The position numbers and the translations under genes are program-made. A stretch of DNA of 64,000 bases from an uncultured Verrucomicrobiae bacterium (GTDB lineage: Bacteria; Verrucomicrobiota; Verrucomicrobiia; Limisphaerales; Palsa-1400), in contig CAVPOM010000007.1 of assembly GCA_963707025.1 (NCBI GenBank), positions 192,001-256,000 of the forward strand. The letters run 5' to 3'. Positions 1 to 64,000 of the stretch are shown one piece after another. The notes below the pieces were generated by a model, which did not search any database, had not been told where the DNA came from, and worked only from the letters and a program-made list of their open reading frames with translations. How positions within the stretch are numbered: position 1 is the stretch's first letter; each line of letters begins with the position of its first letter.

Positions 1-466
1 CCACTCCCGCGTCACATTGGCTCAAGGTCGTGGTCGGAATGCGCACATGGCGCAGGCCGCGATGGGCCGTGGCGGCGGCCAACCCCGCGACATCCAGCAA
101 CGCCCCGCCGCCGACGCCCAAAAGCCAGGAATGCCGGTCCAAGTGGCAGCGTTCCACTTGCGAGTGGATTTCGGAAAGGTGAAAAGGGGAATTCTTGGCC
201 CGTTCCCCGCCCTCGATGAGGAGCGGCGGGCAAACCAGATGGAGGCGCTCAGGGCAGGCCGCAAAATATTCCGCGATCCGGTTTGTCAATCCCGACTGCG
301 CCGAGGCCAGGCCTTCGTCCAGCACGACCAGCGCCGCCGCCCGCGGCGAAGGGCCGGCCAGGATGTCCCTGAGCAGCGGATTGGCCCTGTCGAACACCCC
401 GTCTGTAAAATGGACCTGATGCTCGAAATGAACGCAGATGTTTCGCTTGATCACAGTCACGCTCAC
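1..466 (-). CDS. 3-dehydroquinate synthase-like sugar-phosphate cyclase (EboD/AroB type), 5' part; runs off window start
   Basis: Manual translation (absent from ORF track): VIKRNICVHFEHQVHFTDGVFD...GGERAKN...LDRHSWLLGVGGGALLDVAGLAAATAHRGLRHVRIPTTTLSQCDAGV, with DHQS motifs GGG..LD..G and PTT.L.Q.D. In-frame GTG starts at 466/460/454. Confidence 0.85.
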   Translation of the reverse strand, partial: MSVTVIKRNICVHFEHQVHFTDGVFDRANPLLRDILAGPSPRAAALVVLDEGLASAQSGLTNRIAEYFAACPERLHLVCPPLLIEGGERAKNSPFHLSEIHSQVERCHLDRHSWLLGVGGGALLDVAGLAAATAHRGLRHVRIPTTTLSQCDAGV

Positions 467-618
467 TCACTATCCCTCTTTGCCCAAATCTTTTCGAGTT
501 TTTATTTATCAAATGAGCCAGCCGCGCTGGTGTTTGAGAGGGGGGCTTGGCGTGGAAGGCCAAGCCCCTTTGTGCTCTTCGTTTCCTGTTGCCTGCTGCG
601 CCCCGTTTTGAAGCGGGA

Positions 619-933
619 TCACTTTTCACCCAGCATCGCTTCCAGGTCCGGCGCGCCCTGATAAACGTGGTTCACCTGAATTCCCCCGGCGATGCCACGG
701 TAAAAAATGAGGTGGTTTTCAAAACCTAAAATGCGGCAGGAACGGATGCCCAGGAGCCGGGGATTCCGAAATCGGCGCAGCCTGCCCAGGCCGGGAGTGG
801 CGGCCAGGGTTTGGAACGTCGCGCAGGCCGCTTCGATGAAGCGCGTCGCGGCCTCGGAATTATTGTGGGCGATGAAGCGCCAAAGGCCCCACAGTTCATC
901 CTCCACGCCAGGATCAAGGATATATTTAGGCAT
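619..933 (-). CDS. parE: ParE/RelE family type II toxin
   Basis: 104 aa, ..ELWGLWRFIAHNNSEAATRF..LAATPGLGR..NHLIFYR; overlaps the upstream antitoxin. Confidence 0.85.
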   Translation of the reverse strand: MPKYILDPGVEDELWGLWRFIAHNNSEAATRFIEAACATFQTLAATPGLGRLRRFRNPRLLGIRSCRILGFENHLIFYRGIAGGIQVNHVYQGAPDLEAMLGEK

Positions 934-1201
934 CGGAGTGGGATTCTTTCATCCGTTTGCGGAGCCGGCGAAACACTTCCTCGCCATCACCGCCGTCGCC
1001 ACGGTCAAGGCGGTCCATGCTTTGCAGCAACTGGGTTTCCAGTTCTTCAATCGTCTTCGGCCCTTGGGGCAGGCGCGCGTCCTGCTCTTCCTTGAGACGG
1101 CGGAGACCGGCGCCGATGACTTCGCTGGCGGTCTGATAAAGGCCGCTCTGGACTTCTTTCTCCACAAATTGTGCCAATTCCGGCGTCAGCGATATATTCA
1201 T
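926..1201 (-). CDS. parD: ParD family (CC2985-like RHH) antitoxin
   Basis: MNISLTPELAQFVEKEVQSGLYQTASEVI..GLRRL, typical ParD N-terminus. Confidence 0.88.
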   Translation of the reverse strand: MNISLTPELAQFVEKEVQSGLYQTASEVIGAGLRRLKEEQDARLPQGPKTIEELETQLLQSMDRLDRGDGGDGEEVFRRLRKRMKESHSDA

Positions 1202-1323
1202 GATGGAACGCAAGATTCACTGCACCGGCAGCATACCACAAACAACCGAAAAGAGGCAAATCTTGTTATGGGAAGACTGATCCCGCAGCATCGCACTGGC
1301 CCGTGTGCAAGGCGCCGTTCCGG

Positions 1324-1347
1324 CGGCGGTCACAGACCGCCGCGACA
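1324..1347. repeat. REP-like palindrome CGGCGGTC-ACA-GACCGCCG-CGACA
   Basis: 8-bp perfect stem; same family as the two palindromes at 33884-33954. Confidence 0.65.
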
Positions 1348-1379
1348 ATGCCTGCCACGGGATTCCACCGGACGGGGGT

Positions 1380-2486
1380 TCAGATGCCTTCGCCGAGATT
1401 CGGGCTGGGCATTTCGTGGTTGGTGGAAACCTCCGAGCCAAGCTGGCCGCTGTCGGTGGAGAGAATCCGGTAATGGCGGATTTGCATCGAGACTTTTTGG
1501 CCGTCATCCAGGCCCAGGCGGGAATACTCCTCCTTGCTCATGCGCGAGCGCACCACCAGGCCGCTGGGCAGCACCAGTTCCAGCCGCAGCATCACGCCCA
1601 AAAAATAGGTCCGCCGCAGTATCGCCGGATAACGGCAGGCCGCCGCATCCGGCGACACCTGCACGGCGTAAGGCCGGAATCCGATCCGCAGCTTCTGGCC
1701 GTTGCCAAGGCCGTGCGCGGGAAACTCCAGTTCCTGGTAACGCGCCACCCCGTCCTGCACTGCCAATTCCAGGACGTTCAAGACCCCGACAAACTTGGCG
1801 ACAAACTCATTGCGCGGCAGCTCATAGACTTCCTGCGGCGTGCCGATCTGTTCCAGCCGCCCGTTGGAAAAAATGACGATGCGGTCGGCCACCTCCATGG
1901 CCTCTTCCTGGTCGTGGGTGACAAAGACGGTGGTCAGTTTCAAATCCTGATGGAGCCGCACCAGCCATTGGCGCAATTCCTGCCGGATTTGCGCGTCCAC
2001 CGCCGCGAACGGTTCGTCCAGCAGCAGCACATCGGGATTGCCGGCCAGGGCGCGGGCGATGGCCACGCGCTGGCGCTGCCCGCCGGAAAGTTGGTGGGGA
2101 TAGCGCTGTTCCAAGCCCTTCAATTCCAGCAACGCGACCAGTTCGGCGACCCGCGCCTGGATGCGCGCCTTGTCCCACCTTTTGATTTTGAGGCCGAAGG
2201 CGATGTTCTTGAAGACGGTCATGGTCTTGAACAAGGCGTAATTCTGAAAAACGAAACCGATGTTGCGGCGCTGGGCCGGCACGCCGTTGACCTGCGCGCC
2301 GCGGATGAAAATGCCGCCCTCGTCGGGCATCTCCAGCCCCGCGATCAAGCGCAAGGCGGTCGTCTTGCCCCCGCCGCTGGGACCGAGCAAGGCCACCAAC
2401 TCGCCGTCGCTGACGGTGAAATTGATGTCGTGCAGCGCGCAGACGCCGCCGAAATGCTTGCTGATATTTTTTAACTCGATGCTCAA
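1380..2486 (-). CDS. cysA: sulfate ABC transporter ATP-binding subunit
   Basis: TTG start ([13 protein letters not shown]), Walker [38 protein letters not shown]-like tail. Confidence 0.92.
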
Positions 2487-2530
2487 GGGAGAGGCCGAGG
2501 ATCGCCGGAAGCCGGGAAAATGTCGAGGAC

Positions 2531-3404
2531 TTAAAGAGGCTCCTCTTCCCGCCGGCTTTTCCATTCCAGGTAAGTCTTGATCCCCAAAGTGACCAGCGCC
2601 AGCAGGGCCAGCAAAGTGGCCACGGCAAACGGCGCCGCCGGATGACCGATGTCCTCGGTACAGTTTTTCCACGCGCAAGGGCAGGGTGTCGGTCTTGCCC
2701 GCAATTCTGCTGGAGACGACGAAAACCGCGCCAAATTCGCCCATGGCCCGGGCGTTGCACAGGATGACGCCGTAAAAAAGACCCCATTTGACCGAGGGCA
2801 GGGAGACATGCCAGAAGGTCTGCCAGCCGCCGGCCCCCAGGGTCAGGGCGGCTTCCTCCTGTTCCCGGCCCTGGTCCTCCATGATGGGAATCAATTCCCG
2901 CGCCACAAAAGGAAAGGTGACAAACAGGGTCGCCAGCACAATGCCGGGCACGGCAAAAATAACGGCCATCCCGTGCGCCTCCAGCCAGTGACCGAGCAAG
3001 CCGTTGGCGCCGCAGAGCAGGACAAACATCAATCCCGCCACCACCGGGGACACCGAAAAAGGCAGGTCAATGAAAGTCAACAAAACCGCCTTGCCGCGAA
3101 ACTCGAACTTGCCGATGGCCCAGGCCGCCGCCACCCCGAACACCACGTTGAGCGGCACGCTGATGGCCGCCACCAACAGTGTCAAGCGAATCGCCGCCAC
3201 CGTGTCCTTTTCCAGCAGCGTCGCCCGGTAAGCGGCCAGGCCGCCGGAGAAGGCCTGCACAAAGACGTTGAGCAGCGGCAGCAGAATGAAGACGGCCGCA
3301 AAAAGGCCGGCCACTCCGATCAAGAGCCATTTGACCAGGGGCGATTCCTGGGTGGAGGAACGGGCCAGGCGCTCCGGCGCGGCGGTGGAGTCGGGCAGGT
3401 TCAT
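2531..3404 (-). CDS. cysW: sulfate ABC permease CysW (+1 frameshift near 2657)
   Basis: DLPFSVSPVVAG, ARAMGEFGAV; native C-terminus (EDIGHPAAPFAVATLLALLALVTL..EWK) lies in another frame after ...EKLY. Confidence 0.88.
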
Positions 3405-4273
3405 GGCCGTTGAAATTTGGCGGACCACCCTTGCAGCCAGTTCAGCGTGAAGAGCAGCGCGAAGGAAAAGATCAGCAGCACCAGGGCCACACCGATGGCC
3501 CCCGTGTAATCAAAGCCCCCGCTTTCCAACCGCATCACCACCAGGGTCGGGGCGATTTCCGTCTGAAAAGGCAAATTGCCCGAGATGAAAACAACGGACC
3601 CGTACTCTCCCAGGCCGCGCGCGAACGCCAGGCCAAACCCGGTCAGCACCGCCGGCAGCAGGGTCGGCGCAATCACGCTCCAAAAAGTGCGCCATCGTCC
3701 GGCGCCGAGGATGGCCGCCGCTTCCTCCACGCCCTTGTCCAGGTTTTTCAGCAGCGGCTGGAGCGTGCGCACGGAAAAAGGCAGCCCGACAAACGTCAGC
3801 GCCAGCACCACCCCCAGCCGGGAAGACTGGCCCTGAATGCCGAGCGGCACCAGAAACCGGCCCAGCCAGCCGTGGTCGGAAAAAATATTCGCCAGGGTCA
3901 GGCCCGCGACCGCGGTGGGCAGGGCAAAGGGAACGTCCACCAATCCATCCAGCCACCGCCGTCCCGGAAACCGGTATCGCACCAGCACCCAGGCCAGCAG
4001 ACTTCCAAAGGCGGCGTTGAGCAAAGCCGCCACGAAGGCCGCGCCCAGGCTCAATTCATAAGCCGCCAGCGCCCGCGCGTTGGTGGCCAGATCCCACAAT
4101 TGCGACCACGACAAACTCAGCGCCTTGAGGGAGAGCACGGCGATTGGAATCAGCACCATAACACTCAGGTACAGGACCGTAAACCCCAGCGTGATCCCGA
4201 AACCGGGCAGCGCAACGGATTTGGCGGATCTAACAGCCTCTGTGGGCATGGTTGATTTTGCTTTGGACTCCAT
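3401..4273 (-). CDS. cysT: sulfate ABC permease CysT/CysU
   Basis: LPGFGITLG, PFALPTAVAG, FARGLGEYGSV; ATGA overlap with cysW. Confidence 0.93.
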   Translation of the reverse strand: MESKAKSTMPTEAVRSAKSVALPGFGITLGFTVLYLSVMVLIPIAVLSLKALSLSWSQLWDLATNARALAAYELSLGAAFVAALLNAAFGSLLAWVLVRYRFPGRRWLDGLVDVPFALPTAVAGLTLANIFSDHGWLGRFLVPLGIQGQSSRLGVVLALTFVGLPFSVRTLQPLLKNLDKGVEEAAAILGAGRWRTFWSVIAPTLLPAVLTGFGLAFARGLGEYGSVVFISGNLPFQTEIAPTLVVMRLESGGFDYTGAIGVALVLLIFSFALLFTLNWLQGWSAKFQRP

Positions 4274-4279
4274 TTGCTC

Positions 4280-5287
4280 TCACCGCCTGTTCCGGGAGAT
4301 TTGGTCAAATATTCCCCCTTCGTCAAAATGAATTTTCTGGGCCTCGGCCCAGCCGCCAAATACATCCTGTATGGTAAAGGTCTGGATTTTTGCAAAGGTC
4401 TTCTCGTGCCGCCTGGCCACTTCGGCCAGACGGGGCCGGAAAAAATGGTTGGCGGCGATTTCCTGCCCGGCCGGGGTCCAGAGAAAATTCAGGTAGGCTT
4501 CGGCGATGGCGCGGGTGCCCCGCTGGTCCACCACTTTGTCCACGACCGAGACCGGCGGCTCGGCCAGAATGCTGAGGGTGGGGTAAATGATTTGGTAGTT
4601 CCCCTGCCCGGGTGAATTCATGGCGAGAAGGGCTTCGTTTTCCCAGTTGACCAGGACATCGCCCAGGCCGTTCTGGATGAAGGAGGTGGTGGAGTCCCTG
4701 GCCCCGGTGCCCAGCACCTTGACGTTGCCATAAAGCTGGCCCACAAACCGCGTGGCCGTGTTGGTGTCGCCGTGGTTGTGCTTCAAAGCATAACCATAGG
4801 CGGCCAGATAGACCCAGCGCGCGCCGCCGGAGGTTTTCGGATTGGGCGCGATGAGCGCGACGCCCGGCTTGACCAGGTTGTCCCAATCCTGGATGCCCTT
4901 TGGATTTCCTTTCCGCACCAGAAAGACAATGGTGGAGGTGCAAGGCGTGCTGTTGTCCGGCAGGCGGGTCTGCCAGTTGGCCGGCACCAAATCTCCGTGG
5001 TTGTGCAGGGCGTCAATGTCGCCGGCCAGCGCGAGGGTCACCACGTCGGCCTTCAACCCGTCCATCACCGACCGGGCTTGTTTGCCGGAGCCGCCATTGG
5101 ACAGGTCCACCTGGACCAAATCGCCGGTTTTTGCCTTCCAGAAATCCGAGAAGGCCCGGTTGATTTCCTGGTACAATTCCCGCGTCGGGTCGTAAGAGAC
5201 ATTGAGCAGGGTGATGGTTTTCTGCGCCCCGGCCGGCGGGACGGCCAGGGCCAGAACCATTGCGAAGATGCCGCACATTTTGTTCAT
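4280..5287 (-). CDS. sbp: sulfate-binding periplasmic protein
   Basis: LLNVSYDPTRELY, GGSGKQAR, NPKTSGGARW, WENEA, HFDEGGIFDQI. Confidence 0.95.
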   Translation of the reverse strand: MNKMCGIFAMVLALAVPPAGAQKTITLLNVSYDPTRELYQEINRAFSDFWKAKTGDLVQVDLSNGGSGKQARSVMDGLKADVVTLALAGDIDALHNHGDLVPANWQTRLPDNSTPCTSTIVFLVRKGNPKGIQDWDNLVKPGVALIAPNPKTSGGARWVYLAAYGYALKHNHGDTNTATRFVGQLYGNVKVLGTGARDSTTSFIQNGLGDVLVNWENEALLAMNSPGQGNYQIIYPTLSILAEPPVSVVDKVVDQRGTRAIAEAYLNFLWTPAGQEIAANHFFRPRLAEVARRHEKTFAKIQTFTIQDVFGGWAEAQKIHFDEGGIFDQISRNRR

Positions 5288-5302
5288 GCGAGAATCCGGC
5301 CT

Positions 5303-6829
5303 TTAAAATGCGAACTGCAGTCGTGTCAACAATACCTTCTCGTCCTGGGCGGCCACCGTTCCTTTCACCGCCTGGTAACCCGGCGCAAACCCAAATCTAG
5401 ATTGATCGTACTCGAATATCCATTTTATATTTTTATTCATAAGCCAGTTCAGTCCCACGCTCCAAGTCTCGGCGCTCCGGGCCGAACCGGCCGCGGCAAA
5501 ATCGGCCTTCCCGGCAAAAGCGGCCGGGTCAACATCAAGCCCTCCGACCCGCGCGACCAACTGCCAGGCGCCCAGGCCGGAACCATCAAGGCGGAAAGGA
5601 TGCAGCGGGGCGGGCGGCGTCAAGAGGTCGTTCTTTTCCCCGGTGAGATACCAGGAGGCGTTAACATCCCATGCGGTGTTATCGAAAAACGCCTGGGTGG
5701 TTTTGGGCGCGGTGTTTTTCTTGAGTTGAAACTTTTCCGTAGAACAGGCGTATTCCCAGAACAGCCCGGCCGGCCCCTAGAAGTACCATCCTTGGGGAAC
5801 CAGCCGGACATGGTCGCCCGCTTCGGTGACCGATGCGCTTGCGCCATTGGTATAGCTGAAAAAGGTTTGCCGGCCCACGGTGGCAAAACTGGGCAGGCTG
5901 GAACCGACCTCGTATCCGTAACTGGCGCCCAAGCCGAGACCGAGGCCCTTGAGGGCGGCAATCGAAGTGTTCGTGAACGGCTGCACAAAAATCCGCGCCG
6001 CCACATCCTTGCTGTTGGAGTCGGTTTCGATGTCGCCGCTGCCCCCGTCCTGCAACCCGTTGTACATCCCCGCGGCATAGGAGAAGGCCCCATGAAAGAG
6101 ATCGCCGTGAACCTGGATGCCGACGTTGCGGTTGGGCACCAGTTCGGATGGATAGCTGCGCTCCACAAACCAAAGGCTCGCGTCGGCGGGCTGCCACTCC
6201 AAGTTAACCAACTCCTTGAATTTGCCGCCTTGAATCTGGAATCCCGGCCAGTAATGGATGTTCACGTAAGCATCCTGCAACAAGGAGTTGTTGGTCGTCG
6301 TGGCACTGTCCAGCGCCCCGAAGTCTTCCTGAACGTAGTAATCGTAATCCTTATATACTGAGCCGGATTCGATCAACCGCATACGGCGGAGGGTGAGAGA
6401 ATCTTTCTGTTCAGGGTTGACACTTTGGTAGTAATGCCCGTCCAACTGGCCCACGCCCTGTAGTCGCAGGGTGAAATTGGAGTCGGCCGACCTGAGCCAA
6501 AAACCGTTCGACCCGGCCGTGACATAGCCGAGGTCCGGGATGGCGTTGGACGATCCGGTCTGGGCCGCAACGGGGTTGTCTGCCGGCTGGCTCCCGGCTG
6601 GATGTTGCAGCTCAGCCTGATGCTGGTTCTCCAACTGTTGCACCTTGGCGCTTAACTCCTCAATTTGCCTTTTCAAACCCGCGATGGCATCGGCGGTGTC
6701 GTCGGCCAAGATGGACGGGGCAATGAGCTGCGCGCCGATGACGGCCGCAACGATCCAATGGCAGGTTTTGGTCATTGTCTTTGTTTGTTGTGCCGGCGCC
6801 TCTGGAAGCACAGTCGGTTTGCCGGCCAT
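5303..6829 (-). CDS. OprO/OprP-family anion porin with one in-frame TAG at 5777-5779
   Basis: Signal peptide plus coiled coil, LRRMRL, FVERS, ASWYLTGE, GAWQLVARV, C-terminal TRLQFAF; ORFs 5777-6829 and 5303-5623 share a frame. Confidence 0.85.
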
Positions 6830-6859
6830 TTTTTGTTTAAACTCGCTTCATCGGCGAGC

Positions 6860-6894
6860 AATTTAACAGAATACTATACTATGTCAATAGAGAT
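6860..6894 (-). promoter_or_regulatory. sigma70 promoter of porin-cys operon overlapping a candidate Rrf2 operator
   Basis: TTGACA (6887-6882), 16 nt, TG-n-TAAATT (6865-6860); box ACTATGTCAATAGAGAT at 6878-6894. Confidence 0.6.
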
Positions 6895-6997
6895 TTATAT
6901 GATTAAATATATAACGTTATTTATTGGATTTCATGCATGGTTTGTGCGTCCGATACTCTAAATGTCAACCCAAGCAGGGGTGATTATTTCATAAATG

Positions 6998-7026
6998 TTG
7001 ACTAAACCAGTAGAGATGGGTAGTAT
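6998..7026 (+). promoter_or_regulatory. sigma70 promoter of Rrf2 gene overlapping a second operator copy
   Basis: TTGACT-17 nt-TAGTAT; box ACTAAACCAGTAGAGAT at 7001-7017. Confidence 0.65.
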
Positions 7027-7033
7027 AGAGGGG

Positions 7034-7495
7034 ATGAAACTCACTGGTCGCGGGGAATATGCGTTGCGCGCCCTCCTGGTGTTGAGCCTGCACTATGGTG
7101 AAAGCGCCGTGCGAATCCAGACGATTTCCGAGGAGCAGCGCATTCCCAAGAAATTCCTGGAGCAGATTCTCATTGATTTGAAAAGGCTGGGGGCAGTGGC
7201 AAGCAGGCGCGGCATGCATGGCGGATATCGTCTGGCCCGCCCGCCCGAACACATCACCCTGGCCTCGGTCGTCCGGCACATGGAGGGGGCGATGGCTCCG
7301 GTGGGTTGCGTGAGCGAGCGCTTTTACGAACGCTGCACCTGCCCGGATGAGGCGCGCTGCGCCCTGCGCGATGTGATGAAGGAGGCGCGCGAGGCGGTGG
7401 TCAGGATCATGGAACGCCTGACCCTGGCGGACTTGCGCGACCGGGCGCGGCGCCTGGAGAAACCGGCGGCCGCGGTGGTGGATTTCGTGATTTGA
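7034..7495 (+). CDS. Rrf2 family transcriptional regulator (CymR/IscR-like)
   Basis: MKLTGRGEYALRAL..IPKKFLEQIL..SRRGMHGGYRLAR; Cys motif CVS..CTCPDE..C. Confidence 0.92.
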   Translation: MKLTGRGEYALRALLVLSLHYGESAVRIQTISEEQRIPKKFLEQILIDLKRLGAVASRRGMHGGYRLARPPEHITLASVVRHMEGAMAPVGCVSERFYERCTCPDEARCALRDVMKEAREAVVRIMERLTLADLRDRARRLEKPAAAVVDFVI

Positions 7496-7715
7496 CCGTG
7501 AAACACGCCCCGCCCGCCTTGGGCGGGATTCCGCGTCATTACCCTGACACAAATATAAAGACTTCAAACGCCTCACCCTCGAACATCGAACCCCGGGGGG
7601 CCACGCCTCTCCAAGTGGTGAACTCGGTGGTTCTGATTGCCATTGCCGTGATCGTTCCAACCGCCCCGGCCGCCGCCAATGATTTCCTGCATACTGTCAA
7701 ATAGAATTCTGGCGG

Positions 7716-10142
7716 CTAATTGGCGCCGTGCGGGGCCAGGGCCTCGGTGATGGCCTGGTCAATGTCCGGGCCGCGCAGATCGCGCGCCACAATCTTGCCG
7801 TCCGGGCCGATGAGGAAGATGGCCGGGATTCCTTCCACGCCGTAGAGGTCCGGCACGGGGGATTTTTGCCATTCGCCCAGGAAGCCCTGGATCCAGCGCA
7901 GGCCGTTCTTTTTGGCAAAGTCAATGGGCTGGGCGGCCTTCTCATCCACGCTCAGGCTCATCATGGCGAAACGGGGGTCTTTGGCGTGCTTGTCATAGGC
8001 GGCCTTGAGATTGGGCACTTCCGCCACGCACGGGCCGCACCAGGTGGCCCAGAAATCCAGCAAGACGTATTTGCCGCGGAAGTCGGCCAGGCGCAAGGGA
8101 TGGCCGTCGGTGGTCATGGTTTCGAAGAGAGGGGCGGGGTCGCCGACGCGCAGGGCCAGGGCCTGCTGGAGGGCGATGAGGCCCAGATTGAGGCGGGGCT
8201 GATCGCCGGCGGCGATTTGGGCCGGGTCGTACGTAGTATTGACAGTGATGTTGGTGGACAAGGCGGCGAGCTTGCCGCCGCCCAGTTCCGGGGCTTCGCG
8301 CAATTGCACGCGGAGCTGGTATTTGCCGGGCGGGACATCCTCGAAGACGAAGGAGCCGTCGGCTTCGGCCGTGGCGGCGAAGGCGCGCTGGGCGCGCTGC
8401 CAGGCCCTGCCTTGGGCGGACTTCAAGAACTGGCCCATCCACTTTTGCCGGGCGGCCTCATCGTCAAAACTGGGCATCTCGGGATCCGGGACCGAAGCGG
8501 TCAATACGATGGTCTGGCCGGCCTGCCAATTGATTTTTTCGCGGTAACCGGGAACGGTCAGGCGCCCGGCCACCAGCGCGGGCGTGCCTTTTTCCAGTTG
8601 GATGTCCTCGCGGTGGTCGCCATCGCCGGGCGACATCAATTCCGTGCTGGCCGGCAGATAGCCGGGCTGGCGGAATTCCAGCACAAAGGAGGTGACTTTT
8701 GGGTCCACCTCCACCAGGTAATCGCCGGTGGGGCCGGACACTTCCTTTTCAGCGTGGGTCGTGCCCTGGTCGGTGGTGAGATAGACGGTGATGGAGAATT
8801 TCTCGATGGGCGCATGGGTGGCGGCATCGGTGACCCTGCCGTCCACGTCGGTTTTGCCGTTGGCTTTGCGCAGGGTGATGGTTTTTTCCGTGTCATCGGC
8901 CAGGAGGGCCGGCTCGGAGCGCAGATTGTAGCCCTCGGCGGTGATGAGATAGGGATGCTCGCCGGCCGGAGCCGAATCCCACCGAAACCGGCCCTGGCTG
9001 TCGGTGGTGGCACTCCAATCAAATTCAAGCGGATCCAAATTGACGCGGTCCAGTTGCACGCTGGCCCCGGCCACCGGCTGGCCGGTTTCATCCAGCACCC
9101 TGCCCTTGAAGATGTGGCCCGGACTCATGGCCACTTTCAGTTCGGGCATTTGATTGCTGATGGCCAGGGCGAGGGTTTGCGGCTCCAGCCCGCTGGCCTG
9201 GAGGGTGAGCACCAGGTCGCCGGGCAGAAGGTTGGGGATTTGGAACCGGCCGGCGCCGTCGCTTTGCAGGACGCCAGCCGGATTGCGCCACTCATGGTTG
9301 CGGGTGATGACCACCCCGGAGACCGGTTTCCCGGTGTTGTCAACAATAAGCCCCGACACCGTCACCCCATGGCCGATGACCAGGACGGCCGTGCCGGCCA
9401 GAAAATCGGCGGCGGGCAGGCGCGTGACTTCGTCCCCGCCCGCGGCGGAGCCTTCGCAGCCGAAGGTGGCGGGGAGAAAATCGGGCTGGACCACGCGCAA
9501 AACGAGGTTGGAAAAATCCTGGGGGAGATGATTGCACTGCCAGTGGCCATTTTCGTCGGTGCGCTCGTTATGGAAGTTGGGGGCGACGAGAGTCCGTTCG
9601 CGCTCGGCCGGGCTGGCGGGATTGACGCCGGAAAACCGGATGATGGCGCCCGCCACCGGCTGGCCGTCCGAGCTTTTGAGCACGCCGCCGATGCTGGCGG
9701 CTTTCTCCATCCGGGCGGTGTATTCGGCGGGAATGTCCTGGAACTTGTCCTGCCGGGAGGTGGCCCAGGTGATGGTTTTGGCCACAAAACCGTCCTTGGT
9801 GATGGTGATGAGATAGCTGAAATCGTTGGTCGGCGGCTTGGGCATGGCAAAGGAACAACTGCCCGTGCCGTCGGTCACCAGACTGCCTCTGACCCAGGCG
9901 ACGCGGATTTTGACCCCCGGCAGGGGCGCCGCCGTCACGGAATCGAGCACGCGAAAGCGCATGGAGGCGCTGTTGGTTTCGGCGGGGGCAGCGGGGGCGG
10001 CGGGCGTGGCCGGGGCAATCGCGGAGTCTGGCGGGGTCTGGGCCGGGGTCTGGGCCGTGGCGCCGTGGCGCGCCGCCCCGAGAAAGGCCAGGGCCAGGAT
10101 GGCCGCGCGGGCGGAATGGCTCAGGATTTGTTTGGTATGCAT
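7716..10142 (-). CDS. secreted redoxin (TlpA/AhpC-TSA domain) with carboxypeptidase-regulatory-like beta-sandwich repeats
   Basis: Signal peptide, repeated G.V.D..G.PV.GA units, C-terminal LLDFWATWCGPC. Confidence 0.85.
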   Translation of the reverse strand: MHTKQILSHSARAAILALAFLGAARHGATAQTPAQTPPDSAIAPATPAAPAAPAETNSASMRFRVLDSVTAAPLPGVKIRVAWVRGSLVTDGTGSCSFAMPKPPTNDFSYLITITKDGFVAKTITWATSRQDKFQDIPAEYTARMEKAASIGGVLKSSDGQPVAGAIIRFSGVNPASPAERERTLVAPNFHNERTDENGHWQCNHLPQDFSNLVLRVVQPDFLPATFGCEGSAAGGDEVTRLPAADFLAGTAVLVIGHGVTVSGLIVDNTGKPVSGVVITRNHEWRNPAGVLQSDGAGRFQIPNLLPGDLVLTLQASGLEPQTLALAISNQMPELKVAMSPGHIFKGRVLDETGQPVAGASVQLDRVNLDPLEFDWSATTDSQGRFRWDSAPAGEHPYLITAEGYNLRSEPALLADDTEKTITLRKANGKTDVDGRVTDAATHAPIEKFSITVYLTTDQGTTHAEKEVSGPTGDYLVEVDPKVTSFVLEFRQPGYLPASTELMSPGDGDHREDIQLEKGTPALVAGRLTVPGYREKINWQAGQTIVLTASVPDPEMPSFDDEAARQKWMGQFLKSAQGRAWQRAQRAFAATAEADGSFVFEDVPPGKYQLRVQLREAPELGGGKLAALSTNITVNTTYDPAQIAAGDQPRLNLGLIALQQALALRVGDPAPLFETMTTDGHPLRLADFRGKYVLLDFWATWCGPCVAEVPNLKAAYDKHAKDPRFAMMSLSVDEKAAQPIDFAKKNGLRWIQGFLGEWQKSPVPDLYGVEGIPAIFLIGPDGKIVARDLRGPDIDQAITEALAPHGAN

Positions 10143-10436
10143 AGGCGACGCAAGCCTGCTGGTTAATATGCCCGTTTGCCGGAGACTTGCAACCCGGAAA
10201 GGAGCCGGAAATGAGCGGGGAAATTGCCGTGCCGGATTTCCTGACGCGGGCGCAGAGGGGGGGAATTAAAATGCCTTCTTCTGCCTGTGCTTTGCGTGAG
10301 ATGGTTTTTCATGCGGATGGCGGATGGCGGGCGGGACCAGCGGCGCGGGAAAGTTCTGGTGGTTGGCCCACGCCCGCCCGGAACGGACAGGACGAGGTGG
10401 CTGCTCATGGTCAGGGTTGGTCATGGTAAAAATATG

Positions 10437-12394
10437 GTAGAGTAGGCGAAGTGGAAGGAGGCGGATTGAACTGACCGCAGTTGTCAGTCTCGCGCTGCCA
10501 CTTCGCCCCTCATCGAACCGAACGGACGGATTTCCCATATTCGGCTCTCCGAACTCATTCATCGGGCCGCCTTCCACTTCGCCGTGGTCGGCAGTTCATA
10601 GAGTCCATAACGCTGGTGCAACTGCTCGGGAACGTAGTGTTCCCACAGGCTGCGGCGGCAACCGTGTTTGCGCCACAGCCAGCGCCGAAAGCGGTTTTGG
10701 CTGTAGTGTTTCATCCGGTTCATCACCGAGACGCTGTTGCCGTAGTGGAAGTAGCCCGCCCATCCGCGCAAGACTTGGTTGACCTCTTTGACCACCTCCT
10801 GTATCGGACGCCCCTGCGTCCAGTGGTTGAGGATGCCGCCCAGTTTCTCGCGCAGGGCCCCCCGGCTTTTCTGGCTGGGTTGAACGTGCAGGTAGCCGCG
10901 CCCTCCAAAGGACTTGCGCCAGGTCAGGTTGAAGCCCAGGAAGTTGATCCCTTCCTTGCGAATGTTCACAATTCGGGTTTTGACTTCGTTGAGGGTCAGC
11001 CCTTTGGCTCGAAGCCATTTCTTGAGCCGCGCTATCAGCCCTCCGCCGCACCCCGCCGCGCACGCGATGACAAAGTCATCGGCGTAGCGCACCATGCGGG
11101 CTTGGCCGGAGGTTTTCTCGTTCACCCCGTGATCCAGCGGGTTGAGGTAGAGGTTGGCCAGCAGCGGCGAGATGACCCCGCCTTGCGGCGTGCCGCGCCG
11201 GTTGGGGATCACTCGCTTGGTGCCGTCCTGGTCTTCCTCCGCGACCGGGGCGCGCAGCCAGCTCTTGAGGAGCCGCAGCACGCTGCCGTCGCTGACCCGC
11301 CGGGCCACGGCCTTCATCAGTTCCCGGTGCGGAATCGTGTCGAAATATTTCGTCAGGTCCGCGTTGATGATTTCCACGTAGCCTTGCTGCACTGCTTGTT
11401 GGATTTCCGCAATGGCTTGGTGTGCCCGGCGTTTGGGCCGAAAGCCGTAGGAGCGCGGATGAAAGTCCGCCTCCAAGATCGGCATCAGCACCAGATACAC
11501 CGCCGTTTGCACCACCCGGTCCTTGACCGTCGGGATGCCCAACGGCCGTTCCCCTCCGCTGCTCTTGGGAATCATCACCCGCCGCACCGGGCTGGCCCGA
11601 TACGTCTTGGCTTTGAGTTCTGCTTGCAGGCGGTCGAGCCATTGCTGGCGCAGGGCCGGGTCGGCGGTGATGGACTCCATACTCTGTCCGTCCACTCCCG
11701 CGGCCCCGCCGTTGCGCTGTTGCGCTGCCAAGGCGGTTTCGAGCACGTCCTTGCGCAGCAATTCCCCATACAGGCTCCAGAACCGATACTTCGGCTCTGC
11801 TTTGGCTTTCCGATAGAGCGCGATTTGAAGCTGCCGAACTTTCTCCGGGGTTGCTATCCGGGTCGCCCCGGCCATCCCCGCATCCTTCGCTTCGCCTCCA
11901 CGCATTGAGCAAGTGTTCCCCCTTTGCGTTCGCTCGCGCAACTCCCGGCGGAAATCCGCCTGGAGCGCAAACAAGTCCACGCTACTATGAGGAACTCCGA
12001 CTTCTCCGGCAGGGCCGCTCGCCTGACTGGTCTTGCCAGCTTGCGCGGGCGGTTGGGCTGGCCGCCCGCCGCCGGAGTTCTCCCAGCTTACCTTGGTTGA
12101 ACTTCCAGACGTGCCGTCCACGCCGACCCCGCCGGAGCGTTGAGAAGGCTCTGACTGTTGCCCTGCCTCCTCCCTGCGGCCTTCGCCGGTCAAACAGCGG
12201 CTCGGCTTGTCTCCGGTTCTAAACTTATCGAGGCTCATTGGATGTGGTTCATTTTCATTACGGCCCGTCTGTTCATCTCCCTCAGCTTCCAACCCCGCCT
12301 CGCGGCGGCGCTGTTGAGGTCGTGTTCCGTCGTGAACAGCCTAATTCGACGGGCGGGACTTTCACCCGCGTTCCAACCAACTTCACTGGCGCAA
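10437..12394 (-). mobile_element. group II intron (IIB-like, RT without endonuclease domain)
   Basis: 5' TTGCGCCAGTG..; EBS1 hairpin 12185-12201; domain V GAGCCGAATATGGGAAATCCGTCCGTTCGGTTC at 10547-10515; domain VI with bulged A ending ..CTACTCTAC at 10437. Confidence 0.88.
10559..11875 (-). CDS. ltrA: group II intron reverse transcriptase/maturase
   Basis: RPLGIPTVKDRVVQ, SYGFRP, GTPQGGVISPLLANLYL, RYADDF, FLGF, maturase X domain (LRGWAGYF); no HNH tail. Confidence 0.95.
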   Translation of the reverse strand: MAGATRIATPEKVRQLQIALYRKAKAEPKYRFWSLYGELLRKDVLETALAAQQRNGGAAGVDGQSMESITADPALRQQWLDRLQAELKAKTYRASPVRRVMIPKSSGGERPLGIPTVKDRVVQTAVYLVLMPILEADFHPRSYGFRPKRRAHQAIAEIQQAVQQGYVEIINADLTKYFDTIPHRELMKAVARRVSDGSVLRLLKSWLRAPVAEEDQDGTKRVIPNRRGTPQGGVISPLLANLYLNPLDHGVNEKTSGQARMVRYADDFVIACAAGCGGGLIARLKKWLRAKGLTLNEVKTRIVNIRKEGINFLGFNLTWRKSFGGRGYLHVQPSQKSRGALREKLGGILNHWTQGRPIQEVVKEVNQVLRGWAGYFHYGNSVSVMNRMKHYSQNRFRRWLWRKHGCRRSLWEHYVPEQLHQRYGLYELPTTAKWKAAR

Positions 12395-12398
12395 CGTT

Positions 12399-12524
12399 TG
12401 ACCCGGTTTGACCGCCACGGGTTCGATCACATCCCAATGGCTCAGCAACACCTTGCAGGTGAGGGTCTTCCACATTTTTATCCCTCACTTGGCTGGATAG
12501 GCTTGAGTTTGACCAGGTTTGACC
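12399..12524. repeat. decamer tandem repeats TGACC-N5-TGACC (two pairs, 12399-12413 and 12510-12524); inverted pair at 10409-10423
   Basis: GTTTGACCCGGTTTGACCG and GTTTGACCAGGTTTGACCG read directly. Confidence 0.75.
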
Positions 12525-12673
12525 GGCGGGAGATGAAGGCAGAATACGAAATGGGAGAAATCCGCGAATTTCGGGGACTTTCCGCGCACCCGGAACCGTG
12601 CCTTGCACCTTCGCCAAGCCCATGGCGGAGGAGTCGGAGGCCGGGACAGAGGACGGGAACCGTTCCCGCTCCG

Positions 12674-12700
12674 AAAGCGGGAGCAAGCTCCCGCACTCCA
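12674..12700. repeat. REP-like palindrome AAAGCGGGAGC-AA-GCTCCCGCACTCCA
   Basis: 8-bp perfect inverted repeat with asymmetric flanks. Confidence 0.6.
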
Positions 12701-13051
12701 TATGGACCACCCTCATAACTCAGGAAAGATTAGCATTTAATTCAAGGTCGTCAACAGAAAAATGCGGATTTTTGCAAGGCCCTCATCATGAGACACTTGG
12801 GCAGAATCATCAAAACACGGAATTACCAATATCAAATACTCGATGGAAAATTCTGGATTTCCGGCCGGGAGTACTACCTAGTGGGTTCTCAGAATTGAAA
12901 ATTGGTTATTGAAAATTGGTCATTGGTAATCTTAAAGCAGGTACTGGGCTGGCAGGAGTTACCCAAAAAAGTGAAATGCCCCCGGAAGCAGCGGTGGGAG
13001 CGGTTCGGGTTTGCCAGTTTTGGGGTTTCGGTGTTCAGTAGTCGGAATGCT

Positions 13052-14359
13052 ATGGCTGTAATCAAACCATTCGCCGCGTTGCGGCCGCAACCGGAGTTGG
13101 CGGACAAAATCTGCGAGTTGCCTTACGATGTCATGTCCTCGGAAGAGGCCCGGGCGATGGCGGCGGGAAATCCGCTCAGCTTTCTGCATGTGAGCAAGCC
13201 GGAAATAGATCTGGGCCCCGATGTGGATGTTCACGACGCGCAAGTGTATGCCAGGGGCCGGGAAAATTTTGACCGGCTCATCGGGCAGGGCGCGCTCCGG
13301 CAGGAGGCCCGGCCCTGCTTCTATCTTTACCGGCAGATCATGGGCCAGCACGCGCAGACGGGCCTGGTCGCCGCCGCCAGTTGCGAAGATTATTTGCGCG
13401 GGGTGATCAAAAAGCACGAGCTGACGCGCCCGGACAAGGAGGAGGACCGGGTCCGGCACATCGAAGCGCTGAGCGCGCAAACCGGCCCGGTTTTCCTGGT
13501 TTATCGCGCGGTGAAGGCCATGGACGAACTGGTGGCGCAGCAGATCACCGAACCGCCGGACATCGATTTCACGGCGCGCGACGGCATCCGGCATACGTCG
13601 TGGACGTTGCGCGAAGGGGCACAGATTGGCTTGGCGCGCCAGACGTTCAGGAACATTCCGTTTCTTTACATCGCCGACGGCCATCATCGCAGCGCGGCGG
13701 CGGCGCGGGTGTGCCAGGCGCGGCGGGGCACGGGGGAGAGCGGTTTTTTTCTGAGCGTGATTTTTCCGGACAATCAACTGCGCATTCTGCCTTACAATCG
13801 CGTCTTGAAAGATTTAAACGGCCTGAGCGCGACGGAGTTGCTGAAGAAACTGGAGGCGGTTTTTGTGGTGTCGCCAGCCCGGCGTCCAGCCAACAGCCGC
13901 GCCACAGCTTTGTTCCCGGAGAACCGCAGCCAGGCGGGCTTTCACCCGGCCTCGGTGGATTTGAAAGGAGGCCCCCCCGGCGTGCCTGCCGGCAAACATC
14001 AGTTGGCGTTGTTCCTGGAAGGCTACTGGCACGGGTTGAGCTTTCGACCGGAGATTTGCGCGGTGGAGGACCCGGCGGAAGGGCTGGATGTGACGTTGCT
14101 GCAAAAGCATGTGCTGGCTCCGATCTTCGGGATTGATGACCCCCGGACGAGCCAGCGGATTAATTTTGTCGGCGGCATCCGGGGGACGGACGAGCTGGAG
14201 AAGCTGGTTGGAAAACAGGAATACGCGTGCGCTTTTTCCCTGTTCCCGACCGGCGTGGAGGATTTGATGAGGATCGCGGACGCGGGGGGCCTCATGCCGC
14301 CGAAAAGCACCTGGTTCGAACCGAAATTGCGCGACGCCATGTTCTGCCACTTGATTTGA
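13052..14359 (+). CDS. DUF1015 family protein
   Basis: PYDVMS, KKHELTR, YIADGHHR, MPPKSTWFEPKLR. Confidence 0.9.
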   Translation: MAVIKPFAALRPQPELADKICELPYDVMSSEEARAMAAGNPLSFLHVSKPEIDLGPDVDVHDAQVYARGRENFDRLIGQGALRQEARPCFYLYRQIMGQHAQTGLVAAASCEDYLRGVIKKHELTRPDKEEDRVRHIEALSAQTGPVFLVYRAVKAMDELVAQQITEPPDIDFTARDGIRHTSWTLREGAQIGLARQTFRNIPFLYIADGHHRSAAAARVCQARRGTGESGFFLSVIFPDNQLRILPYNRVLKDLNGLSATELLKKLEAVFVVSPARRPANSRATALFPENRSQAGFHPASVDLKGGPPGVPAGKHQLALFLEGYWHGLSFRPEICAVEDPAEGLDVTLLQKHVLAPIFGIDDPRTSQRINFVGGIRGTDELEKLVGKQEYACAFSLFPTGVEDLMRIADAGGLMPPKSTWFEPKLRDAMFCHLI

Positions 14360-14369
14360 AATTGTGCCG

Positions 14370-15260
14370 ATGAACCGCACAGAACGCAGTCTGCGCGCCA
14401 CTTTTCTGGGGATCGGCGTCAATATCCTGCTGGTGGCAGGGAAGCTGGCGGGCGGGGTTTTTGGACATTCGCACGCCCTGATTGCCGACGCCATGGAATC
14501 GCTGGCCGACATCTTCAGTTCCCTGATCGTGTGGCGGGCGGTGGTGCTGGCGGCGCAACCGCCCGACCGGGAGCATCCTTACGGCCACGGCAAGGCGGAG
14601 GCCATCGCCGCCGCCGTGGTGTCCACGATTTTGGTGCTGGCCGCCCTGGGCATCGCCGTGAACGCGGGTCGGCAACTTTTCGAGCCGCGCGAACCGCCCC
14701 GGGCCTTCACACTTTATATTTTAATTGGGGTCGTGCTGGTGAAAGAGCTGGTCTTTCGCTACGCCGGGCGCCAGGCGGAGCTGGCGGAGAGCGGGGCGGT
14801 GAAGGCCGACGCCTGGCATCATCGCTCCGATGCCATCACGTCGCTGGCCGCGGCCATCGGCATCAGCGTGTGCCTGCTGGGCGGACCGCGCTGGGTGTAT
14901 GCGGATGACGCGGCGGCGCTGTTTGCGGCGGGGATCATCGGATGGAATGGCTGGCTGCTGTTGCGCCCGGCCCTGGATGAATTGATGGACGCGGCGCCCA
15001 GCGCCGGCCTGCTGGCCCAAATCCGCGCCACGGCCGCCGGGGTTGACGGCGTGCAGGCGGTGGAGAAATGCCAGGCGCGCAAGACGGGCTTTGAATACCT
15101 GGTGGACATGCACATTGAAGTGGACCCGCAGATCACGGTGCAGCAGGGGCACGAGATTGCCCATCAGGTCAAGGGCCGGGTGCGCCAGGCCGTGCCTTCG
15201 GTCAACGACGTGCTGGTGCATGTGGAGCCAGGAAAGGGGGGAAGGCATGATAAATTATGA
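14370..15260 (+). CDS. cation diffusion facilitator transporter (FieF-like)
   Basis: ALIADAMES..D, HPYGHGKAE, ADAWHHRSD, VDMHIEVD, VLVHVEP. Confidence 0.92.
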   Translation: MNRTERSLRATFLGIGVNILLVAGKLAGGVFGHSHALIADAMESLADIFSSLIVWRAVVLAAQPPDREHPYGHGKAEAIAAAVVSTILVLAALGIAVNAGRQLFEPREPPRAFTLYILIGVVLVKELVFRYAGRQAELAESGAVKADAWHHRSDAITSLAAAIGISVCLLGGPRWVYADDAAALFAAGIIGWNGWLLLRPALDELMDAAPSAGLLAQIRATAAGVDGVQAVEKCQARKTGFEYLVDMHIEVDPQITVQQGHEIAHQVKGRVRQAVPSVNDVLVHVEPGKGGRHDKL

Positions 15261-15332
15261 ATGATTAATGAAGAAGGACGGAACGGACGATTGACCAGGA
15301 GGCGCGCTCCGTCGCGCGACTGCCGGCCTCAA

Positions 15333-15437
15333 GCGCATCTTACTGTTTGGACAGTTCCCAGTTAGGGACGCCGTCCCGATTCGGAATCGGGATCAAGGCC
15401 GGCACCGCGCCGCGACCCTGCCAAAAACTGGGATGCG
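15333..15437. mobile_element. MITE-like element, copy 1
   Basis: Aligns end to end with 21372-21479; degenerate TIR GCGCATC..GATGCG; internal TCCCGATTCGGAATCGGGA palindrome. Confidence 0.7.
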
Positions 15438-15498
15438 ACTGGCGGCCTCTCATTTCTCACTTTGCATTTCCGGGTCTTCTTTGATTGAATGGCGCTGC

Positions 15499-16726
15499 AT
15501 GAAAATTATTCTGGCTTATTCCGGCGGACTCGATACTTCGGTATTGTTGTCCTGGATCAGGGAAAAATATGACGCGGAGATGATCGCCTTCTGCGCCAAC
15601 ATCGGGCAGGAGGAGGAATTGCGCGGGCTGGAGAGGAAGGCGAAAAGAAGCGGGGCGCGCAAGGTTTACATTGACGATTTGCGGGAGGAGTTCGCGCGCG
15701 ATTTCATCTATCCGCTGATTCAGGCGGGCGCGGTCTATGAGGGGCAGGTACTTTCTGGGCACGAGCATCGCGCGGCCACTCATCGCCAAGCGCATGGTCG
15801 AGATTGCGCGGAGGGAAAAAGCCGATGCCATCGCCCACGGCGCGACAGGAAAAGGAAACGACCAGGTGCGTTTTGAACTGACCGCCGCCGCGCTGGCGCC
15901 GGAGTTGCCGGTGATCGCCCCGTGGCGCGACGAGCGTTATCGCAACGAGTTTCCCGGCCGCGCGGAAATGATCGCCTATTGCGAAAGCAAAAAGATCCCC
16001 GTGCAGGCCAGCGCGAGAAAACCCTTCTCCAGTGACCGCAATCTGATGCACATCTCCTACGAGGCGGGGATTCTGGAGGACCCGTGGTTCGACGCGAGCG
16101 AGTTGAAAAACCGGGATTATTTCACCACGCTGTCCGTTTTTCCCGAGGACGCGCCGGACAAGCCGGAATACGCCATGCTCGAATTCGCGCGGGGAAATTG
16201 CGTGGCGGTGAACGGGCGGAAGCTCTCGCCGCTGGGCGTGATGCAGGCGCTCAACAAACTGGGCGGCAAACACGGCGTCGGGCGGGTGGACCTGGTGGAG
16301 AACCGTTACGTCGGCATGAAATCGCGCGGCGTGTATGAGACGCCGGGCGGGGCCATCCTCCATTTCGCGCACCGCCAGATGGAGACGCTGACCCTGGACC
16401 GCGAGGTGATGCACCTGCGCGACACGCTCATCCCGCGCTACGCGGAGATGGTGTATTACGGCTACTGGTTCGCGCCGGAACGGCTGGCCTTGCAGGCGCT
16501 GGTGACGGAGAGCCAGCGCAACGTGAGCGGGACGGTGCGGGTGAAACTTTACAAAGGGAACATCATGGTGGCGGGGCGCAAATCGGCGGTGAGCTTGTAC
16601 AATCCGCAGCTCGCCACCATGGAAGCGGACCCGACCAAGGCCTACAACCAGGACGACGCGACCGGCTTCATCCGGCTCAACGCGCTGCGGCTGAAAGTGG
16701 CGGCGAAAGTGCAGAGGAAGAGGTGA
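15499..16726 (+). CDS. argG: argininosuccinate synthase (+1 frameshift near 15745)
   Basis: [10 protein letters not shown], then [34 protein letters not shown] in the next frame. Confidence 0.93.
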
Positions 16727-16794
16727 ATCCTTTTCAAAGCCGGGTGTTTCGGGCAAGTTATGAATATCTCCTGGCAAAATAAATCTGTAAAATT

Positions 16795-16995
16795 ATGGGG
16801 CGCGTCCGACGAGGCGGATATATAATTACTTGGTGGATTGGTGACCATGCGCCGCGCCATGTTCATGTCCGCAACGCAAAAGGCAAGCCGCTTGGCCGTG
16901 TGAATCTGGAGACCTTGCAAGGCTTGGAAAACTGGACACCGCCAAAAGAATTGGTCAATGTTATTGTGGCGTTGAAACGCAAAGGCCGTTTATGA
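16795..16995 (+). CDS. DUF4160-like small protein (putative toxin)
   Basis: 66 aa, DHAPRHVHV motif; ATGA overlap with next gene. Confidence 0.7.
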   Translation: MGRVRRGGYIITWWIGDHAPRHVHVRNAKGKPLGRVNLETLQGLENWTPPKELVNVIVALKRKGRL

Positions 16996-17294
16996 CACCA
17001 ACTTTGTCACGACTGAAGAAACCATTTGGCACAGCCAAAATGGTTGATCTCACCGCCGTCCGTTATCTGGCTTGGGAAGATGCCTTCGAGGTGGATTTTG
17101 AAGATGGACTGACCTTTCTCGAACCGCACTCCACTGTCCGCAAGGCCAATCGTATTTCTCCAAAGGCCGGGATCGAGCGCGTGGAATTGGACGGGGAATG
17201 CCACGAAGGTTTTTTTGTGCATTACGACAACGGTCAGACTGCGGAAGTCTCGTGGTCCTTCATCCGCGAACTGCCGCCCAAAAATGCAAGATAG
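16992..17294 (+). CDS. DUF2442-like partner protein (putative antitoxin)
   Basis: 100 aa with repeated V.F/Y.DG units; translationally coupled to the DUF4160 gene. Confidence 0.5.
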   Translation: MTPTLSRLKKPFGTAKMVDLTAVRYLAWEDAFEVDFEDGLTFLEPHSTVRKANRISPKAGIERVELDGECHEGFFVHYDNGQTAEVSWSFIRELPPKNAR

Positions 17295-17299
17295 CCAAG

Positions 17300-17400
17300 G
17301 CCACGATGGAAGCGGACCCGGCCAAGGCCTGCAACCAGGACGACGCGACGGGCTTGCTCCGGCTCAACACGCTACGGCTGAAAGTGGCGGCCATCGTGCA
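17300..17400 (+). repeat. diverged direct repeat of argG 3' end (16613-16713)
   Basis: 101 bp ungapped, 11 mismatches by manual alignment. Confidence 0.92.
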
Positions 17401-17452
17401 TGGAGAGGGACAGACAGGAGGGAGGAATGGTCCCGATGGGACCGATGATTCC

Positions 17453-18121
17453 TCAACTTTCGCCGGCGGCGGGGGCGGCGGGATGGAGGCGCTGCCAGCG
17501 GGCGACATAGAGGAAGAACACGGACGGACCGAAGGAGAAGAGCATGACGGAGATGCCCATGGTCAGACCGATGAAGGTGAAGCATCCGGCGCAGCACTCG
17601 TTCCGGTGACGGGCCACAATGTGCGTTGGCACGGCGATGAGCAGTTCGAGAATGCTGCCTTTGAGGAGGGTCTTGCTTTGCCTGGAAATAAAGTCCTCCG
17701 GGTTTTCTTGCCGGCCCCAGCGCAAGAAAATCAGCGACCAAAGGCACCAGGTCAAGGCCATCACGGCCAGCACACACCAGATGTCCCAATCGGGCCAGGC
17801 AATCGCACCGTTGGCAAACTCATAGAGGGCGCAGACCGCGCCCGCGAGAAGGCCACCCATCATCAGGCCGGAGACCAGAACGGTGGGCAGGAGAGAGCCG
17901 CGCGTCACCGGACGGCGGCTGGCGAAACGCACCGGCACGGCCAGCAGCGCCGCTTGTGCCAGCATCATGATCAGGAGCCATGTCCAGTAAGGCCAGTCTG
18001 CATACAATCCGGCGATGTCTTTGATGCTTTGATCGCGGAAAGCCAGGGCGCAGACAGGCACGGTCAAGGCGGCAAGGATCAGACAATACAATGCGGCGAC
18101 AAGGATGGCCCAGCGTTTCAT
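17453..18121 (-). CDS. hypothetical integral membrane protein
   Basis: 222 aa, about 6 hydrophobic segments, conserved-looking GSILELLIAVPTHI..R..CCA. Confidence 0.75.
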   Translation of the reverse strand: MKRWAILVAALYCLILAALTVPVCALAFRDQSIKDIAGLYADWPYWTWLLIMMLAQAALLAVPVRFASRRPVTRGSLLPTVLVSGLMMGGLLAGAVCALYEFANGAIAWPDWDIWCVLAVMALTWCLWSLIFLRWGRQENPEDFISRQSKTLLKGSILELLIAVPTHIVARHRNECCAGCFTFIGLTMGISVMLFSFGPSVFFLYVARWQRLHPAAPAAGES

Positions 18122-18246
18122 GGCGTGTGGCAGAATACTTGATGCGGAGCGGGGAGGAAATTATTAATTATAAATGAAGACCCGCCGCTGGAAGGGGAGC
18201 GCGATTTTGGTTGCGGGGGGGGCGCGCTGCGGTTAGAAGAACCCTC

Positions 18247-18483
18247 ATGAGTGAGCCAATTGTTTTTCAAAAATTTCCCATCGTGCAACCGGCGGAGCCG
18301 GGGGTTTATTGGTGGTGCGCCTGCGGGCGTTCCAAAACGCAGCCCTTTTGCGACGGGTCGCACAAGGGGACGGAGTTTTCTCCCGTTAAAACCGAAATCC
18401 AGGAGAAAAAAACCGTGGCCTGGTGCGCTTGCAAGCACTCCAAGAACAAGCCGTTCTGCGACGGGAGCCATCAGAGCGTCTGA
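18247..18483 (+). CDS. CDGSH iron-sulfur domain protein (two CDGSH motifs)
   Basis: WCACGRSKTQPFCDGSH and WCACKHSKNKPFCDGSH. Confidence 0.93.
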   Translation: MSEPIVFQKFPIVQPAEPGVYWWCACGRSKTQPFCDGSHKGTEFSPVKTEIQEKKTVAWCACKHSKNKPFCDGSHQSV

Positions 18484-18606
18484 AGGGCGGATTGGACGGT
18501 TGCAGCAGGGGTCCATGACCGCCGCTCTTTCGCCGGGTTTGCTTTACGGCCGTCAGCGCGGCGGCTCAGGGGCGGTCACGGACCGGCGTTCCGGTTAAGA
18601 CGGCAC

Positions 18607-19086
18607 TTACTCGCGTTTGCGGAAGACGGGGGAGGCGTCGAGGGTGTTGAGGGAGACCAGGTCCAGGCTGGCGCCGGGTTCGCGCAGGGCGGCTTTTTGC
18701 ATCTGGTCGGACATGCGGGCGACGGCGTCGGCGGCGTAGTACTTGACAGCGCCGACGCCGGTTTCCGCCGGGAAGACGACGATGAGGAGGAGGTTTTCGT
18801 CCACGTTGCTGATGAGGAGGCTGACCTGGCGGCCCTGCTGATAGATGTGGGAGAGGCTGGTCTCGCCCAGAAAGCGGGCCATCATGTCGGTGGCGCTGAA
18901 GGCGCCGGCGGCCAGGGCGGCCACGGAGGTGGCGTCGAATTTGTCCACCGCGCCGTGCTGGCAGATGAGGGGGCCGCCTTTGTCAATGACCAGGGCGGCG
19001 CCGGCATCGCTGCGCCGGAGGAGTTCCTCCAGGGCGGCGTCGAGGGTGCGCACGTCTTCTTCCAGGAGTATGGGGAGACCCGCCAT
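18607..19086 (-). CDS. mglB: roadblock/LC7 protein, MglB-like GAP
   Basis: ALVIDKGG, AALAAGAFSAT..MA..LGE, QQG. Confidence 0.85.
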   Translation of the reverse strand: MAGLPILLEEDVRTLDAALEELLRRSDAGAALVIDKGGPLICQHGAVDKFDATSVAALAAGAFSATDMMARFLGETSLSHIYQQGRQVSLLISNVDENLLLIVVFPAETGVGAVKYYAADAVARMSDQMQKAALREPGASLDLVSLNTLDASPVFRKRE

Positions 19087-19087
19087 G

Positions 19088-19699
19088 TTAAGCCGGCTTG
19101 CGGGAGCCTTCGTTGATGTTTTTGTTGAGGAGCATGCGGGTGATCATGTTGAGCGCTTCAAAGACGCCCTCGCATTTGGAGGCGACGGAGGTGAAGGAGG
19201 GGACCTGGACGTCGCGATTGTTGAGCAAATATTCCATGTACTCCACGGGGGCGGCCGAGGCCAGGTCGCGCTTGTTGTATTGCATGACGTAGGGGATGTC
19301 GGGGAGGCTGAGCTTGAGGGATTTGAGATTGTCGTCCAGATTCTGAAAACTCTCCACGTTTTCGGCCATTTTTTCGTATTGCGAATCGGCCACAAAAATG
19401 ATGCCGTCCACCCCGCGCAAGACCAGTTGGCGGGTGGTGTTGTAAATGACCTGGCCGGGAACGGTGTAAAGCTGGAACTTGGTTTTGAAGCCCTTGATGG
19501 CCATGGCTTCGATGGGGAGGAAATCGAAAAACAAGGTGCGGTCCGAACTGGTGGCCAGGGAGATGAGTTTGCCTTTTTCCTGGACATGGCCCAGGTTGGC
19601 ATGGACCTGTTCCAAGTTGGTGGTTTTGCCGCCCTTGCCCGGGCCGTAATAGACAATTTTGAGCTGCAATTCCTTGGTTGCTTGGTTGATGATGGCCAT
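19088..19699 (-). CDS. mglA: MglA-type small GTPase
   Basis: KIVYYGPGKGGKTTN, DRTLFFDF, LYTVPGQV, YNKRD. Confidence 0.93.
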   Translation of the reverse strand: MAIINQATKELQLKIVYYGPGKGGKTTNLEQVHANLGHVQEKGKLISLATSSDRTLFFDFLPIEAMAIKGFKTKFQLYTVPGQVIYNTTRQLVLRGVDGIIFVADSQYEKMAENVESFQNLDDNLKSLKLSLPDIPYVMQYNKRDLASAAPVEYMEYLLNNRDVQVPSFTSVASKCEGVFEALNMITRMLLNKNINEGSRKPA

Positions 19700-19703
19700 A
19701 AGT

Positions 19704-21296
19704 TTATGGGTTGCGTTTGGCTAATTCGGCGGCGATCCGCCCCAGCACGGCTTCCGGCAAGGCTGCCCCGGGATGGCCCAGAACCGCCAAATAGAGTTTG
19801 CCTGTCTTGTAAATCGAGAAGCGCGCCTGCCCGGCGGTGAGGGCGACGCTGGTCACCGCCCCCAAATGCATCTCGCCCGCCGACTGGCTGACCCGGCCAA
19901 AAATCTGCGGCAAAAAGGCCGCCACGGTTTCGGGCTTCAAGGCCGGCGGCAAGTGCGCGGCCACGACCAGGCCGTCGCTCATGGCGAGCAGGCTCCCCGC
20001 CACGCCTGCGAGCGCGCAAATTCTCCGGCAGATTTCCGGCGGAGTCCACTCGATCCTGCCCGGCAGCCCAAAAATCTCCCCCAGCACGCCCGGCGCCGCC
20101 GCCGGGGCAAAGGGGGCCGCAGCGGGTGCGGAAACCGCCGTGGCCGGGGCCGCGGCCGTGGCCGGGGCCGTCTTGCCGAAAAGGTTTGGAATATGGCTTG
20201 GAATGTTGGCCGCGCTGGTCAATTTCTTTGGAACGGCCCCGGGACGCCGGTGCGCCAGGAAGAGGGGCGCGACCACTTTCAAGGGCAATTCCAGCGCCGC
20301 TTCCCGGTTGGCCAACGTCTTCTCCGGCGGCGGGGGCTGGAGCCATTGGCATAGCTCAGTCCAGGCGAAAACCACGCGGCCCGCTTTCAGGCCCGGCTCC
20401 AGCCGGTTGATGGGCAGGGCCACGGTCGCGCTTTGCAAATGAACATCGGCGATGGCCTGCAGCACATGCGGCGGCCACGATTCGGAGAGGAGGGAAAGAG
20501 CGACCGGCAGGACTTCGGATTCCGCAACCAGCGGGACTGGTGAGGGCATGGCCGGCGGTTTGGCCGCGGCGAAAGGGAGGGATGACGCCGCGGGCGCGGA
20601 AACTCTCGGCGCGAGGGACGCGAGAGACTCGGTCACTGGCGGCCGGGTAAAATGGGAAGCCCCCGGCTCCGGCGCCGGGGCCTTGGGAACGGACACGGGG
20701 ACGGGTGCGCGGAGTGGCTTGGGAGCGGCGGTGACCGGCCCCTGCAACGTCCGGCCGTGGCCAAAAACGCTGGTGACGCTATCCGGCACGGTGACCAATG
20801 TCTGCCCTGGCCGGCGGGCCAGGAGGACGGGATCCAGGGAGGCCAGGATTTGCGCCAAGGGCAAGGTGACCAGAGACCCGTCATGGGTGGCATTGTCGTA
20901 AAACGTGCCAGGCGGCGCTCCCTGGCGCAATTGACCAAAAGGGATCCTGACCACGCCGGAGGCCAGTTGCTCCAAAACCATCTTGACGGGAAGAGAGAAG
21001 ATCCCGGTGCCCGGCGTTGCGACCAACGCCGCCAGATTCGCTGGAAGGGACGAGAGGATCGGAGTCAGCGGCAGGCTGAGATCTCCGTCTGGATTGGCGA
21101 CGGCGGCCCCTGCGGGAGCGGCCCGGATGGGCGCGGCCGGCGGCCGGACGGGCGGGCGCGGCGGAGGATGGGCTGGTTGGGCGGGAGCGGCCGGCGCCGG
21201 GACCGGCGATGGGGCGTTTTGGGGCCGGATCGCCGGAGTCGAAGACGGCTCCGGCGCGGGCGGCTCAGAGAAGAAACGTTTTAAAAAGCCGAACAT
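19704..21296 (-). CDS. Pro/Ala-rich protein with C-terminal roadblock/LC7 domain
   Basis: MFGFLKRFF start, Pro-rich linkers, C-terminal GVAGSLLAMSDGLVVA..VAAFLPQIF. Confidence 0.78.
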   Translation of the reverse strand: MFGFLKRFFSEPPAPEPSSTPAIRPQNAPSPVPAPAAPAQPAHPPPRPPVRPPAAPIRAAPAGAAVANPDGDLSLPLTPILSSLPANLAALVATPGTGIFSLPVKMVLEQLASGVVRIPFGQLRQGAPPGTFYDNATHDGSLVTLPLAQILASLDPVLLARRPGQTLVTVPDSVTSVFGHGRTLQGPVTAAPKPLRAPVPVSVPKAPAPEPGASHFTRPPVTESLASLAPRVSAPAASSLPFAAAKPPAMPSPVPLVAESEVLPVALSLLSESWPPHVLQAIADVHLQSATVALPINRLEPGLKAGRVVFAWTELCQWLQPPPPEKTLANREAALELPLKVVAPLFLAHRRPGAVPKKLTSAANIPSHIPNLFGKTAPATAAAPATAVSAPAAAPFAPAAAPGVLGEIFGLPGRIEWTPPEICRRICALAGVAGSLLAMSDGLVVAAHLPPALKPETVAAFLPQIFGRVSQSAGEMHLGAVTSVALTAGQARFSIYKTGKLYLAVLGHPGAALPEAVLGRIAAELAKRNP

Positions 21297-21371
21297 GGTA
21301 TAAGCGCAGTAAGAACACTGCCATAGATATCGGCCTGAGTCGAGCAGAACTTGAGTGATTGTCCACGGCAA

Positions 21372-21479
21372 GGCGCATCCCACTTTTTGGACAGTTCCCA
21401 AGCAGGGACGCCGTCCCGATTAGGAATCGGGATCCGCGCCGGCGCAGCGCCGCGACCCTGCCAGAAACTGGGATGCGCC
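21372..21479. mobile_element. MITE-like element, copy 2
   Basis: TIR GGCGCATCCCA..TGGGATGCGCC; internal GCAGGG..CCCTGCC REP with TCCCGATTAGGAATCGGGA. Confidence 0.75.
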
Positions 21480-21555
21480 CTGCCGTCCGTGGCAGGGTAG
21501 AACTGGCTTGCGCCTGGGGCTGGTTGCCGCATCATGGCCGGGCGCCGTCTATTCT

Positions 21556-24500
21556 ATGCACAACAAGTTTATGCTCAACATCCGCCCTTTCGTATTGCTC
21601 GTCTTGCTGGCCTTTTCCCGGCAGGTTTTGGGAGAAACCAACCTCTACACCGGGGACCTCTGGGCCTTGGTGGACAGCCAGCAGGTGATGGCGGCGGCCC
21701 GTGACATCACGCCGGCCAAATACCCCGATTGCGACGAGGCCACCGTCGAGAAGAAAATGGTGCGGGTGTACCGCGCCGACGGCACGGGCCAAAGCCAGGA
21801 CGAGGCCTTCGTCAAGGTGCTGACGGAGAAAGGCAAACGCAACAACCGCACCATTTCGTTGTACTTCATGCTGCCTTATTCCACGGTCGAGGTGGTCAAG
21901 GTGGAAGTGTTGAAGCCGGACGGCGAGGCGGTTGCGGTGGACGTGGCGGCCAATTCCAAGGAGCAGATTGATGACAGCCAGATGAGCATGAACATTTCCG
22001 ATCCCAACAGCCGCCTCCTGCGCGTCAGCCTGCCCAAGGTGGAGATCGGCGACGTGGTCCATTCCGTCACGCGGGAGACCACCGAGCGTCCGATCATGCC
22101 GGGCGAGTTTGCCGAGGAGAATGTGTTTGAAGGGGAAGGATTCCTGCGGCACGCCTCCTACGAGGTTCACGCGCCGCCGGGGCGGCCCTTGCAACACATC
22201 GCTTTAAGGGACGAGATTCCCGGCACGGTGCGGTATTCGACGCAGACCGGCGACGACGGCTCGGTCCTCCACCGCTGGGAGGTCAGCCAGGTGCCGCGCA
22301 TGTTCCCGGAACCGTCCATGCCGCCCGGCGAGATGGTGTTGCAGCGCCTGCTGGTCAGCACCACCCCGGACTGGCAGGCGGTCTCCAAATGGTATTGGGA
22401 ACTGAGCCAGCCGCACCTGGAGGCGACCACGCCGGAAATGAAGGCCGCAGTGGACAAGTTGACGGCGGGGGCCGGGACCGACCTGGAGAAGATCAAGGCG
22501 GTGTTTTATGACGTGTCCAAAAATATTCGCTACATGGGCCTGACGCCGGAGAAGGACCGGCCGGGCTTTGAACCGCATGATGTCAAGATCACTTTCGCCA
22601 AGAAGTACGGAGTTTGCCGGGACAAGGCGGCGCTGCTGGTGGCGCTGCTGCGCGCGGCGGGGTTGCAGGCTTATCCGGTGTTGATCAGCGTCGGGGTGAA
22701 GCGGGACCCGGGGGTGGCCGATCTGTTTTTCAACCACGCCATTGTCAGCGTGGAACTCCGGAAAGGAGAGTATGTGCTGATGGACCCGACCGATGAGCAC
22801 ACGCGCGATTTGCTGCCCTCGGGGGATTGCGACCAGAGTTACCTGGTGTGCCGGCCCGAAGGGGAAGACCTCAAGGTCAGCCCGGTCCCGCCGCCGGAAC
22901 AGCACATGATGCGCATAAAAACGACCGGGGTGATGAGCGCGGCGGGCGGACTGGAGGCGAAGTCGGAACTGGACTTCGAGGGCGTCAACGACGACGCCTA
23001 TCGCAATGCCTTTTCCCACATGAAGCCCGATGACCGGCGGCGGTTTTTCGAGGGCAACCTGAAAGAGGCCCTGCCGGGGGCGCGCCTGAAGTCTTTGCAG
23101 TTGACGCCGGAGGAAATGCTGGATGTCTCGGCGCCGCTGCGGGCGGAACTGGAGTTTTCGGTGGAGAGCATGACGGCCGCCGGCGGCGGAAAATCGGTGG
23201 TGAGCCTGCCCTGGATCGGCAAGAGCCTGGGGGTGGTGAATTTCATCCTCGGCGGCACCGGGCTGGATAAAAGAAAATACCCGTTGCGCACGGAAGTGAC
23301 CTGCGGCCTGGAGGAGGAGGTTTCCGTCGCCCTGGCGGCCGATTATGCCGGCGCGCTGTCCATGCCCTCCTGCTCGCCGGTGGAGGACGAACGCGTCAGC
23401 TACCGGGAAAGCTGCGGGTTCACCAATGGCACGCTGCGGTGCGCGCGGGAGCTGAAATTGAAAGGGGTGGAGTTCACCCCCGCCCAATACTTGACGCTCA
23501 AACAGACCTTGCGGACGATGGAGTACGACCAGCGGAAAGTCCCGGTGCTGGCCACCTCGGGCAAGGCGGCGGCCCCATCCGGGGAGAGCGCGGGCCGCGC
23601 GGCCGCCCTGCCCGTGGAATCCAACGCCAAGATTTTGCAGGTCCACAAGGAGCTGGAGGTGAAGGATGCGCACCGCGCCGTTTACCGGGTGAGCTACTCC
23701 AAGCTCATCCTTAATTACGCGGGCAAGATTCGGGAAGCGGAGGTGAAGGTGGACTACAATCCCTCCTGCCAGGAAGCCAGGCTCCTGCGCGGCGTGGTCA
23801 CTTCCAAAACCGGCCAGCGCCAGGAGATTTCCACCAACGAAATCAACGTGATGGACGCCGGTTGGAACGCCCGGGCCAAACGTTACACCGGGGGGAAGAT
23901 CCTGGTGGCCAACCTGCCGGGGGTGGACATCGGCTCGACCATCGAGGTGGAGTATGAAGTCGCCAGCCAGGGCAAGCCGTTCCTCTCGGGGATTCGAATC
24001 GTTCCAATTGCCGGATGAAATGGAGAAAAAAACATTCGTGTTGACTGCTCCGGCCGGGGTTAAAATCCAGAAAATGGCCGGCGGGGAGGCGGGCCTCATC
24101 CAGGAATCCGACGCGATCAGCGGGGGTTCGAAGAGATGGACCTGGGTGGGCGAAAATGCCCCCGCCCTGCCCACCGAGCCGATGCTGCCCCCGGCCTGGA
24201 TTTACAGTCCCTGCGTGCTGTATTACGTGGGGGACCTGTCCTCTTATCTCAAGGACCTGAACGGCGCCATGCTGCAGCGCTCGCAAAAGCGGGACAAAGC
24301 GGCGGAACTGGCCCGCCAGTTGGCCGGTTCGAGCCAGTCGCGGCTGGAAGCGGTGCGGGCCATTCGCGATTTTGTGGCCAAATCCATCCGCCAAGCGGGG
24401 CCTTCTTTCACCGATTTGCCGTTGACGGAGCTTTCCGACGCCGACACGACGCTGGCCGACGGTTACGGCCACGCGGCGGACCGGGCGATTTTGTTGCATG

Positions 24501-25396
24501 CCATGCTGGCGGCGGCGGGATTCCAGCCGGAGTTTGTGGAGGCTTCCTACTATCCGCCCATCGCGGGGATTACCAGGGTGGCCGGCTCCTTTCCCATGCC
24601 CGATTCCTATGCCGGGCCTTTGGTCCGGGTCAAAGTGGAGGGCCAAACCTACTACCTGAATGACACCGACCAATACGCCCGGCTCGGCGCCACCTCCTAC
24701 GACGGCCGGCTGGGATTGGTTCTCTCCAGCCAGGCCCGCGAAGTCATCCATGCCGCCAAAGGTTGCGAGGACAAAACGGAAACCGACTACACCCTCTCCG
24801 TCTCGGACAGCGGGAAGACGCGGATTGGCGTGGCGCGCCATTATTACGGCAGCGAATTCGGCGGCAAAAATCACTACTTCTCCGAACTGCCGCCGGAGGA
24901 GCGGCGGCGTTACTATCAGGAAATTGTTTCCGGCATGGCCCAGGGGGCGCGGCCCGTCGGCGATCTGGTCACCCTGTTTGACACCTACCCCGGCTTGGAG
25001 CAATACACGGTGGAGATAGATAATTACAGCGTGGTGGACGGCCCCTATCTTTACTTCGATCTGCCCTTCACCCCTTCCCTTTTCGCGGCGGGCGCCGACC
25101 GGCGGGCCTTGCCCATGTACATCTCCTGGCACAGCGAAAACACCGTGCGCACCGAGATCGAATTGCCCGCCGGATTCCGCCATGTGGTCATCGCGCCCAA
25201 GAGCGAGAATCTGCGCGAACCGGACGGGGGCGGCGCCGCCCGCATTACCTCCACGCAGAGCGCCGGCAAGTACGTCATGACCGATGATTTTGAAATCTCG
25301 CCCGCCATCATCAGTCCGCACGACTATGCCGCCCTGCTCAAGGTCGAGTCCACCCTGGGCCGAAAGTCCTCCACCGTGTTCCTTCTCGAGAAGTAG
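21556..25396 (+). CDS. DUF3857/transglutaminase-domain protein (frameshift near 23990)
   Basis: YGVCRDKA and FNHAI triad motifs; second degenerate module (GYGHAADRAILL) continues in another frame after a GGGG run. Confidence 0.82.
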
Positions 25397-25569
25397 CACG
25401 CCGGAAATTACCCCGCGCTTTTTGAGTTGGAAGGCGCTTGCCTGACGGTGTATAGCCAGGGCGCAAGCCTGCGGACAATGACTACAGGGGAACGATCAGC
25501 GGGAAAAATCTGTCACACGGTTTTAACTTTAGGCCGGGCGGGGAAGGGTTTAGGCTTTGGGTTTTGAAG

Positions 25570-26616
25570 ATGCAAGACCGTCGGCGAAATTTTTTCAGCG
25601 ACAATTGCGCGGGGGTTTGCCCGGAGGCGCTGGCCGCCTTGATCGTGGCCAACGCCGGCCACGCCCTGAGTTATGGGGACGATCCGTGGACCCACCGGGC
25701 CGCCGGCCTGATTAGCGATCTGTTTGAAACGAAGTGCGAAGTTTTCTTCGTCTTCAACGGCACGGCCGGCAACGCCCTGGCCCTGGCCGCGATGTGCGCG
25801 CCTTATCACAGCATCCTGTGCCACGAGCTGGCCCACACGGAAACGGGCGAGTGCGCCGCGCCGGAGTTTTTTGCGGGCGGGTCGCGCCTGCAATTGCTGG
25901 GGGGTGCGCATGGGAAAATTGACCCGGCCTCGCTCGAAGAAACGGCCTGCCGGCGGGCCGACGTTCATGCCCCCAAACCGCGCGCCTTGAGCCTCACGCA
26001 GGCGACGGAAACGGGCACGGTTTATTCGCCGGACGAATTGCGGCGCTTGACGGACACGGCGCGGCGGCTGGGGCTGCGCGTGCAGATGGACGGGGCGCGT
26101 TTTGCCAACGCGGTGGCCTGCCTCGGTGTCAAGCCAAGGGAATTGACCTGGGAGGCTGGTGTGGCGGCGCTGGCTTTCGGCGGGACCAAGAACGGGGCGG
26201 CGGTGGGGGAGGCGATTGTTTTTTTCGATCTGGAACTGGCCGGGGAATTTGCCTATCGCCGCAAGCAGGCGGGGCAACTGGCGTCGAAGATGAGGTTTTT
26301 GGCGGCTTCGTGGATTGGCCTGTTGCAGGACGGGGCGTGGCTGCGGCATGCCCGCCACGCCAACAGCATGGCGCGGCGGCTGGAAGCGGCGCTGCGGGAT
26401 CTGCCGCTGCTAAAAGTGGTCCATCCCTGCCAAACCAACGGCGTGTTTGTCTCCCTGCCGCCGGCGTTGATGGCAGGGCTGCGCGCGCGGGGCTGGGAGT
26501 TCCACGACACGCCGGACAGTTGCCGGCTGATGTGCAGTTGGGACACGACCGAGGAGGACGTGGACGCCCTGGCGCAGGATGTGAAGACTCTGGTGAAAAG
26601 CTTGTCAAATATATGA
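25570..26616 (+). CDS. ltaE: low-specificity L-threonine aldolase
   Basis: FFSDNCAG, YGDD, FNGTAGN, MDGARFANA, FGGTKNG, RLMCSWDTT. Confidence 0.9.
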   Translation: MQDRRRNFFSDNCAGVCPEALAALIVANAGHALSYGDDPWTHRAAGLISDLFETKCEVFFVFNGTAGNALALAAMCAPYHSILCHELAHTETGECAAPEFFAGGSRLQLLGGAHGKIDPASLEETACRRADVHAPKPRALSLTQATETGTVYSPDELRRLTDTARRLGLRVQMDGARFANAVACLGVKPRELTWEAGVAALAFGGTKNGAAVGEAIVFFDLELAGEFAYRRKQAGQLASKMRFLAASWIGLLQDGAWLRHARHANSMARRLEAALRDLPLLKVVHPCQTNGVFVSLPPALMAGLRARGWEFHDTPDSCRLMCSWDTTEEDVDALAQDVKTLVKSLSNI

Positions 26617-29240
26617 GAATTCTTGCGCGGCGCGCGGCGCCGTTTTTTCTGGCGGCGGGCATGACGGCGCTCATGGCGGCTGACTTGCCCGGCTTGCGCC
26701 CCGACGGCTCGGTGCTTCTGCCCAACCAATGGTCGTTGCGCCCGGCGGGAAAGCAAATTGCGCTGGGGGATTTCCCGGTCAATATCGCGTTGCATCCGGC
26801 GGGGCGGTTCGCGGCGGTGTTGCATAGCGGCCATGGACGCCATGAAATCATCGTCGTGGACGCGGGCCGGTTCACGGAGGAGGTGCAATCCGGCCATGGA
26901 AAAAATGATCTTGTTGTCAAGGCGCCTGTTGAGAACAAGATGGTTTCGCGCACGCCGGTTCGGGAGTCTTTCTATGGGCTGGCCTTTTCGCCCGACGGCC
27001 GCCAGCTTTTCTGCAGCGGGGCCGGGGACGAAGTCATCCATGTTTTTGCTTTTAAGGAAGGCCAATTGGCGGCGCAGCCGGACATCCGCCTGCGCGCCGC
27101 GGCCGTGCGCGGCATCCCCTGCGGCCTGGCGGTGTCGCGGGATGGCCGCGAGCTTTTTGCCGCCAATGTGTGGGGCCAGTCGGTTTCACGGGTGGAGGTG
27201 GCTGGGCGGACCAACCTGGGGGACATTTTTTTCACGGCGGGCGGCCCAACGCAGGAAAAAGTAGTTGACATCAACCAGCCCGCCGTGCCGGAGGAGCAGG
27301 CCATGCTGACCAAGCGGGCGGAAGCGCCGCTGGACCCGGCCGGGCCGGACGCGCCTTTTCCCTACGCCTGCCAGTTGGATGAAAAGGCGGGGCGTCTTTA
27401 TGTGAGTTTGTGGGCGCAAGCGTGCGTGGCGGTGGTGGATTTGAAGTCGTTCCAGGTCGTGGCCCGGTGGGCGACGCAGGAGCATCCCAACGAAATGGCG
27501 CTGACGAAATCGGGCCGCTTCCTCTTCGTGGCCAACGCCAATCGCAACACCGTCACGGTCCTGGACACCGCGACCGGCCGGCCCGCGGAAACCCTGGATG
27601 CCTCGCTCTCGCCCTCCGGCCTGCCGGGCTCGACGCCCAACAGCCTGGCGCTTTCCCCCGACGGGACAAAACTGTTCGTGGCCAACGCCTGCAACAACAA
27701 CGTGGCCGTGTTCGAGGTCGGCGCCATCGGCCATTCCCGCGCCCTGGGGTTCATCCCGGTGGGATGGTATCCCACGGCGGTGCGCGTCACCCCGGATGGG
27801 CGGCGCCTGCTGGTGGCCAACGGCAAGGGGTTGACCTCCCTGGCCAATCCCAAAGGGCCGCAGCCGGGCATAAGAAGCGAATCCGGCCCGCAGTACATCG
27901 CAGAATTATTTCCCGGCGCGTTGAGCCTCATTGACCTGCCTGTGGGCGGGGACTGGCACGGGAAACTGGCCGCCTGGACCGCGCAGTGCTATCAATGCGC
28001 GCCCCAACCCGGTCTTGCCGCCGCCGCGGTCGCGGCGGACAACCCGGTGCCCGTGGCGGCGGGCCGGCCCAGCCCGATCCAGTATTGCATTTACATCATC
28101 AAGGAAAACCGCACTTACGACCAGTTTCTGGGCGATCTTCCCCAGGGCAACGGGGACCCGGCCCTTTGCCTTTTTCCAAAAAAGGTCACGCCCAACCATC
28201 ACAAGCTGGCCGCCGACTTTGTGCTGCTGGACAATTTTTATGTGGATGCCGAAGTCAGCGCCGACGGCCACGAATGGTCCATGGGAGCCTATGCCAGCGA
28301 CTTTGTGGAGAAGACCTGGCCGGTGAATTACGGGCATAACCGGAGCCGAAAATACCCCTACCCCTCGGAAGGCGGATTTGCCGTGGCCGCGCCCGCCAGC
28401 GGATATATCTGGGACCGGGCGCGCGAGGCGGGCGTGAGTTACCGCAGCTACGGCGAATTCGTCATCGCCGGCAAAAAGGCGGGGGAGCCGAACGGGACGA
28501 GGCTGGCCACGCTGCAAGGGCATATTGATCCGGAGTACCATGGATTTGACATGGGCTATCCTGACGCCAGGCGGGCGGACCGCTTCATCGCCGAACTGCA
28601 TCGTTTTGAAACGGAGGGGGACATGCCGCGCCTGCAAATCGTGCGGCTGCCCGACGACCACACCGCCGGGACGCAGCCCGGCGCCCCGACTCCGGCCGCC
28701 TGCATGGCGGACAACGATCTGGCCCTGGGCCGGGTGGTGGAAGCGGTCAGCCATTCCAAGTTCTGGCCGCAGACGGCGATTTTTGTGCTGGAGGACGACG
28801 CCCAGAACGGGCCGGATCATGTGGACGCCCACCGCAGCCCGGCCTTCGTCATCAGCCCGTATGTGCGGCGGGGCGCGGTGGATTCGACGATGTATTCGAC
28901 CAGCAGCATGTTGCGCACCATGGAGTTGATCCTGGGCCTCAAACCGATGACGCAATTTGACGCGGCGGCCCATCCGATGTTCCAGGCGTTTCAGGCCGCG
29001 CCCGATTTGCGGCCTTACGAGGCGCTGCCCGCAGGGGTGAATTTGAACGAGCGCAACACCCCCGTGGCCTGGGGCAGCGAGGCTTCGCAGAAAATGGATT
29101 TCAGCCGCGAGGACGCGGCGGACGAAACGGCGCTCAATGAAATCATCTGGCGTTCCGTGCGCGGGGCGACCCAGCCGATGCCTGCGCCTGTTCATGCCGC
29201 CTTTGTCTTTGCGCGCCCCCAGGCGGAAGATGATGACTGA
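26613..29240 (+). CDS. YncE-type beta-propeller plus alkaline phosphatase/phosphoesterase protein
   Basis: YVTN-like repeats, IKENRTYD, SADGHEW, EDDAQNGPDHVDAHRS. Confidence 0.88.
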   Translation: MRILARRAAPFFLAAGMTALMAADLPGLRPDGSVLLPNQWSLRPAGKQIALGDFPVNIALHPAGRFAAVLHSGHGRHEIIVVDAGRFTEEVQSGHGKNDLVVKAPVENKMVSRTPVRESFYGLAFSPDGRQLFCSGAGDEVIHVFAFKEGQLAAQPDIRLRAAAVRGIPCGLAVSRDGRELFAANVWGQSVSRVEVAGRTNLGDIFFTAGGPTQEKVVDINQPAVPEEQAMLTKRAEAPLDPAGPDAPFPYACQLDEKAGRLYVSLWAQACVAVVDLKSFQVVARWATQEHPNEMALTKSGRFLFVANANRNTVTVLDTATGRPAETLDASLSPSGLPGSTPNSLALSPDGTKLFVANACNNNVAVFEVGAIGHSRALGFIPVGWYPTAVRVTPDGRRLLVANGKGLTSLANPKGPQPGIRSESGPQYIAELFPGALSLIDLPVGGDWHGKLAAWTAQCYQCAPQPGLAAAAVAADNPVPVAAGRPSPIQYCIYIIKENRTYDQFLGDLPQGNGDPALCLFPKKVTPNHHKLAADFVLLDNFYVDAEVSADGHEWSMGAYASDFVEKTWPVNYGHNRSRKYPYPSEGGFAVAAPASGYIWDRAREAGVSYRSYGEFVIAGKKAGEPNGTRLATLQGHIDPEYHGFDMGYPDARRADRFIAELHRFETEGDMPRLQIVRLPDDHTAGTQPGAPTPAACMADNDLALGRVVEAVSHSKFWPQTAIFVLEDDAQNGPDHVDAHRSPAFVISPYVRRGAVDSTMYSTSSMLRTMELILGLKPMTQFDAAAHPMFQAFQAAPDLRPYEALPAGVNLNERNTPVAWGSEASQKMDFSREDAADETALNEIIWRSVRGATQPMPAPVHAAFVFARPQAEDDD

Positions 29241-29277
29241 GCGTCGCGGCGGGCTTATGCCACTTCGTGAGGGGTCG

Positions 29278-29356
29278 TCTCTTAATCTTAATCCTAATCG
29301 TAATCTTAATCTTAATCTTAATCCGATGTGCTGAGAGATTAAGATTACGATTAAGA
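29278..29356. repeat. palindromic hexamer array (TAATCT/TAATCC)n..(AGATTA)n
   Basis: Left arm about 7 units, right arm GATTAAGATTACGATTAAGA; lies between convergent genes. Confidence 0.85.
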
Positions 29357-29401
29357 ATGGGAGAGCGTGCCTCAAAAAAGTGACATGCCCCCCTCGGCGG
29401 C

Positions 29402-29902
29402 TCAGCCGCCGAATTGCAGGCGCGGGTCATCCTTGAGCATCGCTTCCAGATTGGGCCAGCGCACGTCGTTCATGGTGTAGAAGGCGTTGAGATAGACGGA
29501 GACTTCCTCGGCGGGGTACTTGGAAAGAAGCAGGTCCACGGCGGCTTTGAGGTTGGCGTCCTCCACGGCGGCGGGCAGGTTGTCCACCGCGCCGTCCTTG
29601 TGGACGATGGCCAGCTTGTCCAGAAAGTCGGCGAGCATGGGGGTTTTCTGTTTCATCAGCCAATCGCGCAACAGGTTGGCCGCCATCAGTTCCAGGCGGG
29701 GCCGGGAGAGCATGGCGGTCATTTCGGCATGGCGCGCCGCGCGCGGGCGGCGCTCAAAAAAGGCGGGGCGCAATTTGCGCGCCTCGGCCACGGCGCGGAG
29801 GGCGGCGCGGTAGAGTTCCTTGTTGTTTTCGTGGGCGTGTTCCAGGATGCGCAGCGCCAGGGGCGGCGACATGAAACCGAAGAGTTCGTGCGAGCTGAGC
29901 AT
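29402..29902 (-). CDS. hypothetical protein
   Basis: 166-aa ORF with normal composition filling the gap. Confidence 0.7.
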   Translation of the reverse strand: MLSSHELFGFMSPPLALRILEHAHENNKELYRAALRAVAEARKLRPAFFERRPRAARHAEMTAMLSRPRLELMAANLLRDWLMKQKTPMLADFLDKLAIVHKDGAVDNLPAAVEDANLKAAVDLLLSKYPAEEVSVYLNAFYTMNDVRWPNLEAMLKDDPRLQFGG

Positions 29903-30211
29903 ATCAACCGGACTGGCTTAAGCCAAAAGGGCGGGAACCGCAAGTTTGGGATTTGGGCGATGGCTTTTCAGCGGCGGCAAATCTGCGCCCGAAGGCCAGC
30001 GCGGTTTCACAAATACTGCAGCCGCATGGCACGGTAGATGGATGAATTGCGGGACCAGGTTATGGAGCGCGCCGGGAAAGTCCCCGCGCGCCCGGCGGCA
30101 GCGTTCCAAGGCGCAGCGGACCAGCGCCTGGTTGACCGCGCAGGGCGCGAAGGCGGTTGCCTGGCAAAGGGGATTTTGACAATGGCACGGAGAACGGTTA
30201 GCGTTTTGCAA

Positions 30212-30700
30212 ATGGAACCGTTGCACGCGCCGTGGCGAATTGCCTATATTCTGGGGCCCAAACCGGTCCCCGCCGGCGCCGAGGTTTTCAGCCGCATCGC
30301 CCAATCCCAGGACGACGAAGCCAATTATGTCGTGGTGCGGGAGCGCAGCTGTTACGCGGTGCTCAATCGCTATCCTTACGCGGGCGGGCATTTGCTGGTC
30401 GTTCCCTACAAAAAAACGGCGGACCTGAACGGGCTGACCGACGAGGAGTTGGGCGACTTGATGAAATTGACGCGCCGCTGCCAGAACGCCCTGACGCGGG
30501 TGATGAAACCGGACGGCTTCAACATCGGCTTGAACCTGGGCACGGTGGCGGGGGCGGGCATCACCGATCATGTGCATTTCCACGTCGTGCCGCGCTGGCA
30601 CGGCGACACCAATTTCATGCCGGTGCTGGCCGGCACCACCGTGCTGCCCGAAGCGCTGGCCGAAGTGGCGGCGAAATTGCGCGCCGAACTGGCGCGGTGA
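30212..30700 (+). CDS. HIT family hydrolase (Ap4A phosphorylase-like)
   Basis: LHAPWR, LNRYPYAGGH, GFNIGLN, HVHFHVVPRW.GD.NF. Confidence 0.92.
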   Translation: MEPLHAPWRIAYILGPKPVPAGAEVFSRIAQSQDDEANYVVVRERSCYAVLNRYPYAGGHLLVVPYKKTADLNGLTDEELGDLMKLTRRCQNALTRVMKPDGFNIGLNLGTVAGAGITDHVHFHVVPRWHGDTNFMPVLAGTTVLPEALAEVAAKLRAELAR

Positions 30701-30722
30701 AAGCGAACCGGGATGGAGAATG

Positions 30723-30800
30723 GGATTAAGATCAGGATTGAGATTAAGATTAGGATTAGGATTAAGATAAAGACTAGGAATGAGATTATTAAGATTATGA
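30723..30800. repeat. degenerate hexamer array (GATTAA/GATTAG)n
   Basis: About 12 degenerate units between HIT and phoH. Confidence 0.82.
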
Positions 30801-30823
30801 GAGGGGCTGCAACCCGCTGATTC

Positions 30824-31828
30824 ATGCCCACCGAAACCGTGCATTTTGAAAATCCGCGCCTGGCGCAACAACTGTTCAATCACGAGCCGCGCAATCTCCA
30901 GGCCCTGGAGCAGGAGCTGGCCGTCAAGGCGGTGGCGCGCGAAGAGTGGATCAAACTGGAGGGCGCGGCCGAGGACATTGCGCGGGCGCGCGAAATGTTT
31001 CACTTGCTGGAGAAATCCTTGAAGGCGGGCGGCATGGTGCGCAACCGCGAGTTCGCCCAGGCTCTGAGCGTGGTGAAAAATGACGGCGTGGCCGCGCTGC
31101 GCAACCTCCTGGCCGAGCGCATCGTCACGTCCCCGCGCAAGGCGGCCGTCCTGCCCAAAACCATCGGGCAGAAGAAGTACGTGGACGCCATTCGGGCCCA
31201 CGACGTCACCTTCGGCATCGGCCCGGCCGGGACGGGGAAAACGTATCTGGCCATGGCCATGGCCCTGGCCGCCTTGCAGGAGGAACAGGTCGCCCGCATC
31301 ATTTTGACGCGCCCGGCGGTGGAGGCGGGCGAGGCGCTGGGCTTCCTGCCGGGCGACCTCTACGAAAAAATCACCCCCTACCTGCGGCCCTTGCACGACG
31401 CCCTGCACGACATGCTGCCGGCCGAGGAAATCCAAAAACAGATGGAGCGCGGGGTGATCGAAATTGCGCCGCTGGCCTACATGCGCGGGCGCACCCTCAA
31501 CAACGCCTTCATCATCCTGGACGAGGCGCAAAATTCGACGGCGGAACAGATGTATATGTTCTTGACGCGTTTGGGGATGAGCTCCAAGACGGTCATCACC
31601 GGCGACACCACCCAAATTGATTTGCCGCCCCACAAGCAATCCGGCCTGCTCGAAGCCGAGCGCGCCCTGCAAAGCATTGACGGCATCGCCCTGATCGAGT
31701 TTTCCCGCCGCGACATCGTCCGGCATCCCCTGGTCCAGCGCATCATCGCGGCTTACGAGGAACATCGCGGCCGGCGCCGCGCCGCCGCGCCGGAGGCCAG
31801 GCGAACCCGGGCCGGGGGCGAAGCATAG
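30824..31828 (+). CDS. phoH: PhoH-like ATPase (YbeZ)
   Basis: GPAGTGKT, TRPAVEAGE.LGFLPG, MRGRTL, DEAQN, VRHPLV. Confidence 0.95.
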   Translation: MPTETVHFENPRLAQQLFNHEPRNLQALEQELAVKAVAREEWIKLEGAAEDIARAREMFHLLEKSLKAGGMVRNREFAQALSVVKNDGVAALRNLLAERIVTSPRKAAVLPKTIGQKKYVDAIRAHDVTFGIGPAGTGKTYLAMAMALAALQEEQVARIILTRPAVEAGEALGFLPGDLYEKITPYLRPLHDALHDMLPAEEIQKQMERGVIEIAPLAYMRGRTLNNAFIILDEAQNSTAEQMYMFLTRLGMSSKTVITGDTTQIDLPPHKQSGLLEAERALQSIDGIALIEFSRRDIVRHPLVQRIIAAYEEHRGRRRAAAPEARRTRAGGEA

Positions 31829-31831
31829 ACG

Positions 31832-32371
31832 ATGGCACGCACAAAAATCCCTTCCTCCCGTCCCCCGCCCTGGCTGCAGGTGTGCAGCCGGCAAAAGACC
31901 CGGCGCCTGAATCTGCCGCTGCTGCGCCAAGTGATCCGCCGCCTTTTGCAGGAATGGCCGCCCCGGCGCGGGCCAAGCGGCGCGCAGGGAAGTTTTGGCG
32001 CGGGCGGGCAATTGGGCGTTTACTTCATCCAGGCCGCCGACATGGCCCGCTTGAACGAACAATTCCTGGGCCACGCCGGCTCGACCGATGTGCTCACATT
32101 TGATTACGCGGCCGGGGCCGAACCGGGCGGAAGGCGCGGCGAGATTTTTATTTCGGTGGACGACGCGGTGGCCAGCGCCCCGCGTTTTCGCGCCACCTGG
32201 CAGTTGGAATTGGCCCGTTACCTGGTCCATGGCCTGTTGCATCTGCGGGGCTACGACGACCGGCGCCCGGCGGCGCGGCGGGAGATGAAAAAGGAAGAAG
32301 ACCGCGTGTTAAAGGCATTGTCGCGCCGCTTTGATTGGGGCAAATTGGAAAGGGTCAAAAATGCCGTTTGA
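31832..32371 (+). CDS. ybeY: rRNA maturation RNase YbeY
   Basis: TDVLTF, GEIFIS, HGLLHLRGYDD. Confidence 0.9.
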   Translation: MARTKIPSSRPPPWLQVCSRQKTRRLNLPLLRQVIRRLLQEWPPRRGPSGAQGSFGAGGQLGVYFIQAADMARLNEQFLGHAGSTDVLTFDYAAGAEPGGRRGEIFISVDDAVASAPRFRATWQLELARYLVHGLLHLRGYDDRRPAARREMKKEEDRVLKALSRRFDWGKLERVKNAV

Positions 32372-33050
32372 AGTCAACAACATCTTGAACCGGTGGCGGC
32401 GGAATTTTCTGGCGGGCCTGGCGATTGCCATGCCCGGCATCATTTCCATCGCGGTGGTCGTCTGGCTTTTTCAGAACGTTTCCAACCTGACCGACCTGCT
32501 GCTGTTCTTTCTGCCGCCCAGTGTGACCCATGCCGACGACGGGAAGGGAAAAATGTATTGGTATTGGAGTTGTTGCGCGCTGGTGCTGGCGGTGTTTCTC
32601 ATTGGCCTGGTCGGAAGCCTGGCCCGCGATTATTTTGGGCGCAAAGCCATTAAATGGGCCGACGCGGCCTTGATGGGCATTCCCCTGCTCAACAAGATCT
32701 ACGGCACGGTCAAGCAGGTCAACCAATCGTTTTCCAACAACAAATCGGCCTTTCAGCAGGTGGTGCTGGTGGCCTTCCCGCACCCCGGCGCGCGCGCCAT
32801 CGGTTTTGTCACCGGCGAACAAAAGAATCTCGGCCCGGAGAAATTGCTCAGCGTTTTCGTTCCCACCACACCCAACCCGACCTCCGGTTTTCTGCTGTTG
32901 TTGCCGGAGCACGCGATGGTCAAACTGGACATGTCGGTGGGCGACGGGATTAAATTTGTCATCAGTCTTGGGGCCATTTCGCCGGGGCAGGCGGCCCATG
33001 CCATCTCGGCGCTGGCGCCGGGGCGTGAGGAACAGCCTCCGGAAATATGA
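32361..33050 (+). CDS. DUF502 membrane protein
   Basis: IPLLNKIYGTVKQ, VFVPTTPNPTSGF. Confidence 0.9.
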   Translation: MPFEVNNILNRWRRNFLAGLAIAMPGIISIAVVVWLFQNVSNLTDLLLFFLPPSVTHADDGKGKMYWYWSCCALVLAVFLIGLVGSLARDYFGRKAIKWADAALMGIPLLNKIYGTVKQVNQSFSNNKSAFQQVVLVAFPHPGARAIGFVTGEQKNLGPEKLLSVFVPTTPNPTSGFLLLLPEHAMVKLDMSVGDGIKFVISLGAISPGQAAHAISALAPGREEQPPEI

Positions 33051-33900
33051 ACTGCGAGCGCGCCACCGGAGTGGTCTTGCGCACGCGGCCGCTGACGGAC
33101 AGCAGCCTGGTGGTCCACTGGCTGACGGCCGGGCTGGGGCGTCTGGCCACGGTGGCCAAGGGGGCGCGGCGGCCCAAGTCGCCGTTTCGGGGGCAGTTGG
33201 ATCTTTTTTATCTGGCCGATTTGAGTTTTGCGCGCAGCCGGCGGTCGGAGTTGCATGCGCTGCGCGAAGTGCAGGTGCTGGAAACCCACCGCGGCCTGCG
33301 CCAGGACCTGGCCCATCTCCAGCAAGCTTCCTACTGCGCCCTGCTCATCGAACAAACCACCGAAACGGAAGCGCCCCTGGGCGCCTTGTTCGATCAATTC
33401 ACGGGCCTGCTGGGCGTCCTGCCCAGGGAGCCGCCCGGCCCCAAACCATTTTTGCCTTCGAGATGAAGTTGCTGGAGGAGCTGGGCTTGCAGCCGGACCT
33501 GGCCGGGACGAAATTGAGCGCGGGCGCGCGGCAAATTTTGCGGCGGATGGAGGAAGCGGAATGGGAGGCGGTTTTCCGGCTGCGGCTGAGCGCGGCGCAG
33601 GCGGAGGAAATTGGCCAATTCCTGCACGGCTTCCTGATTTATCATCTGGGAAAAATCCCCGCAGGCCGCCACGCCTGGCCTGGCGGGCGGAGGGCCGGAG
33701 GCCAAATAATTCCGTGGCTCGCGCCGGCGGCACAATCTGCTGGCCGGATGGAAAAGGCACTCCGCAAGTCTTGCCGGACGTGGCCAGGCTGCGCGAGACA
33801 AACTAAACCGGCCTCCAGCCAGGTCAGCCCAGGGCGACGGCCTTTTCCGGATCGGGACCTCTGCAAAACGCGCGTCCACAATTGCAGCGGCGGTCTATGA
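33047..33900 (+). CDS. recO: DNA repair protein RecO (frameshift near 33430; true 3' end uncertain, homology fades near 33680)
   Basis: GRLATVAKGARRPKSPFRGQLDLF, then QTIFAFEMKLLEELG in another frame. Confidence 0.8.
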
Positions 33901-33972
33901 CCGCCGCAAACCAGCGGAAATAAGGGCATGGCGGCGGTCAAAGACCGCTGCTACAGGAGTTTTGCAGAGGTC
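33856..33972. mobile_element. MITE-like element with 14-bp TIRs enclosing an inverted REP doublet
   Basis: GACCTCTGCAAAAC..GTTTTGCAGAGGTC; inner CGGCGGTCTATGACCGCCG and GGCGGTCAAAGACCGCTGCTAC. Confidence 0.8.
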
Positions 33973-35773
33973 TCTGCTCGGGTTCCCGCCACTTGCCGTG
34001 TTCGCGGATGAGATCCACCAGGCGGTCCACCGCCTCGGCTTCGGGAATGTTGAACTTGACAGGGTTCTTGCCGACGTAGAGGTTGATTTTGTTGGGCGCG
34101 CCGCCCACGTAGCCAAAATCGGCGTCGGCCATTTCTCCGGGGCCGTTGACGATGCAGCCCATGATGGCAATCTTCACTCCCTTCAAATGCACGGTGCGCT
34201 CTTTGATGCGGGCGGTGACGGTCTGCAAATTGAACAGGGTCCGGCCACAGGAAGGACAGGCCACGAAATCGGTCTTGAAGCTGCGGCAGCCGGCGGCTTG
34301 CAAAAGGTTGTAGGCCAGACGCAGGCTTTGGCCCGCCCCCGCTTCGCCGCGAATCAAGATGGCGTCGCCAATCCCGTCCGCCAGCAGGGAACCCAGGACG
34401 ACGGAGGCCCGCAGCAAGGCGATCTTCGGCTCCAGCGGCACGGCCTCCAAGCGGAGGCAGTCCTTGAGCAAAATGGGGTTGTGGCGGCCCAGGGCCTTGA
34501 GCTTGGCGGCCAGCAGGCGAAAGGCCGGGATGGCAGGAAGAGCCACGCCGTCCTTGACCGTGACAAGCTGGGTGTCGGCAGGGATGGCGAAATCGGCCGC
34601 GGGATCAATTTCCTGGAGCTTGAGGTCTTCGTAAATCGCCTCGGGCCGGACGTTGTCTTTGGGCTGGATGCGCGGGGCGACTTTCTCCCAGGTGGCGCGG
34701 GTGACGACGACCCGCACGGTTTGTTGGCCGCCGCATTTGCTGGACTGGCCCAGGGCAATTTCCGGCGTCTTGCGCCGGGTGAAGGCGAAGGGGTCGAAGG
34801 GATTGGGAATGGGGTGTTGGGGATTGCGGACGGCGGATTTAAGGTCCAGAAAATCCGCGCTGCCTTGCACGGTCAGGGTTGGAATTTGCGCCAACAGATC
34901 GGTGCAGACGGCGATTTCGTTGGGGGAATCTTCGGTCAGGGAAACGCGGAGGGTGTCGCCCAGGCCGTCGCACAGGAGCGAGCCGATGCCGATGGCGCTT
35001 TTGATGCGGCCATCCTCGCCTTCGCCGGCTTCGGTCACGCCGAGGTGGATGGGGTAGTTCCAATCCGGCCCCAATTCCACCAGGCGGGCCACGAGCAGGC
35101 GGTAGCACTCGATCATGACCTTGGGGTTGCTGGCCTTCATGGAGAATTTGAAGTTGTGGAAATTGTGCTGGCGGGCGATGCGGGCAAACTCCAGGGCGCT
35201 CTCCACCATGCCCAGCGGGGTGTCGCCGTAACGGTTCATGATGCGGTCGCTCAAGGAACCATGATTGGTGCCGATGCGCAAGGCCCGGCCCAGTTGCTGG
35301 CAGAGCTGGACCAGGGGGGTGAATTGTTCCTCGAGGCGGGCCAGTTCGGCGGCGTATTGCTCGTGGCTGTATTCGCGCACGGCGAATTTCTTCTTGTCGG
35401 CGTAGTTGCCGGGATTGACGCGCACCATCTCCACCCAGCGGGCGGCTTCCAGGGCGGCGTCGGGCTTGAAATGGATGTCGGCCACAATGGGCACGCGGCA
35501 GTGGCGGGCGCGGAGTTCGGCGACAATGTTTTTGAGGTTGGCGGCGTCCTTGACGGTGGGGGCGGTGATGCGGACGATCTGGCAGCCGGCGGCCACCAGT
35601 TCGAGGGTTTGTTTGACGCACTCGGCGGTGTCCATCGTGTCGCAGGTGAGCATGGACTGTTTGACGACGGGGTGATGGCCGCCGAGGATGAGGCCGCCGT
35701 TGGCGGGATCGCCCACGATGACTTCGCGGGTCTTGCGCCGGGTGTAGAAGAAAGGCGACTGGCAGTAGCGCAT
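33938..35773 (-). CDS. ispG: HMBPP synthase (long form)
   Basis: VKQSM, PIVADIHF, RVNPGN, RIGTNHGSLS, HLGVTEAG, CPSCGR, MGCIVNGPGE. Confidence 0.96.
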   Translation of the reverse strand: MRYCQSPFFYTRRKTREVIVGDPANGGLILGGHHPVVKQSMLTCDTMDTAECVKQTLELVAAGCQIVRITAPTVKDAANLKNIVAELRARHCRVPIVADIHFKPDAALEAARWVEMVRVNPGNYADKKKFAVREYSHEQYAAELARLEEQFTPLVQLCQQLGRALRIGTNHGSLSDRIMNRYGDTPLGMVESALEFARIARQHNFHNFKFSMKASNPKVMIECYRLLVARLVELGPDWNYPIHLGVTEAGEGEDGRIKSAIGIGSLLCDGLGDTLRVSLTEDSPNEIAVCTDLLAQIPTLTVQGSADFLDLKSAVRNPQHPIPNPFDPFAFTRRKTPEIALGQSSKCGGQQTVRVVVTRATWEKVAPRIQPKDNVRPEAIYEDLKLQEIDPAADFAIPADTQLVTVKDGVALPAIPAFRLLAAKLKALGRHNPILLKDCLRLEAVPLEPKIALLRASVVLGSLLADGIGDAILIRGEAGAGQSLRLAYNLLQAAGCRSFKTDFVACPSCGRTLFNLQTVTARIKERTVHLKGVKIAIMGCIVNGPGEMADADFGYVGGAPNKINLYVGKNPVKFNIPEAEAVDRLVDLIREHGKWREPEQRPLQNSCSSGL

Positions 35774-35777
35774 GGGT

Positions 35778-37187
35778 TTACTGGCCCGGATTGGCCGGGT
35801 GCGGGGCGGGTTTGGCGGGCTGCTCGATTTGAGATTCCTGGCTGAACAAGACCCGGATCAGAGGCAGCCGGCGCAAATCGAAGAAGGTGACGTAGAGCAT
35901 GAAGGAGATGAGCAGGACGGCAAAGACGGTGGTGATGTATTCGACCAGGCGAACGTCCAGGGGCCGGCGGCGAATCCGCTCCAACACGGCCATGACGATG
36001 TGGCCGCCATCCAGAACCGGAATGGGCAGCAGATTGATGATGGCCAGATTGATATTGAGCATGACCAGAAAACCCAGCGCCAGCCGGTAGTCGGTGTTCA
36101 CTTTGACCGCCAGAAAACTGATGATCCCGACCGGGCCGGCCAAATCGCTGGCCTTGACTCCGCTGGAATGGGAATGCACCAGGGCGCTGATCGTGCCGGT
36201 CAATTGACCGAGAACCTCGGTGATCTGGGCCAGCGGCGTGGGGTGTTCCAGCACATAAACGTCCTTGCTGAACCCGAACTCCACGCCGAGCCGGCCTTTT
36301 TTGGCCACCATCTCCGTCGCGGGCGTCACGTTCACGGTCAGGCGCTCGCGGCCGCGCTTGACCACCAGCGGGGTGGCATGGCCGGCGCACTTCTGCAACA
36401 GATTGGTCAGTTGTTTGAAGCCGCTGATCGGCACGCCCGCGAAATTGACGATTTCGTCGTTGGTTTGCAGATGCGCTTTTTCCGCCGGGCTGTCCGCTTT
36501 CACCGTTTTGACGATGAGCAGATCGCGCGGGCTTAAGTTGAGCGTTTTGAGGTCAATCAGCGCTTTGACTTCGGGGGCTTCGTTGGCCGCGGCCTTCAAC
36601 AGGTAAGTGTTGGTCTTGCCCTCGCGCTTGATGGCGACGGGCAAAACATTGGTCAAGGCCAGCGCCGTGGCGTTGTTCACGTCCTCCCAGGATTTGACCG
36701 CCTTGCCATTGACGGCCACGATCTCGTCGCCGTCCTGAATGCCCAACGCGGCCTCCGGCGTGCCCGGTTCGACGTAGCCAATGATGGAAGGATTGACCGG
36801 CACGGGCAGGCCGACCCAAAAAATGACGGAGGCGATGGCAAAGGCAAAAGCCACGTTCATAAATGGCCCGGCCGCAGCCACCAGGATCTTCGACCAGGGC
36901 GGGGCCGGAGGGATTTGTTCCTGGCTGGCTTCCCCCTCAATGGCGGCGGCGGTGATCATTTGGGGCAGCTTGACGAAACCGCCCGCCGGAATCCAGCGCA
37001 CCGAATACTCGATGCCGTCGCGCACCCAGCCAAAAATCTTCGGGCCGAATCCGATGGCGAAAGCCTCGACTTTCATGCCGCGGCGGCGTGCCACCCAATA
37101 ATGGCCGAACTCGTGGACGAAGATGGCCGCCCCGAAGAGCAGGACGACAGCCGCGCCGATTTTCAAATAATTCAGAACTTCAGTCAT
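35778..37187 (-). CDS. rseP: RIP metalloprotease RseP
   Basis: HEFGH, two PDZ domains, NLLPIPVLDGG. Confidence 0.93.
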   Translation of the reverse strand: MTEVLNYLKIGAAVVLLFGAAIFVHEFGHYWVARRRGMKVEAFAIGFGPKIFGWVRDGIEYSVRWIPAGGFVKLPQMITAAAIEGEASQEQIPPAPPWSKILVAAAGPFMNVAFAFAIASVIFWVGLPVPVNPSIIGYVEPGTPEAALGIQDGDEIVAVNGKAVKSWEDVNNATALALTNVLPVAIKREGKTNTYLLKAAANEAPEVKALIDLKTLNLSPRDLLIVKTVKADSPAEKAHLQTNDEIVNFAGVPISGFKQLTNLLQKCAGHATPLVVKRGRERLTVNVTPATEMVAKKGRLGVEFGFSKDVYVLEHPTPLAQITEVLGQLTGTISALVHSHSSGVKASDLAGPVGIISFLAVKVNTDYRLALGFLVMLNINLAIINLLPIPVLDGGHIVMAVLERIRRRPLDVRLVEYITTVFAVLLISFMLYVTFFDLRRLPLIRVLFSQESQIEQPAKPAPHPANPGQ

Positions 37188-37333
37188 TAGGAACCGGGCC
37201 GTTTTGGCGACAGGGAAAGTCTAACTGGTAAATCCTTAAAAGCAAAATGCAAATTGCGAAACAAAGCAGGGGGCAGCTTGATGCCGCCACCATGCCATTT
37301 GCCTTTCCCCCGCCCCGCGAAGTGGCGAGAGGG

Positions 37334-39541
37334 TCAGGGCGGGGGATTGCGGGAGGGGAGTTGATCAAGGGCCTGGCGGGCGGGCTGGTTGTTTGGGTCC
37401 AGACGAAGGACTTGCTCAAACTCCGTTTTTGCCTCGGCCATGCGGCCCTGGCGGGATAGTTCCCCAGCCAAAGCAAGGTGCCCGTCCGCATATTCCGGGC
37501 GGATCTGGATGGCTTTGCGAAATTGGGCCAGGGCGGCGGCGGGCCGGTTCATCCTGGACAACAGCCTGCCCAGGCAGGCGTAGAAGGCGGGTTGTTCAGG
37601 CTCCAGGCTGCAGGCCCGTTCGCATTCCTGGAGGGCCGGCTCATATTTTCCCTCGCTGGCGTGGATGTTGCTCAATTCGTACCACGCCGCCGTCATTCTC
37701 GGATTCAAAGCCACCGTCTGGCGGAAGGCAGATTCGGCCGCATCCAGTTGCCCCTGTTTCTCCAGCATGCGGGCCTGCTGCAAATAACCCAGATAGTAGT
37801 GCGGCAACAGCGCCTGCACTTCCTTCCAGGAAGAGGCGGCGTCGCGCCAGTCTCCGATGGCTTCCAGAAAATCACCGTAATCGAAGCGCAACTGGTAATC
37901 GTCCGGATCACGCCCGATGTCCTCCAGATAAATCGCGCGGGCGCGGCCGGCCGCGGCGGCGTCCATCTGCCGGCGCAAAATGTTCAATTGGTTGCGCAGG
38001 TTTTCCAACTCGGCGGCGTTGCCGGACTGGCCGCTCCAGGGAGGTTGCAGCCGGCGGCGGATGACTTCGCTGACGGTCGCGCTCCGGTTCCAATCCGTCA
38101 AGGCCAGCCGTGCCTCGGCGGCCCCCTGCGCAAGCCAGGGATGGGTGGCGCCAGGCCCGGCGGAGACGGGCAGGAGCGGCGCGATTTTTTCCGCCCACGC
38201 CCGGCCCAGACGGTAGTTGCCGTCGAAATTGAAATGGACATGCTCGAAGAAGGTTTCGTCGCCGCACAGATTCGCCGGGCTGTCGGCGGCCAGGGCGGCG
38301 GCGGCGTCAAACAAAAGGAGGTTGGAGCCGGCCGAGGGCGGGGCGGCCTGGCGGATCAGGTCGTTGATGCGCGCATCGGCGCGAAAAGGAAGGGCGTCGC
38401 AGTTGCAGGCCATTTGATAATGTTCCCGCGCGGCGGCGGTGTTGCTCAGGCTCAACAAACACCCGGCCCAGCCATACTGGCAGTCGGCGGACAGGGGCTG
38501 GAGTTTGGCCGCCCGCTCGAAATCCCGGGCCGCCTCCCCGAACCGGCCTTGCCGCCGGGCCTGGGCGGCGTCGGCCGCCAGTTGTTCCCAAGAGGCCCGA
38601 TCCGCCGGGGGCAGGTTGGTGGGGGGCAGGGAGGCGAAAGGCGGACAGTCCTTGAGATTGACAGCCACGGTGTTGAGAATGACGCGCACGCCCGCGTCCC
38701 GGCCCGCCTGGAGGAGGTCGCGCAGGTTCTGTTGGAAATTGCGATAGACCCTCTCCTTGCGCGGGTCATCCGGCGCCAGCGGATGGCCCAGGAACATCTC
38801 CATCCCGCCCCAGGCCGCGTTCCGGGAGGATTTGAATTGGAGATGGCGCACGCCCGCCATGAGCCACTGGCCGGCGCGGGTTTTTTGCAGGGCCAGGCTG
38901 AGGCGCACGGTCCATAAGGGCGGGGCCTGGGCCCCGAAGACGCTGGCGGCGCCGAAAGGCCCGACCATTTCGTTGTTGCCCATATAAACAATCCAGAAAT
39001 CGCCCTGCTGGCGGGCGCACTCGCGGGCGATGGGCAGAATGGCATGAGAGTTGATGGCGGTGATGGCGACGTTGACCACCTCGAACTTTTCTCCGGGAAA
39101 GTGATCGGACAACAGGGCCTGCAAATATCTCCCCGCCCCGTAAGCAGGATTGGGGTCGCCCAGCGCGGCGGATTCTCCGAGGATGAAAATGCGGCAGGTG
39201 CGGGGCGGCTTCTCCGCTGCCAGGCGCAGGGCGCCGGGCAGGCGGGCCAGTTGCGGCGGAAAAAAGCGGAGGACAAAACTGTCATTGTTGATGAGAAAGT
39301 CCCGGCCGTTGATGCGGGCTTTTTTGAAGAAGGCCGTGTCATAACCGTAGCCGGCGGCGCGCAAGACGCCTTCCAGCACGGCAAAGGCCAGCGCCGGCGC
39401 AAGCAGCAAGGCGAGCAGCGCAAAGAGCAGGCGGCGGCGCGGCGGCCGGGCGGCAACGGCTTCCGGGCGGCGCGGCGCGGCAGGCCCGCCCCCTTTGGGC
39501 TGGTTGGCCGCCTTGGAATTAGGACGCCGGCTTTTCAACAC
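37334..39541 (-). CDS. membrane-anchored SGNH-like/TPR protein
   Basis: N-terminal TM, ILGESAA, YMGNNE, EHVHF, C-terminal TPRs. Confidence 0.8.
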   Translation of the reverse strand: MLKSRRPNSKAANQPKGGGPAAPRRPEAVAARPPRRRLLFALLALLLAPALAFAVLEGVLRAAGYGYDTAFFKKARINGRDFLINNDSFVLRFFPPQLARLPGALRLAAEKPPRTCRIFILGESAALGDPNPAYGAGRYLQALLSDHFPGEKFEVVNVAITAINSHAILPIARECARQQGDFWIVYMGNNEMVGPFGAASVFGAQAPPLWTVRLSLALQKTRAGQWLMAGVRHLQFKSSRNAAWGGMEMFLGHPLAPDDPRKERVYRNFQQNLRDLLQAGRDAGVRVILNTVAVNLKDCPPFASLPPTNLPPADRASWEQLAADAAQARRQGRFGEAARDFERAAKLQPLSADCQYGWAGCLLSLSNTAAAREHYQMACNCDALPFRADARINDLIRQAAPPSAGSNLLLFDAAAALAADSPANLCGDETFFEHVHFNFDGNYRLGRAWAEKIAPLLPVSAGPGATHPWLAQGAAEARLALTDWNRSATVSEVIRRRLQPPWSGQSGNAAELENLRNQLNILRRQMDAAAAGRARAIYLEDIGRDPDDYQLRFDYGDFLEAIGDWRDAASSWKEVQALLPHYYLGYLQQARMLEKQGQLDAAESAFRQTVALNPRMTAAWYELSNIHASEGKYEPALQECERACSLEPEQPAFYACLGRLLSRMNRPAAALAQFRKAIQIRPEYADGHLALAGELSRQGRMAEAKTEFEQVLRLDPNNQPARQALDQLPSRNPPP

Positions 39542-39639
39542 TGAATTCTAAGAAATGCCCCGCCGCTTGGCAATCTCCATGGCCGGCGCATCAAAGAATG
39601 ATTGACGCTGGCCTTTCGGCGGCGCAGACTCGCGCCAAG

Positions 39640-41058
39640 ATGAGGCTCAATCGGACAACTTGGCTGTTAGCGGCGGCGCTCACTCTCCCCGGCGCCGCTT
39701 TTTCCCAAACGAAAACAGTCGCGGTTTACGTGACCGCCAAAGACACGGGGCAACGGCTGGCCCGGGCCGGGGAGTTGTCCTGGATGGATCTTCCGCAACC
39801 TGCGGAACAGACGCAGGAGTGCGTCTTCGTGGATCCCTCCAAGACTTTCCAAACGGTAGTGGGAATCGGGGGAGCCTTGACCGATGCCGCGGCGGAGACC
39901 TATTACAAATTGCCGGAAGAGAAGCGGCGGCAATTCTTGCGGGCCTGTTTTGATCCGCAAAACGGCATCGGCTACACTCTGGGGCGCACCCACATCAACA
40001 GTTGCGATTTTTCCAGCGCCAGCTACACCTACGTGGCCGAGGGGGACCGGGAGTTGAAGAGTTTTAGCATTGCCCACGATTTGAAATATCGCATTCCCTT
40101 CATCAAAGAGGTGCTGGCCGCCGCGGGAAGGGAGATGAGCCTGTTCATTAGTCCGTGGAGCCCGCCGGCCTGGATGAAAGACAACCAGGACATGCTGCAC
40201 GGCGGGAAATTGAAGCCGGAATGTGATGAGGCCTGGGCGCGCTATTACGTCAAGTTCATCCAGGCTTATGAGAAGGAAGGCATTCCCATCTGGGGTCTGA
40301 CCGTGCAGAACGAGCCGATGGCGGTGCAACCCTGGGAATCTTGCCTCTACACCGCCTCGGAAGAACGCGACTTTGTCAAGAACCACCTCGGCCCGGCCTT
40401 GAGCCAGGCGGGATTGACCGGCAAAAAACTCATGATCTGGGACCATAATCGGAGCATGATGTATCAACGCGCCCAGGTGGTGCTGGAGGATGCGGAGGCC
40501 GCCAAATATGTGTGGGGTGTGGCCTTCCATTGGTATGTGGGCGACCATTTCGAGAATGTCAGCCGGGTGCGCGAAGCCTGGCCGAAAATCAACCTGTTGT
40601 TCAGCGAAGGCTGCCACGGCCCCTACGACGCCGCCAAACTGGACGACTGGCAATGGGGCGAACTCTACGGCACGGCCATGATCCATGATTTCAATGACGG
40701 CAGCGCCGGCTGGACGGATTGGAATGTCCTGCTGGACGAGCGCGGCGGACCGAACCATGTCAACAATTTCTGTTTCGCCCCGATTCACGGCGACACCAAA
40801 ACGGGGGAGCTGCGCTACATGAACTCCTACTATTACATCGGCCACTTCTCCAAATTCATCCGGCCGGGGGCGCGGCGGATCATCAGTTCCTCCACGGTGG
40901 ATGATTTGTTGACAACCGCCTTTGTCAACCCGGACGGCAAGATCGCCGTGGTGGTGATGAATGCCTCCGATGGGGCCCAGCCGTTTTATTTGTGGCTGGA
41001 TGGAAAGGCCGCCAAAACCAGCAGCCCGGCGCATTCCATTGCGACCTACCTGTTCTGA
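39640..41058 (+). CDS. glycoside hydrolase family 30
   Basis: GIGGALTD, SCDFS, SPWSPPAWMK, QNEP, WDHN, FSEGC, WTDWN. Confidence 0.92.
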   Translation: MRLNRTTWLLAAALTLPGAAFSQTKTVAVYVTAKDTGQRLARAGELSWMDLPQPAEQTQECVFVDPSKTFQTVVGIGGALTDAAAETYYKLPEEKRRQFLRACFDPQNGIGYTLGRTHINSCDFSSASYTYVAEGDRELKSFSIAHDLKYRIPFIKEVLAAAGREMSLFISPWSPPAWMKDNQDMLHGGKLKPECDEAWARYYVKFIQAYEKEGIPIWGLTVQNEPMAVQPWESCLYTASEERDFVKNHLGPALSQAGLTGKKLMIWDHNRSMMYQRAQVVLEDAEAAKYVWGVAFHWYVGDHFENVSRVREAWPKINLLFSEGCHGPYDAAKLDDWQWGELYGTAMIHDFNDGSAGWTDWNVLLDERGGPNHVNNFCFAPIHGDTKTGELRYMNSYYYIGHFSKFIRPGARRIISSSTVDDLLTTAFVNPDGKIAVVVMNASDGAQPFYLWLDGKAAKTSSPAHSIATYLF

Positions 41059-41135
41059 CCCGGTTCCCCCGGAAGTTGCGCTGATGGCTTTGCCGTTTCT
41101 GTATGACGAAACGTTCCAGTTCTTTGAGATCTATT

Positions 41136-42878
41136 ATGAAAACAACACCGTTCATTCCAGTGGCGGCCCTTCTGGTTCTTGGCGTCTGGAGCGTTGCCTT
41201 TGCGGGCGCGGCCTCTCCTCTGCCCGGACCGGGCCAGGCCGCCGGGCCGGATTTTGGCCCCAACGTTCTGATCTTCGATCCGGCCATGACTAATATTCAA
41301 AGCCAGATGGACGCGATCTTCAGCCAACAAGAACGCAATCAATTCGGTTCCAATCGCTATGCCTACCTGTTTAAGCCGGGCCAGTATCACTTGGACGTGC
41401 AGATGGGTTTCTACATGCAGGCGCTGGGCCTGGGAGCATCACCGGACGATGTCGCCATCACAGGGGCGGTGCGGTCCACGGCCGGCTGGATGCGCGGCAA
41501 TGCCACCTGTAATTTCTGGCGCGCTGTGGAGAATCTGTCGGTCACGCCGACGCCGGACCGGGATCCGGATGTCTGGGCGGTGTCGCAAGGCACCGCGCTT
41601 CGCCGGGTCCACTTGAAAGGAGATTTGAATCTCTGGGATAACGGATGGTCCAGCGGCGGATTTATGGCCGACTGCCGGATTGACGGCCGGGTCAATTCCG
41701 GATCTCAGCAACAATGGCTTTCCAGAAACGCGCAATGGGGAAGTTGGACCGGCGGCTCGTGGAACATGGTTTTTGTCGGCGTGGTCAATCCGCCCGCCGG
41801 CAGGTGGCCGGTTTCACCGTACACGGTGGTTGAGAAAACGCCGCTGATCCGGGAGAAGCCGTATTTGTTTATTGACGATGGCGGACACTATTTTGTCATG
41901 GTGCCGGGCCTCCAAAACGGCGGCGCGCAGGGAACCACCTGGTCGGGCGGGAGCACCCCGGGGCAGGCATGGCCGATGGACCGGTTCTACCTGGCGCATC
42001 CGGGAACGGACAATGCCGCCAGCATCAATGCGGCGCTGGGCCAGGGGCGGAATGTCATCTTCACTCCGGGGATTTATCATTTGGAAAACAGCCTCCGCAT
42101 CACCCGGCCGGACACCCTGGCGCTGGGACTGGGTTACCCGACGCTGGCGCCGGACAACGGAACTCCCGCGCTGGTGATTTCCGACGTGGATGGCGTCAAG
42201 GTGGGAGGAATCCTCTTCGAAGCGGGCGCCAGCAATTCGGCCACCTTGTTGCAAGTGGGAGAGGCGGGGAGTTCGATTTCCCATGCCAGGAACCCGCTGT
42301 TTCTTTACGACATTTTCTGCCGGGCGGGCGGCGCGTCGGTGGGAAAAACGACCTGCATGGTCACCATTAATTGCAACGACGTGGTGGGTGACAACTTCTG
42401 GCTCTGGCGGGCGGATCATGGCCGCGGGGTGGGCTGGTCCGCCAATGCCAACGACAACGGCCTGATTGTCAACGGCAATAACGTCACCTTCTACGGCCTG
42501 TTCGTCGAGCACTGCCAGGGGTATCAAACCATGTGGAACGGCAATGGCGGGCGCGTTTACTTTTACCAATCCGAAATGCCTTATGATCCGCCCAGCCTGG
42601 AGGCCTGGCGGCACGGGACCGTCAACGGATTCGCCTCCTACAAAGTGGCGGACTCGGTGACCACGCATCAGGCCTGGGGGCTGGGCGTGTATTGCGTGTT
42701 TTACAGGGCGCCGATTGTCGCCGAAAACGCGATCGAGACTCCGGCCGCTCCGGGCATCCAGATGCGCCACATGGTGACCATCCGGCTGGGCGGCGGGCAG
42801 CGCGGCAGCGGCATCAATCATGTGATCAACGGCACCGGCAGTCCGGTGATTACAACCATGAAGGCGATAGTGGACTAG
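41136..42878 (+). CDS. GH55-like exo-beta-1,3-glucanase
   Basis: DFGPNV, NATCNFWR, WAVSQ, SSGGF, SGSQQQW, WRADHG, YQSEMPYD. Confidence 0.8.
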   Translation: MKTTPFIPVAALLVLGVWSVAFAGAASPLPGPGQAAGPDFGPNVLIFDPAMTNIQSQMDAIFSQQERNQFGSNRYAYLFKPGQYHLDVQMGFYMQALGLGASPDDVAITGAVRSTAGWMRGNATCNFWRAVENLSVTPTPDRDPDVWAVSQGTALRRVHLKGDLNLWDNGWSSGGFMADCRIDGRVNSGSQQQWLSRNAQWGSWTGGSWNMVFVGVVNPPAGRWPVSPYTVVEKTPLIREKPYLFIDDGGHYFVMVPGLQNGGAQGTTWSGGSTPGQAWPMDRFYLAHPGTDNAASINAALGQGRNVIFTPGIYHLENSLRITRPDTLALGLGYPTLAPDNGTPALVISDVDGVKVGGILFEAGASNSATLLQVGEAGSSISHARNPLFLYDIFCRAGGASVGKTTCMVTINCNDVVGDNFWLWRADHGRGVGWSANANDNGLIVNGNNVTFYGLFVEHCQGYQTMWNGNGGRVYFYQSEMPYDPPSLEAWRHGTVNGFASYKVADSVTTHQAWGLGVYCVFYRAPIVAENAIETPAAPGIQMRHMVTIRLGGGQRGSGINHVINGTGSPVITTMKAIVD

Positions 42879-42893
42879 GGCGCGGACAAATGG

Positions 42894-42922
42894 TTGACAA
42901 ATGCTCAAACCTCGCCTAGCCT
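42894..42922 (+). promoter_or_regulatory. sigma70 promoter of xylA
   Basis: TTGACA-17 nt-TAGCCT. Confidence 0.6.
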
Positions 42923-42935
42923 CGCCAACACATAT

Positions 42936-44258
42936 ATGAAAACGAACACTGAAGCATTCAAAGAGGTCAAAAAGGTTCGCTACGAGGGGCCGAAATCGAA
43001 AAACCCGCTGGCCTTCAAGCATTACAACCCGGCCGAACTGGTCGAGGGCAAGGCGATGCGCGATCACCTGCGCTTTTCCGTGGTTTACTGGCACACTTTC
43101 CGCGGCACCGGCTCGGACCCTTTCGGTCCGGGCACCGCGCTGCGGCCCTGGGACGACGGCTCGAACTCGGTCGAAAACGCGCAGCACCGGGCGCGGGTGG
43201 CCATGGAGTTCATCGAAAAGCTTGGCGCGCCGTTCTTCGCGTTCCACGATCGCGACATCGCGCCGGAAGGAAGCGATCTGGCGGAAACCAACCGCAATCT
43301 GGACGCGGTCGTCCCGGTGCTGAAAGAGGAGCAGAAACGCACCGGCATCAAGCTGCTTTGGGGCACGGCCAATCTCTTTTCCAATCCGCGTTTCATGAGC
43401 GGCGCCGGCACCAGTCCCAACGCGGAGGTCTTTGCCTATGCCGCCGCGCAGGTGAAGAAGGCGCTGGAAGTGACGCACCAACTCCGGGGCGAAGGGTACG
43501 TGTTCTGGGGCGGGCGGGAAGGTTATTCCACGCTGCTGAACACGGACATGAAGCGCGAGCTGGATCACATGGCCCGGTTGTTGCGCCTGGCGGTGGATTA
43601 CAAAAAGCAGCTCGGTTTCAAAGGGCAGTTTTACCTGGAGCCAAAGCCGAAGGAACCGACCAAGCATCAGTATGATTTCGACGCCGCCGCCTGCCTGAAT
43701 TTCCTGCGCGAATACGATTTGCTGCCGCACTTCAAGCTCAACCTGGAGACCAACCACGCCACCCTGGCGGGCCACACCATGCAACACGAGCTGGAGGTGG
43801 CGGGCGCGGCGGGCCGGCTCGGCTCGATTGACGCCAACACCGGCGACGAGCTGCTGGGCTGGGACACGGACCAGTTTCCGACGAGCATTTATCTGACCGC
43901 TTACGTGATGCTCACCCTTTTGAAATACGGCGGCTTAAAGAGCGGCGGCGTGAATTTCGACGCGAAAGTGCGCCGGGAAAGCTTCGAGCCGATGGACCTT
44001 TTCTATGCGCATATTGGCGGCATGGACGCCTTCGCGCGCGGGCTGAAGATTGCCGCCGCCATCCGCAAGGACGGACGCCTGGCCGAGTTTGTCCAGGAGC
44101 GCTACTCCTCCTGGGATTCCGGCCTCGGCGCGAAAATCGAGTCGGGCAAGGTCACGATGACGGAACTGGAGGCCTATATCCTCCGGCAGGGTGATGCCGC
44201 CGGCAATCGCAGCGGCCGCCAGGAGTTCCTGGAGAATCTTATCAACGAGTTCATTTGA
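42936..44258 (+). CDS. xylA: xylose isomerase (class II)
   Basis: YWHTF, FHDRD, WGGREGY, EPKPKEP, GWDTDQF. Confidence 0.97.
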
Positions 44259-44340
44259 GTTTCGGTTTATTCGGACCATCCCGCATCCGGGCAGGTTCCC
44301 GGCTCAACTCAAGGAAGGCCGTTGGGCAACGGGTTGCCAG

Positions 44341-45063
44341 TCACCACAGCCACCGCGTCAATAATGGCGCCAGGGCCAGGCTGGGAAGATAATCGGCCAT
44401 GGCCACTTTCTTGATCTGCAAAACGATCAGGGCCACGCAAAAAATCAGCAGGCCGTCGGTCGCGTTGATGGAGTCAAGCAGAGGCGCGGCCTGCAGCCGC
44501 AGCGTGGGTTCCAGCAGGGCGACGCCGCGGATGATCGCCCCTTGCCAGGCCAGGACCGGAATGGCCGAGACCATGACGCCCCAGCCGAAGGTCCTGGCAA
44601 ACGCCATCGTGGCCATGCCATCCATGACGGCCTTGACGCAGAACACTTGGGCGAAACCGGTCAACCCTTCCGACACCGATCCGAGGATCGCCAGCGGGGC
44701 GGCGCAAAACAAGGCGGTGGCCACGCGGAAGCCGTCGTTGAACTGCGGTTTGCCGGAGGCGGCCGCGGCCATCTTCCGCGTGGCGAATTGGCCCACCGCG
44801 TTGGAAAGCCGCTGCAGACGCAGCAGTTTGCCGGCCAGTTTTCCCAGGGCCATGGCCAGCAGCACGATGGCCAGTTGTTTCAATCTCTGCACGGCGCTGC
44901 CATTCAAGCTGGACAACGTCAAGGTGAGTCCAAACCAGACGGTAAAGACGCCGAGCAGCACTCTGGCCCTGGATTGGTTGGCCGCGGAAACCGGTTTTTT
45001 CAGAACGAGGGCCAAAATGCCGCCGAGCACGATACCTGCCGAATTAATGAGGGCGCCAACCAT
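44341..45063 (-). CDS. DUF554 membrane protein
   Basis: MVGALINSAGIVLGG, ATALFC, KAVMDG, YLPSL. Confidence 0.85.
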   Translation of the reverse strand: MVGALINSAGIVLGGILALVLKKPVSAANQSRARVLLGVFTVWFGLTLTLSSLNGSAVQRLKQLAIVLLAMALGKLAGKLLRLQRLSNAVGQFATRKMAAAASGKPQFNDGFRVATALFCAAPLAILGSVSEGLTGFAQVFCVKAVMDGMATMAFARTFGWGVMVSAIPVLAWQGAIIRGVALLEPTLRLQAAPLLDSINATDGLLIFCVALIVLQIKKVAMADYLPSLALAPLLTRWLW

Positions 45064-45217
45064 CGGGCGAATCATGGAGTTGGGCGCCCCGGCTGCAAAG
45101 CGGAAAGTGGCGCCGGCAGGCCGGTTGAATTAAGATCAAAATTAGCAATCCTTCACTGCGAAGCCTCGTTGACACTCCGGCGGCCTCCATGCTAATAATG
45201 ACACTGCTCGAGCCATT

Positions 45218-45838
45218 ATGAGTTCGTTCTTAAATCAGCACGTTCTGGTCTTGAACCGCCTCTGGCAGGCGGTCAATATCTGCACCGCCCGGCGCGCCCT
45301 CACGCTCCTTTTCGAGGGCCACGCCCAGGCCGTGCTGAGCGACGAGGAGGGCGCCTTCCAAACTTTCAGCTTCAACCAATGGCGGGATTTATCCGCGCAG
45401 GAACCGCATGGGGAAACCATTGCCACCGTCTCCTTCAAAATCCGCGTGCCGCGGGTGATCCTGCTCGTGCTGTTTGATCGCCTGCACAAAAAGGAAGTCA
45501 AGTTCACCCGGCACAACATTTTCGAGCGCGACCGCAATACCTGCCAATACTGCGGCCAGGTTTTCGAGCGCAAGGATTTGAATCTGGATCACGTCATTCC
45601 GCGCGACCGCGGCGGGCCGACCTCGTGGGAAAACATCGTCTGTTCGTGTGTCCGCTGCAACACGCAAAAGGCCAACCGCACGCCGCAGGAAGCCGCCCTG
45701 CACCTGGTGCGCAAACCGAAACGGCCCAAATGGCGCCCGTTTGTCCAGGTCAATCTCGGCCTGCCGCACCACGACAGTTGGAAGCATTTCCTGGATTTGG
45801 CCTATTGGAACGTGGAGTTGGGCGAGGACGCGGGGTGA
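45218..45838 (+). CDS. HNH endonuclease family protein
   Basis: VLVLNR, RDRNTCQYCG, DHVIPRDRGG, WENIVCSCVRCN.K. Confidence 0.92.
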   Translation: MSSFLNQHVLVLNRLWQAVNICTARRALTLLFEGHAQAVLSDEEGAFQTFSFNQWRDLSAQEPHGETIATVSFKIRVPRVILLVLFDRLHKKEVKFTRHNIFERDRNTCQYCGQVFERKDLNLDHVIPRDRGGPTSWENIVCSCVRCNTQKANRTPQEAALHLVRKPKRPKWRPFVQVNLGLPHHDSWKHFLDLAYWNVELGEDAG

Positions 45839-45889
45839 GGGCGCAAAGCAGCCCCATGGCCGGGTGATGGCAGGATGGATGCCTGCGAA

Positions 45890-46255
45890 TTAGGAAACTT
45901 TCTTTCGGGCGGACTCGATCATTTCCCAGAACTTGGGATTCTCCTGCAACGCCTGGTCCTCGCCGGTGGGCAGGCTGGATCGGAAAAGGAAATCTTTCAG
46001 CGTGTTGCGGCTGAGGATGCGGTGAACGACGACGCCCAGTTCATGCCGCTCAAAATAGACCCGGTAATCGCCCAGGCGGAAGCGGTGGAGCGTCTTGCCG
46101 TCGCGCTCCAGCTTGCCGAAATGCTGCAGATCGCGGGTGAGAACTTCCTGGGGCAATCCGCGAAATTCACCCAGAATATGAAGCTGCAATTCGCGCGGCA
46201 TCCTGGCCAATTCCGCTGCGCTGATGGGGTTGAAAATAATCTGAAATTGCAGCAT
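45890..46255 (-). CDS. RelE/ParE-fold protein, no adjacent antitoxin
   Basis: LHRFRLGDYRVYF. Confidence 0.7.
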   Translation of the reverse strand: MLQFQIIFNPISAAELARMPRELQLHILGEFRGLPQEVLTRDLQHFGKLERDGKTLHRFRLGDYRVYFERHELGVVVHRILSRNTLKDFLFRSSLPTGEDQALQENPKFWEMIESARKKVS

Positions 46256-46458
46256 GAGAAAGATATTAAGGGTTAAAGCGCAAAATTGCAACGTTCCCGG
46301 CATGGCGGTAGTGCCTTAATTTCATTATTGTAGTGTCGGCGCTGTGCGCCGAAGTCGAGCCACAGGCTCGACTCTACACCAAATTAAGGCACTGCCGGCA
46401 TGGCCCGCCACCACCAAAGCGCCTGGCAGGAGCAGCGGTGGAAAAGGCGCTGGCGAAT

Positions 46459-48609
46459 CTATTTTTCATGGTAGGGGTGGCGGGAGCGGTAGATTTCCAG
46501 GAGTTCCAGGTTGCGCGCGGCCAGGTCTTTCGCGGTTTTTTCCTCCGCCGGATCCTGCGCGTTGCCGGCCACCTGCAGGGCCAAATCATGGGCCTGCTGC
46601 GCGGCGGCCTGGGCCTCATCAAAGCGCCCCGCTTCGGCATAGGCGGCCGCCAGGGTGCCGAGGAACATGGGCTGCCGGCCGTGATCGAGTTCGCAGGCGC
46701 GCGCGGCCAGTTTCACGGCTTCGGCGCCATTGCGAAATTCTGGATACGGACTGGCGGCCAGGATCCAGGCGAGGTTATTCATCACCGTGCAGTCGGACGC
46801 AGAAGGCGGGACATTCTTGGCCAGGCGGTAATGCGAGATGGCGTCGGTCGTTTTGCCTTGTTTGGCCAGCGCAATTGCCAATTGGAGACGGGCGTCAGAA
46901 AACTGAGGGGCCATGCGCAAGGCTTCGGTGAACTGAGCACAGGCCTCATCTGGTTTGCCCAGTTTGGCCAGCGCCTGCCCCAGTCCGTAATGGGCCTCGG
47001 GAACCACCGGGTCGGCGGCCAGGATTTTGGCGAATTGTTGCTCCGCTTGGGCGGGGCGATCCTGTCCGAGCAAGGCCTTGCCATAGAGGAGCCGGGCATC
47101 GCGGGACGCGGGGTTAAGCTGGAGGGCGGTCGCCAGTTCGGTGGCAGCCTGATCGTATTTGCCCTGGAGCAACAACACCTCGCCAAGAATACCGTGAGTC
47201 AGTTCGTAGTTCTTGTTAAGCTGGAGGGACTTCTCACATTCGACGCGGGCGCGTTCCAATTGGCGGTTGGCCAGAAAATAGGCGGCATAGCAGTTCTGGG
47301 CGATGAAATTGTCCGGGTCCACTTCCAAGTTGTGGACGAAAAGAGTTTCGCCATTTCTCCAATACTGAATCTGTCGGCCGGCCAGAAGGGCGCAAGCCAC
47401 CAACGCAATCCAGGCCGCCCCGCCCAACAGGACCGGCCCCTGCCGCCAGCCGCCGGCCAGATCACTAGCACCCCAGATGAACAGGATGAACAAGCCGATG
47501 GACGGGATGTAGGTATAACGGTCGGCCATGGATTGCGCTCCCACCCGCACCAGCCCAATGACGGGGACGAGCGTTCCCAAAAACCAAAGCCAGCCCAGCA
47601 GCAACCAGGGCCGGGTTTTCCAAAAGCGCAGGACGACCGCGGAAACAGCGATCAAAAAAAGGCAGGCCGCCGTGATTTGCCAGGTTTCCCATGGAATATC
47701 GTAAGGATAAATCGCAACCAAGTTCCGGGGCCAAATCGTCTTGGCCACGTAGATGAAATAGCTGACGACGGCGTTGCCCAGACGATGCGGGAATGCAAGG
47801 CTGGCCAGGGATCGAATGCTCGAGGCAGCGGCCGTCACCGCCAGAACGGAGAAAAAGATGGAAAGGACAACGAACGGGATTTTTTCGATCAACAGCCGCC
47901 AATTCCCGGCAGGGCGGGACTCGGCCGGAACCTGAACATTTTTCGGATTAAGATCAGGTTTGAGAGGGGCCAATTGCAGCCGGCGCAACGGCCACCAATC
48001 CAGGAGCAGCAGGACGAACGGGAGCGTCACCAGCATCGGTTTGGACATCAACCCCAGCACGAAGAAAGCCAGGGCGAGGACATAGAATTTTTTGCATTTT
48101 GCATTTTGCATTTTGCATTCTTCCCCATAGCGGAGGTAGGCCCATAACGTCAGCATCCAAAACACCGTGCATAACACGTCCTTGCGCTCGGAGAGCCAGG
48201 CGACCGACTCGACATGCAATGGGTGCCAGGCAAAGAGCGCCGCCACCATGGCGCTGCGCCAAATAGCCCCGGTCATCCGATTGAGCAGGAGAAACAGCAA
48301 CACCGAGCTGAGAATGTGAAGGGCCAGGCTGGTGGCATGATGACCTCCCAGCCAGCGGTGAAACAACTGGCAATCGAGCATGTAAGACAGCCAGGTCAAC
48401 GGATGCCACATGCTGGCGTAGCTGGTGGCAAAGCACCAGCGCAAGCCCTCCCAGGTGAACCCGCCGTTCACATGATAATTGTTCATGAGAAAAATCGGAT
48501 CGTCGAACGGCACGTAATCGAAGGTGACGACGGGCCAAAAGAGGAGCGCAGTGCCCAAGGCCAACGCAAGGCAGACCAGACCCTTTCGCAGACTATCTTT
48601 GGCAATCAC
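46459..48609 (-). CDS. TMTC-like membrane glycosyltransferase/TPR protein
   Basis: FDD, WHPLTWLS, HPLHVESVAW.SERKDVL, ADRYTY, C-terminal TPRs. Confidence 0.85.
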   Translation of the reverse strand: MIAKDSLRKGLVCLALALGTALLFWPVVTFDYVPFDDPIFLMNNYHVNGGFTWEGLRWCFATSYASMWHPLTWLSYMLDCQLFHRWLGGHHATSLALHILSSVLLFLLLNRMTGAIWRSAMVAALFAWHPLHVESVAWLSERKDVLCTVFWMLTLWAYLRYGEECKMQNAKCKKFYVLALAFFVLGLMSKPMLVTLPFVLLLLDWWPLRRLQLAPLKPDLNPKNVQVPAESRPAGNWRLLIEKIPFVVLSIFFSVLAVTAAASSIRSLASLAFPHRLGNAVVSYFIYVAKTIWPRNLVAIYPYDIPWETWQITAACLFLIAVSAVVLRFWKTRPWLLLGWLWFLGTLVPVIGLVRVGAQSMADRYTYIPSIGLFILFIWGASDLAGGWRQGPVLLGGAAWIALVACALLAGRQIQYWRNGETLFVHNLEVDPDNFIAQNCYAAYFLANRQLERARVECEKSLQLNKNYELTHGILGEVLLLQGKYDQAATELATALQLNPASRDARLLYGKALLGQDRPAQAEQQFAKILAADPVVPEAHYGLGQALAKLGKPDEACAQFTEALRMAPQFSDARLQLAIALAKQGKTTDAISHYRLAKNVPPSASDCTVMNNLAWILAASPYPEFRNGAEAVKLAARACELDHGRQPMFLGTLAAAYAEAGRFDEAQAAAQQAHDLALQVAGNAQDPAEEKTAKDLAARNLELLEIYRSRHPYHEK

Positions 48610-48631
48610 GCGGGGATCTTAATCATTGGGA

Positions 48632-48706
48632 TGGTAGCGCGTACGGGAATCGCACCCGTCTTTCAGCCTTGAGAGGGCCGTGTCCTAACTGATAGACGAA
48701 CGCGCC
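48632..48706 (-). tRNA. tRNA-Glu (anticodon CTC)
   Basis: GGCGCGT..ACGCGCT acceptor stem plus ACCA; anticodon arm CGGCC-CTCTCAA-GGCTG; promoter TTGACA-17-TACGTT at 48747-48719. Confidence 0.93.
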
Positions 48707-48754
48707 ATTAGTCCGGGCAACGTATTCCGCCGGCCTGCGGATGTCAATGGGGAC

Positions 48755-48785
48755 AAAAAAAGAGCCGCCCTGGAAGGGGCGGCTC
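48755..48785 (-). terminator. intrinsic terminator after PEP-CTERM gene
   Basis: GAGCCGCCC-CTTCCA-GGGCGGCTC-TTTTTTT. Confidence 0.85.
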
Positions 48786-48802
48786 GTGAGGGAAAAAACC
48801 AA

Positions 48803-49504
48803 TTACTTCGTGCGGCGGCGGGCCAGGAATGCGCAGAGGCCCATCACGCCAAGAGCAATCGTGCTCGGCTCAGGAATCGTTTGTTGCAAGCTGAAACTCT
48901 GCATTCCAGCAAGGTCTTCCGGAGTGTTGGGAGGTTACCCGGTGACTCCGCCGAGCGCAGTCAGATTAAGTGTAGGCGATTCGCCCCAAGGCACACCGGC
49001 AGCCTCGGCTGCGGCCAAGCTGGTGATGGTGCCACCACCATTATACCAACAGGCCAAGGCGACAGTCGCTGAACCAGCTGAAGTGCCCGGAATCCCCGGA
49101 TCCCCGGTGGGGTAGGACGGGGTTAGAAATGTGCCGAGGACGGCCGCTTGGGCAGTCTGGCGCATTAACGTTGTATACTGGGCCACCGGCAGCAGCGATG
49201 AAGCCGCATCACCTGTTCCCGGAGCAGCCAAGAGCTGCACCGAGAAGTTGTTGCCGAAGGTATAGTTGACTGGAAGACCGGCGGCACCGGAAGCGCCACC
49301 CAGCAACACACTGCCGTTGCCATAAACTTGCGAGCCAGCAGGAATATCAGTGGCTGTGTTGCCAGTTATCTCAACTCCACTTGCCTGCGGTGTGTAGATA
49401 TGGAAGGTCGCATCACCTGCGCGGTCAGTGAAGTTTACAGTGCCTTGAGCATAAGCTCCAAGCGCCATAGCAGAGAACAGGCCGATCAATAATGTTTTTT
49501 TCAT
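48803..49504 (-). CDS. PEP-CTERM sorting-signal protein (in-frame TAA at 48935-48937)
   Basis: Signal peptide, QGTVNF; reading through the TAA gives ..IPEPSTIALGVMGLCAFLARRRTK. Confidence 0.85.
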
Positions 49505-49565
49505 AGCGTGTTTGTTTAGGAATTGTTGGCGGTTTTCAGATCGTTAGACTGATGGTGTTTTTGTC

Positions 49566-50351
49566 TCAGTTGACATCAAAGGTCCGCGTCCACATACTAT
49601 GATAGTTTGGCGCAGTACCAGGAGTAGTGCCGGGGTTGGTGATGATTGCACCATTTTGAAAGCCCCGGTAAAAGAACCCTTGACCCACGCCGACTGTCGG
49701 ATTCGCGGGTTGAGTGCCACCAGGACCATCCCAAGGCTGACCTTGGGGATCCGTGGCGAATTCATCACCATTATAGGTCTGCCACCCAGGCTGCGTCGAG
49801 GTGGACGGGTTATAAACATACACAATGTCGTTATCCACTTCGGGCAACCCCAAATCAACATCCAGCCGACCCGCTTGCGGAACCATCGAACTGGCCAAGT
49901 TAAAGCCCGGTCCGGCCAAGGCTGTATTGGTCAGAGGTCCCTGTAGCACCGTGCCGACGAAGGTGATTGTGACAGCCGCCCCGGAAAGATTGTTAACGAA
50001 AACAGCCTCACCAGGATTCAACGTCGTATTGGTTGCCTGTTGTTGATCCCAAGGAAAGGTTTGTGTGCTAAAATAATCCGGTTGGAGCGTCAGCCAATTA
50101 GAGATGGCAGGCTGCCACTTGAAGAACGTGCAACTGTTGAGGCCAGACACACCATCGGTTGGGATCTGCGAATCCAGCAAAGGCGAAAGGTTGTTGTTGG
50201 AGGTGTTCAACTGGTTTGCAACGATCGAGAAACCAAGCGGTATGGTCACGTTGATGTAGCCGACCGCGTTGAGGGAATAAACTTGCGCCATGAGGGACGC
50301 GCTGGTTAGCGCGGCGACGACGCCCGACAGAAGCAGTGTTTTTGTTCTCAT
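49566..50351 (-). CDS. secreted protein, VYSxNxVGY type
   Basis: MRTKTLLL..AQVYSLNAVGYIN; duplicated units ending GEAVF/GQGFF; WTRTF tail. Confidence 0.8.
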   Translation of the reverse strand: MRTKTLLLSGVVAALTSASLMAQVYSLNAVGYINVTIPLGFSIVANQLNTSNNNLSPLLDSQIPTDGVSGLNSCTFFKWQPAISNWLTLQPDYFSTQTFPWDQQQATNTTLNPGEAVFVNNLSGAAVTITFVGTVLQGPLTNTALAGPGFNLASSMVPQAGRLDVDLGLPEVDNDIVYVYNPSTSTQPGWQTYNGDEFATDPQGQPWDGPGGTQPANPTVGVGQGFFYRGFQNGAIITNPGTTPGTAPNYHSMWTRTFDVN

Positions 50352-50646
50352 ATTTTTATGTTTTGTTGTCCGTGTGTGTGGACTTTCTCAGAATACAAAG
50401 CCGGTGTCAACGTCTTTTTTTCACTTTTTTTAGTTTTTTTTCCTGATACGTTTTCATGGCTCTGACTGTAATACCCTCCTCCAGCCGGCCCGACTTGTAA
50501 AGTTTTTTTTGAAAATAAATTCATCCGATATTGGCGTGGTTCTGGAATAACGCAAATACCTTATACACAACAACTTGCAATCACAGCCGTTGACCCGTGG
50601 ATTAACACAGATACGGAAAGGAAGAAGTCTGCCTTCTTTAACCGCT

Positions 50647-51835
50647 TCAATTCGCGTGATCTGCGGGCGATTTCCAATTTGTAACTTCCTGATTCACAAC
50701 CACTTTCAAAGAACCGCCTGTCGGCGAACTGGCCAGGGCGATGGCGGCCGCGGTTTGTTCGAGGGGAAAATGGTGTGTCACCAGCTTGCGAAGATCCAGT
50801 TTTCGGCTGAAGATCAGCCGGGCAACCTCTTCCTGGAGGGTGAAATCGGCGGAATAACTGCCGATGAGGTCCTTTTCGTCAACGCAGATGGTGGAGAGGT
50901 CCAGTTGGGGAAGATCGGACGGATCGGTCGGATCGGTCGGATCTGACGGATCGGACGGATGGGATGGGGATATGCCAATGCGGCTCCGGCCGCCGCGATG
51001 AGTGTGGGCGAAGAGAAGCACTTTGCCGGAACCGCGCACGAGTTCAAGTGCTTGTGACACAGCAGCTTGCGATGGCACCGCGACCACCGCCGCGTCCAGG
51101 CAAGGCGCGGCCTTGGCCAGCTTTTGCGGCAGGCCGGAATCGTCGCCCCGGAACGCCGCCGTGGCGCCCCATTGCCGGGCCAGTTTCAAACGCGAGTCCA
51201 TCAAATCGGTGGCGATGACGTTCATCCCCCGCAACCGCAAGAGCCGGGTGAACATCAGGCCAATCGGCCCCTGACCGATGACCAGCACGCTGTCTGCCCG
51301 CCGCAAGGCCAGGCGGTTGACCGCCTTCAACACCGTATTGACCGGCTCCAGCATCGCCCCTTCCACAAAACTGTTGCGCGCGGGAATTTTCACCACGCCG
51401 GGCAGCACAAACCGCATCACCCGCACATATTCAGCGTAGCCGCCGCCCGCCGGCTCGAAACCGGCGGTGATGCCGGTGCGCTTGTATTGCGGGCATTGGG
51501 CGAAGGCGCGGTGCCGGCAGAAATGGCACTCGAGGCAGGGGACGTGATGGTGCAGGGCCACGCGGTCGCCGACGCGGAATGGGGCGGACCGGACGCCGCG
51601 GCGCGGCGTCCCTGCCTTGACGATGACGCCGGCGGTTTCGTGTCCGAAGATGCGCGGCGGGGGCACGGTGCCGTGCTGGATTTTTTTGATGTCGGTGGGG
51701 CAGACGCCGCAGACGGCGACCTTGACGAGCAGTTCGCCGGATTCGATGCGCCGGCACGGGAACGGTTTCGAGCCGCAGGTCATTGACGCCGCGATAAACA
51801 ACGGCGCGCATGGTGTTGGGGATGGAGTTTTGCAA
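50647..51835 (-). CDS. Zn-dependent alcohol/polyol dehydrogenase (+1 frameshift near 51752)
   Basis: MRAVVYRG, CGVCPTD, GHE.AG, C..C.FC, GQGPIG. Confidence 0.88.
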
Positions 51836-51855
51836 AGATGGATGGGGGCTGGAAG

Positions 51856-52575
51856 TCAGGGATTGCCCCCGAGGTTTGCCAGATGCCGCCGGAGTTGCCG
51901 GAGGGCGAGGGCGCGGTGGCTCAGGGTGTTTTTCACCGCTTCGCCAAGCTCGGCAAAGGATTGGGTGCAGCCGTCGGGCACAAACAAGGGATCATAGCCA
52001 AAACCGCCCCCGCCCGCCGGTTGCAGGCTGATGCGGCCGGCGCAAACGCCCTCAAAAAGAACGGTCCCCGCCGCGGACGGCACGAAGAGTCTCCGCAGCG
52101 CCAAAACGCAGCGAAAGCGGGCCGTCCGCCGCGCCGCCGGCACGCCCGCCAGCAGGCGGAGAAGCTTGTTGTTGTTGGCGCTGTCAGGGGTGTTGTCCGC
52201 GCCGCCGCTGCCAGGCGCGGCGAAGCGGGCGGAGTGGACGCCCGGCGCGCCGCCCAGGGCATCCACTTCCAGGCCGGAGTCGTCGGCCAGAACGTAAAAG
52301 GCGGTGATGGAAACTGCTGTCCCCGCTTCGCGGGGCGAGGAGATGAGATTAAGATTGGGATTAAGCAGTGTCAAGACGGGCCAATTGGCGGCGAGCCAAT
52401 TGCCCAGAGTGGCCACTTTTCTGGAGGCGTTGGCCGCGAAAGTCGCGCCGTCTTCGACCGCTTCGGGCGCGGCGGGGAAATCCAGGAGTGTGAAGAATTG
52501 ATAATCCCCGGCCAGGATCTGCTGGATTTCGCGTGTCTTGTGCGCATTGCGCGTGGCGATCAAAAATGCGGTCAT
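51856..52575 (-). CDS. rdgB: non-canonical purine NTP pyrophosphatase
   Basis: ATRNAHK, ADDSGLEVDALGGAPGVHSAR, GFGYDPLF, KN.LSHR. Confidence 0.93.
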   Translation of the reverse strand: MTAFLIATRNAHKTREIQQILAGDYQFFTLLDFPAAPEAVEDGATFAANASRKVATLGNWLAANWPVLTLLNPNLNLISSPREAGTAVSITAFYVLADDSGLEVDALGGAPGVHSARFAAPGSGGADNTPDSANNNKLLRLLAGVPAARRTARFRCVLALRRLFVPSAAGTVLFEGVCAGRISLQPAGGGGFGYDPLFVPDGCTQSFAELGEAVKNTLSHRALALRQLRRHLANLGGNP

Positions 52576-55500
52576 CGGCGGAGAGGTCCAACGGCCCCCT
52601 GGTTCCCGGTTCGAAAGCAACAGTGGAAAGCCGCCGGCGAGGGCGCCGACTGGGACATCCCGATTCGGAATCGGGACGTGTGCTTCCCGGAAGAATTTGG
52701 GCGCCGGCTGCACGGCAGGATCTGGAACCAGCCGGTTTCGCTGTTGGTGTCCAGGAAGTAACCGGAACCGCCCAGGGCCGGACTGATGAAGGCCCCGTAA
52801 AAATTATGCGTGACCTTGATGGATGGATAAGAGAAATGCCCGGTCAAAACGCCCGACTTCGGGATGAACGTCAGTGTCAATTGATTGGTCTGGCCGGGAT
52901 CAACGTGGAACACCAGGCCGTTGGTGACGCTGAACGTGTTGGTCAACCCATTGGTCAACGAAGCGCCCCCGAAGGCGATCTGATAGTGCGTGTTCGTGAC
53001 AGGAGGGACGTAGCTGGAGGAAGAGGCATTGGTGAGGAACACAAACGCATTGGTGTAGTAGATGCCGGGCTTGGCCGGGTTGGCCGGCTTGCTCCACAGG
53101 ACCGCGCCCTCAAAATTGGTGGGCGAAGTGTTGGTTTCCCAGCCGAGAATGATGCCCTTGCCGCCGTAAAGGGAGGCATAGAACGGCCAGATGCCGTTGG
53201 TGTTGAGATAATTGGTGGAGACCTCGGTGCTTTGTGAAAAGGACGTGTTGTCGGCCAGGTACCCGATCAGGGTGACCGCGCCATTGGCGCCGAGGGTGAA
53301 CGAGGCGTAACCGTCCCCGCCCGGCTGGTTATTGGTGGCGCTGTGATCGCCGGGGATGGAGAACACATTGGTTCCGGGAACGACCGCGCTGCCGCCCGTC
53401 AGTCTGGGCGCGGCGCGGAAGGCCTGCAGGGAGGAGGAGAACTCGGCGTTGGTGACTTCTCCGAAGAGGGAATCCGGGGGATAGAATCCGTTGGTCAGAT
53501 TTAAATTGACAAAATTGGTCACAAACTTGCCGCCCAGCCCCTTCCAAAAGAAGGCCGCGCTGGCAACTCCCCCCGGATTGTAGAGGGAGAACTGCCCGGT
53601 GGCAGTATTGGTCAGGCCGGGCGAGCACAACTTCAGGCTGATCGCCCCGTTGCTCGTCACCGCCAGAGTGTAGTAGCCCGAATTGGTGGGGGAGATGACG
53701 CTGTTCGGATCCGAGGGAAGGAACAGGCCGTTGTAAGTGCCGGCCACGTTGAAGAAATAATTGGAGTCGAAATTGGCCGTCAGCGCCATGTTGGTTGTCA
53801 CGGTGATTACCAGCGGGTTGTTGCCAATCAAGGCGCCGGTCAAATTGTTGCTCCAAAAGGCAAAGACATAGCCCCCGTTGGTTTTGGCGGCGACGGTGTA
53901 GGGTCCGCCGACCGACATGAATTCGCCGGTCCAATTGGCTTTGTTGGAAGAGATGAGGCCATACCCGGGGGGGTTGATTTGCAAGAGCACCTGCGCCAAA
54001 ACCTGGAAACTCTCCGAAATCAAGGCGCTGCGCCCCGTCGCATCGGAAACCGTCGCCACCACCGTGTAATAACCGGGAGCCAGGTCGGTCAGACCCGCCG
54101 ACCAAATTGTCCTGGCCGGAGGTGTCGGGGGGCTGATGGTGACGTTGGTCGGGCTGGGAGCCGTGACGGAATTGGACCCGTAGAACAACTGATAGCTGAC
54201 CACGGGATTGGTCAGGGCCGGGTTGAGCGTGCCGGCCAGGTAAAAGGTTTGGTTGGTCAGCCGGGCGCCCGCGGTGGGATAGGTGAAGGCAATCGGGCTG
54301 GGAATCGTGCCGGGAAAATCGTTGGAGACGAAGGTGGCGGTGAGGACCAGGCCGGGGGTCATGATGAAGCTGACCACGCGATTGTTAGTATATTTGACGC
54401 CGTCGCTCCAGGTGTCAAAGAGCGAGCCTTTCGCAGCCGCCGCCGTCATGGAATAATGCTGTCCCTCCACCAGAAAATGCCCGTTGTAATTGGGCGAAAT
54501 CGTGCCCCGCCCATTGCCATTGGTCAGCACGGTCATGGGCAGCCCGGCGGTGAAATCGTTGGTGATGACCGCGCCCTGGCCCAAGGCGTCCTGGGCGGTG
54601 ACGACCGCATAATAGCCTCCCAGCGCCAGGTTGGTGACAGGGAAGGACCAATTGTTGGTGGCTTTGATCTGGCGGACCGGACCTACCTGTTGCTGGTTGG
54701 TGGCGGAAAACAGCCGGCAGGTGACGGTGACCGGCGGGGTGAGTAGTCCGCTGGCAATGCCGCCCGCAATCGGGAAAGTGCCATTGGTCGTGTTCCCCCC
54801 CACCGGCGGATTGGTGAAAGCGATGCCGCCGGGAACGCTGTTGGAGAGGAAGTTTGCTGTCAAAACCATATTAGAGGCAAATTTGACGGTCAGGTTCGGA
54901 TTGAAGGAAACGTTGGTTCCGTAGGTCCAATTGACAAAAAACTGGCCCGGACCGGGCTGGGCGCCGAAGGCGTAATTGGTGCCGATCCGCAGATTGGCGC
55001 CCACGGCGTCGCTGGCGTAGGTGTGGTTGGCCACGTTGGTCACGGACACCGTGCCAACCCCGTTGGTCAGGACGGCGCTGATGATCATTTCTGGTTCGAT
55101 CGGGCTGCCCACGTTCCCGGCGCCATCCTGGTAGGTCACGAGGAGGTAGTAAATCCCCGGCTCGAGCACGCCTTCGGGGTAGGACCAATTGGTGGTGCCG
55201 ATGGCCAGTCCCGAGCTGCCGCCAAGCGCGCCATTCTGGGGAAGCAACGTCAGTTGAACCTGCGCCAATCCGACATCATCCTGCGCCGTGCCCCGCACCG
55301 TCAACGAAATGCCATTGGTCAATACGACATTGGCCGGCGGAAAAGTAATCGCCGCCGTGGGCGGGGTGGTGTCAATGACCGGCTGCGCATTGGCCTGCGG
55401 AAAACTGAAATCCACGAAGAACAGATTGCTGTCGGCCGGATAATTGGTGCCGTGGTAATTAACGGGCAGCTCGTTCAAGACCGAGTAACCCAGGAACCCA

Positions 55501-56444
55501 TAATCGAAAATACCGTTGGTAAAGATGTCGTGGGTTGGCAGCTTGGTGAACGCCGGCTCGAAGAAGGCGTTGGTATTATTGAAGTAGGCCAGGACATTGG
55601 AACCGTCCAGGACGCGCCCAAAGACGGTGAACGGGCCGCCGCTTTGCACAGTATCCAGATTGGTATTGTCCACCAGATTGAAGAAAAAGGCGTCGGACGC
55701 GCCATTGACGTCGCCGGGCGGCAGGGCCATGGCGATGGTTCCCTGCCGGTTGCTCACTTTCGGCCCCGCATAAAATTCACTGGCAAGGTACTGCGGAAAC
55801 GACGGCACGAAGGTCAATCCATCGCCGTAAACATCGTCAATCGTATCCGTCACCAGTTTGTTGGTGGGATCGGTCCGGTCTTGCGCGACCCAACTGCCGC
55901 CTTGCAGCACAAAACCCGGAATCAGCCGGTCAAAATACATATTCGAATAAAGGCCCGTCGAATACGTTCTCGTGTACGCGCCCGGCACAAACACATTCGA
56001 GTGCGTGAATTCGTCGGAAATAATATAGTGGATGAAATTCTGCACCGTGGCCGGTTTGTCGTGATCGAACAGCTCGACCAGTATGTTGCTAGGGCCAGTC
56101 GTAAAGCCGGAGATTTGGAATTGAACTATCGTTCCCTGGAGGACGGTCAGGTTGGCTGAATTGGTTGCCTCCGGCCCGGCGGAATCACCGACCACGACCG
56201 AATAAAGGCCCGCCTGATTGGTGCTGACGTCGCTGAAATTAAGTTCTGCGTTGGTCGCCCCAGGGATATCGTTCCCTTCAAATACCCATTGATAACTTGT
56301 TGCATTGGTGGCGGTTACGATGAAATCGGCGGTTGACCCGGCGTTAATCGTCAGGTCCTGAGGCCCGGAAGTGATGCCCGCTTGACGGGCCTGTGCCGCC
56401 AGGATGCCTCCGATCAAGCTGGCCGCAACGAGCAAGATTTTCAT
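52572..56444 (-). CDS. secreted cyclophilin-type PPIase with Ig-like and InlB-B-like repeats
   Basis: Signal peptide, Ig domain, VELFDHDKPATVQNF, GFVLQGG, GTIAMA, FFFNL, FTVFGRV; N-x-S/T-rich repeats. Confidence 0.82.
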   Translation of the reverse strand: MKILLVAASLIGGILAAQARQAGITSGPQDLTINAGSTADFIVTATNATSYQWVFEGNDIPGATNAELNFSDVSTNQAGLYSVVVGDSAGPEATNSANLTVLQGTIVQFQISGFTTGPSNILVELFDHDKPATVQNFIHYIISDEFTHSNVFVPGAYTRTYSTGLYSNMYFDRLIPGFVLQGGSWVAQDRTDPTNKLVTDTIDDVYGDGLTFVPSFPQYLASEFYAGPKVSNRQGTIAMALPPGDVNGASDAFFFNLVDNTNLDTVQSGGPFTVFGRVLDGSNVLAYFNNTNAFFEPAFTKLPTHDIFTNGIFDYGFLGYSVLNELPVNYHGTNYPADSNLFFVDFSFPQANAQPVIDTTPPTAAITFPPANVVLTNGISLTVRGTAQDDVGLAQVQLTLLPQNGALGGSSGLAIGTTNWSYPEGVLEPGIYYLLVTYQDGAGNVGSPIEPEMIISAVLTNGVGTVSVTNVANHTYASDAVGANLRIGTNYAFGAQPGPGQFFVNWTYGTNVSFNPNLTVKFASNMVLTANFLSNSVPGGIAFTNPPVGGNTTNGTFPIAGGIASGLLTPPVTVTCRLFSATNQQQVGPVRQIKATNNWSFPVTNLALGGYYAVVTAQDALGQGAVITNDFTAGLPMTVLTNGNGRGTISPNYNGHFLVEGQHYSMTAAAAKGSLFDTWSDGVKYTNNRVVSFIMTPGLVLTATFVSNDFPGTIPSPIAFTYPTAGARLTNQTFYLAGTLNPALTNPVVSYQLFYGSNSVTAPSPTNVTISPPTPPARTIWSAGLTDLAPGYYTVVATVSDATGRSALISESFQVLAQVLLQINPPGYGLISSNKANWTGEFMSVGGPYTVAAKTNGGYVFAFWSNNLTGALIGNNPLVITVTTNMALTANFDSNYFFNVAGTYNGLFLPSDPNSVISPTNSGYYTLAVTSNGAISLKLCSPGLTNTATGQFSLYNPGGVASAAFFWKGLGGKFVTNFVNLNLTNGFYPPDSLFGEVTNAEFSSSLQAFRAAPRLTGGSAVVPGTNVFSIPGDHSATNNQPGGDGYASFTLGANGAVTLIGYLADNTSFSQSTEVSTNYLNTNGIWPFYASLYGGKGIILGWETNTSPTNFEGAVLWSKPANPAKPGIYYTNAFVFLTNASSSSYVPPVTNTHYQIAFGGASLTNGLTNTFSVTNGLVFHVDPGQTNQLTLTFIPKSGVLTGHFSYPSIKVTHNFYGAFISPALGGSGYFLDTNSETGWFQILPCSRRPNSSGKHTSRFRIGMSQSAPSPAAFHCCFRTGNQGAVGPLRR

Positions 56445-56584
56445 GCAGCCTTATCATGGCTGAAGCCATCAAAAATTCAAGCTCAAAATGCCGATTTTGC
56501 CATTTTTTCACTTTGCGCTAATCTCTGCCTGCCATGATTGATTTGCAACTGGGACGCCGAATGGCCATGCTGTCCTAAACTTTT

Positions 56585-57244
56585 ATGAATCGTTTTGCTT
56601 TTTACCCGGACAAGCCGGGCCGGTGGCGCGCGCTCCTCGCCGCCCTCGCGCTCCCCGGCTTGCTGGCCCCTGATATGAATGCACAAACCCAAGCCACCAA
56701 TGCGCCCGCCAAAACCGAAACCGCTACCATTGGCGGCGGCTGTTTTTGGTGCGCCGAAGCAGTCTTCCAACGCATCCCCGGCGTCCAATCCGTCACTTCC
56801 GGATTCGCCGGCGGCGCCACGCCCAACCCCAGCTATGAACAGGTCTGCACCGGCACGACCGGCCACGCCGAAGTGATCCAGCTCAAATTTGATCCCGCCG
56901 TCCTGTCTTACGACAAAGTGCTGGAAATATTCTGGGAAGCCCACGACCCCACCACGCTCAACCGGCAGGGCGCCGATCTTGGCACGCAATACCGCTCCAT
57001 CATCCTTTACAGCGACGAAGCGCAGAAAAAGGCGGCCGAAGCGTCCAAGGCCAAAGCCGCCGAACATTTCAAAGACCCGATTGTCACCGAGATCGTTCCG
57101 CTCAAGGCGTTTTATCCCGCCGAGGATTATCATCAGAATTTTTACAACTTGAACAAAAACAAGCAGAGCTACTGCCAGTTCGTCATCACCCCCAAGCTCA
57201 AGAAATTGATTTCGGAGGGTGTGATTCCGCAGGGAAAAGAATAG
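56585..57244 (+). CDS. msrA: peptide methionine sulfoxide reductase A (exported)
   Basis: [32 protein letters not shown]. Confidence 0.95.
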
Positions 57245-57251
57245 GGCCCCG

Positions 57252-60212
57252 ATGCGCCGGCAGTATCCCTTTCATTTGATCGAAGCCAAATGGCAGCGTT
57301 TTTGGGACGCGCAAGCCACTTTCCGCGCCTGGAATCCGCTGGAGCCGATTCCGCCGGAGCATCCCTTCGCCAAAAGGCACGGCCTGCGCGGGCCCGTTGC
57401 CGCCGGCGGCCTGCCGCCCAAGTATTATATCCTGGACATGTTTCCCTACCCTTCCGGCGCCGGCCTGCACGTCGGCCATCCGGAAGGCTATACCGCCACC
57501 GACATCCTGGCCCGCTATCGCCGCGCCTTGGGCTGCAACGTCCTCCACCCCATGGGCTGGGACGCCTTTGGCCTGCCCGCCGAGCAATACGCCATCCGCA
57601 CCGGCCAGCATCCGCGCCAGACCACCGAAGCCAACATCGCCGTCTTCAAGCGGCAGATAAAATCCCTCGGTTTCAGCTACGATTGGAGCCGCGAAATTGA
57701 CACCACCGACCCAAATTATTTCAAATGGACGCAGTGGATTTTTCTCCAGCTTTACAATGCCTGGTTCAACCCGGCCAGCAACAAGGCCGAGCCTATCGGG
57801 ACGCTGCCCGATCCGCCCGGCAACCCGTCTCCCGAAGCGCGCCGCCTTCATCGCGACAATCACCGCCTGGCTTATGTCGCCGAAGCCCCGGTCTGGTGGT
57901 GCGAAGAACTCGGCACCGTCCTGGCCAACGAGGAAGTGGTGGATGGCAAGAGCGACATCGGCGGCTTTCCCGTCGCGCGCCGGCCGATGCGCCAATGGAT
58001 GCTGCGCATCACCGCCTACGCCCAGCGCCTGCTGGAGGGCCTGGAGCAAATCCAGTGGAGCGAGTCCCTCAAGGAAATGCAGCGCAACTGGATCGGGCGC
58101 AGCGAGGGGGCGGAGGTGGATTTTGAATTGGTAGGGTCGTCGCGTTCCGACGACCGGACGGCGCAGCGCGCCGTCCCCACCGAAAAGATTCGTGTTTTCA
58201 CGACGCGACCCGACACGTTGTTCGGCGCGACTTACATGGTGCTCTCGCCGGAACACAAAATCGTTGCGCAAATCACCACGCCGGAACAAAAGAAGGCGGT
58301 CCAGGATTACCAGGCTCACGCCGCCGGCAAATCCGATCTGGAACGCACCGAATTAAGCACGGAAAAGACCGGGGTCTTCACCGGCGCTTATGCCGTCAAT
58401 CCTGTCAATCATGAAAAAATCCCGATTTGGATTGCCGACTACGTTCTGGCCACATACGGCACCGGCGCCATCATGGCGGTGCCCGCCCATGACGAGCGGG
58501 ATTTGGAATTCGCGCGCAAATTTGATTTGCCCGTGCGCGTGGTCGTGCAGGCGCCGGCAGGCCGCGAATCCACCGGCTTCGTGGGCGACGGCGTCAGCGT
58601 CCATTCCGGATTCCTCACCAATCTGCCCACCGGCGCGGCCAAGAAAGCCATCATCGCCTGGCTGGAGGAAAAAAAACTGGGCCGCGGCACAGTCAACTAT
58701 AAACTGCGCGACTGGCTCTTCAGCCGCCAGCGTTATTGGGGCGAACCCTTTCCCATTGTCTGGAAAGCGGGCGGGCACGAAGCCCTGGCGGAATCGGCCC
58801 TGCCGGTGCTGCCGCCCGAATTGACCGATTTCAAACCCACGGCCGGCGGCCAACCGCCCCTGGCCCGCGCCGCCGCCTGGGTCCATCTGCCCGACGGCTC
58901 GACCCGCGAAACCAACACCATGCCGCAATGGGCCGGCAGTTGCTGGTATTACCTGCGCTTCACCGATCCGGCCAACGCCCGCGCCATCTGCGGCCGGGAA
59001 GCGGAGAATTACTGGATGGGCGCTGCTCCTAATCTTAATCTTAATCCTAATCTTAATCCCACTGACCCAAACCAGCCGCTGACCGCTATATTTCCGCACA
59101 ACATTGCGTCTCCCCCTGCTGTTCCCTCTCCGCTCCCATCCGATGGGAGGGGAGAGGGTCAGGGTGAGGTGAGGGTTCCTCCAAGTCTTATTCTTGATCC
59201 CAATCCTGCATCGGACGTCCATGACCGCCGCAAAACCACGCCCGGCATAGACCTCTACATCGGCGGGGTCGAGCACGCCGTCCTCCATCTCCTTTACGCG
59301 CGTTTCTGGCACAAGGTGCTTTTTGATTTGGGCCATGTTTCCGCGCCGGAGCCGTTTTACAAACTGGTCAACCAGGGCTTGATCCTGGGCGAAGACGGCC
59401 AAAAAATGTCCAAGTCCCGCGGCAACGTCGTCAACCCCGACGATATTCTCCGCCAATACGGCGCCGACGCCTTCCGCCTCTACGAAATGTTCCTGGGGCC
59501 GCTGGAAATGGTCAAGCCGTGGAACACGCGCGGCGTGGAAGGCGTCTATCGTTTTCTCGGGCGCGTCTGGCGACTGTTCGTGGACGAAAACAGCGAAACG
59601 GAATTCGAGCAAAGCCAAACCGCGCAGCCCGGGGACAACCCGGCCGCGCTGGAAACCATTCAACTCAGCGCCGCCATCCGGGACACCGCCCCCACCGCCG
59701 CCCAGCTCAAGACCCTGCACAGTTGCATCAAGAAAGTCACCGAAGACCTGGAGGGCTTGCGTTTCAACACCGCCATTTCCGCCTTGATGGTTTTCGTCAA
59801 CGACGCCATCACTTGGGATACCAAGCCCGCTTCCGTCCTGCGCGAGTTCCTGATTTTGCTCCATCCCTTCGTCCCGCACCTGGCCGAGGAACTCTTCGCC
59901 AAATTGACGGCCCAGCCGTTTGGAGACGGTGGTAGGGCGGGTCCCGAATTATCGGGACCCGCCGCGGCCCCAAGCATCTCCTACCAGCCCTGGCCAAAAT
60001 TCGATCCCGCGCTGCTGGTGGAAAAAACCATTGAGATGCCCGTGCAGATCAACGGCAAGCTGCGCGACCGCATCCTCATTTCCGCGGATGCCTCCAATGC
60101 CGAAGTGCAATCCGCCGCCCTGGCCTGCGAAAGGATCCAACTGTTCCTCGGAGGCAAGCCCGTCAAAAAAGTCATCATCATTCCCAAGCGATTGGTCAAC
60201 ATCGTCGTCTAG
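57252..60212 (+). CDS. leuS: leucyl-tRNA synthetase with several in-frame insertions
   Basis: [36 protein letters not shown]. Confidence 0.97.
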
Positions 60213-60588
60213 CGGTTTAAGGAATTGTGCAGCCCTAAATGAGGGTGGCAGGGCGCGCACTCGTGCCCGCCGTGCCCCTTCATGTCAAGCGGGATTCTTT
60301 TCGATCCCGGAAAGCTTTTCGAGGCAGTGTCCTGCTTTGTTGCAGGGTCGGGCCTGCGGCTCGAAATCGGCGCGCAGCGCCGACACTGCAACAATCAAAT
60401 CAGGACACTGCCCTTTTCGAGTGCTTCTTGATTTTATCGTGCCGCCCGCCTATATGTGGCATGCGCTCGATCATCATGAAAGATTCATCCGCCCCCGCCC
60501 TCGCCCCGGCCGTGATCGGGGCCGCTCCGTCCCCCCGCGCCGCCGTCGCCGGCCTGCTCCTTGCCTCGAACTCGCTTCACGCCCAATT

Positions 60589-62103
60589 ATGAATACCAAC
60601 CATTCCTCCCCTTGCATGCCCCGCCGGGCCTTCATCAAAACCACCGCCGCGACCGCCGCCGCCGCGACCGTGGCGCCGGCCTTGCTTTCGACCGCCGCCG
60701 CCCAACCCGCCCCGGCAAAAATGATCGGCATCCAGGCCGGCCCGGTTTCCTTTGTGGACGAAGGAGTCGAACCGGTGCTCGATGTTTTTCAGGAGAAGGG
60801 CGCGGTCAACACGGTTTTTCTGACCACCTTCACCTACGGACGCGGTTTGTCCGGACGCCAGATCGCGGGCCACCCCTATCCCGATCATGGCAAGCAGGAA
60901 TCCGATGCCGCCTTTTATCATGGCGGCAACTACGCCACGCCGCACCCCGAGTTTTACCAGCACACCGCCCTGAAACAAACCCGCGCCCCGGATCACGGCG
61001 ACCTGGATATTGTCGCCGCCGTGCTGCCCGGCGCGCGCCGGCGCGGGATGAAACTGTTCTGCTCCATCGAAGACGCCTGGCGCGCCGACGTGCCCGGCTT
61101 GCCGGAGTTGGCCGAAGTGGACCTGCGAGGCCGCCGCACCTCTGCCACTTTGTGCCCGCTCCATCCCGAGGTCCAGGCCTTCTGGACCGGCCTGGCCACC
61201 GACCTCTGCAAGTCCTACGACATTGACGGCATCCTCTTTTTCAACGAGAACAACGGCCCGCTGCTCGAAGCCCTCGGCGCCAGTCACGCCCAGAGAATCG
61301 CCTCCTCCCGCGCCACCTGCTTTTGCGAGTTTCACAAACAGGCGGCGCGCGAGCGCGGCCTGAGCTTTGAACGCGCCCACCAAGGCTTCGTCAAGCTGGA
61401 CCAGTTTGTGCAAAACTCCCTGGCTGGCCGGCGGCCCGCCGACGGTTACTTCGTCGAGTTCTGGCGCCTGCTGGTGGAGTATCCCGAAATCATCGCCTGG
61501 GACCGGTTGTTTGACGAAGGCAAGCATGCGGTGCTGGCGGAGGTCAACGCCGCCGTCAAGGCGGTGCGGCCCGGCCTGCAGGTTGGATTTCACATCGAGC
61601 ACGTCAACTCGTTCAATCCCATCTTCCGCGCCACCCGCAGCTACGCCGACCTTGCGACGAAATCCGATTTCCTAAAAATTGTTGTGTACAACAACTGCGC
61701 CGGCGAGCGCTACGCCAACTTCATCCGCAACGTCCACGCCACCGTCTTCCGCGATGTCCCGGCGGAGGAGTTGCTCCGTTTCAACAACCATCTCCTCAAC
61801 TACGGCGCCGAAGCCGGGATGGACGGCTTGGCCCGGGCCGGCCTTTCCGCCGATTACGTCTTTCGCGAGACGCAGCGCGCCCTGGCCGGCGTGCAGGGCC
61901 AATGCAAAATCCTGCCGGGCATTGACATTGACCTGCCCACCGGCCCGGACAGCCGCAAGGCCACGGCGGAGGACACCTACGCCGCCGCCGCCGCCGGACT
62001 CAAGGCCGGGGCCGACGGCTTGCTCTACTCGCGCAAATACTCCGAGATGCGCCTGGCCAACCTCGCCGCCGCCGGCCGGGCCGCGCGCGATTTCAAAGGG
62101 TAG
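60589..62103 (+). CDS. Tat-exported hypothetical protein, possible glycoside hydrolase-like barrel
   Basis: PRRAFIK twin-arginine leader; YDIDGIL; SRKYSEMRLANL tail. Confidence 0.7.
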   Translation: MNTNHSSPCMPRRAFIKTTAATAAAATVAPALLSTAAAQPAPAKMIGIQAGPVSFVDEGVEPVLDVFQEKGAVNTVFLTTFTYGRGLSGRQIAGHPYPDHGKQESDAAFYHGGNYATPHPEFYQHTALKQTRAPDHGDLDIVAAVLPGARRRGMKLFCSIEDAWRADVPGLPELAEVDLRGRRTSATLCPLHPEVQAFWTGLATDLCKSYDIDGILFFNENNGPLLEALGASHAQRIASSRATCFCEFHKQAARERGLSFERAHQGFVKLDQFVQNSLAGRRPADGYFVEFWRLLVEYPEIIAWDRLFDEGKHAVLAEVNAAVKAVRPGLQVGFHIEHVNSFNPIFRATRSYADLATKSDFLKIVVYNNCAGERYANFIRNVHATVFRDVPAEELLRFNNHLLNYGAEAGMDGLARAGLSADYVFRETQRALAGVQGQCKILPGIDIDLPTGPDSRKATAEDTYAAAAAGLKAGADGLLYSRKYSEMRLANLAAAGRAARDFKG

Positions 62104-62247
62104 TTGCCTGGGAAAGGGAAGGCAGCAGGGGAGCATGCGCGCCCTCGCTTGTGACGACCACTGCCCGCGCGAAATCCGGGGCCGCATGTCAAGAGGGAGC
62201 GAGGGTTGAAACGCCTTGGGACACGCCCCATTTTGTTTCAAATTCTC

Positions 62248-62724
62248 TCACCATGAAACGACAATGTCATACCAATCTGCGCCGCCAAAGGCCTCGTCAT
62301 CGAAGGTGATGCCCAGCGTTTCATTGTTGGCGGGGTCCGGCATCTGGGTGATGGTGACGGGGCCGCGCCCGGTCCGTTTTGAGATTTTAATTTTCGCCGG
62401 GTTACCCGGCCGGAAGGCGGGATTCAGCCCGGCATACGGCTGGCTCACGTTATTACTCCATTGCAGATTCCAGGCCTTGCCATTGAAGTACACGGGGTTG
62501 GCAGGCAATTGCCAGGATTTGTGCTCGAACCACAGTTTGTCGCCGCAGATCAGGACGACGTCCTTTCCATCAATATGCGCCTTGATCCGCAAAGCCGGCT
62601 GGCCAGGCCCGCAGCCATTCCAGAGGACCAGGCCCGCCAATCCGATGAAAACCACCGCCAGCGCCTCAGACGCCACCGCGCTCAACCGCTGCCCGGCGTG
62701 CTGCCATGGTCGGATTGCTTTCAT
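62248..62724 (-). CDS. hypothetical membrane-anchored protein/lipoprotein
   Basis: TM plus LWNGC; beta-rich body ending GGADWYDIVVSW. Confidence 0.6.
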   Translation of the reverse strand: MKAIRPWQHAGQRLSAVASEALAVVFIGLAGLVLWNGCGPGQPALRIKAHIDGKDVVLICGDKLWFEHKSWQLPANPVYFNGKAWNLQWSNNVSQPYAGLNPAFRPGNPAKIKISKRTGRGPVTITQMPDPANNETLGITFDDEAFGGADWYDIVVSW

Positions 62725-62801
62725 GCCCAAACCGTCGCGCCAAAATTCCGGGTTGTCCAGCCGAAACGCTCCCAGACGCCAACGATGGCCTGGCGTCTGG
62801 C

Positions 62802-63888
62802 TCAGCCGGCGCCGTCCACGGGGAGGCGGACGGTCACGGTGGTGAGTTGGCCGGGCTGGGAGGCGAAGTGGATGGTCCCCCCGTGGGCGTGGACAATCCA
62901 TTGCGCGATGCTCAAGCCCAGCCCGCAGCCTTCGACCTCGCGGTTGTGGCTGGCGTCGCCGCGAAAAAAGGGATCGAAGACGCGCGGCTGCAGTTCGGGG
63001 GCCAGGCCCGCGCCGGTGTTGGCGATGCGCAACTCGGCGGAGGGCCCGGCCCGCTTCAGAGAAATGGCCACCGTGCCGCCGGGCTGATTGTACTTGACGG
63101 CGTTGTCCGTCAAATTCAGCAGCAACTGGCGCAAACGATGGCGGTCGCCCTGGAGGGAGGCGGCCTGGCAGTCGGAAAGGCTGACCTGCACCCCCGCGGG
63201 CTGCGCCAGGAGGTTGGCGTCGGCGAAGCATTCCCGCACCAGTTCGTCCAACGGCACCGGTTCCAGGCGCAGGGCGATCTGGCCGGCGTCGGCCTTGGTC
63301 AGGAGCGTCAGGCCATCCACAATTTTGGCCAGCCGGTCAATCTCGTCCATCTGGCTCAAAAGGCGGGCCGGCTGGGGCGGGGCGCCGTTTTTTTCCTCGC
63401 GCAGTGCGACTTCCAACTCGCCGCGCAGGACGGTGAGCGGGGTTTTGAGCTCGTGCGAGGCGTGCAGGGTGAATTCGCGCACGCGCTGGAAGGAGGTGTC
63501 GAGGCGGGCCGTCATGCCGTTGAAAACCTCCGTCAGCCGGTCCAGTTCGTCGCCGTTGCCGGAGCGGGGCAATTGCTCGCGCAGGCTGCGTTCGTTGATG
63601 CGCCCGGCCGCCTGGGTCAGGGCCGCCACGGGGGCGAGAGCTTTGCGGGTGAGCCACCAGCCGCCCGCCAGGGCCAGCAGCAGCGCCGGCACGCCGCTCC
63701 ACAAGATGATCTCCCGGACCTCCCGGAAATCCATCGCCTGGTCCGCCACTTCATCCGCCGGCTCCCCCCCGCTGAGCGCGGTGGGCCGGGATGGCCACAA
63801 AGTGCCGGTAGGCAAGGGCGCCGGTGGCCAGCAACGAGGCAAACATGAGGCTGGCGTACCAAAAAGTGAGGCGGGCGCGAATGGTCAT
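62802..63888 (-). CDS. sensor histidine kinase (HAMP-HisKA-HATPase; +1 frameshift in G7 run at 63764-63770)
   Basis: MTIRARLTFWY; ASHELKTPL, NLTDNAVKY, GLGLSI. Confidence 0.9.
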
Positions 63889-63917
63889 ATTGCATCAGGC
63901 AAAGTTCACTTCGGGTC

Positions 63918-64000
63918 TTACTTTCCCTCCTTCAGCACATAACCGGCCCCGCGCACGGTATGGAGGAGTTTGTGCTCGAAGTCGGCGTCAATCTTCTCCC
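63918..64000 (-). CDS. OmpR-family response regulator, 3' end (partial)
   Basis: Manual translation EKIDADFEHKLLHTVRGAGYVLKEGK*. Confidence 0.88.
   Translation of the reverse strand, partial: EKIDADFEHKLLHTVRGAGYVLKEGK

Follow-up and report, generated by a model that had tools for sequence, protein, structure and literature searches.

A group II intron lineage in Verrucomicrobiota that very probably homes into a dispersed decamer repeat

RmInt1 of Sinorhizobium meliloti is an endonuclease-less (En-minus) group II intron that homes into ISRm2011-2. The introns of Thermosynechococcus elongatus, which Mohr et al. described in 2010 (PMC2882425), and the nested introns of Methanosarcina acetivorans have reportedly proliferated within their genomes, with ORF-less copies presumably mobilised in trans. 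Class C (IIC) introns insert after terminators and at attC sites and have a short IBS1. They are described as recognising a stem-loop together with IBS1 and as lacking an EBS2 (PMC4424553, PMC3753933). A 2015 review names three target specificities for bacterial group II introns, namely homing sites, terminators and attC sites (PMC4424553), and the same review remarks that other repeats can provide "a perpetual homing site". For RmInt1, insertion into single-stranded DNA at the replication fork has been reported (PMC1802570, PMC8914252). In the open-access literature we found no account of short tandem arrays as homing targets of group II introns.

The intron considered here lies in a window of 64,000 nucleotides, which is the whole stretch of DNA that was analysed. 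It is very probably active: a group II intron of IIB-like type without an endonuclease, which uses RNA-DNA pairing to retrohome into non-coding tandem elements of 10-bp units scattered over the genome. The original prediction, that this lineage homes into a dispersed non-coding decamer element, turned out to be largely right; copies, relatives, covariation and empty sites all favour it.

The intron and its insertion locus

When the 16 genomic copies are compared, the 5' splice site falls between 12396 and 12395, so that the intron begins with the G at 12395, one base off the boundary assumed at first. The Rfam model RF02005 scores 62.2 bits on the intron (threshold 49; E 1.7e-16) and RF00029 scores 42.6 bits (threshold 40). 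The RF00029 alignment shows GAGCCG...CGGUUC with the catalytic AGC triad as well as the bulged A of domain VI, and A at 10443 is the presumed branch A. The hairpin GCCG-CUGUUUGAC-CGGC aligns with the RF02005 stem-loop at about model positions 145-165, and among relatives its loop bases vary while the stem is kept; we take this to be the EBS1 loop from the general anatomy of IIB introns and from the covariation seen here. The RT/maturase is encoded in domain IV and scores 382 bits with TIGR04416 (cut-off 300). Pfam assigns to it RVT_1 and GIIM and no further family, and the same search found no D/En (HNH) endonuclease domain, the protein ending 32 residues past the GIIM match (351-416 of 448).

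Table 1. Features of the intron, its target array and the neighbouring genes (window coordinates)
Feature	Position	Strand	Remarks
Downstream gene, on the intron's strand	7716..10142	-	CarboxypepD_reg and thioredoxin-like domains; start 295 nt past the 3' splice site
3' exon start	10409..10436	-	C(+1), A/T-rich spacer CATATTTTTACCA, inverted TGACC twice (10423-10419, 10413-10409)
Group II intron	10437..12395	-	1959 nt, GUUGCG...CUCUAC; ends set by comparing 16 genomic copies
Domain VI	10437..10511	-	RF00029 alignment ...CCUACUCUAC
Domain V	10515..10547	-	33 nt, AGC triad; RF00029 alignment
RT/maturase ORF in intron	10559..11905	-	448 aa, YADD present; ORF intact in the window copy
Domain I core	12117..12362	-	Matched by RF02005 (group-II-D1D4-6)
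Domain I hairpin GCCG-CUGUUUGAC-CGGC	12185..12201	-	Contains EBS1 GUUUGAC at 12195-12189
EBS2 core GUUU	12221..12224	-	Domain I internal loop CGAUAA-GUUU-AGAACC; covaries with exon -14 to -11
IBS1 GUCAAAC	12396..12402	-	Last 7 nt of the 5' exon; pairs 7/7 with EBS1
IBS2 AAAC of preceding decamer unit	12406..12409	-	Exon -14 to -11; pairs 4/4 with EBS2
Target array, two units GGTCAAACCG GGTCAAAC	12396..12413	-	Intron comes after the second unit
Module separating both doublets	12414..12506	-	93 nt; inverted repeat GTGAGGG..CCCTCAC at 12459-12488
Second doublet GGTCAAACCT GGTCAAAC, then T	12507..12524	-	Perfect IBS2 and IBS1, yet unoccupied
Divergent gene bordering the intergenic region	12902..14359	+	Crude gene call

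The word GGTCAAAC lies on the minus strand at 12396-12403, 12406-12413, 12507-12514 and 12517-12524, which confirms the two period-10 doublets that had been noticed at this locus; it has six matches within the 64-kb window against 2.16 expected. The related pattern GGTCA-N5-GGTCA occurs three times in the 64 kb (10409-10423 on the plus strand, 12399-12413 and 12510-12524 on the minus strand) against 0.07 expected, and three occurrences were reached in none of 100 shuffles. The unit of doublet, module and doublet is found at five loci of the genome. A promoter and terminator scan of the intergenic region gave one promoter-like site against 0.5 expected.

Two details of the original prediction had to be amended. 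The complementarity between the EBS1 hairpin and the 5' exon is real, with the complement of GGTCAAAC present in the intron at 12188-12195, but the G-U pair that was proposed is not there: the exon ends at 12396, and EBS1 (GUUUGAC, 12195-12189) pairs with IBS1 (GUCAAAC, 12402-12396) at all seven positions with zero G-U pairs. The dyad that surrounds the intron is likewise real, but the intron was placed at its centre, whereas it is inserted where the last direct unit meets the spacer, at the left-hand end of that spacer. The IBS2 pairing is just 4 bp long and is separated from IBS1 by 3 nt.

The RNA is IIB-like: both guides lie in domain Id, and IBS2 is found 5' of IBS1, an arrangement that is not specific to class F. 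Assignment of the class through plasmid relatives failed; the most similar plasmid-borne RTs, those of Bradyrhizobium, Rhizobium and Nitrobacter (45-47% identity), go with an RF02003 domain I, not RF02005. Class C introns had been offered as an analogy, which does not hold as a mechanism here because there is no upstream hairpin, the IBS1 pairing spans 7 bp and an EBS2 is present. Neither insertion just 3' of a stem-loop nor the absence of EBS2-IBS2 pairing, as class C would have it, was found.

Copies, empty sites and covariation of guides with repeats

The genome holds 16 copies of the intron, which are variable at 7 of 1959 columns. The element into which they are inserted is dispersed and intergenic and consists of (GGTCAAACCN)n, followed by a 12-13-nt A/T-rich spacer and then an inverted TTGACC. 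Fourteen of the 16 copies sit within such decamer arrays, directly after a GTCAAAC unit, and GTCAAAC precedes 15 of the 16. Comparison of flanks thus bore out the proposed preference, relatives elsewhere being found in decamer arrays with other words. The doublet also proved to be dispersed, as had been supposed, since GGTCAAAC-NN-GGTCAAAC occurs 26 times in the genome and the reversed control pattern does not occur. Among AAAC-N3-GTCAAAC sites, 12 of 46 are occupied, as against 1 of the roughly 1384 GTCAAAC sites that lack AAAN at -14 to -11. Base pairing is not the sole determinant, because the window doublet at 12507-12524 stays empty despite its perfect IBS2 and IBS1, as do 30 perfect sites in the genome.

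Some insertions follow imperfect sites. The copy at C4:333216 of G000 follows GCCAAAU and that at C11:46161 has no IBS2, while in other genomes the G003 copy L022 pairs at 5 of 7 positions and the G014 copies carry a G-G mismatch. In 9 of the 16 copies a G-run is one base shorter (G5/G6) and the ORF is truncated at residue 393, a difference that may be genuine or may come from the assembly. Insertion biased towards the lagging-strand template is a criterion for En-minus lineages (classes A, C, D, E, F and g1-g4); on the target strand, 11 of 16 occupied sites and 7 of 24 empty sites show a positive GC skew, in a genome whose skew is noisy. The exact intron-less allele of the window locus was not found among the contigs or the upstream regions of sister species, which are rearranged mosaics, and no contig spans this locus in its empty form or with the exons ligated. 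Empty paralogous sites nevertheless retain the dyad, as the original prediction required (e.g., C12:24422 and C15:60776). The dyad may itself bind a protein or take part in recombination. At the corresponding locus of the sister species, G001 and G004 carry empty arrays with the same or different words, and the upstream region in G003 has no array.

Seven further genomes and 31 metagenome contigs provided relatives for comparison, in a set A1 of 28 distinct rows and a set A2 of 56. Guide and target pair in 96% of cells in A1, compared with 88.6% in shuffles, and in 94.6% of cells in A2, compared with 79.1%; the observed values were reached in 0 of 500 shuffles, and slid controls gave at most 45.5% paired. 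Two-sided changes occur in 13 of 15 pairs, including all seven of EBS1-IBS1 (95.4% of cells paired) and all four of EBS2-IBS2, which are compensatory, the compensatory cells outnumbering independent events because related sequences share ancestry. EBS1 therefore covaries with the local repeat word across the 56 distinct rows, as anticipated, and so does a second guide, EBS2, that the original prediction had not spotted.

Among the relatives, at least 15 alleles of EBS1 and at least 9 of EBS2 occur together with their cognate targets and so make up a natural series. In G020 the intron has the guides GUGUGAC and GUGC, and GCAC-N3-GTCGCAC occurs 66 times in that genome against at most 7 times in four others; in G014 the guides are GUUUGAU and CUUU, and AAAG-N3-ATCAAAC occurs 29 times. 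A hybrid array (L167, ..CUCGCACC UAAUCAAAC) is matched by EBS2 GUGC combined with EBS1 GUUUGAU. In contigs from a wetland RNA library, where presence is no proof of transcription, differences from the window intron around domain I cluster in EBS1 (12189-12195) and EBS2 (12221-12224), with others elsewhere in the intron, and the 5' flank of one such contig, ..CCAATCAAGGCCAATTAAGG, pairs with a variant EBS1, CCUUAAU. A period-10 repeat holds 30 of 51 distinct environmental 5' exons, compared with 2.5% of random genome positions. For the more distant relatives L039 (66% RT identity) and L050 (63%), the insertion sites were not recognised as arrays, and homing into arrays is thus documented only for the sublineage that shares a 29-nt domain I motif. 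L039 is single-copy in its genome and has a 6-bp EBS2 pairing at the same place.

Mechanism and alternative explanations

By the proposed mechanism, the excised intron RNP would reverse-splice into the strand that bears (GGTCAAACCN)n. EBS1 GUUUGAC would pair with GUCAAAC of one unit and so fix insertion directly behind that unit, while EBS2 GUUU would pair with AAAC in the preceding unit, a helical turn upstream. It would thus take two successive units to complete a homing site. The 3' exon starts with a pyrimidine, at which an EBS3 pairing may form. The arrays are many, intergenic and upstream of unrelated genes and therefore give the intron dozens of places to land without harm. The repeat word is not the same in every genome and array, and both guides mutate along with it. 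Indirect support for self-splicing, lariat formation and retrohoming comes from the 16 near-identical copies at distinct loci, and we infer that splicing would proceed from a 5' leader transcript and that retrohoming may involve priming at the replication fork. ORF-less or frameshifted copies may be mobilised in trans.

Might the shape of the site matter more than its sequence? An alternative, which we hold to be improbable, is that the main determinant is structure, that is, the hairpin or dyad GGTCAA...TTGACC, a bound protein or a stalled fork at the array, and that EBS1 merely fine-tunes the position. An inverted TGACC or TTGAC follows 37 of 53 arrays within +5 to +45, mostly at +13 to +15, compared with 7.3% of random intergenic 40-nt windows, and an inverted TGACC is present at +13 to +15 in all 14 occupied array sites; the intron mostly comes after the last unit, next to the spacer; and the doublet at 12507-12524, which has perfect guide matches and neither the CAT spacer nor the dyad, is empty. 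The best matches of the RT among solved structures are also IIC RTs, in a PDB that covers too few classes to decide the class. However, when 11 empty sites are folded as single-stranded DNA, the structures are weak (-1.9 to -7.6 kcal/mol, mean z -1.8), and a hairpin would hide IBS1 within its stem. The hairpin was consequently rejected as the target, given these weak folds, an insertion site that lies within or before the hairpin, and a 5' exon that is a direct-repeat array. Environmental relatives and those in other genomes insert inside arrays and at non-array sites without the dyad, with the pairing kept. Such strong covariation of 11 pairs would not be expected were the guides secondary, and the EBS2 present here contrasts with class C.

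It is very improbable that the copies spread through recombination or duplication of pre-filled repeat elements rather than through repeated retrohoming. Flank families do share 50-330 nt, one pair of copies has an upstream stretch of 800 nt that is 99.9% alike, and one pair has 157 nt downstream at 90%. Yet the flanks that adjoin the intron are 77-92% alike over 50-330 nt whereas the introns differ at 7 of 1959 columns, the upstream and downstream flank families are not coupled, each copy has a different neighbouring gene, and the same flank families include empty members. Still less credible is an origin of the decamer repeats in the intron itself, which would make or carry them through co-mobilisation of the 5' exon or as a footprint of insertion, so that they would not be pre-existing targets. 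Such an origin would fit the position of the repeat against the intron 5' end and the identity among copies, which reaches 18-20 nt into the flank, but the limits of the intron match the ends of the ribozyme, some 30 arrays built in the same way have no intron, and the length and word of the arrays vary independently of it. The arrays are independent of the intron; the doublet also occurs in G002 and G023, in which no intron was found and which are among the 6 that have the doublet out of 24 other genomes searched, from a set of 31 for the family. Homing by base pairing into pre-existing arrays is thus the reading that we prefer.

Host genes and comparison with known introns

The arrays lie upstream of unrelated genes and are co-oriented with them. 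The idea of a regulon was rejected, as the 27 genes 3' of arrays are heterogeneous (L21, PurM-like, PrmC, Dus, HypF, ThiF, several glycosidases, a kinase and others). As a family of elements that lie upstream of genes in Verrucomicrobiota of soil and peat, the decamer arrays are so far undescribed. A wider proposal, which we consider unlikely but conceivable, joins these observations: the arrays would be fast-evolving promoter-proximal elements, whose word shifts even between orthologous loci of sister species, in running co-evolution with the guides, and the lineage would survive by adjusting its two-part guide of 11 nt, the halves of which read the same word at places a helical turn apart. 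Should the arrays be transcribed as leaders, their recurring IBS motifs would make register-shifted 5' splice sites possible. The intron could then alter the length of the leader or array and perhaps the expression of the downstream gene, and the relatives would represent a natural self-retargeting gene-targeting series with a regulatory side-effect.

The nearest published precedent that we found is Ge.ur.I1-1, a class IIF intron of Geobacter uraniireducens (Nagy et al. 2013, PMC3753933), which, like the window intron, has EBS1 and EBS2 in domain Id. Alternative, register-shifted use of the 5' splice site was reported in vitro for this one intron (PMC3753933). The paper describes no dispersed array family, multi-copy homing or guide-word covariation, and the word "repeat" is absent from its text. 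According to the same source, EBS2-IBS2 pairing is dispensable for self-splicing of class IIE and IIF introns in vitro and is thought to serve homing rather than splicing (PMC3753933). The covariation described here is in-vivo-type evidence for selection on a pairing that related classes can dispense with in splicing, and EBS2-IBS2 appears to be under selection, presumably for homing. The series of alleles and targets is useful in designing targetrons and in working out how En-minus IIB-like introns choose their targets.

The lineage adds a distinct use of ordinary homing, in which a periodic 10-bp tandem repeat is read by EBS1 and EBS2 on successive units; a periodic site supplies each genome with dozens of places where insertion is neutral, and it makes retargeting simple. 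Like class C introns, it is En-minus and has many harmless non-coding landing sites. The T. elongatus and M. acetivorans introns reportedly insert into single diverged sites or into other introns and not into arrays of short tandem repeats. RmInt1 resembles the window intron in its endonuclease-less intron-encoded protein, in its choice of target by EBS/IBS pairing and in its spread by way of a multi-copy dispensable sequence. The target of RmInt1, however, is one site in an insertion sequence, whereas here two guides address two successive units of a tandem repeat of 10 bp, which forms part of a non-coding mosaic element.

Pairing of the intron with two decamer units

Both guides of the group II intron (EBS1 and EBS2) have partners (IBS1 and IBS2) in the 5' exon. 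The original prediction had paired the guide hairpin with the 5' exon end; this pairing stands (7/7, with no G-U pair), but the exon boundary does not, since the G at 12395 is intron base 1 and IBS1 is therefore GUCAAAC. The partner of EBS2 is the same AAAC word within the preceding decamer unit. The reported four occurrences of GGTCAAAC, as two period-10 doublets, are present upstream of the intron, and the GGTCA-N5-GGTCA repeat pair is real, with 3 occurrences in the window versus 0.07 expected. Pfam detected RVT_1 and GIIM in the intron protein and nothing else, and because the protein stops 32 residues past the maturase match, an endonuclease domain is absent.

Coordinates of features in the window and of related loci (G, genome, with G000 the studied genome; C, contig; L, fetched locus; X15, wetland RNA library)
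Feature	Position	Strand	Detail
Group II intron, 1959 nt	10437-12395	minus	ends set by comparing genomic copies; GUUGCG...CUCUAC
Domain I-IV core	12362-12117	minus	Rfam RF02005, 62.2 bits, threshold 49
Domains V and VI	10549-10437	minus	Rfam RF00029, 42.6 bits, threshold 40
RT/maturase ORF, 448 aa, in domain IV	10559-11905	minus	TIGR04416, 382 bits, cut-off 300
EBS1 hairpin GCCG-CUGUUUGAC-CGGC	12201-12185	minus	aligned to Rfam model stem-loop where EBS1 is placed
EBS1 GUUUGAC	12195-12189	minus	pairs with IBS1
IBS1 GUCAAAC	12402-12396	minus	pairs with EBS1
EBS2 GUUU, domain I internal loop	12224-12221	minus	pairs with AAAC, exon -14 to -11
93-nt module	12414-12506	minus	between two doublets; 7-bp inverted repeat GTGAGGG-N16-CCCTCAC
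tRNA gene	48635-48706	minus	Rfam RF00005, 51.3 bits
Further composite units	G000 C7:414045-414181, C7:461946-462074, C13:76137-76264, C18:613632-613759		
G5-run copies	G000 C3:117502, C3:12815, C4:746014, C4:333216, C5:2112, C7:377017, C7:414182, C13:76265, C18:747041		
ORF-less derivatives	G003:C48:6197-6887 (L022); G004:C248 (L006); G020:C4:364572-365195 (L021)		
ORF-less joints	10456>12094 and 10552>12070		in run X15
(GTGAAAYYAG)4-7 arrays, examples	G000 C3:181241-181297, C4:60919-60974, C10:197563-197628		
(CCCAATWACG)2 loci, examples	G000 C1:28595, C3:48458, C4:17244, C4:211939		
GTCAAAGGGGTCAAAC-CATATATTTGC.. family	G000 C6:59647, C12:102037, C12:99636, C16:109379, C18:669027; G019:C1:1777810 (L026)		

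Genomic copies and the target element

The 6.96-Mb genome (18 contigs), in which the window is C7:192001-256000, contains 16 full intron copies, which vary in only 7 of 1959 columns. Seven, the window copy among them, have 1959 nt and an intact ORF, and in 9 of the 16 a G5 replaces the G6 run at alignment column 1533, which cuts off the ORF at residue 393. The G5 run may be genuine, marking a variant (a subfamily) that is presumably mobilised in trans, or it is an assembly error in the homopolymer. Since the flanks of the copies are merely 77-92% alike across 50-330 nt and the adjoining gene is different for every copy, we read the copies as having arisen by separate insertions, not by duplication. 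GTCAAAC precedes 15 of the 16, and 14 lie within (GGTCAAACCN)n arrays; a single copy follows GCCAAAU within a (AATCAAGCCA)n array and another an isolated GTCAAAC. No empty or spliced form of the window locus was found among the contigs compared with it, and no intron-less allele among the orthologous regions of sister species.

The decamer doublet had been proposed to be dispersed and non-coding. It is dispersed, with 26 genomic matches to GGTCAAAC-NN-GGTCAAAC versus 0 for the reversed control, and nearly all arrays are intergenic by our own crude gene calls. Target arrays consist of 2-6 units, then C-A-T/C, a spacer rich in A/T and 1-2 inverted units. Of 53 arrays, 37 carry TGACC or TTGAC at +5 to +45, mostly +13 to +15, versus 7.3% of random intergenic windows, which argues that the dyad (direct units, spacer and inverted units) is a fixed part of the target element. 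Thus, the predicted dyad is upheld, but the intron is at the left edge of its spacer rather than at its centre. As a single strand the dyad folds weakly. The next downstream gene, usually at a distance of 90-480 nt, is co-oriented at 13 of 15 occupied and 16 of 21 empty sites, and the genes downstream of arrays are functionally unrelated to one another. In a comparison for strand bias, GC skew, a noisy measure in this genome, was positive on the target strand at 11 of 16 occupied and 7 of 24 empty sites.

Twelve of the 46 AAAC-N3-GTCAAAC sites in the genome are occupied, as is 1 of the approximately 1384 GTCAAAC sites that lack AAAN at -14 to -11. Thirty perfect sites are empty, including the window's own upstream doublet, so factors other than pairing also matter. 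A composite of doublet, 93-nt module and doublet occurs at five loci, with the intron in the second doublet alone, at three of the five.

Guides and targets in intron relatives

The 5' 420 nt of the intron were matched in 11 of 31 genomes of the family. These relatives have 87-93% DNA identity, part of them are ORF-less, and their 5' exons carry other decamer words, with both guides differing accordingly. The flanks of the collected copies and of these relatives are as predicted, in arrays for 14 of the 16 copies and in other decamer words for the relatives. The word of the resident intron is abundant in its own genome: G020 has 66 occurrences of GCAC-N3-GTCGCAC, the 4 other genomes searched at most 7, and for AAAG-N3-ATCAAAC the counts are 29 in G014 and 19 in G019. 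The ORF-less derivatives, located in decamer arrays, have domain IV deleted with ~0.55-0.7 kb remaining, and are presumably mobilised in trans. Relatives more distant than these, at 63-66% RT identity, still pair through EBS1 and EBS2, but no array was recognised at the insertion sites inspected.

Guides and 5' exons of intron relatives
Source	EBS1 / EBS2	5' exon
G019	GUUUGAU / GUUU	..AAAC UGA AUCAAAC
G014	GUUUGAU or GGUUGAU / CUUU	..AAAG UGA AUCAAAC
G020	GUGUGAC / GUGC	(AGTCGCACCN)n
G003	CCAUGAU / GCUU	(AATCAAGCCA)n; IBS1 pairs only 5/7
G045	GUUGGAU / GUUU	(AATCAAACCA)n
L051 (MAG)	identical to window intron	GGTCAAACCA GGTCAAAC
Environmental	CUUUGAU / CUUU	AAAG..AUCAAAG
Environmental	CCUUGAU / GCUU	AAGC..AUCAAGG
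Environmental	CUUCGCU / UUCG	UGAA..AGCGAAG
Environmental	ACUCGAA (EBS1)	UUCGAGU

In a metagenome scan, a 29-nt motif of domain I matched at least 121 contigs, and 31 of 80 loci fetched among the matches listed covered positions -20 to +220 completely. These loci contribute many alleles, of which the table gives examples. One hybrid array, ..CUCGCACC UAAUCAAAC, is matched by EBS2 GUGC and EBS1 GUUUGAU. A period-10 repeat surrounds 30 of 51 distinct environmental 5' exons (among the matches listed) versus 2.5% of random genome positions. In the combined alignment of 61 sequences, of which 56 rows are distinct, pairing cells make up 94.6% versus 79.1% in shuffles. As the rows share kinship, the number of cells exceeds that of events. 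The observed values were reached by 0 of 500 shuffles, slid controls pair at no more than 45.5%, and a smaller set gave the same picture. Changes on both sides were found for 13 of 15 pairs, including all 4 IBS2-EBS2 pairs and all 7 IBS1-EBS1 pairs; EBS1 and EBS2 both covary with the repeat word. Contigs from the wetland RNA library carry relatives, a presence that is no proof of transcription; near domain I their differences from the window intron cluster in both guides, others lie elsewhere in the intron, and one 5' flank pairs with its own variant EBS1. On two metagenome contigs (L121 and L162), copies begin 0 and 12 nt past the 3' end of a same-family copy, head-to-tail.

Other repeat families and known systems

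The genome holds many further array families with 9-10-nt units, and (AATCAAGCCT)n arrays share an upstream module and T-rich tail with the (GGTCAAACCN)n target arrays. A dispersed decamer family, (GTGAAAYYAG)4-7, follows GGCCCCCC..GGGGCC..GGAA, with at least 28 arrays for its two commonest words. More than 120 identical nt surround (CCCAATWACG)2 at at least 17 loci, and this stretch probably belongs to a high-copy insertion sequence. The GTCAAAGGGGTCAAAC-CATATATTTGC.. family resembles the terminus of a different mobile element, and one of its copies, in G019, is adjoined by an 87-nt fragment of the intron 5' part. Upstream of an orthologous gene in G003, G001 and G004 (L097, L099 and L101), the mosaic of short tandem repeats (hexamers GATTAN, CGGATTT, TTCCACCTAA and decamer arrays) differs in each sister species, so short-repeat elements turn over very fast.

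Judged from sequence, the process would be homing of the ordinary kind, in which EBS/IBS pairing guides an En-minus intron, as for RmInt1. The known specificities listed by a 2015 review are homing sites, terminators and attC (PMC4424553), and the open-access literature searched contained no description of group II intron homing into short tandem arrays. The nearest printed precedent found is Ge.ur.I1-1 (IIF), whose IBS1 motif is present again 9 and 19 nt upstream, leading to alternative 5' splicing in vitro (PMC3753933). What is new here is the target class, decamer arrays, together with the periodic reading of two units.
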